From Eledone cirrhosa (lineage: Eukaryota): a DNA stretch of 64,000 nt. Position 1 is the stretch's first letter. Every line of letters starts with the position of its first letter. Under the pieces are notes generated by a model. It did not search any database. It worked only from the letters and a program-made list of their open reading frames with translations, and had not been told where the DNA came from. The stretch spans positions 77,996,001 to 78,060,000 of the forward strand of contig OZ024742.1 of assembly GCA_964016885.1 (NCBI GenBank). The letters run 5' to 3'. Below, piece after piece: positions 1-64,000 of the stretch. The translations under genes and the position numbers were made by a program.

Positions 1-2687
1 ACTATGAAGGGATTTTTCATGAAGGCTGGTCTTTCTCCTCGTTGTTATTTCCTCCTTGGACATCCCCTGGTCTATTGTCCTCTCCTTCAGTGCAATTCTT
101 AGCATTGGCTCCTTATTATCAGTCACGTATTTGTGTAGGTTGTTTTTCTCCATCTGAACACAGTCCTCTATGCTGATAAGACCTCTTCCACCTTCAGAGC
201 TCCTTAAGTAGAGTCTATCGACATCACTCCTCTTGTGGAACATGTTGTAGATAGTCAATAGCTTCCTAGTCTTCTTATTGATTTCTTTTTGTTCAGCAAC
301 ATTTCATCTCCGAATTCCCGCACTGTACCTAATAATAGACACAGCTCGGGAATTTACTGCACTTATAGCATTCCTACTGTTCAGATGTGACTTTAATACT
401 CTCCTAACTCTCCGAATGTATTCAGATCTTATCAATTCCTTCATTTCTTTGTTCTTGATGTCATCAGCCTCCAGAACACCCAAATACTTGTTGTCCTTCT
501 TCGGTGTCAATTTCCTTGATCATCTCACCTATTGGTACTTGGATTCCGTTGCTTCTGCTCAATTTAACACTCTTCATCACTCGGACTCCACACTTACTTA
601 TACCAAATTGCATACATATATCATTGCTGAAAATACGGACAGTGTCAACAAGCACATCCAACTCCTTCTCACTCTTCCCGAAGAGCTTAAGATCGTCCAT
701 GAAGAGGAGGTGATTGATGGTAAACTCTCCCTTTCCCAACGTATATCCTGCTCACACTTTTCGCAATATAACGGTCAGGGATATCAGGGCGAGGACAAAC
801 AGCAGAGAGGAAAAACTATCTCCCTGGAAGATACCGCTCTTGATCTTCACGCCTCCCAAGGATTCTCCAGCTGATGTTAACTCTGTTTCCCAGGACTTCA
901 TACTTTTGCCCAACATCTGTCTGATGTTATCTGCCACCTTGAAGATCTCTAGGCCTTTGGTGATCCAAGAATGAGGCACCATGTCAAATGAATTTTTGTA
1001 GTCTATCCATCCCATGGAAAGACCTGTGTGTCTCCTCTTGCAATTCCTCATTACCATCTTATCAATAAGTAACTGGTCCTTTGTACCACGGGACTTCTTT
1101 CGGCATCCTTTCTGTTCGTCCGGTAACAAGTTGTTTGTGTGGAGGTGATGGTAGATTTCCTCAGACATAATGCTTGTCAACAGTTTCCACATTACGGACA
1201 GACATGTGATAGGTCTATAGTTGGTAACATCATTACCCTTGATTCGTCTTTCATTACCAGAACTGTGGTACCTTTTATCAACCACTCTGGTATCTCACCT
1301 GACATCAAGCAGTCATTGAACATGGTTGTCGGTTTCGGGTGGCGGGATGTTATATTTTTAAACCAATACCCCTGCATACCATCTGGGCCTGGTGATTTCC
1401 AGTTGGTTAGTTTTTTGGCCTGCTCCTTAAGAGTTTCAACTGTGATACTTAAGTCAGTTTTTTGGTGTGCCTATTCACTAATCTCCTTCTGTACTGTCTC
1501 AATCCACACTGCCTGGTTATTATGTTTAACATCCTGCTCCCATATTCCTCTCCAGAATGTTTTAGTTTGTTCCGCCTCAGGGATCAAGTCATTGCCTCTT
1601 TCTTTCCCTTCAAGCTGTCCAAACAGCATCTTCTGGTTATTGTCAAACATGCGGTTCTGTCTATACTGACTGACTCTGCTCTCGTATCGCCTAATTGTTG
1701 CACTCTTTGCTACAATGCGTTGCTTCAGTTCCTCTATGATAATATTTAGCTTTTTCCTCCTAGTTTTGTACATTATTTCCAGTCTATTTTTAGTGTCTAT
1801 GTTTTTTAGTGTCCCATTCAGAAGGGACTCAAGCTTTCCAATGTCATTTCTCATTTCCCTGATTTGACCATTCAGTCGTTTCTTCCACCAAGGTTCTGAT
1901 TTTTCTTGTTTGTTGTTTCCTCTCGCTTTTATGCCAAGTAATTTCCTCACCGCATTTGCTGTTGCTTTGAGGATATTGTTGCACTGGTGAAGGCTCCTCG
2001 CCTCAAGGTATGGGATGACTTTGTTTACCTTAGCTGTTGTTTCTTTTAACTTTTTCCTGTCTACAAATCTTAGGTTCATAGGTTTCCCACTATCATTGTT
2101 CAATTCATCTACCACTAAGTTTAGGATATCAACCAAATCTTGTCCTAGCCCGTCAGCATTCATCTCCTCAATGGCCGTATCTCTGTTCCAGGTATAATTT
2201 ATTTCAGCATTCAGATCATTGTCTGCTTCGGATGGTTCCTCCGTTCTCTCAACCTCTTCACCTTCATTTCCCACTGGCTCGTTTGCCTGGCATACTCCAC
2301 TCTCCATTTCCAAGCTAATCTCTCTGCTCAGTTCCTCCAGTTCCAGCTCGCTTATCCACCCATTAGTTCTTATTACCCGAGCCTGCCCGGCCAATTTTTG
2401 TTCATCTAATTTAAATAGACCAATCTCGTTCCAGATGTTATGCATCCGTTTCCTATAGCCTTTCTCCTTGGGTTACTCTTCAGGTAACATTGCATAACAG
2501 TTCTATTCAATTTTTTCGTGCAGTTGGTTCTGGTCCCTTTCCTTCTTCTTCTTCCTCCGACACCAGCAGTATTTGGTTGAAAGCTAGGTCCCTGCTGCTG
2601 AGCCAGGGAGCACCTGCTGGATGAGAGTCTGTCACATGACATTCTAGTCTCCACTTCACCGTTATTCGAACTGTTTAGGTTCGACAT
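1..2687 (-). pseudogene. Frameshifted reverse transcriptase ORF of Dong-like LINE
   Basis: Several frameshifts and stops split one RT polyprotein. N-terminus MSNLNSS...VMQCYLKSNP...RMHNIW...EQKLAGQARVIRTNGW resembles the R4/Dong N-terminal region. Confidence 0.88.
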
Positions 2688-3455
2688 TTAAACACTCTTA
2701 TCGAGGATTTGTGAATGTATGGTTACATAACCACCGGTGATTTCATCACTCCCGGTGATTTTTGTGTGGCACTATCTATCACGCTGTAGACGAACATAAA
2801 CAAACAAACAAACAAACAGGCAAAAATAAACCAAAAAAGAATAAGCATAAATTTCATTGTAATGTAATGTTTGACTGTCTGACTTAGCTTTCCCCCTCCC
2901 CTCTCTGTCCGTCTGTTTGTTTTTTCTTCATTTTTCTTTTCTTTACGTTTTTCGTTGTTGCTGTGCTGCTTTGATTTTGATTTTTGGTTTTTTGATTTTT
3001 TGACCGGGTCATCAATTCAGTCTATTTATATATTTTGATGCCTTCCTCTTTTAGTGGGGACACTACGATGCATGTGTTAGCAGGAGGTAGTGGGAGAGAA
3101 TAGCGGCGGTAGTGATAATGAGGCAGTGGTGGTGGTGGTGGTGGTGGTGGTGGTGGTGGTGGCGCTGTGCTAGTAGTACTTAGCAGGAGGTAGTGGGAGA
3201 GAATAGCGGCGGTAGCCATAATGAGGCAGTGGTGGTGGTGATGTGATCGTAGCACTGTAGTGATGGTGTTGAAGTTGAAGTAGAAATAGAAGTTGAGGCA
3301 ACTTGACCAGAGTTTTTAGCGTGGTAGTGGTGGTGGTGTTGGTGGTGAAATCATCTTCTCTGTCCACTTAGCCATTTAGCTATTTAGCTATTTAGTCATT
3401 TTGCCATTTTCCTCCTTTTCGACTCTAACATTCCTGATCCAAAATTAAATATTAA

Positions 3456-3456
<1 letters not shown>
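1..3456 (-). mobile_element. R4/Dong-clade non-LTR retrotransposon, decayed copy with its 5' end; runs off the window at its 3' side
   Basis: Minus-strand ORF fragments 2687-2406, 2445-1471, 1377-1192, 1285-752, 739-464 and 510-304 carry RT motifs ([30 protein letters not shown]) and are collinear with the intact ORF at 54062-56689. The putative 5' UTR extends to an (ATT)n tract near 3457. Confidence 0.9.
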
Positions 3457-3515
<59 letters not shown>

Positions 3516-3522
3516 TTTATTA
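3457..3522. repeat. (ATT)n microsatellite, probable target of the Dong-like copy
   Basis: Direct reading of the sequence. Confidence 0.95.
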
Positions 3523-4639
3523 TTGTTGTTGTCATCAACATCATTTTTAACATTATTATTCATCGATTTCATTGACTTACCTCTCTCTTAAACTCTCCAA
3601 AAATTGATGAACTTGTGCCTGATTTAAAAGCCATTATTATTAGCAAGAAGCATCACAATAATCAATGTCATCGTCATCATCATATTCATTTGAAAACAGA
3701 ATTCTACCACATGTATGTGAATGTCCGAATGAAGCCATTCTGACTATAGAAACAGTAAAAGATATTTCGTTTGTTTCTTGAATTGCTGTTTTCTTCTATA
3801 TTAGATTTATTATCAAATATGAAAGATATTTGATTTGCACGTTGTTGTTGTTGTTTTAATCCTTCTTCTTTTGAAAGTCAAGTAACAATATTTCGTTTTC
3901 TTGTAATAATTTATTCGATTTCGTTATCATTTCTCCATCGTCGGAAATATTGTTTACACCGAACAAATCCTGTCAACATATCTTTAAAAAATGATTTATA
4001 GAATTTTGGGAAAAAAAATATTAAGTTTGTTACAATCTGCCTAAACTCATTAATTCTTGTTTGTAAAAGTCGCATATAATATTTTAGGAAATCTAATGTA
4101 ATCTGTCAAATGAATTTCAAAACACAGAAATGTTCTTTCAATAGAGAAATATTGGCAAAAAGGCTGAATAACATCAATATACAATGTTCAGATAATAGTA
4201 GATTCATATTTAATACGCAATACCTGAGAATGAATATTTATATATTTCATTCGTCAACTCAGTAATATGTAATACTCCCATCAACTGAAGTTTAGGTCAA
4301 AATTTCATTATTCATCAACTAAGCAATACTTATTTCATTTATTTTATGAGAAAGTGGCAAATAAAATATTCCAGTATTCCAACATGTTCGGAACATCCTA
4401 GCACTAAAGTCATCACCAACCAGGCCCTGTGCTACAATCAGGTCAGCAATGCAGATGCCGATATATATAATCTCATAGGCATTAATTACTGAACCGTGAA
4501 GGATGAAAGTCCTATACAAATTTGTATAATTACCTTAGGCATATAATAATTTCGTGCGATCAATAAATAAATCAATAAACATTGTGAAAACGTCCAAAGC
4601 GATAGAGTGATTCATTGTGTTATGGCCTGTTATTAGCAG

Positions 4640-4850
4640 GTAACCGTGTCCAGTGGATCCGGCTACATCCCCAAGCGAGACCGAACGAGTGACTCTGATC
4701 TCCGAGTATCGTTACACGAAATACCCTTTGGCGGAACTCTATTTCGGACGGTAGTATTCACAATCGTAATTTTTCAGTCATTACACAAGTTTATGCACTA
4801 TATATAAGGATTGGCATGAATACCGAATTGGAATTTACCACATCATTAGA
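4640..4850 (-). mobile_element. Old RTE-like LINE 3' remnant
   Basis: Segments ccccaagcgagacc, ctctgatctcc, ggcggaactctatttc and ggcatgaataccgaattg match 6250-6640 of the neighbouring RTE copy. Confidence 0.55.
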
Positions 4851-6101
4851 AAGAGAAGAATAAGATGCACTGAACATTAATGGACAGCAAAGGTTGAGAT
4901 CATCAGCGACATTCATCTTTGGGAACTGAAGCGTGGCTACGGAAATGTTAAAGCAATTTTGCGAGAATTCTGAGTGCACCCAAGAAAACCTACACGTAAT
5001 GGCAGTCAGAAAAGACTGGAGAAACGTTTTTCATTTGTTTTTAATTCGTTTTTCATTCTTAAAAGGAGTTATTAAATACTATGTTGACTAGATGTTTAAC
5101 TGCCTCCCACCAATAAACAGTGTGAAATGTTAACTAGATACAAAGAAATAACAGTCTAACTAATGAAACCCACAAAAATAAGTGATTTTAGACCATCCAG
5201 TGTCTATGTAGGGAACACAACTAAAATTCCTAGCATTCATAATTAATGAATATCCAATTATTATAATAAATGATACGTAAATACTTCCTAGAAATCTAAA
5301 TGCCTTGGTCTATATACAGATTCTCACCAGGACTTATCTGTTTAATCTTGATATGCATTTATAATCATAACTACCTTATTATCTTACAATATAATTATCA
5401 TTACGTAGCATCTACATAACAAATTCCATACTGGCATATAATATCTCACTCTTCTTGCTAGTAGATGAATACACACCTAAAATATCTTAACAGTTTTAGA
5501 TAATAGCTATATAAAATCAGGCTTCCGCTATCATAATTAGTACTAACTCAGGAGGAACCACCCAACTATAAACTATTATTGTTTTCATTACTGAGTAGCT
5601 ACGTGGTGAATACAATACATTCACATAAAACATAACCAAACCTAATATTCGATAACTATAATCAGAATATAACCAGCACAAACAATCCTATATTCTCACA
5701 AAATACTCATCTAAACTAATATTAGCATGGTTTATCCACCTATATCTAACTGTTCGATAACCACAACTAAATTTACCGTCGACATGATTAGATTACATCA
5801 ACCTCTTGCCTCTTGATTAAACTATCCTTGACCTACAATAGGTGTAAACTAACACCATATCAAATAGAGAAACATCGAAGTAGTCCACTAAGTGACAGTA
5901 GGATTTAAAAGTGCACCAAACTTGAAATCGTTAATTATATATTATACGGAGAAAACAATAGCCATAATTTATATTTAGATGCTAAAACAGAAATCCATTA
6001 TCTTAAAGACAATAAAAAGCAGTTCAAAGCGTTATATCGATTCTAAGGTGACACTAGGTTTAAAAAGCCATCTATAAAATTCGAGCGGACGCTTAACTAA
6101 G

Positions 6102-7470
6102 TTCTTCTTCTTCTTCTTCTTCTTCTTCTTCTTCTTCTTCTTCTTCTTCGTCCACTTATTCCTCAGAGGGTCGTGGGCGCAGTGTCAACAAACATCCCTT
6201 CCAGCATGTCCTCTCAAAAGGAACCCTCTCCAACTGATCCGGCTTGGTCCCCAAGCTAGACCAGCCAAGCTCATGTATGTTACCCAACGATCTTACTCGG
6301 TGGCTGCCCCTGGGTCTACTGCTGGTACTGCTGGTTGGTTTTACCCGTAAAATCGGTTTCCTGACACATTCTAATCACATGCCCATAGTATCGGAGCTGT
6401 GATCTCTCAATTCGGAGAAGTAGCAGCTGTACCTTTAATGACACTCTGATCTCTAAGCTACGCATTCTATTGAGTAACGTTACTCAAAAGACCCTTCGGA
6501 GGAACTCCATTTCCGCCACATGTATTTTTCGGTTATAACCCAACATTCATGACCATAGGTAAGGGTTGGCACTATTTCTCGGTTATTACCCAATATTCAT
6601 GACCATAGGTAAGGTTTGGCACGAATACCGAATTGCAGATAGCCTGTAGCTGCTAGGTTGTTGGTTTCTTTGGCTTTAGTTGAAGATAACCCCTCTCTTA
6701 ACACGAACATCCAGCACAGAAACTAAGAGATCAGAGGCAATAACAAAATCAATTATTGATCTATTTCCCTGATTCCCATTACAACATGGATGTCTCTGTA
6801 CTGGAAGAATGTGTTTATAATAGAGAATCCATTGCTAGAATAGAAGTCTAGTACGGCTTCTCTATTCGTATTAAGATCGGGATCACCGTTCCTTCCAATC
6901 ACACCTTTCCATGGCAGGTGGTGCAGAGCCAACATGTACATTGAAGTCCCTCATCAGCAGTGACTCCTTCAAGAAAGGACCTGCATTCCGACTTCTTGTT
7001 TGGTGCATACATTTGCACCACCCACAGAGACCTATCTTTCAGCTTCAGCTTCAAGCGACAAATCCTCCCTCCTAACTGAATCCAGTCCATAACAGATGCT
7101 GACAGCTGATGGCTTGTGAGTATCCCCACTCCTGCCTGTTTGATTATTTCTGGCCTCACACCTGAATAGTGTAGTTTCCAAACTCCATCCAAATCTACAT
7201 TATCAGGACCATAGAACTTTGTTGAGAAATCCCCGAATATATCTAGCCGGTAGCATCTAGCCTCCTACACTAGTTGCTCCTCCTTATCTGTAACGGTTGT
7301 GATGTTCCAGGATCCAATTGTGAAGGTTTACTCCCTTTCGGACTTTCTTTGGAGTTTCGGAATACGTGTCCAGACACGCCTCCTAGGTCAGCTCGCATGC
7401 ACATCACTAGTTTTTGCGGTATGAAATGGATACTGGAATTTATTTTTCGAACAAGCTCCTCAAACTAAGT
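6102..7470 (-). mobile_element. RTE-clade LINE, internally deleted and decayed, with (GAA)n tail
   Basis: AP-endonuclease fragments (WKLHYSGV...QAGVGIL...VVQMYAPN; GVIGRNG...IINTFFQ) at 6753-7192, RT C-terminal remnants at 6150-6650, and (TTC)n at 6102-6148. Confidence 0.75.
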
Positions 7471-7849
7471 CTTGAACACGCCCCTTGTTAACTCGCGCGA
7501 ACGTCTATGCGCTCAGTTTCGTTTTTGTTTTCCTCATCATATTGAAGTTTCAGTTTCAGTGGTCTTATTCGCGCCAGACATCAATCTGGTACTTTGTCAA
7601 ACCTGCGAAGACGACTATTTTAGAGGAGGCCTTTACTTGCCTCGTCATAGCTACACCACAGGATTGTGAGTGTTTCCTTGGGAGCTGTAGTTCTCACCCA
7701 TTGCTCAATATTTCCAAGTGGTTTACCACTAACTATAGAAATAAATGAAGAACAGGTATCCACATTTATTGAAATCCCTTATGGACCGACCAATAAGGCG
7801 ATGTTTCTGATAAACGAAACAAAATTTAAAAAAATCAACTATCCCTAGG

Positions 7850-8075
7850 AGTATAATGGTTTCTGATTTAGGCATAAGCCCAACCATTTTGAGGAGGAGG
7901 GGAAAGTCTACTAAATCAATCCCAGTGCTTGACTGGTTCTTTATTTTATTGACCCCGAAAAGATGAAAGGCAAAGCTAACCTCAGCGGTATTTGAAATCA
8001 GAACGTACAGGGCGGTAACATTATACCACAAAGCATGGTGTCCGGTGGTCTACTAATACTTCCAATCCAACGCAC
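7850..8075 (-). mobile_element. tRNA-derived SINE (Meta-domain-like core)
   Basis: Reverse complement reads ...tttcaaataccgctgaggttagctttgcctttcatcttttcggggtcaataaaataaagaaccag..., the same family as 23535, 44295, 44788, 45734 and 47123. Confidence 0.8.
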
Positions 8076-8722
8076 CATTCCTAGGAGAACAAAATTATTT
8101 GGTTTGCTATCAAAAATTAGGAAATATAATTTATTATACATAAATACGTTATGGATGTTAATTATATAGAGGGGATAATTTTATGTTAGGAAACAATACA
8201 ATTCTCCCCATTACTCTATCTCCTCAACTGATTCATAAGACGATTCGAATATTTGGTTGGGCTAATTACCAACTGACACAACGAACTGAAACCGCCCACA
8301 AAATCACTCACACATACGCAGGTTAATAAGCTCGTATTATACAGAAATATTTCATTTAGCATCCACTAAAGATTTGTACCAAACAAATTGATAACCGGTG
8401 CGCAGAAGTAAAACAAATTAATTGTTTAAGTCTCGGTGTAGGGACTAAAATCACATAGAAATGGTAGAGGGAAACATCGATTGAATAAAACGGAAGTCAA
8501 ATGGAAAATGAATCCGGAACATTGAAACACGTGTAAAGAGTACGGAATAAATGGTGATTTGGAAATAATTCTATCATATTCGGTAACAAACCCATAATTC
8601 ACTACACTCAGCGTCACATACACTGTCAAATACACATACACACACAAACATATATAGAGATAGATAGATAGATAGATAGATAGAGGGTTAATATATATAT
8701 ATATAGGGAGAGTCAGAGACTG

Positions 8723-8757
<35 letters not shown>

Positions 8758-9966
8758 ATGTGTTTCTTTATGCGTGTCTGTGCGTGTGAATCTGTGTGTG
8801 CGTTTGTTGTGGTACCAAATACAATCACTCACTGAGAACAAACATTGTTACTGTTGAGTAAGAACTGACGAAAACTTCCCTGAATGAAATAATTTTTCAC
8901 ATCGGAACACACAAACGTTCTGTATGGTTGGACAAATATGAAAAAGCAGAACAAAAGAACTGAATAACTATGAAAATACAAATAATTGGAAACAACAAAA
9001 TAACATCAAATATAGAAAATGAAAGCTGAAACAAGATTAAAAGGATAAAATAACAAACGATAACCAAGACAGAAACACAGACTCACACACTAATACACCC
9101 CCATATAAGTTTCAAATGCTTGTGTTAGTCTTGTTCTATAAAGACATAAAATTAATATATCAAAAATCGGCACGCAGTATTTCTTTGTACATAAAACAAT
9201 AAACAGAAACAATCAGGAATCACAATCATAACTACGTCCAAAGTGTACACACACGCACAAACACACACATTCACGCACACATCCGACATATATATATATA
9301 TATATATATACATTCTATCTATCTATCAATCTATCTATCTTCTATCTATTTAAATAAATGTATATATATATATATATATATATATTAGATAGATAGGTAG
9401 ATAGCGAGCGAGCAGGACAGGGAGAGGAAAAGGAACTCAACTAATATGTTTGCTGCAGACAGTTTTCTCTGATTTTCTTAGATAGTTATATTATTAATCG
9501 TAGATAGTAACGATGTCTATCCTGTCTATGTTTCTGATTGATTTATATACAGACAACTCGCGATGTTACTTCTTGCTGGGTAAAAAGGGTAAATAACCCA
9601 GATTCGTTCACGAAGGACTTTGGCTGTGCACTTAGAAAAGTCCCTTCTTAGGCACAAGCTTGATCAAAGAGATGTTGTGTCAGAACAAAAGTCGCCCACG
9701 TAATCATTCACCCCTCACAACATCACATTGACGCACTTAAGACGATGTCACTAATTTCTCCAGCCGAGTGAACAGGAGTGATATGAAATAATATGTCATA
9801 TGAAAGCATATAACGCATTGTCAGTTCCCGTGCGTGCGAGCGCATAAGGTTTCGCGTGTGTCTACTTGCCCACGTCGGCACGTATTGGTGTGTGATTTGG
9901 ACGTTCAAAGACTGGCTTTGTGTGTGTGTGGTATGTGTGTGCGTGTATGTGTGTATGTGTGTGTGT

Positions 9967-10010
<44 letters not shown>

Positions 10011-10201
10011 AAATGTAGAAAATCTTGAACGCAGGAAAGTAGCTATGAACACAGTTTTAGAGAATTCGATAAAATAATCCTATAGAAGGAAAACGTGGCT
10101 ATTTTCCCCGTCTATAGCCGTGTTCACAGCTATTTTCCTGCATTAGAAAAATTATACATTTCTAAACATTCTACCTCACTCAAAGCTTCAATTTTTATTT
10201 A

Positions 10202-10280
<79 letters not shown>

Positions 10281-10283
<3 letters not shown>

Positions 10284-10442
10284 CCAGAGGTTCATTCTTT
10301 CATTACTACATCTGAAGACCGACGAGCTTTTGATTCCAGAGTCGTCGGGCCAGATCGATACCGATCGAATTTTGACCTGATCAATAGCGAAACGCTGGTC
10401 ACCAGTCAATAAACGTAATGAAGGCATAACAAATCGTCCTTG

Positions 10443-10445
<3 letters not shown>
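10281..10445 (+). ncRNA. Short element between (TA)n tracts with an atypical hammerhead-like fold
   Basis: ctacat-CTGAAGA(10312-18)-ccgacga...tcgtcgg hairpin-extra segment-GAAAC(10389-93)...CGTA-atgaag. Stem I has one mismatch and there is extra sequence inside the core. Confidence 0.4.
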
Positions 10446-10490
<45 letters not shown>

Positions 10491-10494
<4 letters not shown>

Positions 10495-11225
10495 AATATA
10501 ATTTAATATAATAAAGAGAGACAAACACAGATATGTACATATATGCGTTCAAATCATAAAGGGCCTAAACCGCTATATATCTGTGTTTGTATCTCTTTAT
10601 TATATTAAATACTATTATAAGGCTCGGAAAATATTTTCCTTGTGCTGTTTCAATTATAAGGGACTATTGTGAGTTTTTAACTCAATATATACTTTTGATA
10701 AACTCAGCTGCTGGAATTTTGTCGAGCTTTTTACATGTCGAGTGAATCTGGCTGCTATTTTTAGTAACCTACGTTTTACAGGGCACGCTAGACACTGAAT
10801 GCCATGTGCGGTTTTTTCTCTCTTAAAACACACGCTTCATTTAGTCTTCTAAGAATGTTAGCAGTGAAGGGAGTACTAATTTTGTACATCCACTGAAGAG
10901 CAATCGGATTTGTAATTCTGTCCACTTTGTTGCGAAACAGTTCTACCAAGGGCTGTCTGCATGTGTTGATAGTTATCACGATTCGGTTTCTATTGCTTAA
11001 TTCATCCATTTAATTGAGTCTGGCAAACCGTATTGTTCATAGTTAGTATCTTATTCACCCTAGCGACTTAGGTCCCTTATGATCTGAACGCATATATGTA
11101 TATATCTGTGTTGGTCTCTCTTTAGTATATTAAATTATATTATACGGGTCGGAAATTTTTTTTTCCTTAAGCTATTTTAACTATAAGGGACCATTGTGAG
11201 TTTTTATACATATATACTTTTGATA
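10491..11225 (+). mobile_element. Non-coding retrozyme-like / non-autonomous PLE element: about 525-bp unit, terminal direct repeat and 5' inversion
   Basis: Direct repeat 10574-10699 / 11099-11225. 10491-10575 is the reverse complement of 11061-11145. Flanked by TA runs and contains a canonical HHR. Confidence 0.75.
10885..10965 (+). ncRNA. Type I hammerhead ribozyme, canonical core
   Basis: tacatcca-CTGAAGA-gcaat...gttgc-GAAA-cagttct acca agggctg-TC-tgcatgtg. Stem I 7/8 bp, stem II 5 bp, stem III 8 bp including G-U pairs, predicted GUC cleavage after 10957. Confidence 0.9.
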
Positions 11226-11229
11226 TATA

Positions 11230-13230
11230 TGTATCAAAACAAATTAGTCTATATACCTTGCACCAATAATACTTCAAACATACAACCCAATATTACCAAC
11301 AAACACCAAATGAAAAGCCCACACCTAAATGCCACTCATACTACACCTAAAAATACCAACCTAAAACTTCATTTCTCTACCTCTTCTCACATAAAATATA
11401 ATGACTTTCAAAAACCATTCATCCTAATACTCCAATATATGTTAACAACATTACTAACAACATTCCTAATAATCAGACTAAAACACCTAAATCAGTTAAT
11501 CTAACTAAACCTATATATAATAAATTCACTAATACTAACTCTCTTAGAAAATATCCTGATACATCGTATAAATATAAAAAACAATATTGAAACCGTAATA
11601 GACGGGTTACTTGGTGTAATGTTCCATTTAATCTACAAATTAAAGATAATATCCCTAGAAAATGTTTTACTATCCTAGAGAAAAACTTCCCACCAAACCA
11701 TAAATACCATCAAATTTTAAATAGATCAACTGTCAAATGTTCCTACTCCACTACCAAAAATATACAACAGAATATAAGTGCATACAATGCATATAAATGT
11801 AAAAAAAACACAAATATACCACCAACACATCAAACCAACCATAATACTAAAATAAACCGCAAGAAACCACCATCTCCTTCACCTATAACAAGTCGAGTAA
11901 ATTCCACACCAAATTTGACTAACTCGCCTGATATAATATTCACGAATGGTTGTAACTGTAGAATCAAAAGAAATTCCCCATTAAAGGGAAATTGTCTTAT
12001 TATTAACATAGTCTATAAATGTAAAATAGCACTAAGGACTCCACTTATTCATATATAGGAGCTACGTCTAACCAATTTAAAGTAAGATTTAATACCCACA
12101 AACATAGTTTTTAAAATGCCGCATTAGCTAATACAACATCCTTGGCTGAAACAATTAATAATTATAGAAAGAAGAATATCGATTACAACCTGACCTGGAG
12201 CGTGCTCAAAAGGGCCACCCCTTATCAAAATAACAGATACGAGTTGAAATCATGAAATCTAAGGATATCCTATTAAATAAGCGACAGGAATTAATTATAT
12301 CTTGCAATCATAGATTTGGAAGAACCTTCAAATATTATAAACCTAATTAATATACACCTTACTCTTATATTGTACATATTATTATAATTAGTTTTTTTTT
12401 AAATTTAGTTAACCTATAATTAGTATTTTACTACAGAGACTTCATAATTTTAGTTCCCTCTTAGAGCTCTCTTTTCCTAAAATTAATACCTAAATGTATA
12501 CCTATAAATTAATTTAATTTCCTGTTATGAATCTAGATTCCTTGTAGTTTATATAAGTTTGGTATTTGTCACATTTACACTTATCCCAAAATTTTACTTT
12601 CCTTCGTTTTTAACAAAACTCCTTAATAACATCTAATTTTTATTTATCACATACATATGAATTAATAAGTATACCTATCAATTAATTTAATTTCTTGTTA
12701 TAGATCTAGATTCCTTGTGGTTTAAATAAGATTGGTATTTCTCACTAATACCCTTACCCTAAAATGTTATTTTCCTTCGTTTTTAACATTATTCTTTAAT
12801 AACATCAAATTTTCGTGTACCCTTCACTGGCTTGACCTCTTTTCATCCCCAAAGTATTCTTTTCATTCAAAGTATTCTTTTCATTCAAAACATAGGTCTG
12901 CACTCCTCTACCCCTAAATTAAATTTCTACTACCACTATTCTATCAACTTGACCTCTAACTACTTTTCTATTGGTCAATTCAAAACCTGTTCCCAAACAG
13001 ACATTTTATAATAAATCTTTGTTGTTTTTTTTCAATAAACACATCTCATCATTTCTGAGGATAGCATGTATCTGTGAAGGTATGTATATTTCCTCTGATA
13101 ATTTGTAATATTTTTACATAGATCTATATGATATACATACCAATACACATCCTAGAAACGATCGTAAAATGATGAATTTTTTAATATAAGGAACTTGTTC
13201 TTTGTTTTTATTTCATTGTTTTTATTAATT
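11230..13230 (+). mobile_element. Naiad-type Penelope-like element, 5'-truncated and decayed
   Basis: Translates to RNRRVTWCNVPFN...NFPPNHKYHQILNRSTVKCSYSTTKNI, CNCRIKRNSPLKGNCL and IVYKC...YIGATSNQFKVRF (GIY-YIG), homologous to 52047-52871. The 3' UTR ends in an HHR and (TA)n. Confidence 0.85.
13046..13175 (+). ncRNA. Type I hammerhead ribozyme with about 90-nt stem II and palindromic stem III
   Basis: Perfect 9-bp stem I tcatcattt/aaatgatga, CTGAGGA (13055-61), stem II tag...cta with inner ggtatgtatat/atatacatacc helix, then GAAAC-GATC-GTA (ACGATCGT palindrome). Confidence 0.88.
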
Positions 13231-13259
13231 TATATATATATATATATATATTGCCATTA

Positions 13260-14260
13260 TCAGCATTTCCTGGTTTTCTAGAATAATGTATTTTTCTTTT
13301 AGATCCCGTTGTTTGTGACGGTGCTACCTGTGGCTCGATACGTCGATTTCTATATGGAAAATTCGTCCACATAGCTCACTATGGTCATTTTCTACAAAAT
13401 CCGAATTTGACATTGCTGCTTGAAATATAATAGGCGATTTCTTTATATTTGAGGTTGGGTCCATTTCAAGGAATATGCAGGCCTCTCTTTTGTGCATTAA
13501 CTAGTTATCGCATTTATTCGTTGTTTTCATTGAACCAATCCTGGTTGTTCTTTTTTGTGAAAACATTGCATTTCTCTGTTGCTTCTTGAATATTTCGGAT
13601 TGTTGTGATCATTCAATACTGTCGTTGGTAGTGGTGGAGCTATTTGCCAACAACCCATTAGTGTATTCATCGTCTTTAAGTTTTGATGTGTCGAAATTCT
13701 GGCATTTTAACTGGACTGATGTTTTACAACAATGAGATTGTTGTCCGTTCAACAGTTTTCGGCATTCTTCTTTTTCTGTCTTGGCCTTAGTGACATGGTT
13801 CTTGTCGCATAGGCCAGTGCTAATTTAGTCAAAGGCGTGCCAATGCAAAGAACAGGTGTGTATATAAATAGTTTCAAAGTGGCTTTGGAGCCGGTCCTTA
13901 GTGTTGGTAATGAAGCATCCATCCTCAATGGAGATCCGATCAATAACTGAGTGTTTGCACTGCAGATCAGGCAGTCTATTTTACCATGACGCTGTCACAA
14001 AGGAGTTAGTTATTTTCTATTCTGGCGTTGAAACTGTCAAGCAAGATGAGCTTGTATTTAGGTTGCCCTTTGCAGAGAACCGTGTTATGCTACTGGTGAA
14101 ATTAGTTCATCTTCACTGGTGTCATGAGTAGATACATAGGTGGAGATGAAAGCAATGAATCTATACCTAGAGAGTAGGACATGAACAGTCAAGATTCTCA
14201 CATAGATGGCTGTCGGATGAGTTCATAGTCCTTCACATTCAGGTGTTTAGCTTACATTTT
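13260..14260 (-). mobile_element. Old RTE-like LINE, AP-endonuclease remnant
   Basis: Minus strand gives KYKLILLDSFNARIE, HWHAFD and C*TDNNLIVVK, degraded versions of the APE motifs GDFNAR, HWHxxD and TDH. Confidence 0.6.
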
Positions 14261-14281
14261 GTAGAGCCTTATACATGCACA

Positions 14282-14283
<2 letters not shown>

Positions 14284-14379
<96 letters not shown>

Positions 14380-14380
14380 A
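14284..14380. repeat. (CA)n microsatellite
   Basis: Direct reading. Many other (TA)n, (CA)n, (GA)n, (GATA)n and (TATG)n tracts occur, e.g. 15885-16022, 17828-17977, 24360-25225, 26650-27160 and 34610-34910. Confidence 0.97.
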
Positions 14381-14517
14381 CACAATCTCACTGACGCACA
14401 CATAGACACAGAGAGAGAAAGAGGGTCTGCGTAGCTGAGATCAGGGAGACCAAAATCATGGGAGTATTCAATGCATGGAGATATGCGGTCGGGTTTAAAC
14501 CTCTCTCTCTCTCTCCT

Positions 14518-14583
<66 letters not shown>

Positions 14584-14652
14584 TCTTTTACCTGCTTCAG
14601 CCATCCGGCTCAGGCCATGCTGGGGCACCGCCCTTGATATATATATATATAT

Positions 14653-15241
14653 ATAGTTATACTTAGGGAGGGTCATATTGTTTATAATATTGCCAGAAAT
14701 AATAACAGAACTCACTCACTGTTTGGGTTCGGTCGGTTTCGCTTCTGTATATTTTATATCTCCATAGTTAATTTATTTGGCAATCAATGTTTATCATTGA
14801 TTGACCAACGGCTAAAATTAGAAATATAAATATATATATATATAGTCTATCAAAGTTCTTTCGCCGCACATCTGTGACATCACCGGTGGTACTATTATGT
14901 TTCCTATTGTATTGTAATGTCTACGCCATTTTTATTTTATTTAGTTATTTATTCTTGTCTCTGTCTCTCTTTGCGCATGCGTTTGCGTGTGTGTTCGTGT
15001 TTGAGTGCTTGTGTTTTGGTTCTTGTATTCTATGTTTGTTCACTAGTGTGTGTTTATATGTGTTTGTTGTTATTGTACTTGGTGTATATTTTCATTTATT
15101 TATTTAGAAGCGACAACCAACTCAAAACAAACAGTAATTGTGTTCTGTTATTATTTCTGGCAATATTATAAAAATATGACCCTCCCCAAGTATAACAATA
15201 ATTGTTTCGACACTCGATTTCATGTCAAAAACCTTGCAAAA
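14653..15241 (-). mobile_element. Non-autonomous PLE fragment with inverted pLTR ends (same family as 17978 and 49496)
   Basis: gttatacttagggagggtcatatt...ccagaaataataacagaac (14656-14710) is inverted at 15145-15200. Degenerate HHR at about 14846-14890 on the minus strand. Inserted in (TA)n. Confidence 0.75.
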
Positions 15242-15256
15242 CATATATATATATAT

Positions 15257-16029
<773 letters not shown>

Positions 16030-17105
16030 GAATATTTACGTATCGAGAGAGAGAGAAAAGGAGGGATAGGTGATACATGTAGTTATTTGCCAAATAGCGT
16101 ATGCAGAGGGTGCTCGATACTAGTGCCGGTAGTGTTAAATATTAGAAGTGTTAATATCTAGTGGGCGAGAGAATAGCAGAGCGTAAGCAGGTGGAGAAGT
16201 AAAATACAGGAGAACAGACCGTTAAAGCATGTTTATTTAAAATACCACCTACGTATGTTTCGCCCGAATGGGCTTCTCGAGGGCATAATAACTAAAAACC
16301 GTTCCTTACATGACCCAGAATAGGTTTTTAGAGATAAGTTCACGCCAGAGTTCATTCTTCGTAAAAAAAACATGTTTTGATTTTGCAGTAGGTCAACGGA
16401 AATAACTCAGGTCGGTGTTAGGGCAGTCTTTTACGGACAAATTTTTTTATCCGATACAAGCATGTAGTTACTACCTTACCATTGCCGTTACGCACAGGGT
16501 GAGGTATGCAACGTTTGTTTCGAGACGTTTGTTTTCTGCGCCTGCCCGCTTGGGTCGATTCATGCCGTGTATGGGATGCATGGTTAGTTTCCAGATGTTT
16601 TTAGCAGCGCCTGCCCGCCGGGGTGTTAAAGCTTGATGCAGGGAGACCCGGTTTACGGTTTAACTCTTCGTTCTTATTCCATCTGAAGTAGGATATTTTT
16701 AAACGGTGTGTACAGTTTATCGTCGTTTCAGCTCTGTTGTTGATGAGCTCGTAGGGTGCCGTTATGATGTGGTAGAGCTCCATGAGGCAAAGCTCGCACT
16801 TCCTTTTGAAGTTGTACGGTGCAGCCCTTCCGATAATTTCCCAGCCCTGAACAGCAGTCTCTCTAAAGATGGTGTCTCGATAAAAACACCTGGATATAGG
16901 GTTGGCATCCCACATCTTGTATCAGTTACCAAAAGAACTATCATGGCGTCCACTAACTGCGCCAGGGTCCAAGCCTCTGCTTTTCCAGTTCCCAACTCAA
17001 ACCTTGTTTCCTACGAAACGAATGACCAGTCACCTCTTAACTCTGATGTTTAAGTCTTTTAATGCTCTGATGTAGTTCGCGAGCGAAGTGGAGTGTCTTA
17101 ATTTC
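16030..17105 (-). mobile_element. Naiad-type PLE 3' fragment with pLTR and degenerate HHR
   Basis: WEIIGRAAPYNFKRKCELCLMELYHI...INNRAE...CTHR matches the GIY-YIG C-terminus. Minus strand 16287-16242 reads ctcgagaa-GCCC attc GGGC-GAAAC atac GTA followed by AATAAA. Confidence 0.8.
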
Positions 17106-17129
17106 TTATATATATATAATTTCTCATAA

Positions 17130-17194
<65 letters not shown>

Positions 17195-17214
17195 CACACA
17201 TATAGATGTGTATG

Positions 17215-17790
17215 TCGTTGAAGGCTAAAAGAAAAGAACTAAAGAGTACTCGATACCGAAGTAGAGTTTTAACATTAATTTGTTTTAAGGTTAAATAGTG
17301 AATGTTGTTCCTCTGGAGATTTGCCTGTTTATCACAGGGTATCAGACAAGAACTAACGGTTAAATAGCAGACACAATGTAAAGAAAGACCCGAGATCTTT
17401 CTTTAGGAGGGATAATTAAGATATGTGGCAGCGTGCTAGTTTCGTGTATATCACTTATCAGAGTGTCTACAGGTCGTCCGATCGTTAAGAAAGCGTTCTT
17501 TAAACCTGCCCTCCGCCATGCCTACATATGTTTTGACGACCTGCTGTTCGTTTGATCGAATGGATGTAACCTCAGCCTCATAGACTACTGTGGGTATGTT
17601 ATACTGTTGCTGAAAAGGACATACTCCTGGTCTTCTGCAAGAGCATGTGGATGGGGGAAATCTTTGGAGTTGGTGGTGATTTAGGTGTTCATAATTTTAG
17701 TTCCTGTACTCGGCACAGCATTACTCGGGCTGAAAATCCGCTGGGTGAAAAGAGTGTCCTCCAGTATGGTTTCCTAATTTATTGTGGAAC
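17215..17790 (-). mobile_element. Naiad-type PLE fragment
   Basis: Minus strand translates TCSCRRPGVCPF...VVYEAEV...KTYVGMAEGRFKERF (CxCx5C linker plus GIY-YIG). Confidence 0.8.
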
Positions 17791-17824
17791 TAACTCTCTC
17801 TTTCTCCTTTTCTCCCCCCTCCCC

Positions 17825-19019
<1,195 letters not shown>

Positions 19020-19729
19020 TATACATGGTAACTCAGTGCAATTCCTAGATTACTACTACAAACCCAAAGTTCACTCACCACACAAACTTCGTCTGTCCCC
19101 TCTCTACCTATCTCTCTCTACATCCATTACACTCTCTCTCTCGCCTTTGGCCTACCTCCCTCTCAACATCTATGAACCTGCCCTCTGGGGCAATAAATAA
19201 TTCCGACCTTAACTATCAACGCATCTCTCCAAAAGTAACCAGTATAATAAAACCCCTACCATAACATTTTGATTAAGATATCTACAAGTCACTCTCTCCT
19301 ACTTCTCCAACCCCTGCATATCTTTCTTTCTCTCTCCCTCTTCCCTACTTTTCTCTCTTCCTTTTCTACTCTATCTTCCCCAACAACCCCACTTAAGGGT
19401 ATTTACATTGTACATTTTACCATTCTGCTCTGAGGAAACAGTGGTCACAGCATTGGATATTTGAGTTCTGCAAGTACTTGTGAATTTGCACGTAGCATAC
19501 CTAGGCTGCAGTACCACCGTGGAAACACTTGTAAGCACACGGAATAAATTACCTTTTTATGATGTCTACCTGTTATTATTCATTCTTTATATACACTCCG
19601 GAATACTGAAGGATCAGGAACTAAGTTTCTTCAACAATTCTTCCATAACTCGTAGAGTAACCTCTTACCGTACGTCAACCATATCCAGTGTAGTAATTAA
19701 CCATTACTACATCTTGGATAATCCTATAC

Positions 19730-19735
<6 letters not shown>
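19020..19735 (+). mobile_element. PLE 3' UTR/pLTR fragment joined in opposite orientation to the 17978-19019 element
   Basis: Short C-terminal-like tail, pyrimidine-rich UTR, HHR, AATAAA, then (TA)n. Confidence 0.6.
19426..19537 (+). ncRNA. Type I hammerhead ribozyme with about 85-nt stem II (slightly decayed)
   Basis: tgct-CTGAGGA(19430-36)-aacagtggt...accaccgtg-GAAAC actt GTA-agca, followed by AATAAA. Confidence 0.75.
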
Positions 19736-19805
<70 letters not shown>

Positions 19806-19835
19806 AAAGAATAGTGGTGTAACACACAAGTTATT

Positions 19836-20227
19836 ATATATTGGTAAACGGAATAGAAAATGCTGACAAATTTTCACAGTTGAAAAATGGTTTAATTAGG
19901 AATAAAAGAGTATTAGTGATTGTATGGGTTAGTATTCAGTTGTGGTTTTAAGTTTTTAAGTTTTTACTGGTTGCGCATTTCTAAATGCTTTTCAAAAATA
20001 ATTTTGAGATAGAGTGTCCGTGCTGTTTGCTCTGATCAGTGCAAACAGCACGGACACTCTATCTCAAAATTATTTTTGAAAAGCATTTAGAAATGCGCAA
20101 CCGGTAAAAACTTAAAAACTTAAAACCACAACTGAATACTAACCCATACAATCACTAATACACTTTTATTCCTAATTAAACCATTTTTCACCTGTGAACA
20201 ATTTGTCAGCATTTACTATTCCGTTTA

Positions 20228-20235
<8 letters not shown>
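19836..20235. repeat. Spacerless palindrome, about 200-bp arms
   Basis: Centre ctgatcag at 20032-20039. Arms ttggtaaacggaatag... / ...ctattccgtttaccaa with few mismatches, flanked by TA runs. Confidence 0.95.
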
Positions 20236-20299
<64 letters not shown>

Positions 20300-20304
<5 letters not shown>

Positions 20305-20665
20305 AAGGTGAGGAAAAGGGACTGTTTTGAACTGCCTGCTTTTGAACAAAATCTCGTTTGCCAGAGCAAAACTGCTTTGACAAGACACGAACAAAGTCAT
20401 ATCAGTGGACCTCATGTAGATTACGAAAACCATGTTCTGTAAAGCAGTAGGGAATGTGGCAAGAAATGTGCAAGTATGGGACGTCTTAAAAGACATATGA
20501 GAATGCAATCTGAAACAGTGGAAAGTCTCAGAGGAATCTACAGTTGCCATGTATGTACCAAAGGATGCAGCTCTTTAGCTGGTTTGAAGAGCTATTTTCG
20601 TGCCTCATATTTTGTAGCACTTTATTGAGCGATAGCAATGTTCGAACACGAGTTTGCGGCCATCA
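20300..20665 (+). mobile_element. Probable RTE LINE 3' end with degenerate C2H2-like fingers
   Basis: Translates ...ECGKKCASMGRLKRHMR and CHVCTKGCSSLAGLKSYFRA, followed by a short stem-loop-like 3' UTR. A ZNF pseudogene fragment is not excluded. Confidence 0.5.
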
Positions 20666-21614
20666 TATAAATATGTATATATATATATATATATGTACAC
20701 TATATTCTACGTATGTGTAATTGAGCACTTTGATGTCTTCTACAATGAAGCAAATAGATCTAACCATATTGTTTACCACACACATACACACACACATAGA
20801 GACACATATACACACACACACATTTCTTGTTTGTCAAAAATAATACATAGTCAGACGCATATGTATACGTTGTAACAAGCACGATAGATTTCCAAATAGC
20901 CGTATATTTTGTAGATGTTCTTCACTGGGTTAGTATTGTAGTATTGTTCTGATATAAAGATGTAAAAGTAAACGTAGTATTAGTATGGCTAAAGCTAAAA
21001 ATGGCCCATCAATTCGTCGCCATTTAGCCGTCACTCTTCAAAAGACTTAAAAGACCTCATTTACATATTGTGCTCTGTTCTTGCCCAAACTTTCAATGTC
21101 TGCTGAAGCGAAAATGAACTGGTACTCACACACACAAACACACTTACACACACTGACACTGACAAACACCCATTCACACATATTCAAACATCATACACAC
21201 ACATACCTACTTACACCCACTCACACTAACATAAATTCTCAAACACACACACACCTACAAACACATGCATTGTCACGTATACATACACACAGGGGTATAA
21301 CACTTGGATATTGACACGCATACATATAGATACGTATGCATATAAGCATATGTAACTAGACAAAAATGCATACATACTTTCATACATAGAAAACTGAACA
21401 AAGTAAGACATTAAAAACATTAAAAACAAATACATGAAAACATTTCAATGGAAAGGATAGAAAAATATATAAAAATACACTAACAAAATAGCAAATAGAA
21501 ACGACTATTTATTATAAATCCAGAAACTATGAGAGAGGGGGAACTAGAAGTGGGATAAAGAAATAAAAAAAATATTGAGACACTAATTGGCGAATAACAC
21601 AAACTGTCATAGAC

Positions 21615-23020
21615 CTATAATGTAGAAAACATCTCAACTATCAAAGTAACCAAATACACTCTCTCCATTAATAGCAACAACAAAAACACCAACAACAAAG
21701 ATACTAGCACCATTAAGCTGAATAACAGCATCAATATTCTTATAGTCACCATCGTCGTCATCATCATAATCCTCGTCATTATAACCATTAAACTTTGTAG
21801 AACCAGCAACATCGCCATTACTCCACCACAACTACCACAACTACCACTACCATCCCCATCACCACCACCACCACCTTGACACCCATTAATAGCAGCAACA
21901 ATAACAACAACAATACAATAACAATAACAACAATAAACAATAGACACACCCATCAAAGAATACAACTATCATCACAGCCATCATTGTTATCATACTTATC
22001 GTATTCATTATACTGATCATCATCATCATCATCATCATCCTCATCGTCATCATCACAATCATCATAAAAAAGAGTCTCAACACCCACAGCAGCATTACCA
22101 ACAGAATCTCTATCATGACCATCTGTTATATATATAATCAATATCAAGAAAATTACAACAGTCACAGCTTCTGCTATCAACATTATCATCAACATCAACA
22201 TTATCATATTCGACAGCATCATGTGCACAATTACCATCATCATCAATATAATAATCAAAACAGAATCATCTTAACCATCATCAACGCTATGCCCATCTAT
22301 CATCATCGTTATCAATATCAACAACATCATTTTAATCATCAACACCCACACTATCGCCTTCATCATTATCATTATGAACAACATCATCATCACCAACGTC
22401 AGCACCATCACCATCATTATCACCATAATAACCATCTTCATTATCATCATCATAATTATAGTCATGTAGACCAGAATCTCACCAATATCAGCATCACACC
22501 GATGTCAGAAATGAAGGCATCTAGAGTTGTCTGGTACCACATTTATTACAGTGTCAAGAAACTCTCAGGAGACCTGGATAACAGGTCTTCAGAGAAGAAA
22601 ACCCCACCTCAAGCAAGTGTTTCGGTCCTTAACTTCGGAAACGAAACGAAAATATCTAGTGTTGTTTGGCACCACATTACATATATCATCACTAGAAAAA
22701 CTACTGAAACACATCATTGTTCACTGCAATCATCACTATTATCAATGGCATTATTACAACTACCACCGACTTTCGACATCAGAAAATGCACAACTAGTAT
22801 CATCTCGAATATTTCCAACATCATTATCATCATTCGTCTTCTGTTTATTTTTCTAAAACCAGTCTTTGTATTCTTCTTCTTCTTCTTCTTAATTCTTTCG
22901 TTTTTTTTCTTCTATTTTCTTTTTTTTCTTGTTTTTATGTTTGTTCTTGTTTTTCTTCTTCTTCTTCTTCTTCTTCTTCTTCTTCTTCTTCTTCTTCTTC
23001 TTCTTCTTCTTCTTCTTCTT

Positions 23021-23051
<31 letters not shown>

Positions 23052-23520
23052 ATTCTTTCGTTTTCTTTTTTCTTCTATTCTTTTTTCTTTTTTTTTCTTG
23101 TTTTTCTTGTTTTTCTTCTTCTTCTTCTTCTTCTTCTTCTTCTTCTTCTTCTTCTTCTTCTTCTTCTTCTTCCTGTTTTCTAATGTTTTCGGTATCATCG
23201 TCATCGACATCATCATCATCATTCACCATTAATATCAACATCATCATCATAACAGCACTACTATGTAAAGAGTAACATCGACTGAATCATCCTAACTATG
23301 GACCCAATTATGACTGTAATGACTAGTATTCGGATGGTGAAATGGCAATGATGAGGATAAAGGTTATGATACGACAATGATCATTATGATGATGGTGAGG
23401 AGGAGGATACAGATAGTGACTATGACCGCAGTAACGACGTAACGTTGTTAATGTTAATGATGATGATGGTCCCGTCCACGGCGACGATAACGAATCTGAT
23501 GATAATATTGACCATGATGC
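21615..23520. repeat. Compound low-complexity trinucleotide region (CAA/CAT/CAC, TTC, GAT)
   Basis: Direct reading. It explains the His/Leu/Ser-rich 386-aa ORF 22115-23275. Confidence 0.9.
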
Positions 23521-23534
23521 GGTAGATTGGCAAA

Positions 23535-23760
23535 GGGTGGTGGATTGGCAGGATCGGTAGAGGGTCGGACGCCATGCTTTGCAGCATAGAGTTACGGCCC
23601 TTTATGATCTGAGTTCAAATCCCGCCGAGGTTAACTTTGCATTTCATCCTTACGTACGGGATCGATAACATAAAGCACCAGTAACGTACTGGGTTGATTT
23701 AATCGACTTTCTCCATCCTCCCAAATTACTGGCCTTGTGCCTATACTAGAAATCAATATT
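23535..23760 (+). mobile_element. tRNA-derived SINE (Meta-domain-like core)
   Basis: A-box-like tggcaggatcgg, B-box gagttcaaatccc, core ctttgcatttcatccttac...gatcgataa...accag, tail ggccttgtgcctatactagaaa. Confidence 0.85.
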
Positions 23761-24360
23761 AACCATGATGACGATGATGACGATGATGACGATGATGACG
23801 ATGATGACGATGATGACGATGATGACGATGATGATGAAAAAAAATGATGAGTCCGCTGATGATGATCAACGACAACAAGACTATACAACAACAGATATTA
23901 CCACCCACATATATCGACTAATGTTTTCTTTGCTTGTGTCTCAATAGCAAACAACAGTTACAAGACAATAACAGAGCGAATTTAAAAAAAAAAGTGACAT
24001 GGAGATTTCACACAGAATTCTCATAAGGGAAAAACAACCAAATGTAATGAAAAAAAAAATCAAAACTCTATTTTCTTTTATATAAGTATATATATTTTTC
24101 GTCTATTTCCTGTTTTTCTCCACTGATGTGTTAGGTAACTCAAGGGAAAATAGTGCTTACACTTTACCATAGTAATTCTATTTTACGTTTTTATACATAT
24201 ATAACATTTCTGCATTATATCTTCTGTTTTATAGTTTACTTTTTGCTCCTTTAATGGCTCGAAGTTTAAGATGTAAACATGATATAAGATTTATTTTGTC
24301 AACATAAGTTTTATTACTTAGTATGATGTGTACTTTGTATTTTTTCTTCATTGACACACA

Positions 24361-24394
<34 letters not shown>

Positions 24395-24417
24395 TCACAC
24401 ACACACACACACACATA

Positions 24418-24463
<46 letters not shown>

Positions 24464-24992
24464 TTTATGTATATTTGTATATATACATTTATATATGTAT
24501 ATTTATATATGTATATTTATATATATATACATATATATATATTTATATATATATACTTTTATTTATATACTTATATATATGTGTGTGAGTGTATGTGTGT
24601 GTGTATGTGTGTATGTGTGTGTACGTGCGTGCTTCTGTTTGTGTGCATGTATGTATTTATTCAGTAGTATCAACAACTATAGTATACATAATAAACAGCA
24701 ATCACTATCACTAATACCACAACACCAGAATATTACCTAATAGAGTAATATACGCTTTTAACATTTCCCATATTAAGTGTTGCTATATTTCTATATTTGG
24801 TTTTGCGTTTATTTTTTACAAAGAATATTGCCTAAAACAAATTAACAGAGAAAAGTACAGCGTAAGCATTTGAGTAGCACTTACACAAACACAGTCACAT
24901 AAATATGTATGTAAAATATATACGTAAAATTACATTTGTGTATATGTGTATGTATATATATATGTGTGTGTGTGTGTGTATGCCTATATATA

Positions 24993-25051
<59 letters not shown>

Positions 25052-25159
25052 TTACATATATATGTATATATGTATTTTTTCTAACGTACCGGGACACACA
25101 CGCACACATATGTGTGTGTGCATGTGTATGCGTGTGCATGTGTATGCGTGTGCATACAT

Positions 25160-25193
<34 letters not shown>

Positions 25194-26721
25194 TCGCGCG
25201 CGCGTGCGTGCGTGTGTGTGTGTGCGTAAATACATAGATTGAAGCATACATATAGGTGATATTGTGTATCTGCGCCAGTGAAGGCGAATGTTGTATCATA
25301 TAGTATTGGAATATATTTCGTTATTTTGTCGAACAATTTATGATTTTTAGAAAAAGCCTATATGAATTTATGAATGAATTTTATTTGTAAATATTTATAT
25401 CATGCTATTTAATGTAGTTAAATCTGCTACATTGAAGTAGGATCTATAAGCTGGGAATTCGGGGTTAATGGTATAGTTTCGGCAAAGATTAAGAGGATTT
25501 AATCGTCAAGATCGCCACACGACACACGAGTTAATACCATTATGACAGCACACTTTCCAACACTAAGTGAATTTAATCATTGGCTAAGAAGAATAGATAT
25601 ATACGTGTATGTATGTGAATGTATTTGTGTGTGTATATGTGTAAGTGAGCGTCTTTATAAACGTTTAGGAGTCAAATGTACATGTTTAGTAAAATGCAAC
25701 CTCCCACATATTTACATATTGGCAATAAACTGATCCTATGTATTCATTCATTAGCCATAGCACCGGCTCAACATGATTGCTTTAAGTAATAGGTAATAAT
25801 TCTGAAATAAATATACACAGTGCTCTTCCACTAGTACTGAATTAGCCTTGATATGCTCACAGCTTCAAATACTCCAGTGAGATTATATACATAATCATGT
25901 TGTATATTGGCCCATATCTGGTTTTATAATTAATTTGGAATTATAATAGCCTGAGATGTGGTCAAAGAAAACCTCTGTTCAGTGCAAGATATATATAGAG
26001 TTCATGTATGCATAGGAACAAATTCTTTATCATATATGTGCTTTACCTTAAAACATTTTCACAACCATCTAGTAAAGATTACTTGACATTTCAGATATTC
26101 TGCTGATTCTATCATGGAACAGAATAGACAGAACTAAATATAACCAGAGTATCGCGAATATTAGTTACATGGTTACAAAACATTAAACTAATAATTGCTC
26201 TAAATGTTAGAATTTGTTTGATTAGTATTCCAGTTTTTTCTGAAACTCGATATTTTGACATTTATTCCGTTCATAGGTCGAAGTGGAAAAAGTAAAATAT
26301 TCGATATAGACAAAATCCACTGCGTATTATTCAGTGAGCTTCCAGGCTTCGATTTATATGGAAGAAAGAGCTCTATATTTTATTGCAAACACACTCTACA
26401 TTAAGGAATTAATACAGATATTCATGAATATTACATAATCACATCGTTTAACCTTATATGGATATATTCTAGCCATTCACAGGTCAAAATATTTCTAAGC
26501 ACGAATCGGTGTTTCCATAAAAGTCACTGAACCCCTACACTTTTATTTCTTTCATTGTTATATTAATGGACAGAGTCATCTATCAAACAATGTAGTTGTC
26601 AAAAGGAATCTGATATATAAACGTACGCAATCCCATTTATGTATTTAACTGTGTGTGTGTATGTAAGCCTGTATATATGAATGTATGTATATACGTATGT
26701 ACGTATGTATGTATGTATAGG

Positions 26722-26752
<31 letters not shown>

Positions 26753-27069
26753 TGTATGTATGTATGTATGTATGTATATATTTATGTATGCATATATATG
26801 TATGTATTTATGGATGTATATATGCATGTATGTATGCATGTATGTATAGTATATATGAACATACATTTATATCTCATATGTTATATAATTCCATACACAA
26901 ACATATGTATATAGATATATATCTATGTATTTAAGTACATTTTTTAATGTATATATATATATATATATGTGTGTACATGTGTGCGTGCGTGTATTAGTGC
27001 ATGTATTTGTGCGTGTAATTGTGCATGTGTGTGCGTGTTGTGTGTGTGTATGTGTGAGAGTGAGAGAGA

Positions 27070-27141
<72 letters not shown>

Positions 27142-27691
27142 GAGAGAGAGAGAGAGAGAAAATGTGTGCAAGCGTGTATAGTTGCGTTCGCCTGTACGAT
27201 TCCCATTCTTAGAGGAATCCTTCCATATGTAACTACCAGTGATTGATACGTATGCTTCCTTGTCTTAAACTGAAGAAATATACATTAATATCACTTACTG
27301 CGAAACCTGAACCCACATAAAAATATTTGACTCCGAACATCTATTTCACCGTTCTTTATATAGGAAACACTTTTATCTCTCAGAACTGAAAACTGCAGTT
27401 ATCGCTGGAGACCATAAGGTAATCATTCACGTCAAGATTCACACATTCACCAATATATAGAAGTACACATAAACACATACATATACAAACACACATATAT
27501 ATATCCATATATACACACCTCCACCCATACATCCATACATACATCTATACATACATACATACATACATACATACATACATACATACATACATACATGCAG
27601 GCATTCAAAGATGCCACATTGGTAAATAGGTAACTAAATACGCACGCATCACACTCATACATACACATATATACATACACACACATACATA

Positions 27692-30600
27692 TCGTGCGCC
27701 GATTTTTCGATACTCGATCTTTCTAATATATTTAGCTCTGGACATAGCTATCCACCAGTTAATTTTATTGCTCATATTTTGTCGATTCTATTGAGTGATG
27801 AATAGCTTTTGTTTTATTTTAACATGTCTACTGAGCACTCTAATTCGATATGTGTATTTCCACATTCACTCGAATTATTTTCGCGGATATAGGGGTCATC
27901 TCCCTTGTCTAATGCCATGTGCGTTTTTCACCGCTAGTTGACTCCTTTGCCGCCAGGATAAAACTCGTTGACGACGTAAACTCCATTCCACTTATTCTAG
28001 TAGGCTTTTATATTTATATGTGAGCTGATAGAGTACTGTCTAAGGATTTACAGAAACCCATGAAGCTAGATTTAACACCTTTCTAGTGGGTCCGGGTATG
28101 ATTTTACATTCATTTAAATTATTGACGTATTGTTTTATTGATATTTTTTATCTGTTTGGCCCGAATCTTCCTTTATCGATTTTAAATCGTATGGTTGATT
28201 GTAGACTTGTTCTATATGTGACGGTATTTTAACGATAGTTATAGCTCTGATTCATCTGAATTATTGAGCCCTCTGCCGCTCATATCGGATTTCGTTTTTC
28301 GTTAACTCGTGCGCCGATTTTTCGATACTCGATCTTTCTAATATATTTAGCTCTGGACATAGCTATCCACCAGTTAATTTTATTGCTCATATTTTGTCGA
28401 TTCTATTGAGTGATGAATAGCTTTTGTTTTATTTTAACATGTCTATTGAGCACTCTAATTCGATATGTGTATTTCCACATTCACTCGAATTATTTTCGCG
28501 GATATAGGGGTCATCTCCCTTGTCTAATGCCATGTGCGTTTTTCACCGCTAGTTGACTCCTTTGCCGCCAGGATAAAACTCGTTGACGACGTAAACTCCA
28601 TTCCACTTATTCTAGTAGGCTTTTATATTTATATGTGAGCTGATAGAGTACTGTCTAAGGATTTACAGAAACCCATGAAGCTAGATTTAACACCTTTCTA
28701 GTGGGTCCGGGTATGATTTTACATTCATTTAAATTATTGACGTATTGTTTTATTGATATTTTTTATCTGTTTGGCCCGAATCTTCCTTTATCGATTTTAA
28801 ATCGTATGGTTGATTGTAGACTTGTTCTATATGTGACGGTATTTTAACGATAGTTATAGCTCTGATTCATCTGAATTATTGAGCCCTCTGCCGCTCATAT
28901 CGGATTTCGTTTTTCGTTAACTCGTGCGCCGATTTTTCGATACTCGATCTTTCTAATATATTTAGCTCTGGACATAGCTATCCACCAGTTAATTTTATTG
29001 CTCATATTTTGTCGATTCTATTGAGTGATGAATAGCTTTTGTTTTATTTTAACATGTCTATTGAGCACTCTAATTCGATATGTGTATTTCCACATTCACT
29101 CGAATTATTTTCGCGGATATAGGGGTCATCTCCCTTGTCTAATGCCATGTGCGTTTTTCACCGCTAGTTGACTCCTTTGCCGCCAGGATAAAACTCGTTG
29201 ACGACGTAAACTCCATTCCACTTATTCTAGTAGGCTTTTATATTTATATGTGAGCTGATAGAGTACTGTCTAAGGATTTACAGAAACCCATGAAGCTAGA
29301 TTTAACACCTTTCTAGTGGGTCCGGGTATGATTTTACATTCATTTAAATTATTGACGTATTGTTTTATTGATATTTTTTATCTGTTTGGCCCGAATCTTC
29401 CTTTATCGATTTTAAATCGTATGGTTGATTGTAGACTTGTTCTATATGTGACGGTATTTTAACGATAGTTATAGCTCTGATTCATCTGAATTATTGAGCC
29501 CTCTGCCGCTCATATCGGATTTCGTTTTTCGTTAACTCGTGCGCCGATTTTTCGATACTCGATCTTTCTAATATATTTAGCTCTGGACATAGCTATCCAC
29601 CAGTTAATTTTATTGCTCATATTTTGTCGATTCTATTGAGTGATGAATAGCTTTTGTTTTATTTTAACATGTCTATTGAGCACTCTAATTCGATATGTGT
29701 ATTTCCACATTCACTCGAATTATTTTCGCGGATATAGGGGTCATCTCCCTTGTCTAATGCCATGTGCGTTTTTCACCGCTAGTTGACTCCTTTGCCGCCA
29801 GGATAAAACTCGTTGACGACGTAAACTCCATTCCACTTATTCTAGTAGGCTTTTATATTTATATGTGAGCTGATAGAGTACTGTCTAAGGATTTACAGAA
29901 ACCCATGAAGCTAGATTTAACACCTTTCTAGTGGGTCCGGGTATGATTTTACATTCATTTAAATTATTGACGTATTGTTTTATTGATATTTTTTATCTGT
30001 TTGGCCCGAATCTTCCTTTATCGATTTTAAATCGTATGGTTGATTGTAGACTTGTTCTATATGTGACGGTATTTTAACGATAGTTATAGCTCTGATTCAT
30101 CTGAATTATTGAGCCCTCTGCCGCTCATATCGGATTTCGTTTTTCGTTAACTCGTGCGCCGATTTTTCGATACTCGATCTTTCTAATATATTTAGCTCTG
30201 GACATAGCTATCCACCAGTTAATTTTATTGCTCATATTTTGTCGATTCTATTGAGTGATGAATAGCTTTTGTTTTATTTTAACATGTCTATTGAGCACTC
30301 TAATTCGATATGTGTATTTCCACATTCACTCGAATTATTTTCGCGGATATAGGGGTCATCTCCCTTGTCTAATGCCATGTGCGTTTTTCACCGCTAGTTG
30401 ACTCCTTTGCCGCCAGGATAAAACTCGTTGACGACGTAAACTCCATTCCACTTATTCTAGTAGGCTTTTATATTTATATGTGAGCTGATAGAGTACTGTC
30501 TAAGGATTTACAGAAACCCATGAAGCTAGATTTAACACCTTTCTAGTGGGTCCGGGTATGATTTTACATTCATTTAAATTATTGACGTATTGTTTTATTG

Positions 30601-33600
30601 ATATTTTTTATCTGTTTGGCCCGAATCTTCCTTTATCGATTTTAAATCGTATGGTTGATTGTAGACTTGTTCTATATGTGACGGTATTTTAACGATAGTT
30701 ATAGCTCTGATTCATCTGAATTATTGAGCCCTCTGCCGCTCATATCGGATTTCGTTTTTCGTTAACTCGTGCGCCGATTTTTCGATACTCGATCTTTCTA
30801 ATATATTTAGCTCTGGACATAGCTATCCACCAGTTAATTTTATTGCTCATATTTTGTCGATTCTATTGAGTGATGAATAGCTTTTGTTTTATTTTAACAT
30901 GTCTATTGAGCACTCTAATTCGATATGTGTATTTCCACATTCACTCGAATTATTTTCGCGGATATAGGGGTCATCTCCCTTGTCTAATGCCATGTGCGTT
31001 TTTCACCGCTAGTTGACTCCTTTGCCGCCAGGATAAAACTCGTTGACGACGTAAACTCCATTCCACTTATTCTAGTAGGCTTTTATATTTATATGTGAGC
31101 TGATAGAGTACTGTCTAAGGATTTACAGAAACCCATGAAGCTAGATTTAACACCTTTCTAGTGGGTCCGGGTATGATTTTACATTCATTTAAATTATTGA
31201 CGTATTGTTTTATTGATATTTTTTATCTGTTTGGCCCGAATCTTCCTTTATCGATTTTAAATCGTATGGTTGATTGTAGACTTGTTCTATATGTGACGGT
31301 ATTTTAACGATAGTTATAGCTCTGATTCATCTGAATTATTGAGCCCTCTGCCGCTCATATCGGATTTCGTTTTTCGTTAACTCGTGCGCCGATTTTTCGA
31401 TACTCGATCTTTCTAATATATTTAGCTCTGGACATAGCTATCCACCAGTTAATTTTATTGCTCATATTTTGTCGATTCTATTGAGTGATGAATAGCTTTT
31501 GTTTTATTTTAACATGTCTATTGAGCACTCTAATTCGATATGTGTATTTCCACATTCACTCGAATTATTTTCGCGGATATAGGGGTCATCTCCCTTGTCT
31601 AATGCCATGTGCGTTTTTCACCGCTAGTTGACTCCTTTGCCGCCAGGATAAAACTCGTTGACGACGTAAACTCCATTCCACTTATTCTAGTAGGCTTTTA
31701 TATTTATATGTGAGCTGATAGAGTACTGTCTAAGGATTTACAGAAACCCATGAAGCTAGATTTAACACCTTTCTAGTGGGTCCGGGTATGATTTTACATT
31801 CATTTAAATTATTGACGTATTGTTTTATTGATATTTTTTATCTGTTTGGCCCGAATCTTCCTTTATCGATTTTAAATCGTATGGTTGATTGTAGACTTGT
31901 TCTATATGTGACGGTATTTTAACGATAGTTATAGCTCTGATTCATCTGAATTATTGAGCCCTCTGCCGCTCATATCGGATTTCGTTTTTCGTTAACTCGT
32001 GCGCCGATTTTTCGATACTCGATCTTTCTAATATATTTAGCTCTGGACATAGCTATCCACCAGTTAATTTTATTGCTCATATTTTGTCGATTCTATTGAG
32101 TGATGAATAGCTTTTGTTTTATTTTAACATGTCTATTGAGCACTCTAATTCGATATGTGTATTTCCACATTCACTCGAATTATTTTCGCGGATATAGGGG
32201 TCATCTCCCTTGTCTAATGCCATGTGCGTTTTTCACCGCTAGTTGACTCCTTTGCCGCCAGGATAAAACTCGTTGACGACGTAAACTCCATTCCACTTAT
32301 TCTAGTAGGCTTTTATATTTATATGTGAGCTGATAGAGTACTGTCTAAGGATTTACAGAAACCCATGAAGCTAGATTTAACACCTTTCTAGTGGGTCCGG
32401 GTATGATTTTACATTCATTTAAATTATTGACGTATTGTTTTATTGATATTTTTTATCTGTTTGGCCCGAATCTTCCTTTATCGATTTTAAATCGTATGGT
32501 TGATTGTAGACTTGTTCTATATGTGACGGTATTTTAACGATAGTTATAGCTCTGATTCATCTGAATTATTGAGCCCTCTGCCGCTCATATCGGATTTCGT
32601 TTTTCGTTAACTCGTGCGCCGATTTTTCGATACTCGATCTTTCTAATATATTTAGCTCTGGACATAGCTATCCACCAGTTAATTTTATTGCTCATATTTT
32701 GTCGATTCTATTGAGTGATGAATAGCTTTTGTTTTATTTTAACATGTCTATTGAGCACTCTAATTCGATATGTGTATTTCCACATTCACTCGAATTATTT
32801 TCGCGGATATAGGGGTCATCTCCCTTGTCTAATGCCATGTGCGTTTTTCACCGCTAGTTGACTCCTTTGCCGCCAGGATAAAACTCGTTGACGACGTAAA
32901 CTCCATTCCACTTATTCTAGTAGGCTTTTATATTTATATGTGAGCTGATAGAGTACTGTCTAAGGATTTACAGAAACCCATGAAGCTAGATTTAACACCT
33001 TTCTAGTGGGTCCGGGTATGATTTTACATTCATTTAAATTATTGACGTATTGTTTTATTGATATTTTTTATCTGTTTGGCCCGAATCTTCCTTTATCGAT
33101 TTTAAATCGTATGGTTGATTGTAGACTTGTTCTATATGTGACGGTATTTTAACGATAGTTATAGCTCTGATTCATCTGAATTATTGAGCCCTCTGCCGCT
33201 CATATCGGATTTCGTTTTTCGTTAACTCGTGCGCCGATTTTTCGATACTCGATCTTTCTAATATATTTAGCTCTGGACATAGCTATCCACCAGTTAATTT
33301 TATTGCTCATATTTTGTCGATTCTATTGAGTGATGAATAGCTTTTGTTTTATTTTAACATGTCTATTGAGCACTCTAATTCGATATGTGTATTTCCACAT
33401 TCACTCGAATTATTTTCGCGGATATAGGGGTCATCTCCCTTGTCTAATGCCATGTGCGTTTTTCACCGCTAGTTGACTCCTTTGCCGCCAGGATAAAACT
33501 CGTTGACGACGTAAACTCCATTCCACTTATTCTAGTAGGCTTTTATATTTATATGTGAGCTGATAGAGTACTGTCTAAGGATTTACAGAAACCCATGAAG

Positions 33601-33869
33601 CTAGATTTAACACCTTTCTAGTGGGTCCGGGTATGATTTTACATTCATTTAAATTATTGACGTATTGTTTTATTGATATTTTTTATCTGTTTGGCCCGAA
33701 TCTTCCTTTATCGATTTTAAATCGTATGGTTGATTGTAGACTTGTTCTATATGTGACGGTATTTTAACGATAGTTATAGCTCTGATTCATCTGAATTATT
33801 GAGCCCTCTGCCGCTCATATCGGATTTCGTTTTTCGTTAACTCGTGCGCCGATTTTTCGATACTCGATC

Positions 33870-33881
<12 letters not shown>
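27692..33881 (+). repeat. Tandem array of ten 615-bp units plus a 40-bp partial unit; retrozyme-like multimer
   Basis: tcgtgcgccgatttttcga recurs at 27692 + 615n up to 33842. Units look identical except C vs T at 27831. Flanked by CA/TA microsatellite, with no ORF of 60 aa or more. Confidence 0.97.
27963..28097 (+). ncRNA. Variant type I hammerhead ribozyme, repeated in every 615-bp unit
   Basis: actcg-TTGACGA(27968-74)-cgtaaa...tttaca-GAAA(28053-56)-ccca...ctaga/tctag...tggg-TC(28092)-cgggt. Stem I 5 bp, stem II about 78 nt, stem III 5+5 bp. Deviations are C3U and a C-A closing pair in stem II. Confidence 0.7.
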
Positions 33882-33914
<33 letters not shown>

Positions 33915-34428
33915 AGGGGGAGAGATGAATTTCGATAGTAAGATAGCTAGACACATAGCTATACTTTAAGAATTATTAAATAGCATTTACAGTAATAAGA
34001 AAATATATGTATATCCATTCTATGGTATGAATATTCAGATTTTAGACATATGCGTATATTTTGATTGCAAACTTTATACGCATATCACAGACATATTTTT
34101 ACACAATACATATCATATATACATATGTGAGCAATCATATATGTATTTATGTGTGTGAGCGTGTGCAGGTATCACATGTGTATAGGAATGTATATTTGAG
34201 TGGAATTATCTATTGCAAAATATAATTTCTGCATATATAAACCTTATATTTTTTTAAATATATATGTGTATGCTTCCGTGCATATGCATAAATATATATG
34301 TGTGTGCATATATATATGTGTGTGCATATATATATATGTATGTATATATATACATATATATACATATATATATACAAATAAGTATGTTTTGAAACAGTGA
34401 GCAGGTTTGAAATTAGAAAATAGAATAG

Positions 34429-34609
34429 CTTTCACCGTATTTTTTTAAAAGAAATTTTAGTCTGATAATGGGGTTTAGAACCCTCAGATAAATGTAAAAA
34501 GATGAGTATTGACGTACATGCACGTCAATACTCATCTTTTTCCCTTTATCTGAGGGTTCTAAACCCCATTATCAGACTAAAATTTCTTTAGTCAAAAATA
34601 CGGTGAAAG
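34429..34609. repeat. Near-spacerless palindrome, about 88-bp arms
   Basis: ctttcaccgtat...gagtattgacgt acatgc acgtcaatactc...atacggtgaaag, adjoining (TA)n. Confidence 0.93.
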
Positions 34610-34630
34610 ATATATATATATACATATATG

Positions 34631-34730
<100 letters not shown>

Positions 34731-34759
34731 TATGTATGTATATGTACATATATATGTAC

Positions 34760-34897
<138 letters not shown>

Positions 34898-36096
34898 GTG
34901 TGTGTGTGTGTACCAGCGCCAACGTCGATTAAAAGGTTGGGGTTCAAAGAAAACACATTTACTCCATTCTTGCTTTGATGCCGAAATGCAAGAATTTAAC
35001 ATCATTACCCTGAAAAGAAATATGAAAGAGGACATGAAAACCACCCATAAATACACACAAACACAGATGAACTTACACACACACAAAAACAATTAAATTC
35101 ATATTCACTATCCAATATATACATACACCCGCACAATTCCAAATGACATATATTACTGGCGCAGGACAGAAAGAGTAGTAAAATCTCATATACTCTATAC
35201 TTAGAAGTAGAATCAGTGGCTGCGAGAAAGATAGATATATGGGAGAGAGTGTATTAAGGAAGATGACACTCTCAGGAAAGAGACGGAGAAGAAGAGAGAG
35301 AGATGTATATAAAGAGAGAGCTATATATATAGAGAGAGAGAGAGAGAGGTATAGATATAGATAGAAAGAGAGAGAGAGTGGGAGGGAAAGAGATAGAGAG
35401 AGAGTCAGGGAATATGGATTGCAAAATATAGAGAGGAAAATAATTGCCAGAAATCCGCAGTGAAAATGTTCATAGATCGGGCTGATAGGTAAGGGGAGGG
35501 CGTAGTACCATTCATGTTGTTTGCTAGACTGTTTATGACTAATCGAAGAATGACCAACCTCCATCAAAACGTGATAAAAGTTGAATAGTAAAATACACTG
35601 TAAGTTCTTAGAGTAGATATTTGCCGCCGCCTAAGTTCCTTTGACCGGTCGGTTAGTCTTAGAAGGAGAATAATAGGAATCAACTTAGATCGACTAACTA
35701 TAAATTCTTATGGTAGCCTTTTAAAGGATATTTTTACGTTCGCCAATACTGCATTTAACTGCCTTTAGGGTATAAAAACCTAGCCATTCTTTGAAGTATT
35801 TAGATTTTTATCCGAAACGACTGATTAAATCAATCGAATATACATAGATAGAGTGCGTGAATAAATGAGAGAGGAAAGAGTGAAATAAAGAGGTAAACAA
35901 AAAGGGTAGAGAGAAAGAGGGAAAGAAACAGAGAGTTTAAAATATGTGTGAGAGTGTTAATTCAAGACTGAATATAAGGGCAAAACGAACGACTGCGTGA
36001 GAGAATGACTATTGATGTATAATTATATAGTCACACACATACACACACATACATACCCGCATACACACTCACACACGCACACACACATATGTATGT

Positions 36097-36159
<63 letters not shown>

Positions 36160-36265
36160 CGTGGTGTGTGTGTGATTTTTATTTGGAAAATATTGGATAT
36201 ATGTGTGTATGTATATTTCTATCAATCTAACTTTCTAACTATTTGGTTATCTATGAATTTACACC

Positions 36266-36327
<62 letters not shown>

Positions 36328-39040
36328 CAAATCTGAAGTATCTAAACAACACACATACAGCCACATATATACACGCACATTCATTTATATAGTTCAACTA
36401 TGTGTGGATGTGTGCGTGTGTGTGTGAATATATATATATGTATTTATCTACATATATTTCTAAAGATGAGAGCCAGTAATCTCACAATCATATATGACAA
36501 TGTTTTGATCTTCTTCCTTTTTACTCCTTATATGCAAAGCGCCCCCTTGCTAATAATACAATAAATGGAAATTTTCACACCATATAATGGTATATTAGAT
36601 TTTAAGTCCTTTAACCCTTTCACTTTTCAGTTTAAGATATTGAAACGTTCTACCCATAAATTTATAGGAATAGTTAGAAGTGTTTCTCACGTTCTGTAGT
36701 ATCCATTGTTTACAGATAAATCTATTATCACAAGTTATATTTTACCTGGAGTGCAGCTATGCTCCCTAGCGAATATTAACGTTTTTTCTGTTATTTTTTT
36801 ATTTTTTATTCTATTCATTTATTCATTTTTGATAAATTATTGATAATCAATTCTGTTATTTTCTTAATAGTATTTATTAATTATAGATATAGCTATCATA
36901 AGTATATTAAATCTTAGCTGTCATCCTTCTCAACCATGTTTTCAAGTGTTGTCAAAACTTGTAGATCAAAGGCCACATCAAAATAAATCTCATCGTAGGA
37001 AGATTAATTGTAAAAATACCGGACAATTAGTTTATAGCAAATAGATACGTCTCGTTGCTTTCATAGATCAAATCATTTTAGAGACACCTTTGTATTTTAT
37101 TGATCCTGGATCTGTTTACCAAGTTTGTTCTTTCCAAAAGTCTTGGACCAATCATGTCACAAATTATACTTATCCTTCATTCTTTTAAGTTCTAATTCCA
37201 CATTCTGCCTAGATAATTTTACCTTTCATCCTCATTCCATTGTGGTCGATAAAGTACGTACCATACAAGACTTATAGTCGATTGAATTGACTATAAAACG
37301 TGTTGGTCTTATGCCAACATTTAGAATCATTATTATTGCGGATATAGTTTTCATAAATTTCAGTTTCTTTCCACTTCGCATGTGCTACGAATACAACAGT
37401 TTTGTTGCTAACGAAGATAAGTTACTTAACAATTTCCCAATATAGATTATAAATTCATAATATATTGCTACCCTACCAGCGGCAGCAACAAAGAGTGTAA
37501 TGATATAACTTATATTAGTGTTGTAGCAGCGAGAGAATCAGCAATAAAATAATTGGTCCAAGCGAATAGGAATGGCGTTTAAAGTTCGGAAGAACACGTT
37601 TATCTCAACAAGGCTTGATGAAATTAACATCTAATGACAAGGACAAACACAAAATATTTTTCCGGCTTCCAATCGATCAAAGTAACTAATCGATAATGTT
37701 TAGTTCGTTTTGGGTCGATCTGAACAAATTAATTATTTTATCTTGCATCTATTGCTAACAATATTATTGATGGAAGTTAGGTCTCATTGTCAGGTTATTT
37801 TCGAATATACGCCCTTACACACGTTGTATATGAGGAATATATATATACACAATTATCTGAGTGTGTATAAGTGCCTATTCAAAGCGTATATGTTTCTTTA
37901 TATATCAGCACGAATTTGCCCTAAACAAATGAGTCCTCTAGCATCATTATTCAGTCGTAGTTGATTTCTGGCCGTCAGCCATCTTTTTATGTCATAGATT
38001 ATTATATGTTTCTTAGAGATCTGATAATGTTTATATGTGTTTCTTGTATGCACGCACGCACATGAATGCGTGAATCTGTGCATCTTTCTCCTTTATTAAT
38101 GAAATAACAGCCTTAATGTATGTGTTTGCGCTCAAGTGTTACTGTAAAGATTTGTATTCTTACACATCAAGAGTGCACATGAAGCTGTTCTTGTGAATAT
38201 AATGCCTGCAACTATCGGTCATGAGAGCTGGCTGTGATTCGTATTGTCATTAATATATCGTCTCTACAAAGAAGAAGTCCCCAAGATCAATTACGCTCGC
38301 GGTAAACAGGTTGAATATTAAACGAGTGAGAGCGCATACTAGTAAATCACTAATAAAGAAAGGAGTCATCACGGAAGTGAAACCAATATGTATAATCTCA
38401 GTGTAAGAATTATAATAGTTGATCTCTCTAAATAATACTTTTTTAATGTGAGGATAGACGCCTACATCCACCCCCACCCTCTCACCATATATATGTGCAT
38501 GTGTGTGTGTACATAAGTCAGATTTCTTTGTATGGTGCCGTTCACGACATATCATTCTAGAGACATATCTGCGACTAAACAAATATAGCCAGAGGAGCTG
38601 CTTGAAACACACCAGAAAAAGAACAAGATGTGTCAAAATGATGGAAGAACTGAACTGACAGATATTTTGCAACTGTATTTGAGGAGAGAAGTACTGAAGA
38701 TGGTGATGGAACACGATATTTATCAACTTGAATAGTAATGTCCCCTTCAGTTCATAATCTAGGAGAATGTTACTCAGAGGAAAAACCTGAAAAGCATTCT
38801 ATTTCTGGTCGTTGCATTCAACGGTGGGCCGCTGAATGGAAAGCTGTTTGCTATTAAATATGACTGTTGTTCTTTATACCGTAATCAATTCTACACATAG
38901 AACATTCTTGGAAGCATATCAGACAACTGTTCATTCAGAAGTGGTAATAGTCTTCGAGATTGTTGTACTCAAACACGACATGACTTCCAGGAAACCTATC
39001 ACACTCGCACTTAGTTTATGGTATAGTAGATGCACCAACG

Positions 39041-39110
<70 letters not shown>

Positions 39111-40329
39111 AGGGTGTCCCAAAGTGTGTATACAATTTCGGAGACAACCTATATATATATATAGTATAAATGCGTGTGCATTTGTGAGTGTGTGTGTGTG
39201 CGTGTGTGTGTGTGGGTCTGTGTGTGTGTGTGTGCGTGTGTGTGTGTGCGTGTGTGTTTCACACACACAAACAAAAACATTCAATGCAAAGGGTAGATTA
39301 AATTATATATATTCAGCTAAGACGTTATGCAGTTACCTTGTCGTTTGGTTGAGAAAACAAGAATTTATCGTTATTATATATGGACATATAAGAGTGTCTA
39401 TGTGGGAAGAGGTCTGTGTGTATGCATTTATATAAAATAAATGATATAAAATTATTTTTCCGAAATCTGCCATTTATAGCAGTAACTAATAATTTAAACT
39501 TTCAATAAGAAACTTTGAAGATATAAAAATGTTCATTTAACACCCCTCCATCTTTATCGTTTCAAAATGCTCTAATCATGAATTTAAATTAGTTGATAAC
39601 CCTTTCTATCAAAGCAAATTTTCTGTGAGAATGTCAAGGGTCTCTCATTAATAGGTTTCTTTCAAGTCTTTCTTGTAATGATCAGTGGAAGAAAACGATT
39701 CATCTGACGTGAGTTGCCCGAATTAGATAGAATTAGTTAAGAAAAGATTCTCTGATAAAGACGATAAGTGTCTATTGTTTGTGTTATTCAAACTTAAAAC
39801 CGAAATACGTCTTGCATGTAGCAACGATTTTCGTTATAAAAATCCGTCAGAAGTCATTTCTCTTTCTGTTTAACTCTTGATAATTATTTCATAGAAGAAA
39901 AATAACCGCAATTACGCTGGTGAACCAGCATTGAATCGCACTATTAATTTTCAGATTGATGTTTTCCAAACAGACCAAACGAAATAAATCAACGTGCTGG
40001 AGGTTCAAACATTGATGCTTTTCACGTCGAACTATAACGCCCATGTTTCGTAAGAGAAGGCATTTAATTATTTCTCGTTGCACAGTGTATATAGAGAAAG
40101 CAATCTTGTAATAGACCATCCGTCTCTATGTTAATTTTGACAGGGAGATCATGCGTTACAAATAGGGCCACCTCGGTATTTTAATTCGAAAGTATTGTGT
40201 CATTTACCACATGGTTCAACATATTCTTTCGTTTTTAAAAACGGTAGACTGTGATTTTTACACTACTTTTAGCAAGCTGATTAAAAGCATCGAAGCACAA
40301 TCATAGGCTGTTAATGAGTGGGCCTGAAA

Positions 40330-41995
40330 TTTACAGGGATAATTATGTTCACCGAGAGGTTCTGCTTCAGCTGTTAAATGATGTGGGTGAAAGTAGCTTG
40401 GTGTGACGCCAGGTGGAAAGAGAACCCCTTGATTCAATCAAGTGGACAGTGATGCCATCAGAGCACAAAAGAAACCTTACAAATCTTGGCATGGAAATAG
40501 GTCCTCCTTCTTGCACTAGTCATACAAACATGTGCGAAAAGAGACAGTAAAGACGTTCAAAGTAAAGACATGGGAATTTTTTTTTTTTTGTTTAAGCTGG
40601 AATACGACTTCTGATTAGCAAATAATGCTTTCGGGCAGACTGTTGGCCAACGTCGTAATAAGACTTCCTCCTCCCTGCCTGCTATCAAAAACATGTCTGG
40701 GGTTCTCCTCTATATAGAGAGGAACATCCTCGCAAACTGGAGATAATACTTTGATAATGACTTAAACCTGGTCAAAACAACATCTTCTGAGGTGCTTCTG
40801 AAAACGATGACTAATCTGTCGGAGGCTAAGATCACAAGATAAATTAAAGAGCTCAAATGTGACAAGGCCGATGGGGACGAGGAAATTCAGCACTAGATGT
40901 TAAAAACCTTAAATAGAGAAGGTATTCTCTGACTGTCTCGTGTGTGCCGGGTATACAGGATGGTTGAAAAGGCATCTAAGCAATGGCAATGGGAAGTGAT
41001 CATCCCAATTTTGAAAAAAGGGGACAAGAGAGATTGCATCCATTATAAGGGGATCTTCTTGCTAAGCCTACACTGCAAAGTCTAAGCTAAGTGTCTGGTA
41101 AAAATATGCAGCGAGGTTGTTGAGTTGAAGACAACTGATGTACAGTGTGGTTGTTGCCCTAAACGTAGCACAGTGGACCTAATATCGACACTGCAGCAGG
41201 TCTTTGAGAAATATTGGGAGTATTGACAAGAGGTGTATGCTTGGTCCATAGCAATCGAAAAGGCATACGAAAAGGCAATCGAAAAGGCATCTTTCCATGG
41301 GACAGACTGTAGATGATTCTTTAAAAGTATGAGATGGATGCACACTTATTCTGCTATGTCTATCGGATTGCTCTAGTATTTGTGTTCGGATAAATTGTGC
41401 TCAAACGAAAGCAGCCGATAGGGGACCTAGAAGCAAACTCCAAGCAAGACTGTTGGATAATATCTAAGGGCTCGGCTTATCTCGCTTTGGGATGCTGAGA
41501 ATTGCTTCCGACAAAACCTGCTGGAAGGCGGCTGTGAAAGCTTTGCCCCACAACAGTCCCACGAATAGTTGGGCGAAGAAGAAGAAGAAGAAGAAGAAGA
41601 AGAAGAAGAAGAAGAAGAAGAAGAAGAAGAAGAAGAAGAAGAAGATAACTATATAAAACCGTTGAAATTGAGTATCAGTACTCAATAGAGAGCGTTGCTT
41701 AGAGATGAGAGTCACTACAGGTACAGCCGCTACTTGTTCAAATTGAGAGATCACTGCTCTGATACTATGGGCATGTGGTTATAATGTCTCAAGAAAGAAT
41801 CGCTGGACAGTTTTACGGACAAAACCAACGAACAGGAGATCTCGAGCAGCATGGTTGCATAGCATCCATGTGCTTGACTGGTCTCGCTTGGGGATCAAGC
41901 CAAATCAGTTGCTTCTGACTAGAACCGCAGAAAGAAGTGTTTGAGGACTCGGCCCAATGACCTTCTCAAGAATAAGTGCGCGAAGTTGAAGAAGA
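40330..41995 (+). mobile_element. Decayed RTE-clade LINE fragments with (GAA)n tails
   Basis: 40860-41100 translates KADGDEEI...VIIPILKKGDKRDCIHYKGIFLLSLHCKV. (GAA)n at 41575-41645. 41650-41990 resembles the reverse complement of the RTE 3' end at 6150-6480. Confidence 0.75.
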
Positions 41996-42010
41996 GAGAG
42001 AGAAAATATC

Positions 42011-42506
42011 TTCTTAGCTAACAAAGGTAGCTATATCCAAGAGAAATGTCTACCTTGTTAATCGAACTCGTAGAATCCGAAGCCAAATTGTCACACAATA
42101 TCGTTATAAAAATGATGGATACAAATAACAAGCATGTCCTCTCAATATTAATCCCTTGGAAAATGGAGGTGACATGCTCCGGAGCTCATCTTTTGATCGT
42201 CATGAACGCCCTATATTTTAGAATATGTAACGTTCGTTTCTAGATTCTATTGATATGGAGCTAATCACAACACTAGCTCATCCAACCCACTATTGTCTCG
42301 AGGACAGGTTGGCCTACAACCAGTACAAATAAACCAGCAACGACATGCTCAGTTTTCATCCAGGATTAATATTGAGAGGTCATGCTTGTTATTTGTATCC
42401 ATCATTTTTATAACGATATTGTGTGACAATTTGGCTTCGGATTCTATGAGTTCGATTAACAAGGTAGATATTTCTCTTGGATATATCTACCTTTGTTAGC
42501 TAAGAA
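42011..42506. mobile_element. Non-autonomous TIR element (MITE-like), about 150-bp terminal inverted repeats
   Basis: ttcttagctaacaaaggtag...aatattaatcc (42011-~42155) is inverted at ~42363-42506 around a 200-bp core. No convincing TSD. Confidence 0.8.
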
Positions 42507-44294
42507 TCGACTGAATTTAACAGAATTGAGATATCAAATTGCCAATAAATAACTGTTCTTCGAGCCTAAGTAAAAGATACCAATACAGGTTTTTCTACGT
42601 GTGCCATGCTCACAAAATTTCATAATCAACTGAACTGAATAATAATATTTTCTCATAAATTTGAAAAAGAATGCCAATTTTGAACTCAGATGAATGAAAT
42701 GAAATGTAGCATTCGTTTTACTGATTCTACTACAATCCCACTCCCTTTTGAAACGAATAAAGATAATAATTACAAACTATAACTTTCACATTAAACTTTT
42801 CCCAACGATATCATCATACACATCGAACGTTTGAATTATTAAAGGGGAAATCACTATGATTTTGATACCTAAAACAATAGGAATAGGTTAACATTCACAA
42901 GAGGTAAATTTGATCTTTGTTAACATAAAAATAAAGAAACTCTCGTTATTGGCCATTCACAGAAACCAAGCTATCCTGTGGTTGCATCTTGACATTAGAT
43001 TCACCATTGTTTCAAGATCAATTGTGTGGTAAAACAATTAAAACATATTAAAAGATTGCAGTTGTTTTTTGTTTGATTTTGTGTTTTTTTGTTTGCTCTT
43101 TCCTTTTTATAATAATATAAATGTTTCTCAGGAAAATACAAAAACCAACAACCACTAATAATAAGGTTGTTGTTAAAAATGAAACAACACACTTCAGTCT
43201 TTTTTTAAACTATATATTTTTGTCCGAGAATTGTTACCATATTGATTTGGCATTGTACATTCAGTTGTTTTGCTTAGCAACTGTTATGGGGGTTGATGAT
43301 GAATGATAACGTCTTTTAAATTGCCAATCTATGATCTAAATTTTTACTAAAATAGAATTTGTTTGTTACTATGATTTGGTTTTTCGTTTTCCCCAAACAA
43401 AGAAATGAGAAATAATCTATCAGCTGAATGAGTCTGAAGAAACAAATGTCTAAATATCTTTTCTCTAGATACAACACTGATTTAGTAAGAGTGGAAATAT
43501 AGAATATAGTCGATTGAAAAGCTTTTAGTAATTTACTTGCTTTTACATTATTAACTACGGAAGTCAGTGAAATTTAAACTAAAAAATGGTAGAAAGGAAA
43601 ATTATGTTTACAAAGAAAGTAAATGTGTGTGCCATGATATGAAGGGAATTGAAACCTTTCAAGGAAAGTCGTTCATTAAATAATTTTGTTTCTTTTGACG
43701 ACATGCGAATTAATATGATTTAGAAATATTTGTTGAGCTAGCTTTTAATCTATTCTAAATCTAGTTCTTGTTGTTGCTGTTGATTAGGATAAATTCTTCC
43801 CTTAGATCATCCGTACTTATGTTGTGTATATATATGAGCGTGTGTTCATTTTATCCAATCGATTGCAACAGTGAGCATTCAGCTAATGGTAAACACGTTT
43901 TATGAAGGGATTTTAAACCGAGCCACAAATTATGTTTACAAAAGCAACATTGGAGTTCAGAATACAAAGTACTTGGATTTTAATATTAAACTACCTTTCT
44001 ATTGAATAATAGCGACAGATTTAATTTAATCTAATTCTAATTTCAGTTTCACTTTCAGCTATGTACATAATTCGTTATTTGTACACTTAATTTACAATAT
44101 GAATATATTATGTGTTATCTCTAACATCATATCATTTTCTTTGGTATTATTGGCATTTTCTGGTGTGTTAAACCATCGACAGATCACATGTGGCCATCTG
44201 AGTAACGTGCAAGTAGTATAGATGTTTCTATATTTTGAGTGCTTGGAATTAATTAATTAATTAATTAATTAATTTACCCACTCTTCATTATTTG

Positions 44295-44485
44295 AATGGT
44301 GGATTGGCAGTTTCGGGAGAGGGTTGGACACCATGCTTTGCAGCACAGTTACGTCCCTTTACGGACTGAGTTCAAAACCCGCCGAGGTTAACTTTGCCTT
44401 TCATCCTTAAGGGGTCGATAAAATAAAGTACCAATAATACACTGGGATAATTGTTGGCCTTGTGCCAAAAGTAGAAACAATTATT
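44295..44485 (+). mobile_element. tRNA-derived SINE
   Basis: Same family as 23535 (gagttcaaaacccgccgaggttaactttgcctttcatcc...ggggtcgataaaataaagtacc). Confidence 0.85.
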
Positions 44486-44787
44486 TGAATATACTCGGTT
44501 ACTGGTAACATATTTCTTTGGACTTTGCAGGAATGAGAACTGGTACGTCAGTCGATGATAGAGTGCACAACATTTTCGCAAACAATACAAATGCATATAT
44601 ATGCACAAAATAGTTAGATTATCTCTTAATGACTCAATAATTTACTTTCGAGAATCTTAGGATTATAATTAACCCCCTCTGTACACTATCGACATATTAA
44701 TGCATATATTTCTTCACAATTTATCTGCTCTTATTTTATTCTTTCTAATTCTTAATTTATTTAATATAAAACAATTATTATTTATAG

Positions 44788-44963
44788 GGCAGTGGATTGG
44801 CAGTATCGGTAGAAGGTCGGACGCCATGCTTTCCAGCATAGTTACGTCCCTTTACGATCTGAGTTCAAATCCCGAGGTTGACTTTGCCTTTCATCCTTAC
44901 GGGGTCGATAAAATAAAGTACCAGTAATGCACTGGTAATTTGCTGGCCTTGTGCCTAAAGTAG
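44788..44963 (+). mobile_element. tRNA-derived SINE with up to 19-bp TSD
   Basis: Flanked by aaacaattattatttatag at 44769 and 44964; part of this may be SINE tail. Confidence 0.88.
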
Positions 44964-45125
44964 AAACAATTATTATTTATAGTTTTTTATAATTCCTTGC
45001 AATCGTTATAATTTCTATAATTTTTGTTTGTCTTCTTATTTCTGTAATCTTTATAATTTTTTCGTAACTGTTTATAAATTTTCAGTTTTATTATTTTTCA
45101 CAATTTATATAGTCTCGTACGTCTT

Positions 45126-45712
45126 TATAGCGACTTAAGCCTTTAAGTCCTCACCGTCACGCTACGTTGGTTTTCGGCCAATGTCTACTGACACAGACTT
45201 TAAAAGCCCCTGACTTTGGTTGTGACTAATTGAAGAAAGGTAGTAATAGCTACAAGCTGTGGGCTAGATTATTTATCACTTTAGAAAGGGACAACTGACG
45301 CTGCACGCCAGTTCCGAACGCAGAAGCGCCGAACTCCCACTGACATCACCCCCATCTCTCTCTCCTTCCCCATCTTTCTTGCCTTCCCCATCTCTCTATA
45401 TTATGAGCAAATGGGGTCCCATCTGCTGGCTGCCCCATGGCCCCGGTGGACAGAATGGAGAAGGCGTTTCCCCGGAGGATATAAGGGAGATGCGCTAGAA
45501 GAGCCATTCCATCTGGCGAGGCTCACACCTGCGGCTAGCCAGCTCAGTGCCTATGGTGGTAAATAGGGAGAAAGCCCTATGGCCTGTATTAGTCGCATTG
45601 TGACTAATGAATGGTATAGTCTCTGAACAATAAAGTTACTAGCACCATCAAATAACCCGCACCCCTCCAATCACAATGCCTGTGTGACATTCCGGGCTGG
45701 TTTGCCGCTACA
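45126..45712 (+). mobile_element. Probable solo LTR
   Basis: GC-richer block bounded by T(A)TAGCG...CGCTACA short inverted ends, with TATA-like gatataag near 45478 and AATAAA near 45629. No matching TSD seen. Confidence 0.6.
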
Positions 45713-45733
45713 TGTGATGTTTTAAATAATAAT

Positions 45734-45902
45734 TGTTTCTACTTTAGGCACAAGGCCAGCAATTACCCAGTGCATTACTGGTACTTTATTTTATCGACCC
45801 CGTAAGGATGAAAGGCAAAGTCGACCTCAGCGGGATTTGAACTCAGATCGTAAAGGGACGTAACAATGCTGGAAAGCATGGCGTCCGACTCTCTACCGAT
45901 AC
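45734..45902 (-). mobile_element. tRNA-derived SINE, 5'-truncated, 19-bp TSD
   Basis: TSD tgatgttttaaataataat at 45715-45733 and 45903-45921. Confidence 0.88.
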
Positions 45903-47122
45903 TGATGTTTTAAATAATAATGTTGCAAATTTCTATATATACTCCGCAAATTGTTACATTTGGAACCTGAGGATTTACCAAATGAAATAATTCGACCGTT
46001 TAGTACAACACTACTGTATGCGGCTTCAGATACTTGTTACATAAACAAATTCATTGATTATACTAACGAAAACTGAATAATACTGTAATTATTATGAGAT
46101 GTATTATAACTATGAGATATTCTTACAGAAATATTCCACATAAGAGCATCAAAGAAGTACTCACAAAAGAATTACGAACCTTTATCTGAAAAAATATATT
46201 TCAGAAAAATAATTTTTATAAAAACAAAACCGAAAACTATCGTAAAGAAAATTCATTTTACACAAAAATCTTCCAACACTAGAAACTTCACTGAAGAAAG
46301 TAAAACAACTCTCAAGAAAAAACGATGTCAAAGTAAAATATATTGGAACGATTTCGTTAAAAATGATAAAGAAGGTCAAATTGGAAGGAATGTTTTATAA
46401 AGTAAAACAGAGAATGTCAGAATATTTAATATTTAAAGATAGACAGGATTTGTTTTGGAGGCATGACTTTCTGTACTAACTGTTGTTTTTCAGACGAAGG
46501 AAAAATAACAAGCAACTTTAGATTTTTTTTCGTTTTTATGCTTTTTTCTTTGTAGGTTTTTTTAAAATCTAATTTCACGAGGGTGGGTGTCAAATATGTT
46601 TAATATATTCGGAAACATTGGTGCTGTTAGCAGCTCTTTGTTCCTCACATATTGCCTGATTTAGCTGCGTACGTTTTTCTTGCTTGTGTATTCCATTTAG
46701 GTGACACCCATTTGTTTTGTGTAGCATCTTATTTGGAATGTTAATAATCTTCCACTTGTCATTTAATAAAACTCACTTACATTACACAAACCCAGAAATT
46801 TGTGGAGAGTGAACAATCAATTGCATTGGCCACGTTATTCAAAGGGTGCTTTACTTTATCATCCTCGGAGTATATTATATTTTTTTCATTTTGTTAATAT
46901 TTATAATAAACCATAAATATCGTTCATATTTAAAGGTCAATTGTTTATATTGTTAGACTATATTGGGGAAACTGAACAGTCATTGGCATTTAGTTAATTA
47001 CAACGAGAAGTTTAATCCTTCTAAAATTGAATAACGTTAGAAAGTATTAACTAAAATTAATTCGATCTACTATACACTATAAGGTCGTATATGGATACAT
47101 ATGCAACACCTTTATACATAAT

Positions 47123-47305
47123 TGTTTCTACTTTTGTCACAAGACCAGCAATTACCCAGTACATTACTGGTACTTTATTTTATCGACCCCGTAAGGATGA
47201 AAGGCAAAGTTAACCTCGGCGGGATTTGAACTCAGATCGTAAAGAGACGTAAGTCTTTTCGTCAAAGCATGGCGTCCGACCCTCTACTGATACTGCCAAT
47301 CCATC
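47123..47305 (-). mobile_element. tRNA-derived SINE, 16-bp TSD
   Basis: TSD cacctttatacataat at 47107-47122 and 47306-47321. Confidence 0.88.
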
Positions 47306-49376
47306 CACCTTTATACATAATAAACATACACGTTGTCTATATGTGAGAATTTTAAGTTGTGATCATATCACAACGACATCAACCTCGGTTAACGCTCAGT
47401 GAGTACATGTAAATATGTGAGAGCTCACGAAAGGTAATACCTCTGAAATACGTGTACAGACCGCTCTTACTATGATACTGTGGTAACGACCATATGATCA
47501 CCACTTACAATACTTACATAGAACTAAATATATGTTAATTACATAGGTACATGGTGCATATGATCTATGTACGCCTTTATTCTGAATGTTAATAATATTG
47601 TCAATTAAAACGGGCCCTGTGCTAACGTAATACATCTATGCCGACTGCCAAGTCACACAGTAATGTAAAAAATCAATAAATATACATACATATTTTTCTA
47701 TACATACTGTATATACACACAAACACGCACATAAAAGTACGCATTAAAACAGAAAGGAATAAAAGTGTGAATAAACCATACACAATATGCTTATATATAA
47801 TAAACATAGTCGCGCTATATGTTCAGCTTTAACATGCTCACAGGTTAAATATTCTCTCAACGAGACGGAAGTTATGTTTATTCTATGTACACATATTGTA
47901 TATGGGTGCATATATTCCTTTATTCTGAATAAATATTACACTTGCATGTTCATATGTAAGAAATTATAACTCACACACATACAAGATCCGGCATATAGCC
48001 AAATCGTTCACAGAATTGGTTAACGATCATGAATAGAAAACCTCTGCAAATCCAAATGCTGAAAGATCAGTTGATGTGCAAAAATTGAAATATATCGTGA
48101 CTTGGCAATAATGCTTCAAGAGCCTTCAAGTCTACGTCAGTGTTCATTTATCATTCACATGTACCACGAGCAATGAGGGAAATATTAGAAATTCATCTGC
48201 TTATGATTTGAATAGCAAACAAAAAGGCATGGATGAGAAAAGAAATATTCACTCAATGTTATATATTTTACTGTTGTCTAACAGAAATGGATGTATATTG
48301 CACACAATGTATATTAATGTGATGTTAGAGTTTGCAAATACTTGAGGTCTCACCTAAAATATCGAAACAGTTCAAATCCTTAATAATTTCAAAGTTTACC
48401 TCGCAATAGATTCCACTTTCTAATTCCAACGCATAAATCAGAGTGTAATTTATAATATTACTTATAATTTATAATATACCTTATATTACTTATAATTTAT
48501 AATATACCTTACTACCTGTATCGCTCTCTCAACCAGTATGTTGAACAAAAGAAATTGTTAATATAAACACTCCATTAGAAACCATTGTTTAATCTATGGT
48601 AAAAAGAAGGACGTTAATAATATGAAATGGACGTGTGATAAAATAGCCTACAACTACATGGAAAGACATTGAAAGAAACCATGTAAAAACGTCTTGAAAT
48701 TAGATGAATAAATAGAAATGACAGACATCAATATGTTGAGCTAGTCAAAAGAGGGTATGCTAAATCCCAATGCGGTAGATCTGGTGGAGTTAAAAGAGTG
48801 TCATATTAAAATAATTATCTGTTAAAGAGATACCGACCTTAACTTAGCAGTGAATTCAAAAGAAGCAGTGAGGCAAAATTAGCTTTGTTTTCTTTGTTTA
48901 TTTCTTAGAGATAAGAGCTTCTTTTGTCCTATTTCTCATTTATTTTCAACGGAATTACTGGCGTGAAGACCTGTGCCTTCCTGATTAAAGTTGATAAATT
49001 CACTTAACACATTATTTCATTATACAATTAGATCTTAATCGATTAAACACGTTTTCCAATTTTATCATAACTGTAAAACACAATGTGTGAGGTTATAAAA
49101 ATAAATTTAGTGATCGGAGTGTGCAACTGGGAGATTCTGCATTTGTCGATAATATGGTTGTATCATTTTAATTTCTGTCCATATTATTGTCACAAAACTT
49201 CAAACTGGTGCATCAATTTATGATGTATTAAAAGGACATAGTATCACTGCATTTCCTTTACTACGGCTTTAGAAAAGTTTAAAGTCCTAACCGCATTATC
49301 ACTGCACGGTTTGACATTTGTAAAATGATTCGTGGAGATCACATAAGGTTTGGTTATATACATATACACACACACG

Positions 49377-49417
<41 letters not shown>

Positions 49418-49427
49418 CCAGTATATG

Positions 49428-49476
<49 letters not shown>

Positions 49477-49648
49477 ATATATATATATATATATATTGTT
49501 ATACTTTGGGAGGGTCATGTTGCCAATAAGAAACACACGCACCTGTTGCTTTCACTTCAATTTATTATAATAAATTTATAATAAATTTATAAATTTATAA
49601 ATTTCTGGTTGGTTGGTTGGTTCCACAATCAGATAGTTGTTTATATAT

Positions 49649-49693
49649 AGTCATAGTTCTTTCGTCACACACTCTGTGACCTCTTCAGTGACT
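49649..49693 (-). ncRNA. Minimal type I hammerhead ribozyme (left pLTR arm)
   Basis: Minus strand agtca-CTGAAGA-g-gtcac agagtgt gtgac-GAAA-gaac-TA-tgact. Confidence 0.85.
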
Positions 49694-50703
49694 GGGGATT
49701 CCTTTCTTTGTTTCTGTGCCTCTCCTTTGTTCTGTCCTACGCCATTTTGTTTCTGTGTGTGTGGTGTGTGCTCAGTCTGCGCATGCGCCACATCCGGGTG
49801 CCTGTGTGTGTTTATGTTCATTTATTTATTTGTTTATTTACATGTTACTGGTTGGTTGTTTGTTCTATTTGTGTGTTTTCATTTTGTCCTTAATTGTAAG
49901 TTGTGATGTTGCTGTTCCACTCATATTTTCTATTTAATTTTGGTTGTAATTCTTTTATGTTTATTGCCTCTGTAATTTGTCTAAACATTGCGTCTTTTCT
50001 GTGTGTAGATTCTATTTTTATTTCTATGTTCTCTAATTTACCCTTGTGTTCTGTTTTAGCATGTTGGTAGAGTACAGATGATTCTTTACTATCTTGAAGG
50101 TTTCGCCAGTGTTCATTTATCCGTTCCCCTACACTACGAGCTGTCTCACCTATGTACACTATATTTTTGTCTCTACATTGTCCTTCAGTACATCTTATGC
50201 TATACACTACATTTCTAGTTTTACAGTTAATATTGGGGCTTATTTTACAGGTTATACATTTCTTATCTATACATGAGGGTCTTTGGAGAGGGTATGTCTT
50301 GCTAATAAGTGTTTTTACGGAGGTACCTGGTCTTTCTACTATCTTAATATTGAGTTTATGTTTATTTAGGGCCCTTCTAAATTTGTAAGCTAATTCACCT
50401 CTAGGGGTTGTATCGATGAACATTACACTCTGGTAATTATTACAACCAAAATTAAATAGAAAATATGAGTGGAACAGCAACATCACAACTTACAATTAAG
50501 GACAAAATGAAAACACACACACACATAGAACAAACAACCAGCCAGTAACATGTAAATAAACAAATAAATAAATAAATGAACATAAACACACACAGACACC
50601 CAGATGTGGCGCATGCGCAGACTGAGCACACAATACACACACAGAAACAAAATGGCGTAGGACAGAACAAAGGAGAGGCACAGAAACAGAGAAAGGAATC
50701 CCC

Positions 50704-50748
50704 AGTCACTGAAGAGGTCACAGAGTGGGTGACGAAAGGACTATGACT
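50704..50748 (+). ncRNA. Minimal type I hammerhead ribozyme (right pLTR arm)
   Basis: agtca-CTGAAGA-g-gtcac agagtgg gtgac-GAAA-ggac-TA-tgact. Stem III is very short, as in PLE HHRs that act as dimers. Confidence 0.85.
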
Positions 50749-50989
50749 ATATATAAACAACTATCTGGTTGTGGGACCTACCAACCAACCAGAAATTTAT
50801 AAATTTATAAATTTATTATAAATTTATTATAATAAATTGAAGTGAAAGCAACAGGTGCGTGTGTTTCTTATTGGCAACATGACCCTCCCAAAGTATAACA
50901 ATATCGGTTTCAACACACGATTTCAGATAAAGAATCTTGCTAAACAAATTCAGAAACGAAATATAATATATATATATATATAGGAATAA

Positions 50990-53965
50990 TAATAAATTTG
51001 AAGACTAAAATCCAAAGAGGGCTCGATAAGGATAAATATATATCAAATATATAAGAACCGTAGAGCAAATATTTATTAAAATAACAAATTAAAGTTTAAG
51101 CAAAGAATCGCTGCTTTCACCCTTAACGGGTCAATCTGTAAACGCAAAAGTGGATATTTCAAAAACCGTTGCAACCGGAGGAAGACAGGAAGACGATATT
51201 TTGGTTCGTGGTAACGTTCTCTGGCAAAGAACAGGAAAAAACGAATATAATACGTCATTAATAGGAGCGGTGAAAAACAATTACAGAACCACGTTTATGG
51301 TATAAAAGAAGTCGTAGACTAATGTTCTCTTAGGTGGTTCATAGAGACGTTCTCTGGCAATGAACAGAAAAAACGAAGATAATACGTCATATGTGGAGCG
51401 TGGAGGACAATTGCACGAAAAGACAAAACACGTAAATGGTATAGCTGAAGTCGTAGACTAAAATTCTAACTAGGAAACCGAATGAATCTCCGCTTGAGAG
51501 TTAAGAATAAAGTAAAAAATACAATACAGAGGTAATAGAAATTAAATAAATACATACACGCATTCAAAAACGTACATACACAAGCATACGCGAAAACACT
51601 TGCCATAGGTATACAAAACCACGCACATATAAATATGTGTGTGTGTGTGTGCGTGTATACAAATAAATAAATAATTAAATAAACGTATATAAATAAATAA
51701 ATACGTACATAACAGGCGCACAAGCATACCTACATGTAAATACACAAATGTTCTGAGACGCACGTCAACCAAAACATGACTACACATATACACACACCTT
51801 ACATACGTACGAACCTGCATACTCACACAGACGCAAAACTCCCGTATACACATAACCAAACCAAATGTACCAGAAATAAAATTATACGCCATAACATATA
51901 CAATCAAATATACGTACGAGAAAGTATACGTACTTTCACAAAACATACAGGTAATATATACTTACCTAAGCGAATAAGTAATGGTATAAACAAAACATAT
52001 ACTTAGCTACCGCATCAAGCCGTAAATTATCCACGTATAGATCGTACTATCCGTTAGGGTATAACGTGGGGCTGTAATACAGGAAAGTTTGGTGCAATTT
52101 ATGTTTACAAGCCGAAATTGCCTCAGATTTTTTGTTTAAGATGTGGTCTGTGGCGTAGAGTATTTCCAGGGCCTCAGCGGCGCAGAGGTCACATGGTCTT
52201 TTATTTCCGTTATACGATCTAGCCCTAGCTAGGATCTCCCAGTGTACCTTATATTGGGTGTGGTTGTCTTTTAGACTCCAGATATAAGCTGAAAGTGACG
52301 TCATATTCATTCTTAGAGGGTAACGAAAAGAATGGGTATGCATGTAAAGACGCTGCTTGAATCTATTGGCGGTTAACCCTATGTAGGCACTACGGGACGT
52401 GGGTGTTTCAACCTTACATTTGTAGACAATGTTACTAGAGAGGCATTTCCCGGATAGGGGGCAATCAACCCGATTCCTACAATTACAGTTAGTACTACCT
52501 ACAGGGTTGCACGTGTTCTTACGGCTAGGTAGTTTAGCTAAATTTGAAGCTGTGATGTTATGTGCAAGGTTAGGAGTCGTAGAGTAAGAAATGTTAATAG
52601 TATTTCTCTTAAAAATTTTACTATATCTATGTGTAGGGGGAAAATGCTTCGTAAAAAGGGAAAGAAAGATCTTAGCTAAAGGTGTAGCCACCTCCATATT
52701 ATATGGTGGGTTATACCAACAAATGCGACGGGGTCTATTTCTTCTAGGTCTATTTTCGTACTCTGTATATGCTACCTTATCGACAAATCCACTCCGAGCA
52801 AGAGCTTCATTGTAATCAGTGGAATGGTCCTTGAAAATATGCTCGTTAGTAGATAGACGGGAAAGCATCAACGAGACGTTTCTTACCAGGTTCTTGGTTA
52901 TGCTGGCAGGATGGTTGGAATGCTTACTTATCTAATTCGGCGTTCTATACGGGTTATACAACCCATTCGATGAATTGAGGGTAACGTCGAGGTAATTAAC
53001 GACCGAGAGATTGGCCTCAACCTGTATAGAGAGGTTGAAGCCTTTAAAGAAGGCTGTGAGTTCTTTTCTGAACCTGTCGCAAGCACGAGGTCCGCACTTA
53101 GTCATGGTCAAAAGACCATCATCACGGTACAAGCCACCGCCCGCGTTGGGGAATTCGTCCTTGATAGAGAAAAGAAGGAAAAGGCCGATAAGATCAGTCA
53201 CCTCCGCAGAATCGCTGGCGTCCATACTCACGTCGAATGGGGTACTATTGGATTTTTTAATCCAAATAGAGTCGTCGAAATTAATCACCGACTTACGGGC
53301 ATTGAGGATGACATCAACTTCGAAATCCTTAACCACTGTGAGCGTTTTAGCGAAATTGATAGCTCTAAGGAGAAGTGGTAAAGTGATGGAGGATTAGTAA
53401 TTGTTGATGTCGAATTGGATAAAACGGCAATGTTCCTTGTTGCATATGCCGTTGAACCAATCAATAACGCGAAAGAATTGTTCCACAGTGCAAGAGGGGC
53501 TAAAATTCTAACTAGGAAACCGAATGATTCTCCGCTTCAGAGTTAAGAATAAAGTAAATCAAATACAATACAGAGGTAATTGAAATTAAATAAATACATA
53601 CACGCATCCAAATAGGGTCATACACAAGCATACGCGAAAACACTCGCCATAGGTATACAAAACCACGCACATATAAATATGTGTGTGTGTGTGTGTGTGT
53701 GTGTGAGTGTATACAAATAAATAAGGAATTAAATAAACTTATATAAATAAATGAATACGTATATAACAAGTGCAAACACATACCTACATGTAAATACACA
53801 AAAGTTCCAAGACGTACATCAACCAAAAAATGAAGTAGACATATACACACACACACGTACGAACCCGCATACTCAGACAGACGCAAAACTCCCGTATACA
53901 CTTAACCAAAATATATAAAAATATATACCAGAATATATAAAAATATACGCCATAACATATACATA
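50990..53965 (-). mobile_element. Naiad-type PLE in partial-tandem arrangement (direct pLTR segments)
   Basis: RT and GIY-YIG at 53490-52047. Segment 51461-~51900 is repeated directly at 53503-~53960. A roughly 135-bp internal duplication lies at 51213/51347. Confidence 0.92.
52047..53490 (-). pseudogene. PLE reverse transcriptase + CxCx5C linker + GIY-YIG endonuclease, 5'-truncated with stops
   Basis: FIQFDINNY*, PFDVSMDASDSAEVTDLIG, GLYRDDGL, VNYLDVTLN, SNHP, CNCRNRVDCPLSGKC, IVYKC...YIGLT, CDLC...E, LNKKSE...CKH. Confidence 0.92.
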
Positions 53966-56686
53966 TATTATTATTATTGTTGTTATTCCTTGAATCTCAG
54001 TCATTGATGTTGGTTAACTGGAAAGTCCGTTGGATTGAATATCAAGCCACTACCTGCAGCCTCAGATATTCAGGACGTATCGGAGGGTTCTTGCTGTTCC
54101 AAGCAAGCATGCCTTTTGAAGCGTTCCAAAAAGCGCGAAGGGGCCGATTTTCTTTAACCATCCCTGGAAACTTTTGGAGATAGTCCCCAGTGCGCCTATG
54201 ACAATCGGGATCACTTTGACTTCATGGCAGTTCCAAATCCTTTTCACCTCCCACTTTAGGTCCTGGTATCGGTTAATTTTCTCCCTCTCCTTCTCTTGCA
54301 CTCTCGTGTCGAACGGGCAGGCCACATCCACAATCAGACACGATCTTTTTTCTTTGTCCACAACCACCAGGTCAGGTCTATTGTGTTCCAGTTTTTTGTC
54401 CGTCTGTATCCTAAAATCCCACAGCACCTTCACCTGATTCTTCTCCATCACCGCCTCTGGCCTATGCTCATACCATTTCTCAGAATGTGGTAAATTGTTT
54501 ACTTTGCACAGGTGCCAGTGGATCACCCTGCCCATCACATCGTGTCTCCAGCCCTTATAGTGGGTCTGGGCTAGGTGTTTACACTCGGACACAATGTGAG
54601 CCACAGTCTCCTCTCTCTCTCCACAGATCCTGCACAGTGGGCTAGCCTCCTCCTTGTAGATATGGTGCTTCAACCACTTCGTTTTGAGGGCCTGCTCCTG
54701 CGCAGCCATTAGCATTCCTTCTGTAGCCTTTTTGAGGTCTCCTCTTCTCAACCAGTTCCATGTCTGTGGATCTCTAAATTCAGTTTTCTCAAAGAAGGTA
54801 CTATGAAGGGATTTTCCCTTAAGGCTGCTCTTCCTCCTTGATGTTATTTCCTCCTTGGACATCCCCTGGCCTACTGTCCCCTCCTTCAGTACAGTTCTGA
54901 GCATTGGCTCCTTACTATAGGTCACGTATTTGTATAGGTTGTTTTTCTCCATCTGAACACAGTCCCCTATGCTGATAAGACCTCTTCCACCCTCAGATCT
55001 CCTTAGGTAGAGTCTATCGACATCACTCCTCTTGTGGAACATGTTGTAGATAGTCAATAGCTTCCTAGTCTTCCTATCCATTTCTTTTTGTTCAGCAACA
55101 TTCCATCTCAGAATTCCCGCACTGTACCTAATAATAGACACAGCTCGGGAATTTACTGCGCTTATGGCATTTCTGCTGTTCAGATGTGACTTCAATACGC
55201 TCCTTACTCTCCGAATGTATTCAGTTCTTAACAATTCCTTCATTTTTTTGTTCTTTATGCCATCAGCCTCCAGAACGCCCAAATACTTGTATCCTTCCTC
55301 AGAGTCAATTTCCTTTATCATCTCACCTGTTGGTATCTGGATCCCGTTACTTCTGCTCAACCTACCCCTCTTCATCACAATGACTCCACATTTACCAATA
55401 CCAAACTGCATACATATATCACTGCTGAAAATACGGACAGTGTCAACAAGCACATCCAACTCCTTCTCACTTTTCCCGAAGAGCTTAAGATCGTCCATGA
55501 AGAGGAGGTGATTGATGGTATGCTCTCCCCTTCCCAACTTGTATCCTGCTCTCACTTTTCGCAGCATAATGGTCAAGGGCATCAGGGCAAGGACAAACAA
55601 CAGAGGGGACAGGCTATCTCCCTGGAAGATACCTCTCTTGATCTTCACGCTTCCCAAGGATACTCCAGTTGATGTCAACTCTGTCTCCCAGGACCCCATA
55701 CTCCTGCCTAGCAACTGTCTGATGTTATCTGCCACCCTGAAGATCTCCAGGCTTTTGGTGATCCAGGAATGAGGCACCATGTCAAATGCCTTTCTGTAGT
55801 CTATCCATCCCATGGCAAGATCAGTGTGTCTCCTCCTGCAATTCCCCATTACCATCTTATCAATAAGTAACTGGTCCTTTGTACCACGTGACTTCTTTCG
55901 GCATCCTTTCTGTTCGTCCGGTAACAAGTTGTTTGTGTGGAGGTGATGGTAGATTTCCTCAGACACAATGCTCGTCAACAGTTTCCACATTACGGACAGA
56001 CATGTGATAGGTCTATAGTTGGTAACATCATTACCCTTGATTCGGTCTTTCATTATCAGAACTGTGGTACCTTTTGTCAACCACTCTGGCACCTCACCCG
56101 ACACCAACCAGTCATTGAACATGGCCGTCAGCTTCGGGTGGAGGGATGTTAAATGTTTAATCCAATACCCCTGCACACCATCTGGGCCTGGTGATTTCCA
56201 GTTGGTTAGTTTTTTGGCCTGCCCCTTAAGAGTTTCAACTGTGATACTCAAATATGTTTGTTGTTGTGCCTGCTCACCGATCTCCCTCTGTACTGTCTCA
56301 ATCCACCCTGCCTGGGCATTGTGTCTAACATCCTGCTCCCATATTCCTCTCCAGAATGTTTTAGTTTGCTCCGCCCCAGGGATCAAGTCGTTGCCTCTTT
56401 CTTTCCCCTCAAGCTGTCCAAACAGCATCTTCTGGTTGTTGTCGAACATGCGGTTCTGTTTATACTGACTGACTCTGTTCTCGTATCGCCTGATTTTTGC
56501 ACTCTTTGCTACAATGCGTTGCTTCAGTTCCTCTATGATAATATTTAGCTTTTTCCTCCTAGTTTTGTATTTTATTTCCAGTCTATTTTTAGTGCCTATG
56601 TTTTTTAGTGTCCCATTCAGTAGTGACTCAAGCTTTCCTATGTCATTTCTCATTTCCCTGATTTGCCCACTCAGTCGCTTCTTCCA

Positions 56687-56687
<1 letters not shown>
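53966..56687 (-). mobile_element. R4/Dong-clade LINE, 5'-truncated young copy in (TAA)n
   Basis: Intact ORF, about 80-bp 3' UTR, TAA-type tail at 53966-53985, and 5' junction directly into (ATT)n at 56688-56735. Confidence 0.95.

Positions 56688-56689
<2 letters not shown>
54062..56689 (-). CDS. Reverse transcriptase - CCHC zinc knuckle - restriction-like (REL) endonuclease, 875 aa, N-terminally truncated
   Basis: [36 protein letters not shown]; CRICGEREETVAHIVSEC; RHD; RPDLVVVDK...VDVACP...EKINRY. Confidence 0.95.
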
Positions 56690-56735
<46 letters not shown>

Positions 56736-56941
56736 GGTCTAAGCGGACGTATTTTGCTCGCTCACAATAAGTCGCTTTATTTCCCTGTTTAAATTAGTTG
56801 TTGTTAAATATTTCTTGTTGTGTAAGGGATATAAGCCCTTAGACTTTGTCCCGTGAAGGGGAAAGTATAATATTTGGGCCTTTTGGCCCAAATATTTGAA
56901 CTTTATTTTACATGTTAAAAAATTTACGAAGAAAAAAAAAC

Positions 56942-58927
56942 ATGGCTGACCCACGCCTCCCAGCGATATGTCGGCTGTCGTGCGACAACGACGTAGAAGT
57001 TGAGAGGAGCGCTACAGCTAAATTATCACAAATTGATAACACAAACACCACCACAAACAAGGTAAACAAAGACACCAATGATACCAATAAGAACTCTAAT
57101 TTGAAAAATAATGACAGTAACAGTGACAACGAATATACAGATAACAAAATAAAAATGACAAATACAACAATATCAACACCACTAACATGAAAACAAATAG
57201 CGACAACACCAACAGCAACAATACCAACTGCACCGAGAACAACGGTGGCAGCAAAGACAACAATGATAACAGCGACAGTGCTAACAACAACACCAACAAG
57301 AACAACGTCAACAACACCCCCAACGAAAACAAGACCACTTTCGCTGAGGCAGCAGCAAAAAAGAGGTCATGCTTCAACATGGACCTCTCAAACAAAGATG
57401 AAGAGTTGGCCCAGGCATGGAAGCTCATCAAGCAAGAGCAAACTTGGGCCAACTTAACTGTCCCGGTAGAAGTTATTGAGGCAGTGGAGCGCAAAACGGT
57501 GCATTATAGATGTATCTCAGTACAAACCAAATGGGCAGTTTTATCCCACAAGAAAATGTCGAAGTCGCGCTGAGGTGCATCAGAGAAGACACCCAGTACA
57601 TAGAGAGCGGCAGACAGTACGGCACCATTTCGGTGTTGTTCAAGTCAGAAGCCCTCGCGATGAAACACGCCATTACTCCTTGCAAAACGAGCAAGGTGAT
57701 AATGTAACCCTCCCACATGGGAAAAAGAACAGCCCGTCTCCGCATTCCCAGAATCCCACCAGGACTTGACATGTGGTGGCTTCTGGGATGTGTGATTGTG
57801 GAGGGGACGGATACAGTCCCTATAGAAGTGACCAGAACGGCCAGAGAGGACTGGTCCGGGGTTGACCTGGAGATCCTTCTCCAGATCAGGCCCGAGAATG
57901 TGAAGACAATCCCAGACCACGTCCGACTTCAGAATGGGACTGTCATTCACATTATGACCGAAGGCAAAAGGCCGCAGTGTTTTGTTTGTGAGGAAAGAAA
58001 CCCATTTGCGAGCCTTCTGCCCTCAACTGCTGAAAGAGGCAAGGGGTCGAAAGGCTCCACTGCTGCCGACGCCGGGGCGAGGACCACAACCAACACCTGC
58101 ACCGGCAAAACCACCAACAACAAAACCAATAGAAAGACCACCACCAACATTGACCACCCAAGGGGGAAACGAGGAAAGCTGTCAAATTCCCCCTCCCCCC
58201 CAAAAATACACACACCAATAAAACCTTAAACATACATACAGACACACTTACAGATACAGACCCCTCATCTACCAGTAGTGATGATGAGGAAAATCCAAAA
58301 TCCTCCAAAATTTAAAAAAGTAAACACAAAAAGAAAATAAAAACTCAACAAAGCTCAAAATCACCTAAAATAAAAAATGCAGACACCACCCACGCAAACA
58401 TCTCTCCAATAACACCAACATCAACACCACCATCACCATCACCAGAATCCCCCAAACGCGAACAACCGAAACAGACGCAAGAACAAATATACACACAAAC
58501 ATCTGAAACCACAGACACCGCACTCAATACAAACACAGATACAACCGAAACAACACCACCAAAACCATCACCACCACAGCCACACAAACAAATAAAATCA
58601 CACCAACAAAACATACAAAACTTCGTGCTCGTCAGGAGGGCCAACAAGGAACTGATGGCCCTCATAGCACGAAGTGAAAATATACAAAAAGAGGGGGAAA
58701 TTTTTAAATCGAGCACATTTCGCGTGCCGGAAGATTTGGTTCTGGTGCGAATGTCGCTCGACATATTCAAAGAAATAAGAGACAGCTTTCCTCGGGACGT
58801 GCTTTCCTCGGGACGTGGGAACCGTGAACGTAAAACCCACTTCAAGACTTTTAAAGGGGTTCCCAAAAGAAACCCCACTAACTATGGAGGTCGAACAACC
58901 CGACCTTCACAAGAGCCCGGAAGGTAA
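56942..58927 (+). pseudogene. Tx1-like ORF1 (gag-like), frameshifted
   Basis: Asn/Thr-rich N-terminus, TTFAEAAAKK, CFVC...HLRAFCP knuckle split by a frameshift near 57995, and Pro/Thr-rich linker. Confidence 0.75.
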
Positions 58928-58964
58928 GTAAACCTTCCTCTCTCTCTCTGTTTAACCTGCCAAC

Positions 58965-61900
58965 ATGGCCGTATTAAGAGTAGGATGTTTAAATGTTCGA
59001 GGCCTGGGATCGTCCTGGAAGCAGGGTCACCTGCTCAACGACCTCAGGTCTATAGAAATGGATGTAATTGCAATCAGCGAGACCAGGATTTCCGACACGC
59101 GCGCACTAGCCCCCATTTTCGACGACTATCAGATCTTTCAGATCTTTGCATCTGTTAGCCGCCCGGAAATGGGGGGCGGGGTGGCAGTGCTGTTTAGGAA
59201 AGGCCTGGATCTCGAGGTAAGGTCGATCTTCCGGGACCCGGACGGGAAGTTGGTGGTCCTGGACGTGAAAAATAATGAAGGTGGTGCCTTTAGACTGGTG
59301 GCCGTCTATGCTCCTACTGGGGCAGGACGGCCGGACTTCTTTAGACGCCTGGAAGCCTTTCTGGGTACGTCTCGCCCTTTTCTGTTAGTGGGTGACTGGA
59401 ACGGCATCTTAGACGCACGCTGGGACTGTGTGGGAGTATCCGATAGGAGCGGGGGGTGCAAAAGTCTCAAGAACCTGATCAGCCAGTTCCAACTGTCTGA
59501 CAGGTACCGACTAGATTTCCCTAATGCGCCAGTGTGGACCTGGGCTAACCGCATAGGGTCATCTAGATCGTATATAGACAGGATATTCATTAGGAAAATA
59601 GACAGAAATAGTGTAAGCTGTCCACGTTTTGAAACGGTCGCCTATTCAGATCACAAGTTTGTGATCTGTATGGTCCACCTAGATAAGAGGCGTAGGTTAG
59701 GACCTGGTTACTGGAAGCTAAACATGTCATTTCCGGCACGTAAGGCTTACAGGGACCAGGTCAACAATTTAGTTAAGAAAAAGTTGACAGGGGGAGTCGT
59801 CAACAATAGATGGTGGGGGGGGGGGGGCTCTCAAAAGAGAGATTAGAGTAATGTCGATAGAGTTTAGCAAAAAGTAGCATTAGAGAAAAATAGAAAGGGG
59901 TGGGAGTTGGTAGATAAGTTAGACGAGGCTTTTGGTAGTAGCATTGCAACTGATGTGCTAGCGGCAAGAATGGCATCAGACCATTTCTTCAATGCGAAAC
60001 ACGAAGGTTGCATTGTCCGAGCTAAGGCGCGTGCTCTGAGAAACGAGGGCACCAAAGCTGTTCGATGGACCCGCGTGGCAGAGGCGCAGCGTGGTAACAA
60101 AACCACGATTCGGTCTTGACGGACCGAGACGGGCACGAGCTGAGCGATTCCAAGAGGATGTGTGAGGCCTTTCGCCAACATTTTGCTCGGTTGTTCGGGG
60201 GAAGTGGCGGGTCAGAGATGGTGGCGGACTTCAGTCCCTACCTCGATGGCTTGCCGCAACTCTCGACGGCTGATGCTGGGCGCTGCGAAAGGCCAATTAC
60301 TTCAGCCGAGATTCAGGATGCCCTTGTAGGCTGCATGAGGCGCAAGTCAACCGGTTTGGATGGTCTGCCCTACGAGTTTTACGTAAATATGCCAGACTTG
60401 TTCTCCAATCTCCTCGAAGCCTTCTACTGCAACTGGCACCAAAACGGGAGTATTCCCAGTTCTGTGAGTCGGGGCGTAGTGTCGCTGATAAGGAAAGACG
60501 AGAACAAGAGGGACACATTAGATAATTTCTGGCCCATAACTCTGCTCAACACAGAATTTAAGATTTTGGCCAGGGTGTTAGCGAAGAGGTTGGCGTTTGT
60601 CGTCGGGCATTTGGTTGGGGAGGCGCAAACTTGCGCAATCCCAACCAGGTCCATACACGACAACCTCCACCTAATGCAATACATCATAGAGAGGGTAGGG
60701 TGTAAACCTGGCTTCGGTGGGGCTCTGATCAATTTAGATCAATTGAAAGCATTCGATAGGGTCTACCATCGGTACCTGGAGGCTGTCCTCAGGGCGGCTG
60801 GCTTCGGCCCCGTCTTCAGAGGCTGGATCGCTGCAATGCACAGTGGAACCTGCTCGATGTTCAAAATTAATGGCCACCTCTCGGAACCGTTTCAGGTCTC
60901 CCGATCGGTCCGTCAAGTGTGCCCTCTCTCCTGCCTTCTGTACGTATTGACTCTCGAGCCTTTACTGCGGAAGCTAGAGCTGTTGCAGGGCATCCCGCTC
61001 GAAACGGGACGCGGAAAGGCTGTGTCGGCTTATGCGGACGACATCACCGTGATGGTGTCGGACACCTCAGAAATCGAGGTGGTCGGCAACTTATTGGAGG
61101 ACTATGAAAGGTTGACCGGAGCAAAACTTAACCCGGAATAGTCAGTAGGGTTGCAACTCGGCACCTGGAGAGACAAGTCCATGCCGTCCAACAGCGTCGT
61201 TAGGCGCTGGACGGACAGACCGGTAAAGTTGCTAGGGGTTTGGTTCGGGCCAGACCTCCAGGTGGATAAGAATTAGGACGAGGTGACGGGCAGGGTAATC
61301 AGTCTCACCCAGAAATGGGCTGGGATGAAGCTATCTCTGAAATGTCGGGCGGAGGTGGCGAAAAGGTACATCGCGTCCGTCATCTACTACCGTCTGACTG
61401 TCGTCCCTTGCCCCCGTTCGCGTCTCGCCATCTTGGAGCGGCTCCTCTTCAAATTCTTGTGGAGGGGTCAGGTTCCGCTGGTGAGGCGGTCCATCTGCTG
61501 CCAGCACCCTCTACGTGGAGGGCTGGGCATGCCGTGGTTAATGATGCACTGAGGCTGCGGCATCTCCAGATATTCTGCCTAAACGGTGAACAGGTGTGGT
61601 CGCCGTTTGTCAGACGGCCCTTTCCGCAGCTCGTTTCTTTGACTGAGTTGCAGTCCTGGGTCAAGAAGAGACCGAGACTGGGTGACTGGCATCTGAAATG
61701 TTGCCAGGCACTCACTGCCCTCTACCAGGCGGGCAATTCGGTCAGTGGAACTTCCACTCTCGAGTTCTATAGAGGATTAGTGGTGGGCAAGTGCGACGCC
61801 GCACTCGGAGAGGCTATGGGAGTCAACGAAGTCGAACTAACCAGTCTGTACAGGAGGACTTTCGAGCCGGGGACGATGGATAATTTCCAAAAATCCCTCG

Positions 61901-62410
61901 CTTGGCAGTGCTACGGGGGGGGGGGGGGGGGCACTGCCGGTTCGAGATAAACTCTACAGGCACGGAAGTGCTGTCTGACGGACCTGTCCGAGATGCGCGC
62001 AGAGCCACGAAACCGTTCTGCACGCACTCGTCCAGTGTCCGTGCATTACTGACTAGTGGAGTTATGTTGAACAGCTGTTGTCGCGTGTAGAACGGATCCG
62101 GCTATCGGCCGAGTCCATAGTGAAGATCGACCTGCCACCTTCTTTTGGCCAGGCAGGGCAGGCATTTTCCTCTGTCTGGTGGCAGTAGCGAAAGAGGTTG
62201 TATGGTGGACGAGGTTGAAAGGACTGAAGACAGACACTTTTCTCGTCGGCCAATCCCTCATCAACTGTTTCAAGTTTCACTTGGAAAGGAAGGTGAGGGT
62301 GGAGAGGGAAGTGCTGCCCCCCCCCCCCCCCCAGTACATTTGCTGAAAGGTGGGTGAATGTGGCGAGAGTGGCTCGTGTGAGTGGGCCTACTCTGGTCAT
62401 GCGGCTGTAG
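58965..62410 (+). pseudogene. Tx1-like ORF2: AP endonuclease, reverse transcriptase, CCHC; with frameshifts and stops
   Basis: CLNVRGL, SETR, VYAP, GDWN, IDRIF, SDH, GYWKLN; KSTGLDGLP, PITLLNTEFKILA, KAFDRV, SVRQVCPLS, AYADD; CPRCAQSHETVLHALVQC near 61985-62040. Confidence 0.92.
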
Positions 62411-62749
62411 GTAGGTAAATTTGAAGAGGAGAGGGGTGCCCTTCCAGGGTGCTCTCGAAGCCTCGGGTCATTCAGGACTGGTGGTGTACCTGAGCGAACC
62501 CTAGGTGGTCATCCCCCCTATTGGGGAATTTTTTCTTGTTGTAATTTTCTTGTTACTTTATTGTTACTTTGTTATTGTTACTTTGTTTATTCATATTGTT
62601 TACTCGATTTTTCTGTAAAACCCCACTGTCCCAGTCTTTTGTATTGTCCCCTATATGTCGGCCCTTGTGGCCAATAAATGAAATCATTATTATTATTATG
62701 ATTATTATTATTATTATTATTATTACTATATGTCTATATATATATATAC

Positions 62750-63480
62750 AAACATCAAAATTGCTCCTGTAGAGTCAAAAGTGAATGCCCATTACAAGGT
62801 AAATGCAACACCAAAAGCCATTGTATATGCAGCTAAAGTGACAACCACCAGCAACAACCTACCAGCCACCAGCGAACGATATGTCGGTATGACACAAGAC
62901 AAATTAAAAATACGTTATTACTCACATGTCGCATCTTTCCGACATCCAGAAAAAAGATTTACAACAGCTCTGGCTAGCAGAATATGGGATTTGAAAGACC
63001 AAGGTATCCAATATAAATTAGATTGGTCAATTTTGAACCAATCTAAAGAATATGCAAGAGGAACAAGAAGATGCGCACTCTGCATAAGTAAAAAATATTG
63101 GATTTTACAGAACCTTAAATCACCAAAACCTGCCTAAATGCAAAAACAGAAACTTTCACCAGTTGCCCACACATGAAATCACACTTGCTTTCCAGCTCAT
63201 ATAAACTTAACTCACTTTCAGATACTTATCCTCCATAAACTCTTGTTCTTTACTTTCCTTAAATTACCCTCTTTACAGACTTCTCTTTCTGATTTACTTT
63301 TATTTTTATTTTTAACTTTATTTTTACTTCACATCCACCAATGACACCCCCCCCCCCTTCTTTTTGATTCACTTACTTTATATCTTCACAATTTCACATA
63401 TTTTACTTCCCCATTTTCTTTCACTACCTGATATCAAATGTCACATGCGTTTTCAACTCCAGATATATTCTGTTGTCTCT
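62750..63480 (+). mobile_element. Naiad-type PLE 3' fragment (GIY-YIG)
   Basis: AIVYAAKV...YVGMTQDKLKIRYYSHVASFRHPEKRFTTALASRIWDLKD...WSIL...CALC, then LNAKTE...CPH and a pyrimidine-rich UTR. Confidence 0.88.
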
Positions 63481-64000
63481 CAGCCGCTTTTATGTATGTT
63501 TACTTGCGTATAATTTGTACTCATTTATTCATACGGCTGTTTTTTATATTGTATCTATGCGTGTGAGCGTGCATGTGTGTGTATGCGTGTTTTTATATGT
63601 ATACGAATGCATTCGTATGTGCGCGTGTATGTGTGTATGTGTGTTTTTATATCTATGTTTTTTACATACTTATATATATATATATGTGTTTGTGTGTGTA
63701 TGTATGTGTATATGTATATGTATATATATATATATATGTATGTGTATGTATATGTGTATATATATATATATAGTCGCATGCGTGCGTGTGATTAGATGTA
63801 CATGTACGTATATATATATGTGTTTCGTGTGTATGTATGCGCACCTTTGTATGTATGTACGCATGTATGTGCTTTTGTCTGTACGTATTTATATTTTGTT
63901 TTTATATATATATATGTGTATGTACGAACCTATGTATGCTATTTCTTCTAGTGTTACTTTATAATTGATAACCCCTCCCTCTTACTTTCTCTTTGATTTA

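Follow-up and report, generated by a model that had tools for sequence, protein, structure and literature searches.

The tandem array in the window, i.e. the whole 64,000-nucleotide stretch of Eledone cirrhosa DNA analysed here, probably belongs to a variant of the non-LTR retrozymes, with an RNA circle as its likely template and a Penelope-like element (PLE) reverse transcriptase (RT) as the likely enzyme. The array (27692-33881) spans 6,190 bp, as ten units of 615 bp plus 40 bp with an exact 615-bp period. A single substitution, at 27831, was found among the ten units, and nine of the ten copies are identical. The unit is non-coding, with a longest stop-free frame of 62 codons over both strands, and its GC content of 36% lies under 50%. 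The period, the ten units plus 40 bp, the substitution and the lack of an ORF had all been noted in the original prediction and were confirmed on the window sequence. The proposed insertion into a CA/TA microsatellite agreed equally well with the flanks, which are CA/TA microsatellite on the left and TA microsatellite on the right. The parts of the insertion are as follows.

27692-33881, + strand: whole insertion, ten 615-bp units plus 40 bp, 5'-truncated and with a fixed 3' end (from the period, and from end geometry as in 19 of 21 arrays)
33842-33881, + strand: fixed 3' end (unit positions 1-40), where the RT putatively primes, separated by 254 nt from the cut site upstream
33876-33901, no strand: (AT)n target microsatellite, overlapping the last bases of the element
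27467-27691, no strand: left flank, a microsatellite of CA/TA type

A genome-wide scan revealed dispersed homologues with permuted 5' ends, as had been expected, all sharing one 3' end. Exact 3' junctions numbered 731 for the window subfamily and 1,463 for an older subfamily, as against 0 in the controls, and distant subfamilies contributed 3,899 unit ends. The family thus comprises thousands of dispersed, 5'-truncated insertions of a non-coding unit of about 600 bases (monomer ~580-650 nt) and, judged from its sequences, is large, old and recently active. All 125 junction loci sampled were family members, none with a linked ORF, and inverted 5' copies were seen at only one of them (L194). The 3' end of an insertion abuts (TA)n, and the 5' ends are scattered over the unit. 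In 19 of the 21 arrays examined the 3' end lay at unit position 40, the other two running into N gaps, while the 5' end could lie anywhere; the 40 bp described earlier as a terminal redundancy are therefore not a feature. Nor does the fixed end mark the cut site; it corresponds to the putative priming site, 254 nt further downstream. The median insertion length was 615 nt, arrays reached 13-15 units, and target-site duplications are unreadable within (TA)n. A fixed 3' end with scattered 5' ends resembles, and so suggests, target-primed reverse transcription. An insertion signature of PLE type, namely 5' truncation, partial tandems and a microsatellite target, was found genome-wide. There was no LTR-like organisation, one 3' end being fixed and the 5' end random, and no tRNA gene; a tRNA-derived SINE was dropped as a candidate, since ARAGORN gave 0 matches.

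Words of the unit were also present in 17 public sequencing runs filed under 14 organism codes. Seven contig runs among these contained the unit at a depth of ~2-15, as pieces of mixed subfamilies, and a raw Hi-C run from the same study as one word-positive run had none in 12.8 million reads. No RNA run was among those listed with the unit, which speaks neither for nor against a transcript. Such words are possibly carry-over and not evidence of horizontal spread or independent occurrence. Pattern matches in IMG/VR (5) and in metagenomes (2) had no upstream core and are probably fortuitous.

Every unit carries a candidate hammerhead ribozyme, whose elements in unit 1 are given below.

27963-28097, + strand: type I hammerhead variant, repeated every 615 bp (from fold and conservation)
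27963-27967 paired with 28093-28097, + strand: stem I
27968-27974, + strand: core UUGACGA, followed by an extra C at 27975
27976-28051, + strand: stem II, followed by an extra A at 28052
28053-28056, + strand: GAAA, with stem III at 28056-28091
28092-28093, + strand: predicted self-cleavage site, between GUC and C, also at 28707, 29322 ... 33627 (from the fold and the 5'-end pile-up)
28025-28032, + strand: CUGAUAGA box, the core in the original prediction, lying inside stem II and not conserved
28160-28163, + strand: conserved CCCG, whose predicted pairing with CGGG in the 3' strand of stem I would switch the ribozyme off

The variant has a U3 core, a stem II of 74-79 nt and an extra base on either side of the stem II base. 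When 27 diverse copies were aligned, pairing was kept in 95.2% of 376 cells, and 25 cells had changed on both sides; none of 500 shuffles was as good, and the best slid control reached 48.5%. U4, G5, A6, A9, GAAA and UC were invariant, position 7 accepted any base and position 8 was A or G. Three stems thus surround (C/U)UGAN(G/A)A, GAAA and UH with stem I open, as in type I hammerheads, apart from the extra A before G12, a U3.G8 combination in some lineages, and two of the 27 rows that combine C3 and A8. The ribozyme has been kept across ~40% sequence divergence, and the fold model of a type I variant with a predicted cut at GUC 28092 is well supported. The original prediction had placed a hammerhead in each unit, and its type I fold, GAAA, stem III and GUC 28092 stood, but its 5' core CUGAUAGA and its stems I and II had to be replaced, the supported core UUGAN(A/G)A sitting 57 nt upstream of that box. 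When built on CUGAUAGA, stem I did not form, only 66.1% of cells were paired with 0 compensatory changes, and 491 of 500 shuffles were as good.

The proposed check with Infernal did not recover the ribozyme: no Rfam model matched in the window at its gathering score, and over 28200-29200 only two matches, at chance level, appeared at E<=10. The length of stem II probably explains this failure. Compared with 20 shuffles, the fold of the whole unit was only mildly stable (z=-1.84). Other ribozymes (hairpin, twister, HDV-like and pistol), judged by eye on their generally known motifs, were dropped after the hammerhead had emerged; none of them came from Rfam. Copies with U3.G8, including the window array, and with the extra bases at stem II might cleave slowly or not at all. 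Head-to-tail units, each with a type I hammerhead, in a dispersed multi-locus family are among the marks of a non-LTR retrozyme, and the family data and the conserved fold together support the retrozyme-type element first proposed.

The downstream CCCG was present in 113 of 125 CGGG-type copies as compared to 3.9% of shuffles. Two of the six CAG-type copies read CCTG at the blocker position, and the other four had no blocker within 95 nt. The conserved CCCG is predicted to lock the ribozyme, by which a circle would be protected.

The 5' ends of insertions bear on the predicted cut. In a unit interval (400-431) chosen after the first loci had been seen, we found 29 of 114 5' ends, as compared to 7 in the preceding and 1 in the following 32 nt. 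The pile-up was concentrated in insertions shorter than one unit (22/57, p=3e-14; longer ones 7/57, p=0.03) and was repeated at 7 of 28 distinct loci of distant subfamilies (p=0.006). The TA-richest internal site (316-325) had only 3 of the 114 5' ends in its 30-nt bin, and 80 of the 114 insertions cross the cut site. Exactly at unit position 402 there was only one 5' end of the 114; most fell at TA-like joints 8-25 nt beyond it, a position that stalling of the RT at GC-rich stems would also explain.

Array composition points to clonal origin. Among 39 arrays of at least three copies we distinguished 21 array-wide haplotypes; in ten arrays every copy shared variants that were absent from all other loci among 81. 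Thirty were without a mosaic site, and nine had mosaic sites not obtainable from a single circle, four of these being alleles seen in other loci. Arrays of 5-13 copies with zero or one difference occurred at many loci. Seven of ten insertions within 0.6% of the window haplotype were at least 4.9 kb long, against 1 of 45 beyond 3%, so by sequence distance the newest lineage is already long; the length-age trend by nearest-neighbour distance was not significant (rho -0.13, p=0.24). The window array is likely one very recent insertion event of the retrozyme kind; the recent single insertion envisaged at the outset gains support from the comparison of family arrays across the genome.

We consider it fairly probable that this non-coding hammerhead family spreads as a retrozyme, by predicted self-cleavage, circle formation and copying by a borrowed PLE RT. 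More tentatively, and with somewhat less than an even chance, we propose rolling-circle target-primed reverse transcription on a 600-nt circle by a PLE enzyme, for up to ~15 laps, the circle being made and protected by an undescribed hammerhead variant with a co-transcriptional off-switch. Transcription would run through an array, and the hammerhead would fold while stem I is free and cut at GUC into 615-nt monomers, before the CCCG 67 nt downstream locks it, as the computed fold and its conservation suggest. By analogy with PMC7229834, a host ligase would close the monomers into circles. Once (TA)n had been nicked by a PLE endonuclease, the RT would begin at unit position 40 and lap the circle until it drops off, leaving ~1-15 near-identical units that always end at the same 3' position but start at random. 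Where linear cleaved RNA served as template instead, the RT would run off within 254 nt, and the short insertions that begin just after the cut site would result. We infer both the circle, as opposed to a multimeric transcript, as template and the identity of the RT.

PLEs ending in (TA)n are abundant in the genome, and one Hydra-clade family has intact 713-aa frames; as these are 97.5-98.4% alike, that family looks older than the newest burst. A regular-expression search gave no canonical hammerhead in the 1.7 kb downstream of one Hydra-clade copy. Two nhmmer profiles had 0 matches at E<=10 in 27 PLE 3'-UTR rows drawn from a few families, and none of the family loci inspected held an ORF-bearing element. 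A shorter-stem-II hammerhead in an autonomous PLE was also sought, by a pattern that gave 157 matches against 41 in the control; the candidate was rejected, as inspection of 25 loci turned up members of the family or unrelated matches, and none was shown to be a PLE terminus.

The same retrozyme might spread without a circle, if read-through transcripts with a (UA)n tail annealed to nicked (TA)n and were copied linearly. Full cleavage would then yield the short class (<=254 nt), incomplete cleavage the multimers, and template jumps or unequal exchange would regrow arrays. The fixed 3' end and the 400-431 pile-up would follow directly from such a route, and the predicted block of the ribozyme in long transcripts, the nine mosaic arrays and the existence of donors of 13-15 units all agree with it. 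We nevertheless regard it, in outline and in these details, as unlikely: no daughter could outgrow its donor, yet the long clonal arrays belong to 21 haplotypes; none of the listed single-copy variants of young arrays turns up in a second array; and a ribozyme kept across such divergence would only shorten templates. Growth of short retroinsertions of 1-2 units into satellite arrays by unequal crossing-over, favoured in the discussion of bioRxiv 10.64898/2026.07.22.740005, is improbable here. It would account for mosaics that form adjacent runs (0011, 11000), as local duplication gives, and for a median insertion of 615 nt, but arrays are longest rather than shortest in the newest lineage, and 5-13-copy arrays with at most one difference are found at many loci. 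Also very improbable is DNA rolling-circle transposition (Helitron/Helentron-like) or reinsertion of circular DNA, with an incidental hammerhead. Rolling-circle DNA elements do make tandem arrays with one fixed end; their hallmarks are a 5' TC or TT, a 3' hairpin with CTRR, and two defined ends. Across our subfamilies there was no conserved TC/TT start or fixed CTRR end, one end is random, conservation of the RNA fold includes covariation, and the 5' ends of insertions follow its predicted cut site. Inflation of one or two copies to ten by the assembly, which the identity of nine window copies might evoke, is hardly credible, because arrays at other loci differ in length (1.26-8.3 kb) and are flanked by unique sequence, and their 255 copies show 42 single-copy variants, which means that copies were resolved one by one.

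Copying from a circle, which we prefer for this family, was proposed as the source of animal retrozyme arrays in PMC4209133 and PMC7229834, and the route to a tandem array is debated against local unequal crossing-over (bioRxiv 10.64898/2026.07.22.740005). Thousands of divergence-dated insertions, a defined point of priming, a predicted site of cleavage and a burst of very recent age make the question directly testable in this family. The accessible part of Craig et al. (PMC8557442) presents PLE retrotransposition as lacking an in vitro system. Since hammerheads with a long stem II and a U3 core escape Rfam, such elements are probably undercounted.

Animal non-LTR retrozymes, as far as the available text of Cervera and de la Pena (2020, PMC7229834) and Li et al. 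(2026, bioRxiv 10.64898/2026.07.22.740005) goes, are like the family non-coding, under 50% GC and head-to-tail with one type I hammerhead per unit; they are dispersed, co-occur with PLEs and have a proposed cycle of self-cleavage, circularisation and copying by a PLE RT. The family differs in its modelled U3-core variant, stem II of 74-79 nt and full stem III, with which the ribozyme would not need a dimer. A 615-nt unit had been thought longer than usual monomers, which is not so, as the bioRxiv study gives consensus lengths of 51-972 bp; the family monomer exceeds the tested animal RNAs (170-400 nt) but falls within this predicted range. Strict (TA)n targeting, with the 3' end fixed at a distance of 254 nt from the cut site, is not described for animal retrozymes in the portions available. 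Blocking of the ribozyme in the full RNA, predicted here, is reported in the accessible literature for plant retrozymes and viroids and not for most animal ones; in the bioRxiv preprint, 8 of 9 predicted retrozymes tested failed to cleave. No pLTR homology to a PLE was found for the family in the few PLE families searched, whereas in the available account 21 of 57 Xenopus families are reported to match PLEs or 24 TEs.

Within the accessible sections of Craig et al. (2021, PMC8557442), non-autonomous PLEs (Chlamydomonas MRC1) and Hydra/Naiad elements share 5' truncation, head-to-tail multicopy structure, microsatellite targeting and the lack of a discernible target-site duplication (in our (TA)n, an unreadable one) with the family, and Hydra/Naiad also its (TA)n target. 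In those sections MRC1-type elements share 3' sequence with an autonomous family, of which we found none here in the few families searched, inverted 5' copies are typical of PLEs but rare in this family, and Chlamys and Naiad, unlike this family, are mostly without hammerheads. The minimal hammerheads of PLEs (Cervera and de la Pena 2014, PMC4209133) resemble the variant in U3-A8 covariation, an unpaired base between 9 and 10.1, a conserved G10.1-C11.1, a short stem I and no obvious loop 1-loop 2 motif. In contrast to them, the variant has a second extra base between 11.1 and G12, a stem II about ten times longer and a stem III that is long, not minimal and palindromic, and it tolerates U3.G8 in several subfamilies.

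The array at 27692-33881 consists of ten 615-bp units plus 40 bp, and 27831 is the sole position at which unit 1 differs from the other units. The GC content is 36%, the longest stop-free frame of the circularised unit is 62 codons, and the array is flanked by a CA/TA microsatellite on one side and by (AT)n on the other. ARAGORN detected no tRNA in it. Re-reading of the sequence confirmed the original prediction of ten units with 40 additional bp, one substitution and no ORF.

We searched the genome of the animal itself (3.0 Gb in 1,796 contigs), and near-identical arrays of 1.26-8.3 kb were present at all 21 scored of 353 candidate places. Nineteen of these stop at unit position 40 and continue as (AT)n, the remaining two entering N gaps, and the 5' ends of the 21 arrays are scattered round the unit. 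Because the family has one 3' end and scattered 5' ends, the 40-bp overhang, originally considered a terminal redundancy, is a mere offset between a random 5' end and a fixed 3' end. In the genome, 731 exact matches to the junction between unit end and (AT)n were counted, along with 1,463 to the corresponding junction of an older subfamily and 3,899 to a motif near the 3' end of distant subfamilies, the last with internal copies counted in; the control was 0 in each case. The dispersed homologues with differing start points that had been anticipated are thus supported by the scored arrays and the genome-wide junctions. All 125 sampled junctions (95 young ones from the first 100 listed, plus 30 older ones) belonged to the retrozyme family and were 5'-truncated, with 88-100% or about 75-85% identity to the window's unit, and no linked ORF was found at these 125 loci. 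Relatives with ~62% identity share layout and target with the window's family. The unit was also seen at low depth in contigs of public sequencing runs under many organism codes (X1, X3, X5, X11-X14), probably as carry-over of Eledone cirrhosa DNA; in X3 it formed one 645-nt contig closing on itself.

One hammerhead per unit had been proposed. A conserved fold is indeed present, but the 5' core CUGAUAGA (28025-28032) was misplaced, and alignment of family copies positioned the true core as follows.

27968-27974: 5' core UUGAN(A/G)A, 57 nt upstream of the core first proposed

ACUCG lies directly 5' of this core and pairs with CGGGU 3' of the predicted cut site, forming stem I. An extra A or C sits directly 3' of the core and an extra A directly 5' of GAAA; the 74-79 nt stem II between these two bases opens with G-C. 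The fold was evaluated on 27 copies picked for diversity among 79 motif haplotypes; near-duplicates were dropped, as were three rows with edge artefacts and several that were damaged or mis-anchored. The revised fold paired 95.2% of 376 cells, 25 of them with both sides changed; none of 500 shuffles was as good, a control that relatedness can inflate, and slid controls gave 18-49%. Each pair was kept in 56-79 of all 79 unselected rows. All four bases occur at core position 7, and either A or G at position 8, the pattern expected of a selected hammerhead core. With CUGAUAGA as core, stem I keeps one pair and two purine mismatches, the A9 first assigned is variable among older subfamilies, and the 62% relatives lack the box; on the same 27 copies, that fold gave 66.1% paired cells and 0 compensatory cells, with 491 of 500 shuffles as good. 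The Rfam search proposed earlier found nothing in the window at gathering score, and over 28200-29200 two chance-level matches at E<=10. PLE hammerheads already show U3-A8 and a base between 9 and 10.1 (PMC4209133, available portion), and no description of the second extra base and very long stem II was found in the available portions of the hammerhead literature searched. Two loci of a distant subfamily (L226, L240) carry C3 with A8, a mismatch where other copies pair, and possibly represent a lineage with a weak or dead ribozyme. The most distant subfamily seen (loci L257, L272 and L284) has a period of about 650, stem I CCUG/CAGG and a microsatellite inside the unit, just 3' of the cut site.

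Folding calculations predict that a downstream element may act as an off-switch of the ribozyme.

28160-28163: CCCG blocker, capturing CGGG with calculated probability 0.8-0.95

For a transcript that stops just past the ribozyme, stem I has a calculated probability of about 0.4; for one that extends beyond position 480 it is <=0.01. Holding the circle in the active fold has a computed cost of 2.8 kcal/mol. Of 125 distinct CGGG-type copies, 113 have a downstream CCCG, versus 3.9% in shuffles. Two of six CAG-type copies have CCTG at the blocker's place, and in the other four, from the subfamily with a microsatellite there, a partner within 95 nt is absent.

The 5' end was visible in 114 of the 125 junction loci. 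Starts at unit 400-431, a range picked after the first loci had been seen, accounted for 29 of 114 (368-399, seven; 432-463, one). Among insertions shorter than one unit the share was 22 of 57 (p=3e-14 vs uniform), and among those exceeding it 7 of 57 (p=0.03). Microhomology alone is insufficient for this pile-up, since the bin of the best TA-like internal site (316-325) holds only 3 of 114 starts. Distant subfamilies repeat it, with 7 of 28 distinct loci starting within -2 to +45 of the cut (p=0.006; a locus listed twice counted once, one too-short locus left out). Of the 114 insertions, only one starts exactly at 402 and 11 start at 414. A real RNA terminus produced at the cut site, with trimming as far as the next TA-like joint, would fit the pile-up, and so would a stall of RT at the ribozyme stems. 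In 80 of 114 insertions the sequence runs across the cut site, which requires that the template was circular or an uncleaved multimer, or that the RT jumped between templates.

Copies were compared at 81 young loci (of at least 731), each of which contains a complete unit. The 39 arrays with at least three copies represent 21 array-wide haplotypes, and 10 of the 39 have variants fixed in all copies and unseen at the other sampled loci (81 of at least 731). Single-copy variants number 42 in 255 copies. Lengths of at least 4.9 kb were found in 7 of 10 insertions within 0.6% of the window's haplotype vs 3/31 and 1/45 in older bins; the length-age trend had rho -0.41, and a nearest-neighbour age measure gave no significant trend. 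From haplotypes and lengths, the arrays look born long and clonal, and a circular template would most simply be their source. Mosaic sites in 9 of 39 arrays, mostly in adjacent runs and in four with alleles known from other loci, would call for exchange at a later stage, jumps between templates, or templates that were multimers. At two loci (L285 and G000:C3:256763465) like insertions are paired inside longer duplicated blocks (3.4 kb apart at L285), and at L041 the flanks are duplicated either side of the array, which hints at later local duplication.

Several other elements lie in the window.

52047-53393, minus strand: Hydra-clade PLE fragment, of a family (also L281-L283) that has several intact 713-aa frames in the genome
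18465-19049 and 49890-50489, minus strand: two other GIY-YIG PLE family 3' ends, each followed by a minimal hammerhead and then (TA)n
54062-56761, minus strand: 899-aa frame with RT and restriction-like endonuclease, presumably of R4/Dong type as judged by eye; second copy at 752-2472
58956-61950, plus strand: broken element, presumably an APE-RT LINE as judged by eye from its motifs

PLE fragments in the window and its flanks run straight into (TA)n, and some carry canonical minimal hammerheads. The 713-aa frames have RWR, DKT and CxCx5C motifs and match the Hydra clade; their atlas neighbours are RT/GIY-YIG-type eukaryotic clusters, Pfam gave no match, and a first look counted 81,970 candidates for the family genome-wide. 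In the 3' UTR of one copy, which is long and runs out into (TA)n, a regex found no canonical hammerhead. Hydra-clade PLEs target (TA)n, according to the portion of PMC8557442 available. No sequence common to the retrozyme and PLEs was found in 27 PLE 3'-UTR rows. Shared target and end geometry make mobilisation by a PLE the likely reading. A further abundant (TA)n-targeting element occurs in the flanks of L045, L046, L073, L113 and L246, and its end bears half a hammerhead (GAAA-stem III-UC) whose loop is palindromic. TA tracts serve as shared landing pads, being bordered repeatedly by at least six different element ends, and the host genome is rich in microsatellites.

Three things are new here: the proposed variant of the ribozyme, its predicted blocker, and a record at population scale in which the priming site is set apart from the cut site. 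Judged by sequence, the 615-bp family would be classed as a non-LTR retrozyme, having the sequence-level features that define these animal elements in the available portions of PMC7229834 and bioRxiv 10.64898/2026.07.22.740005, and it behaves like MRC1 and similar non-autonomous PLEs as described in part of PMC8557442.
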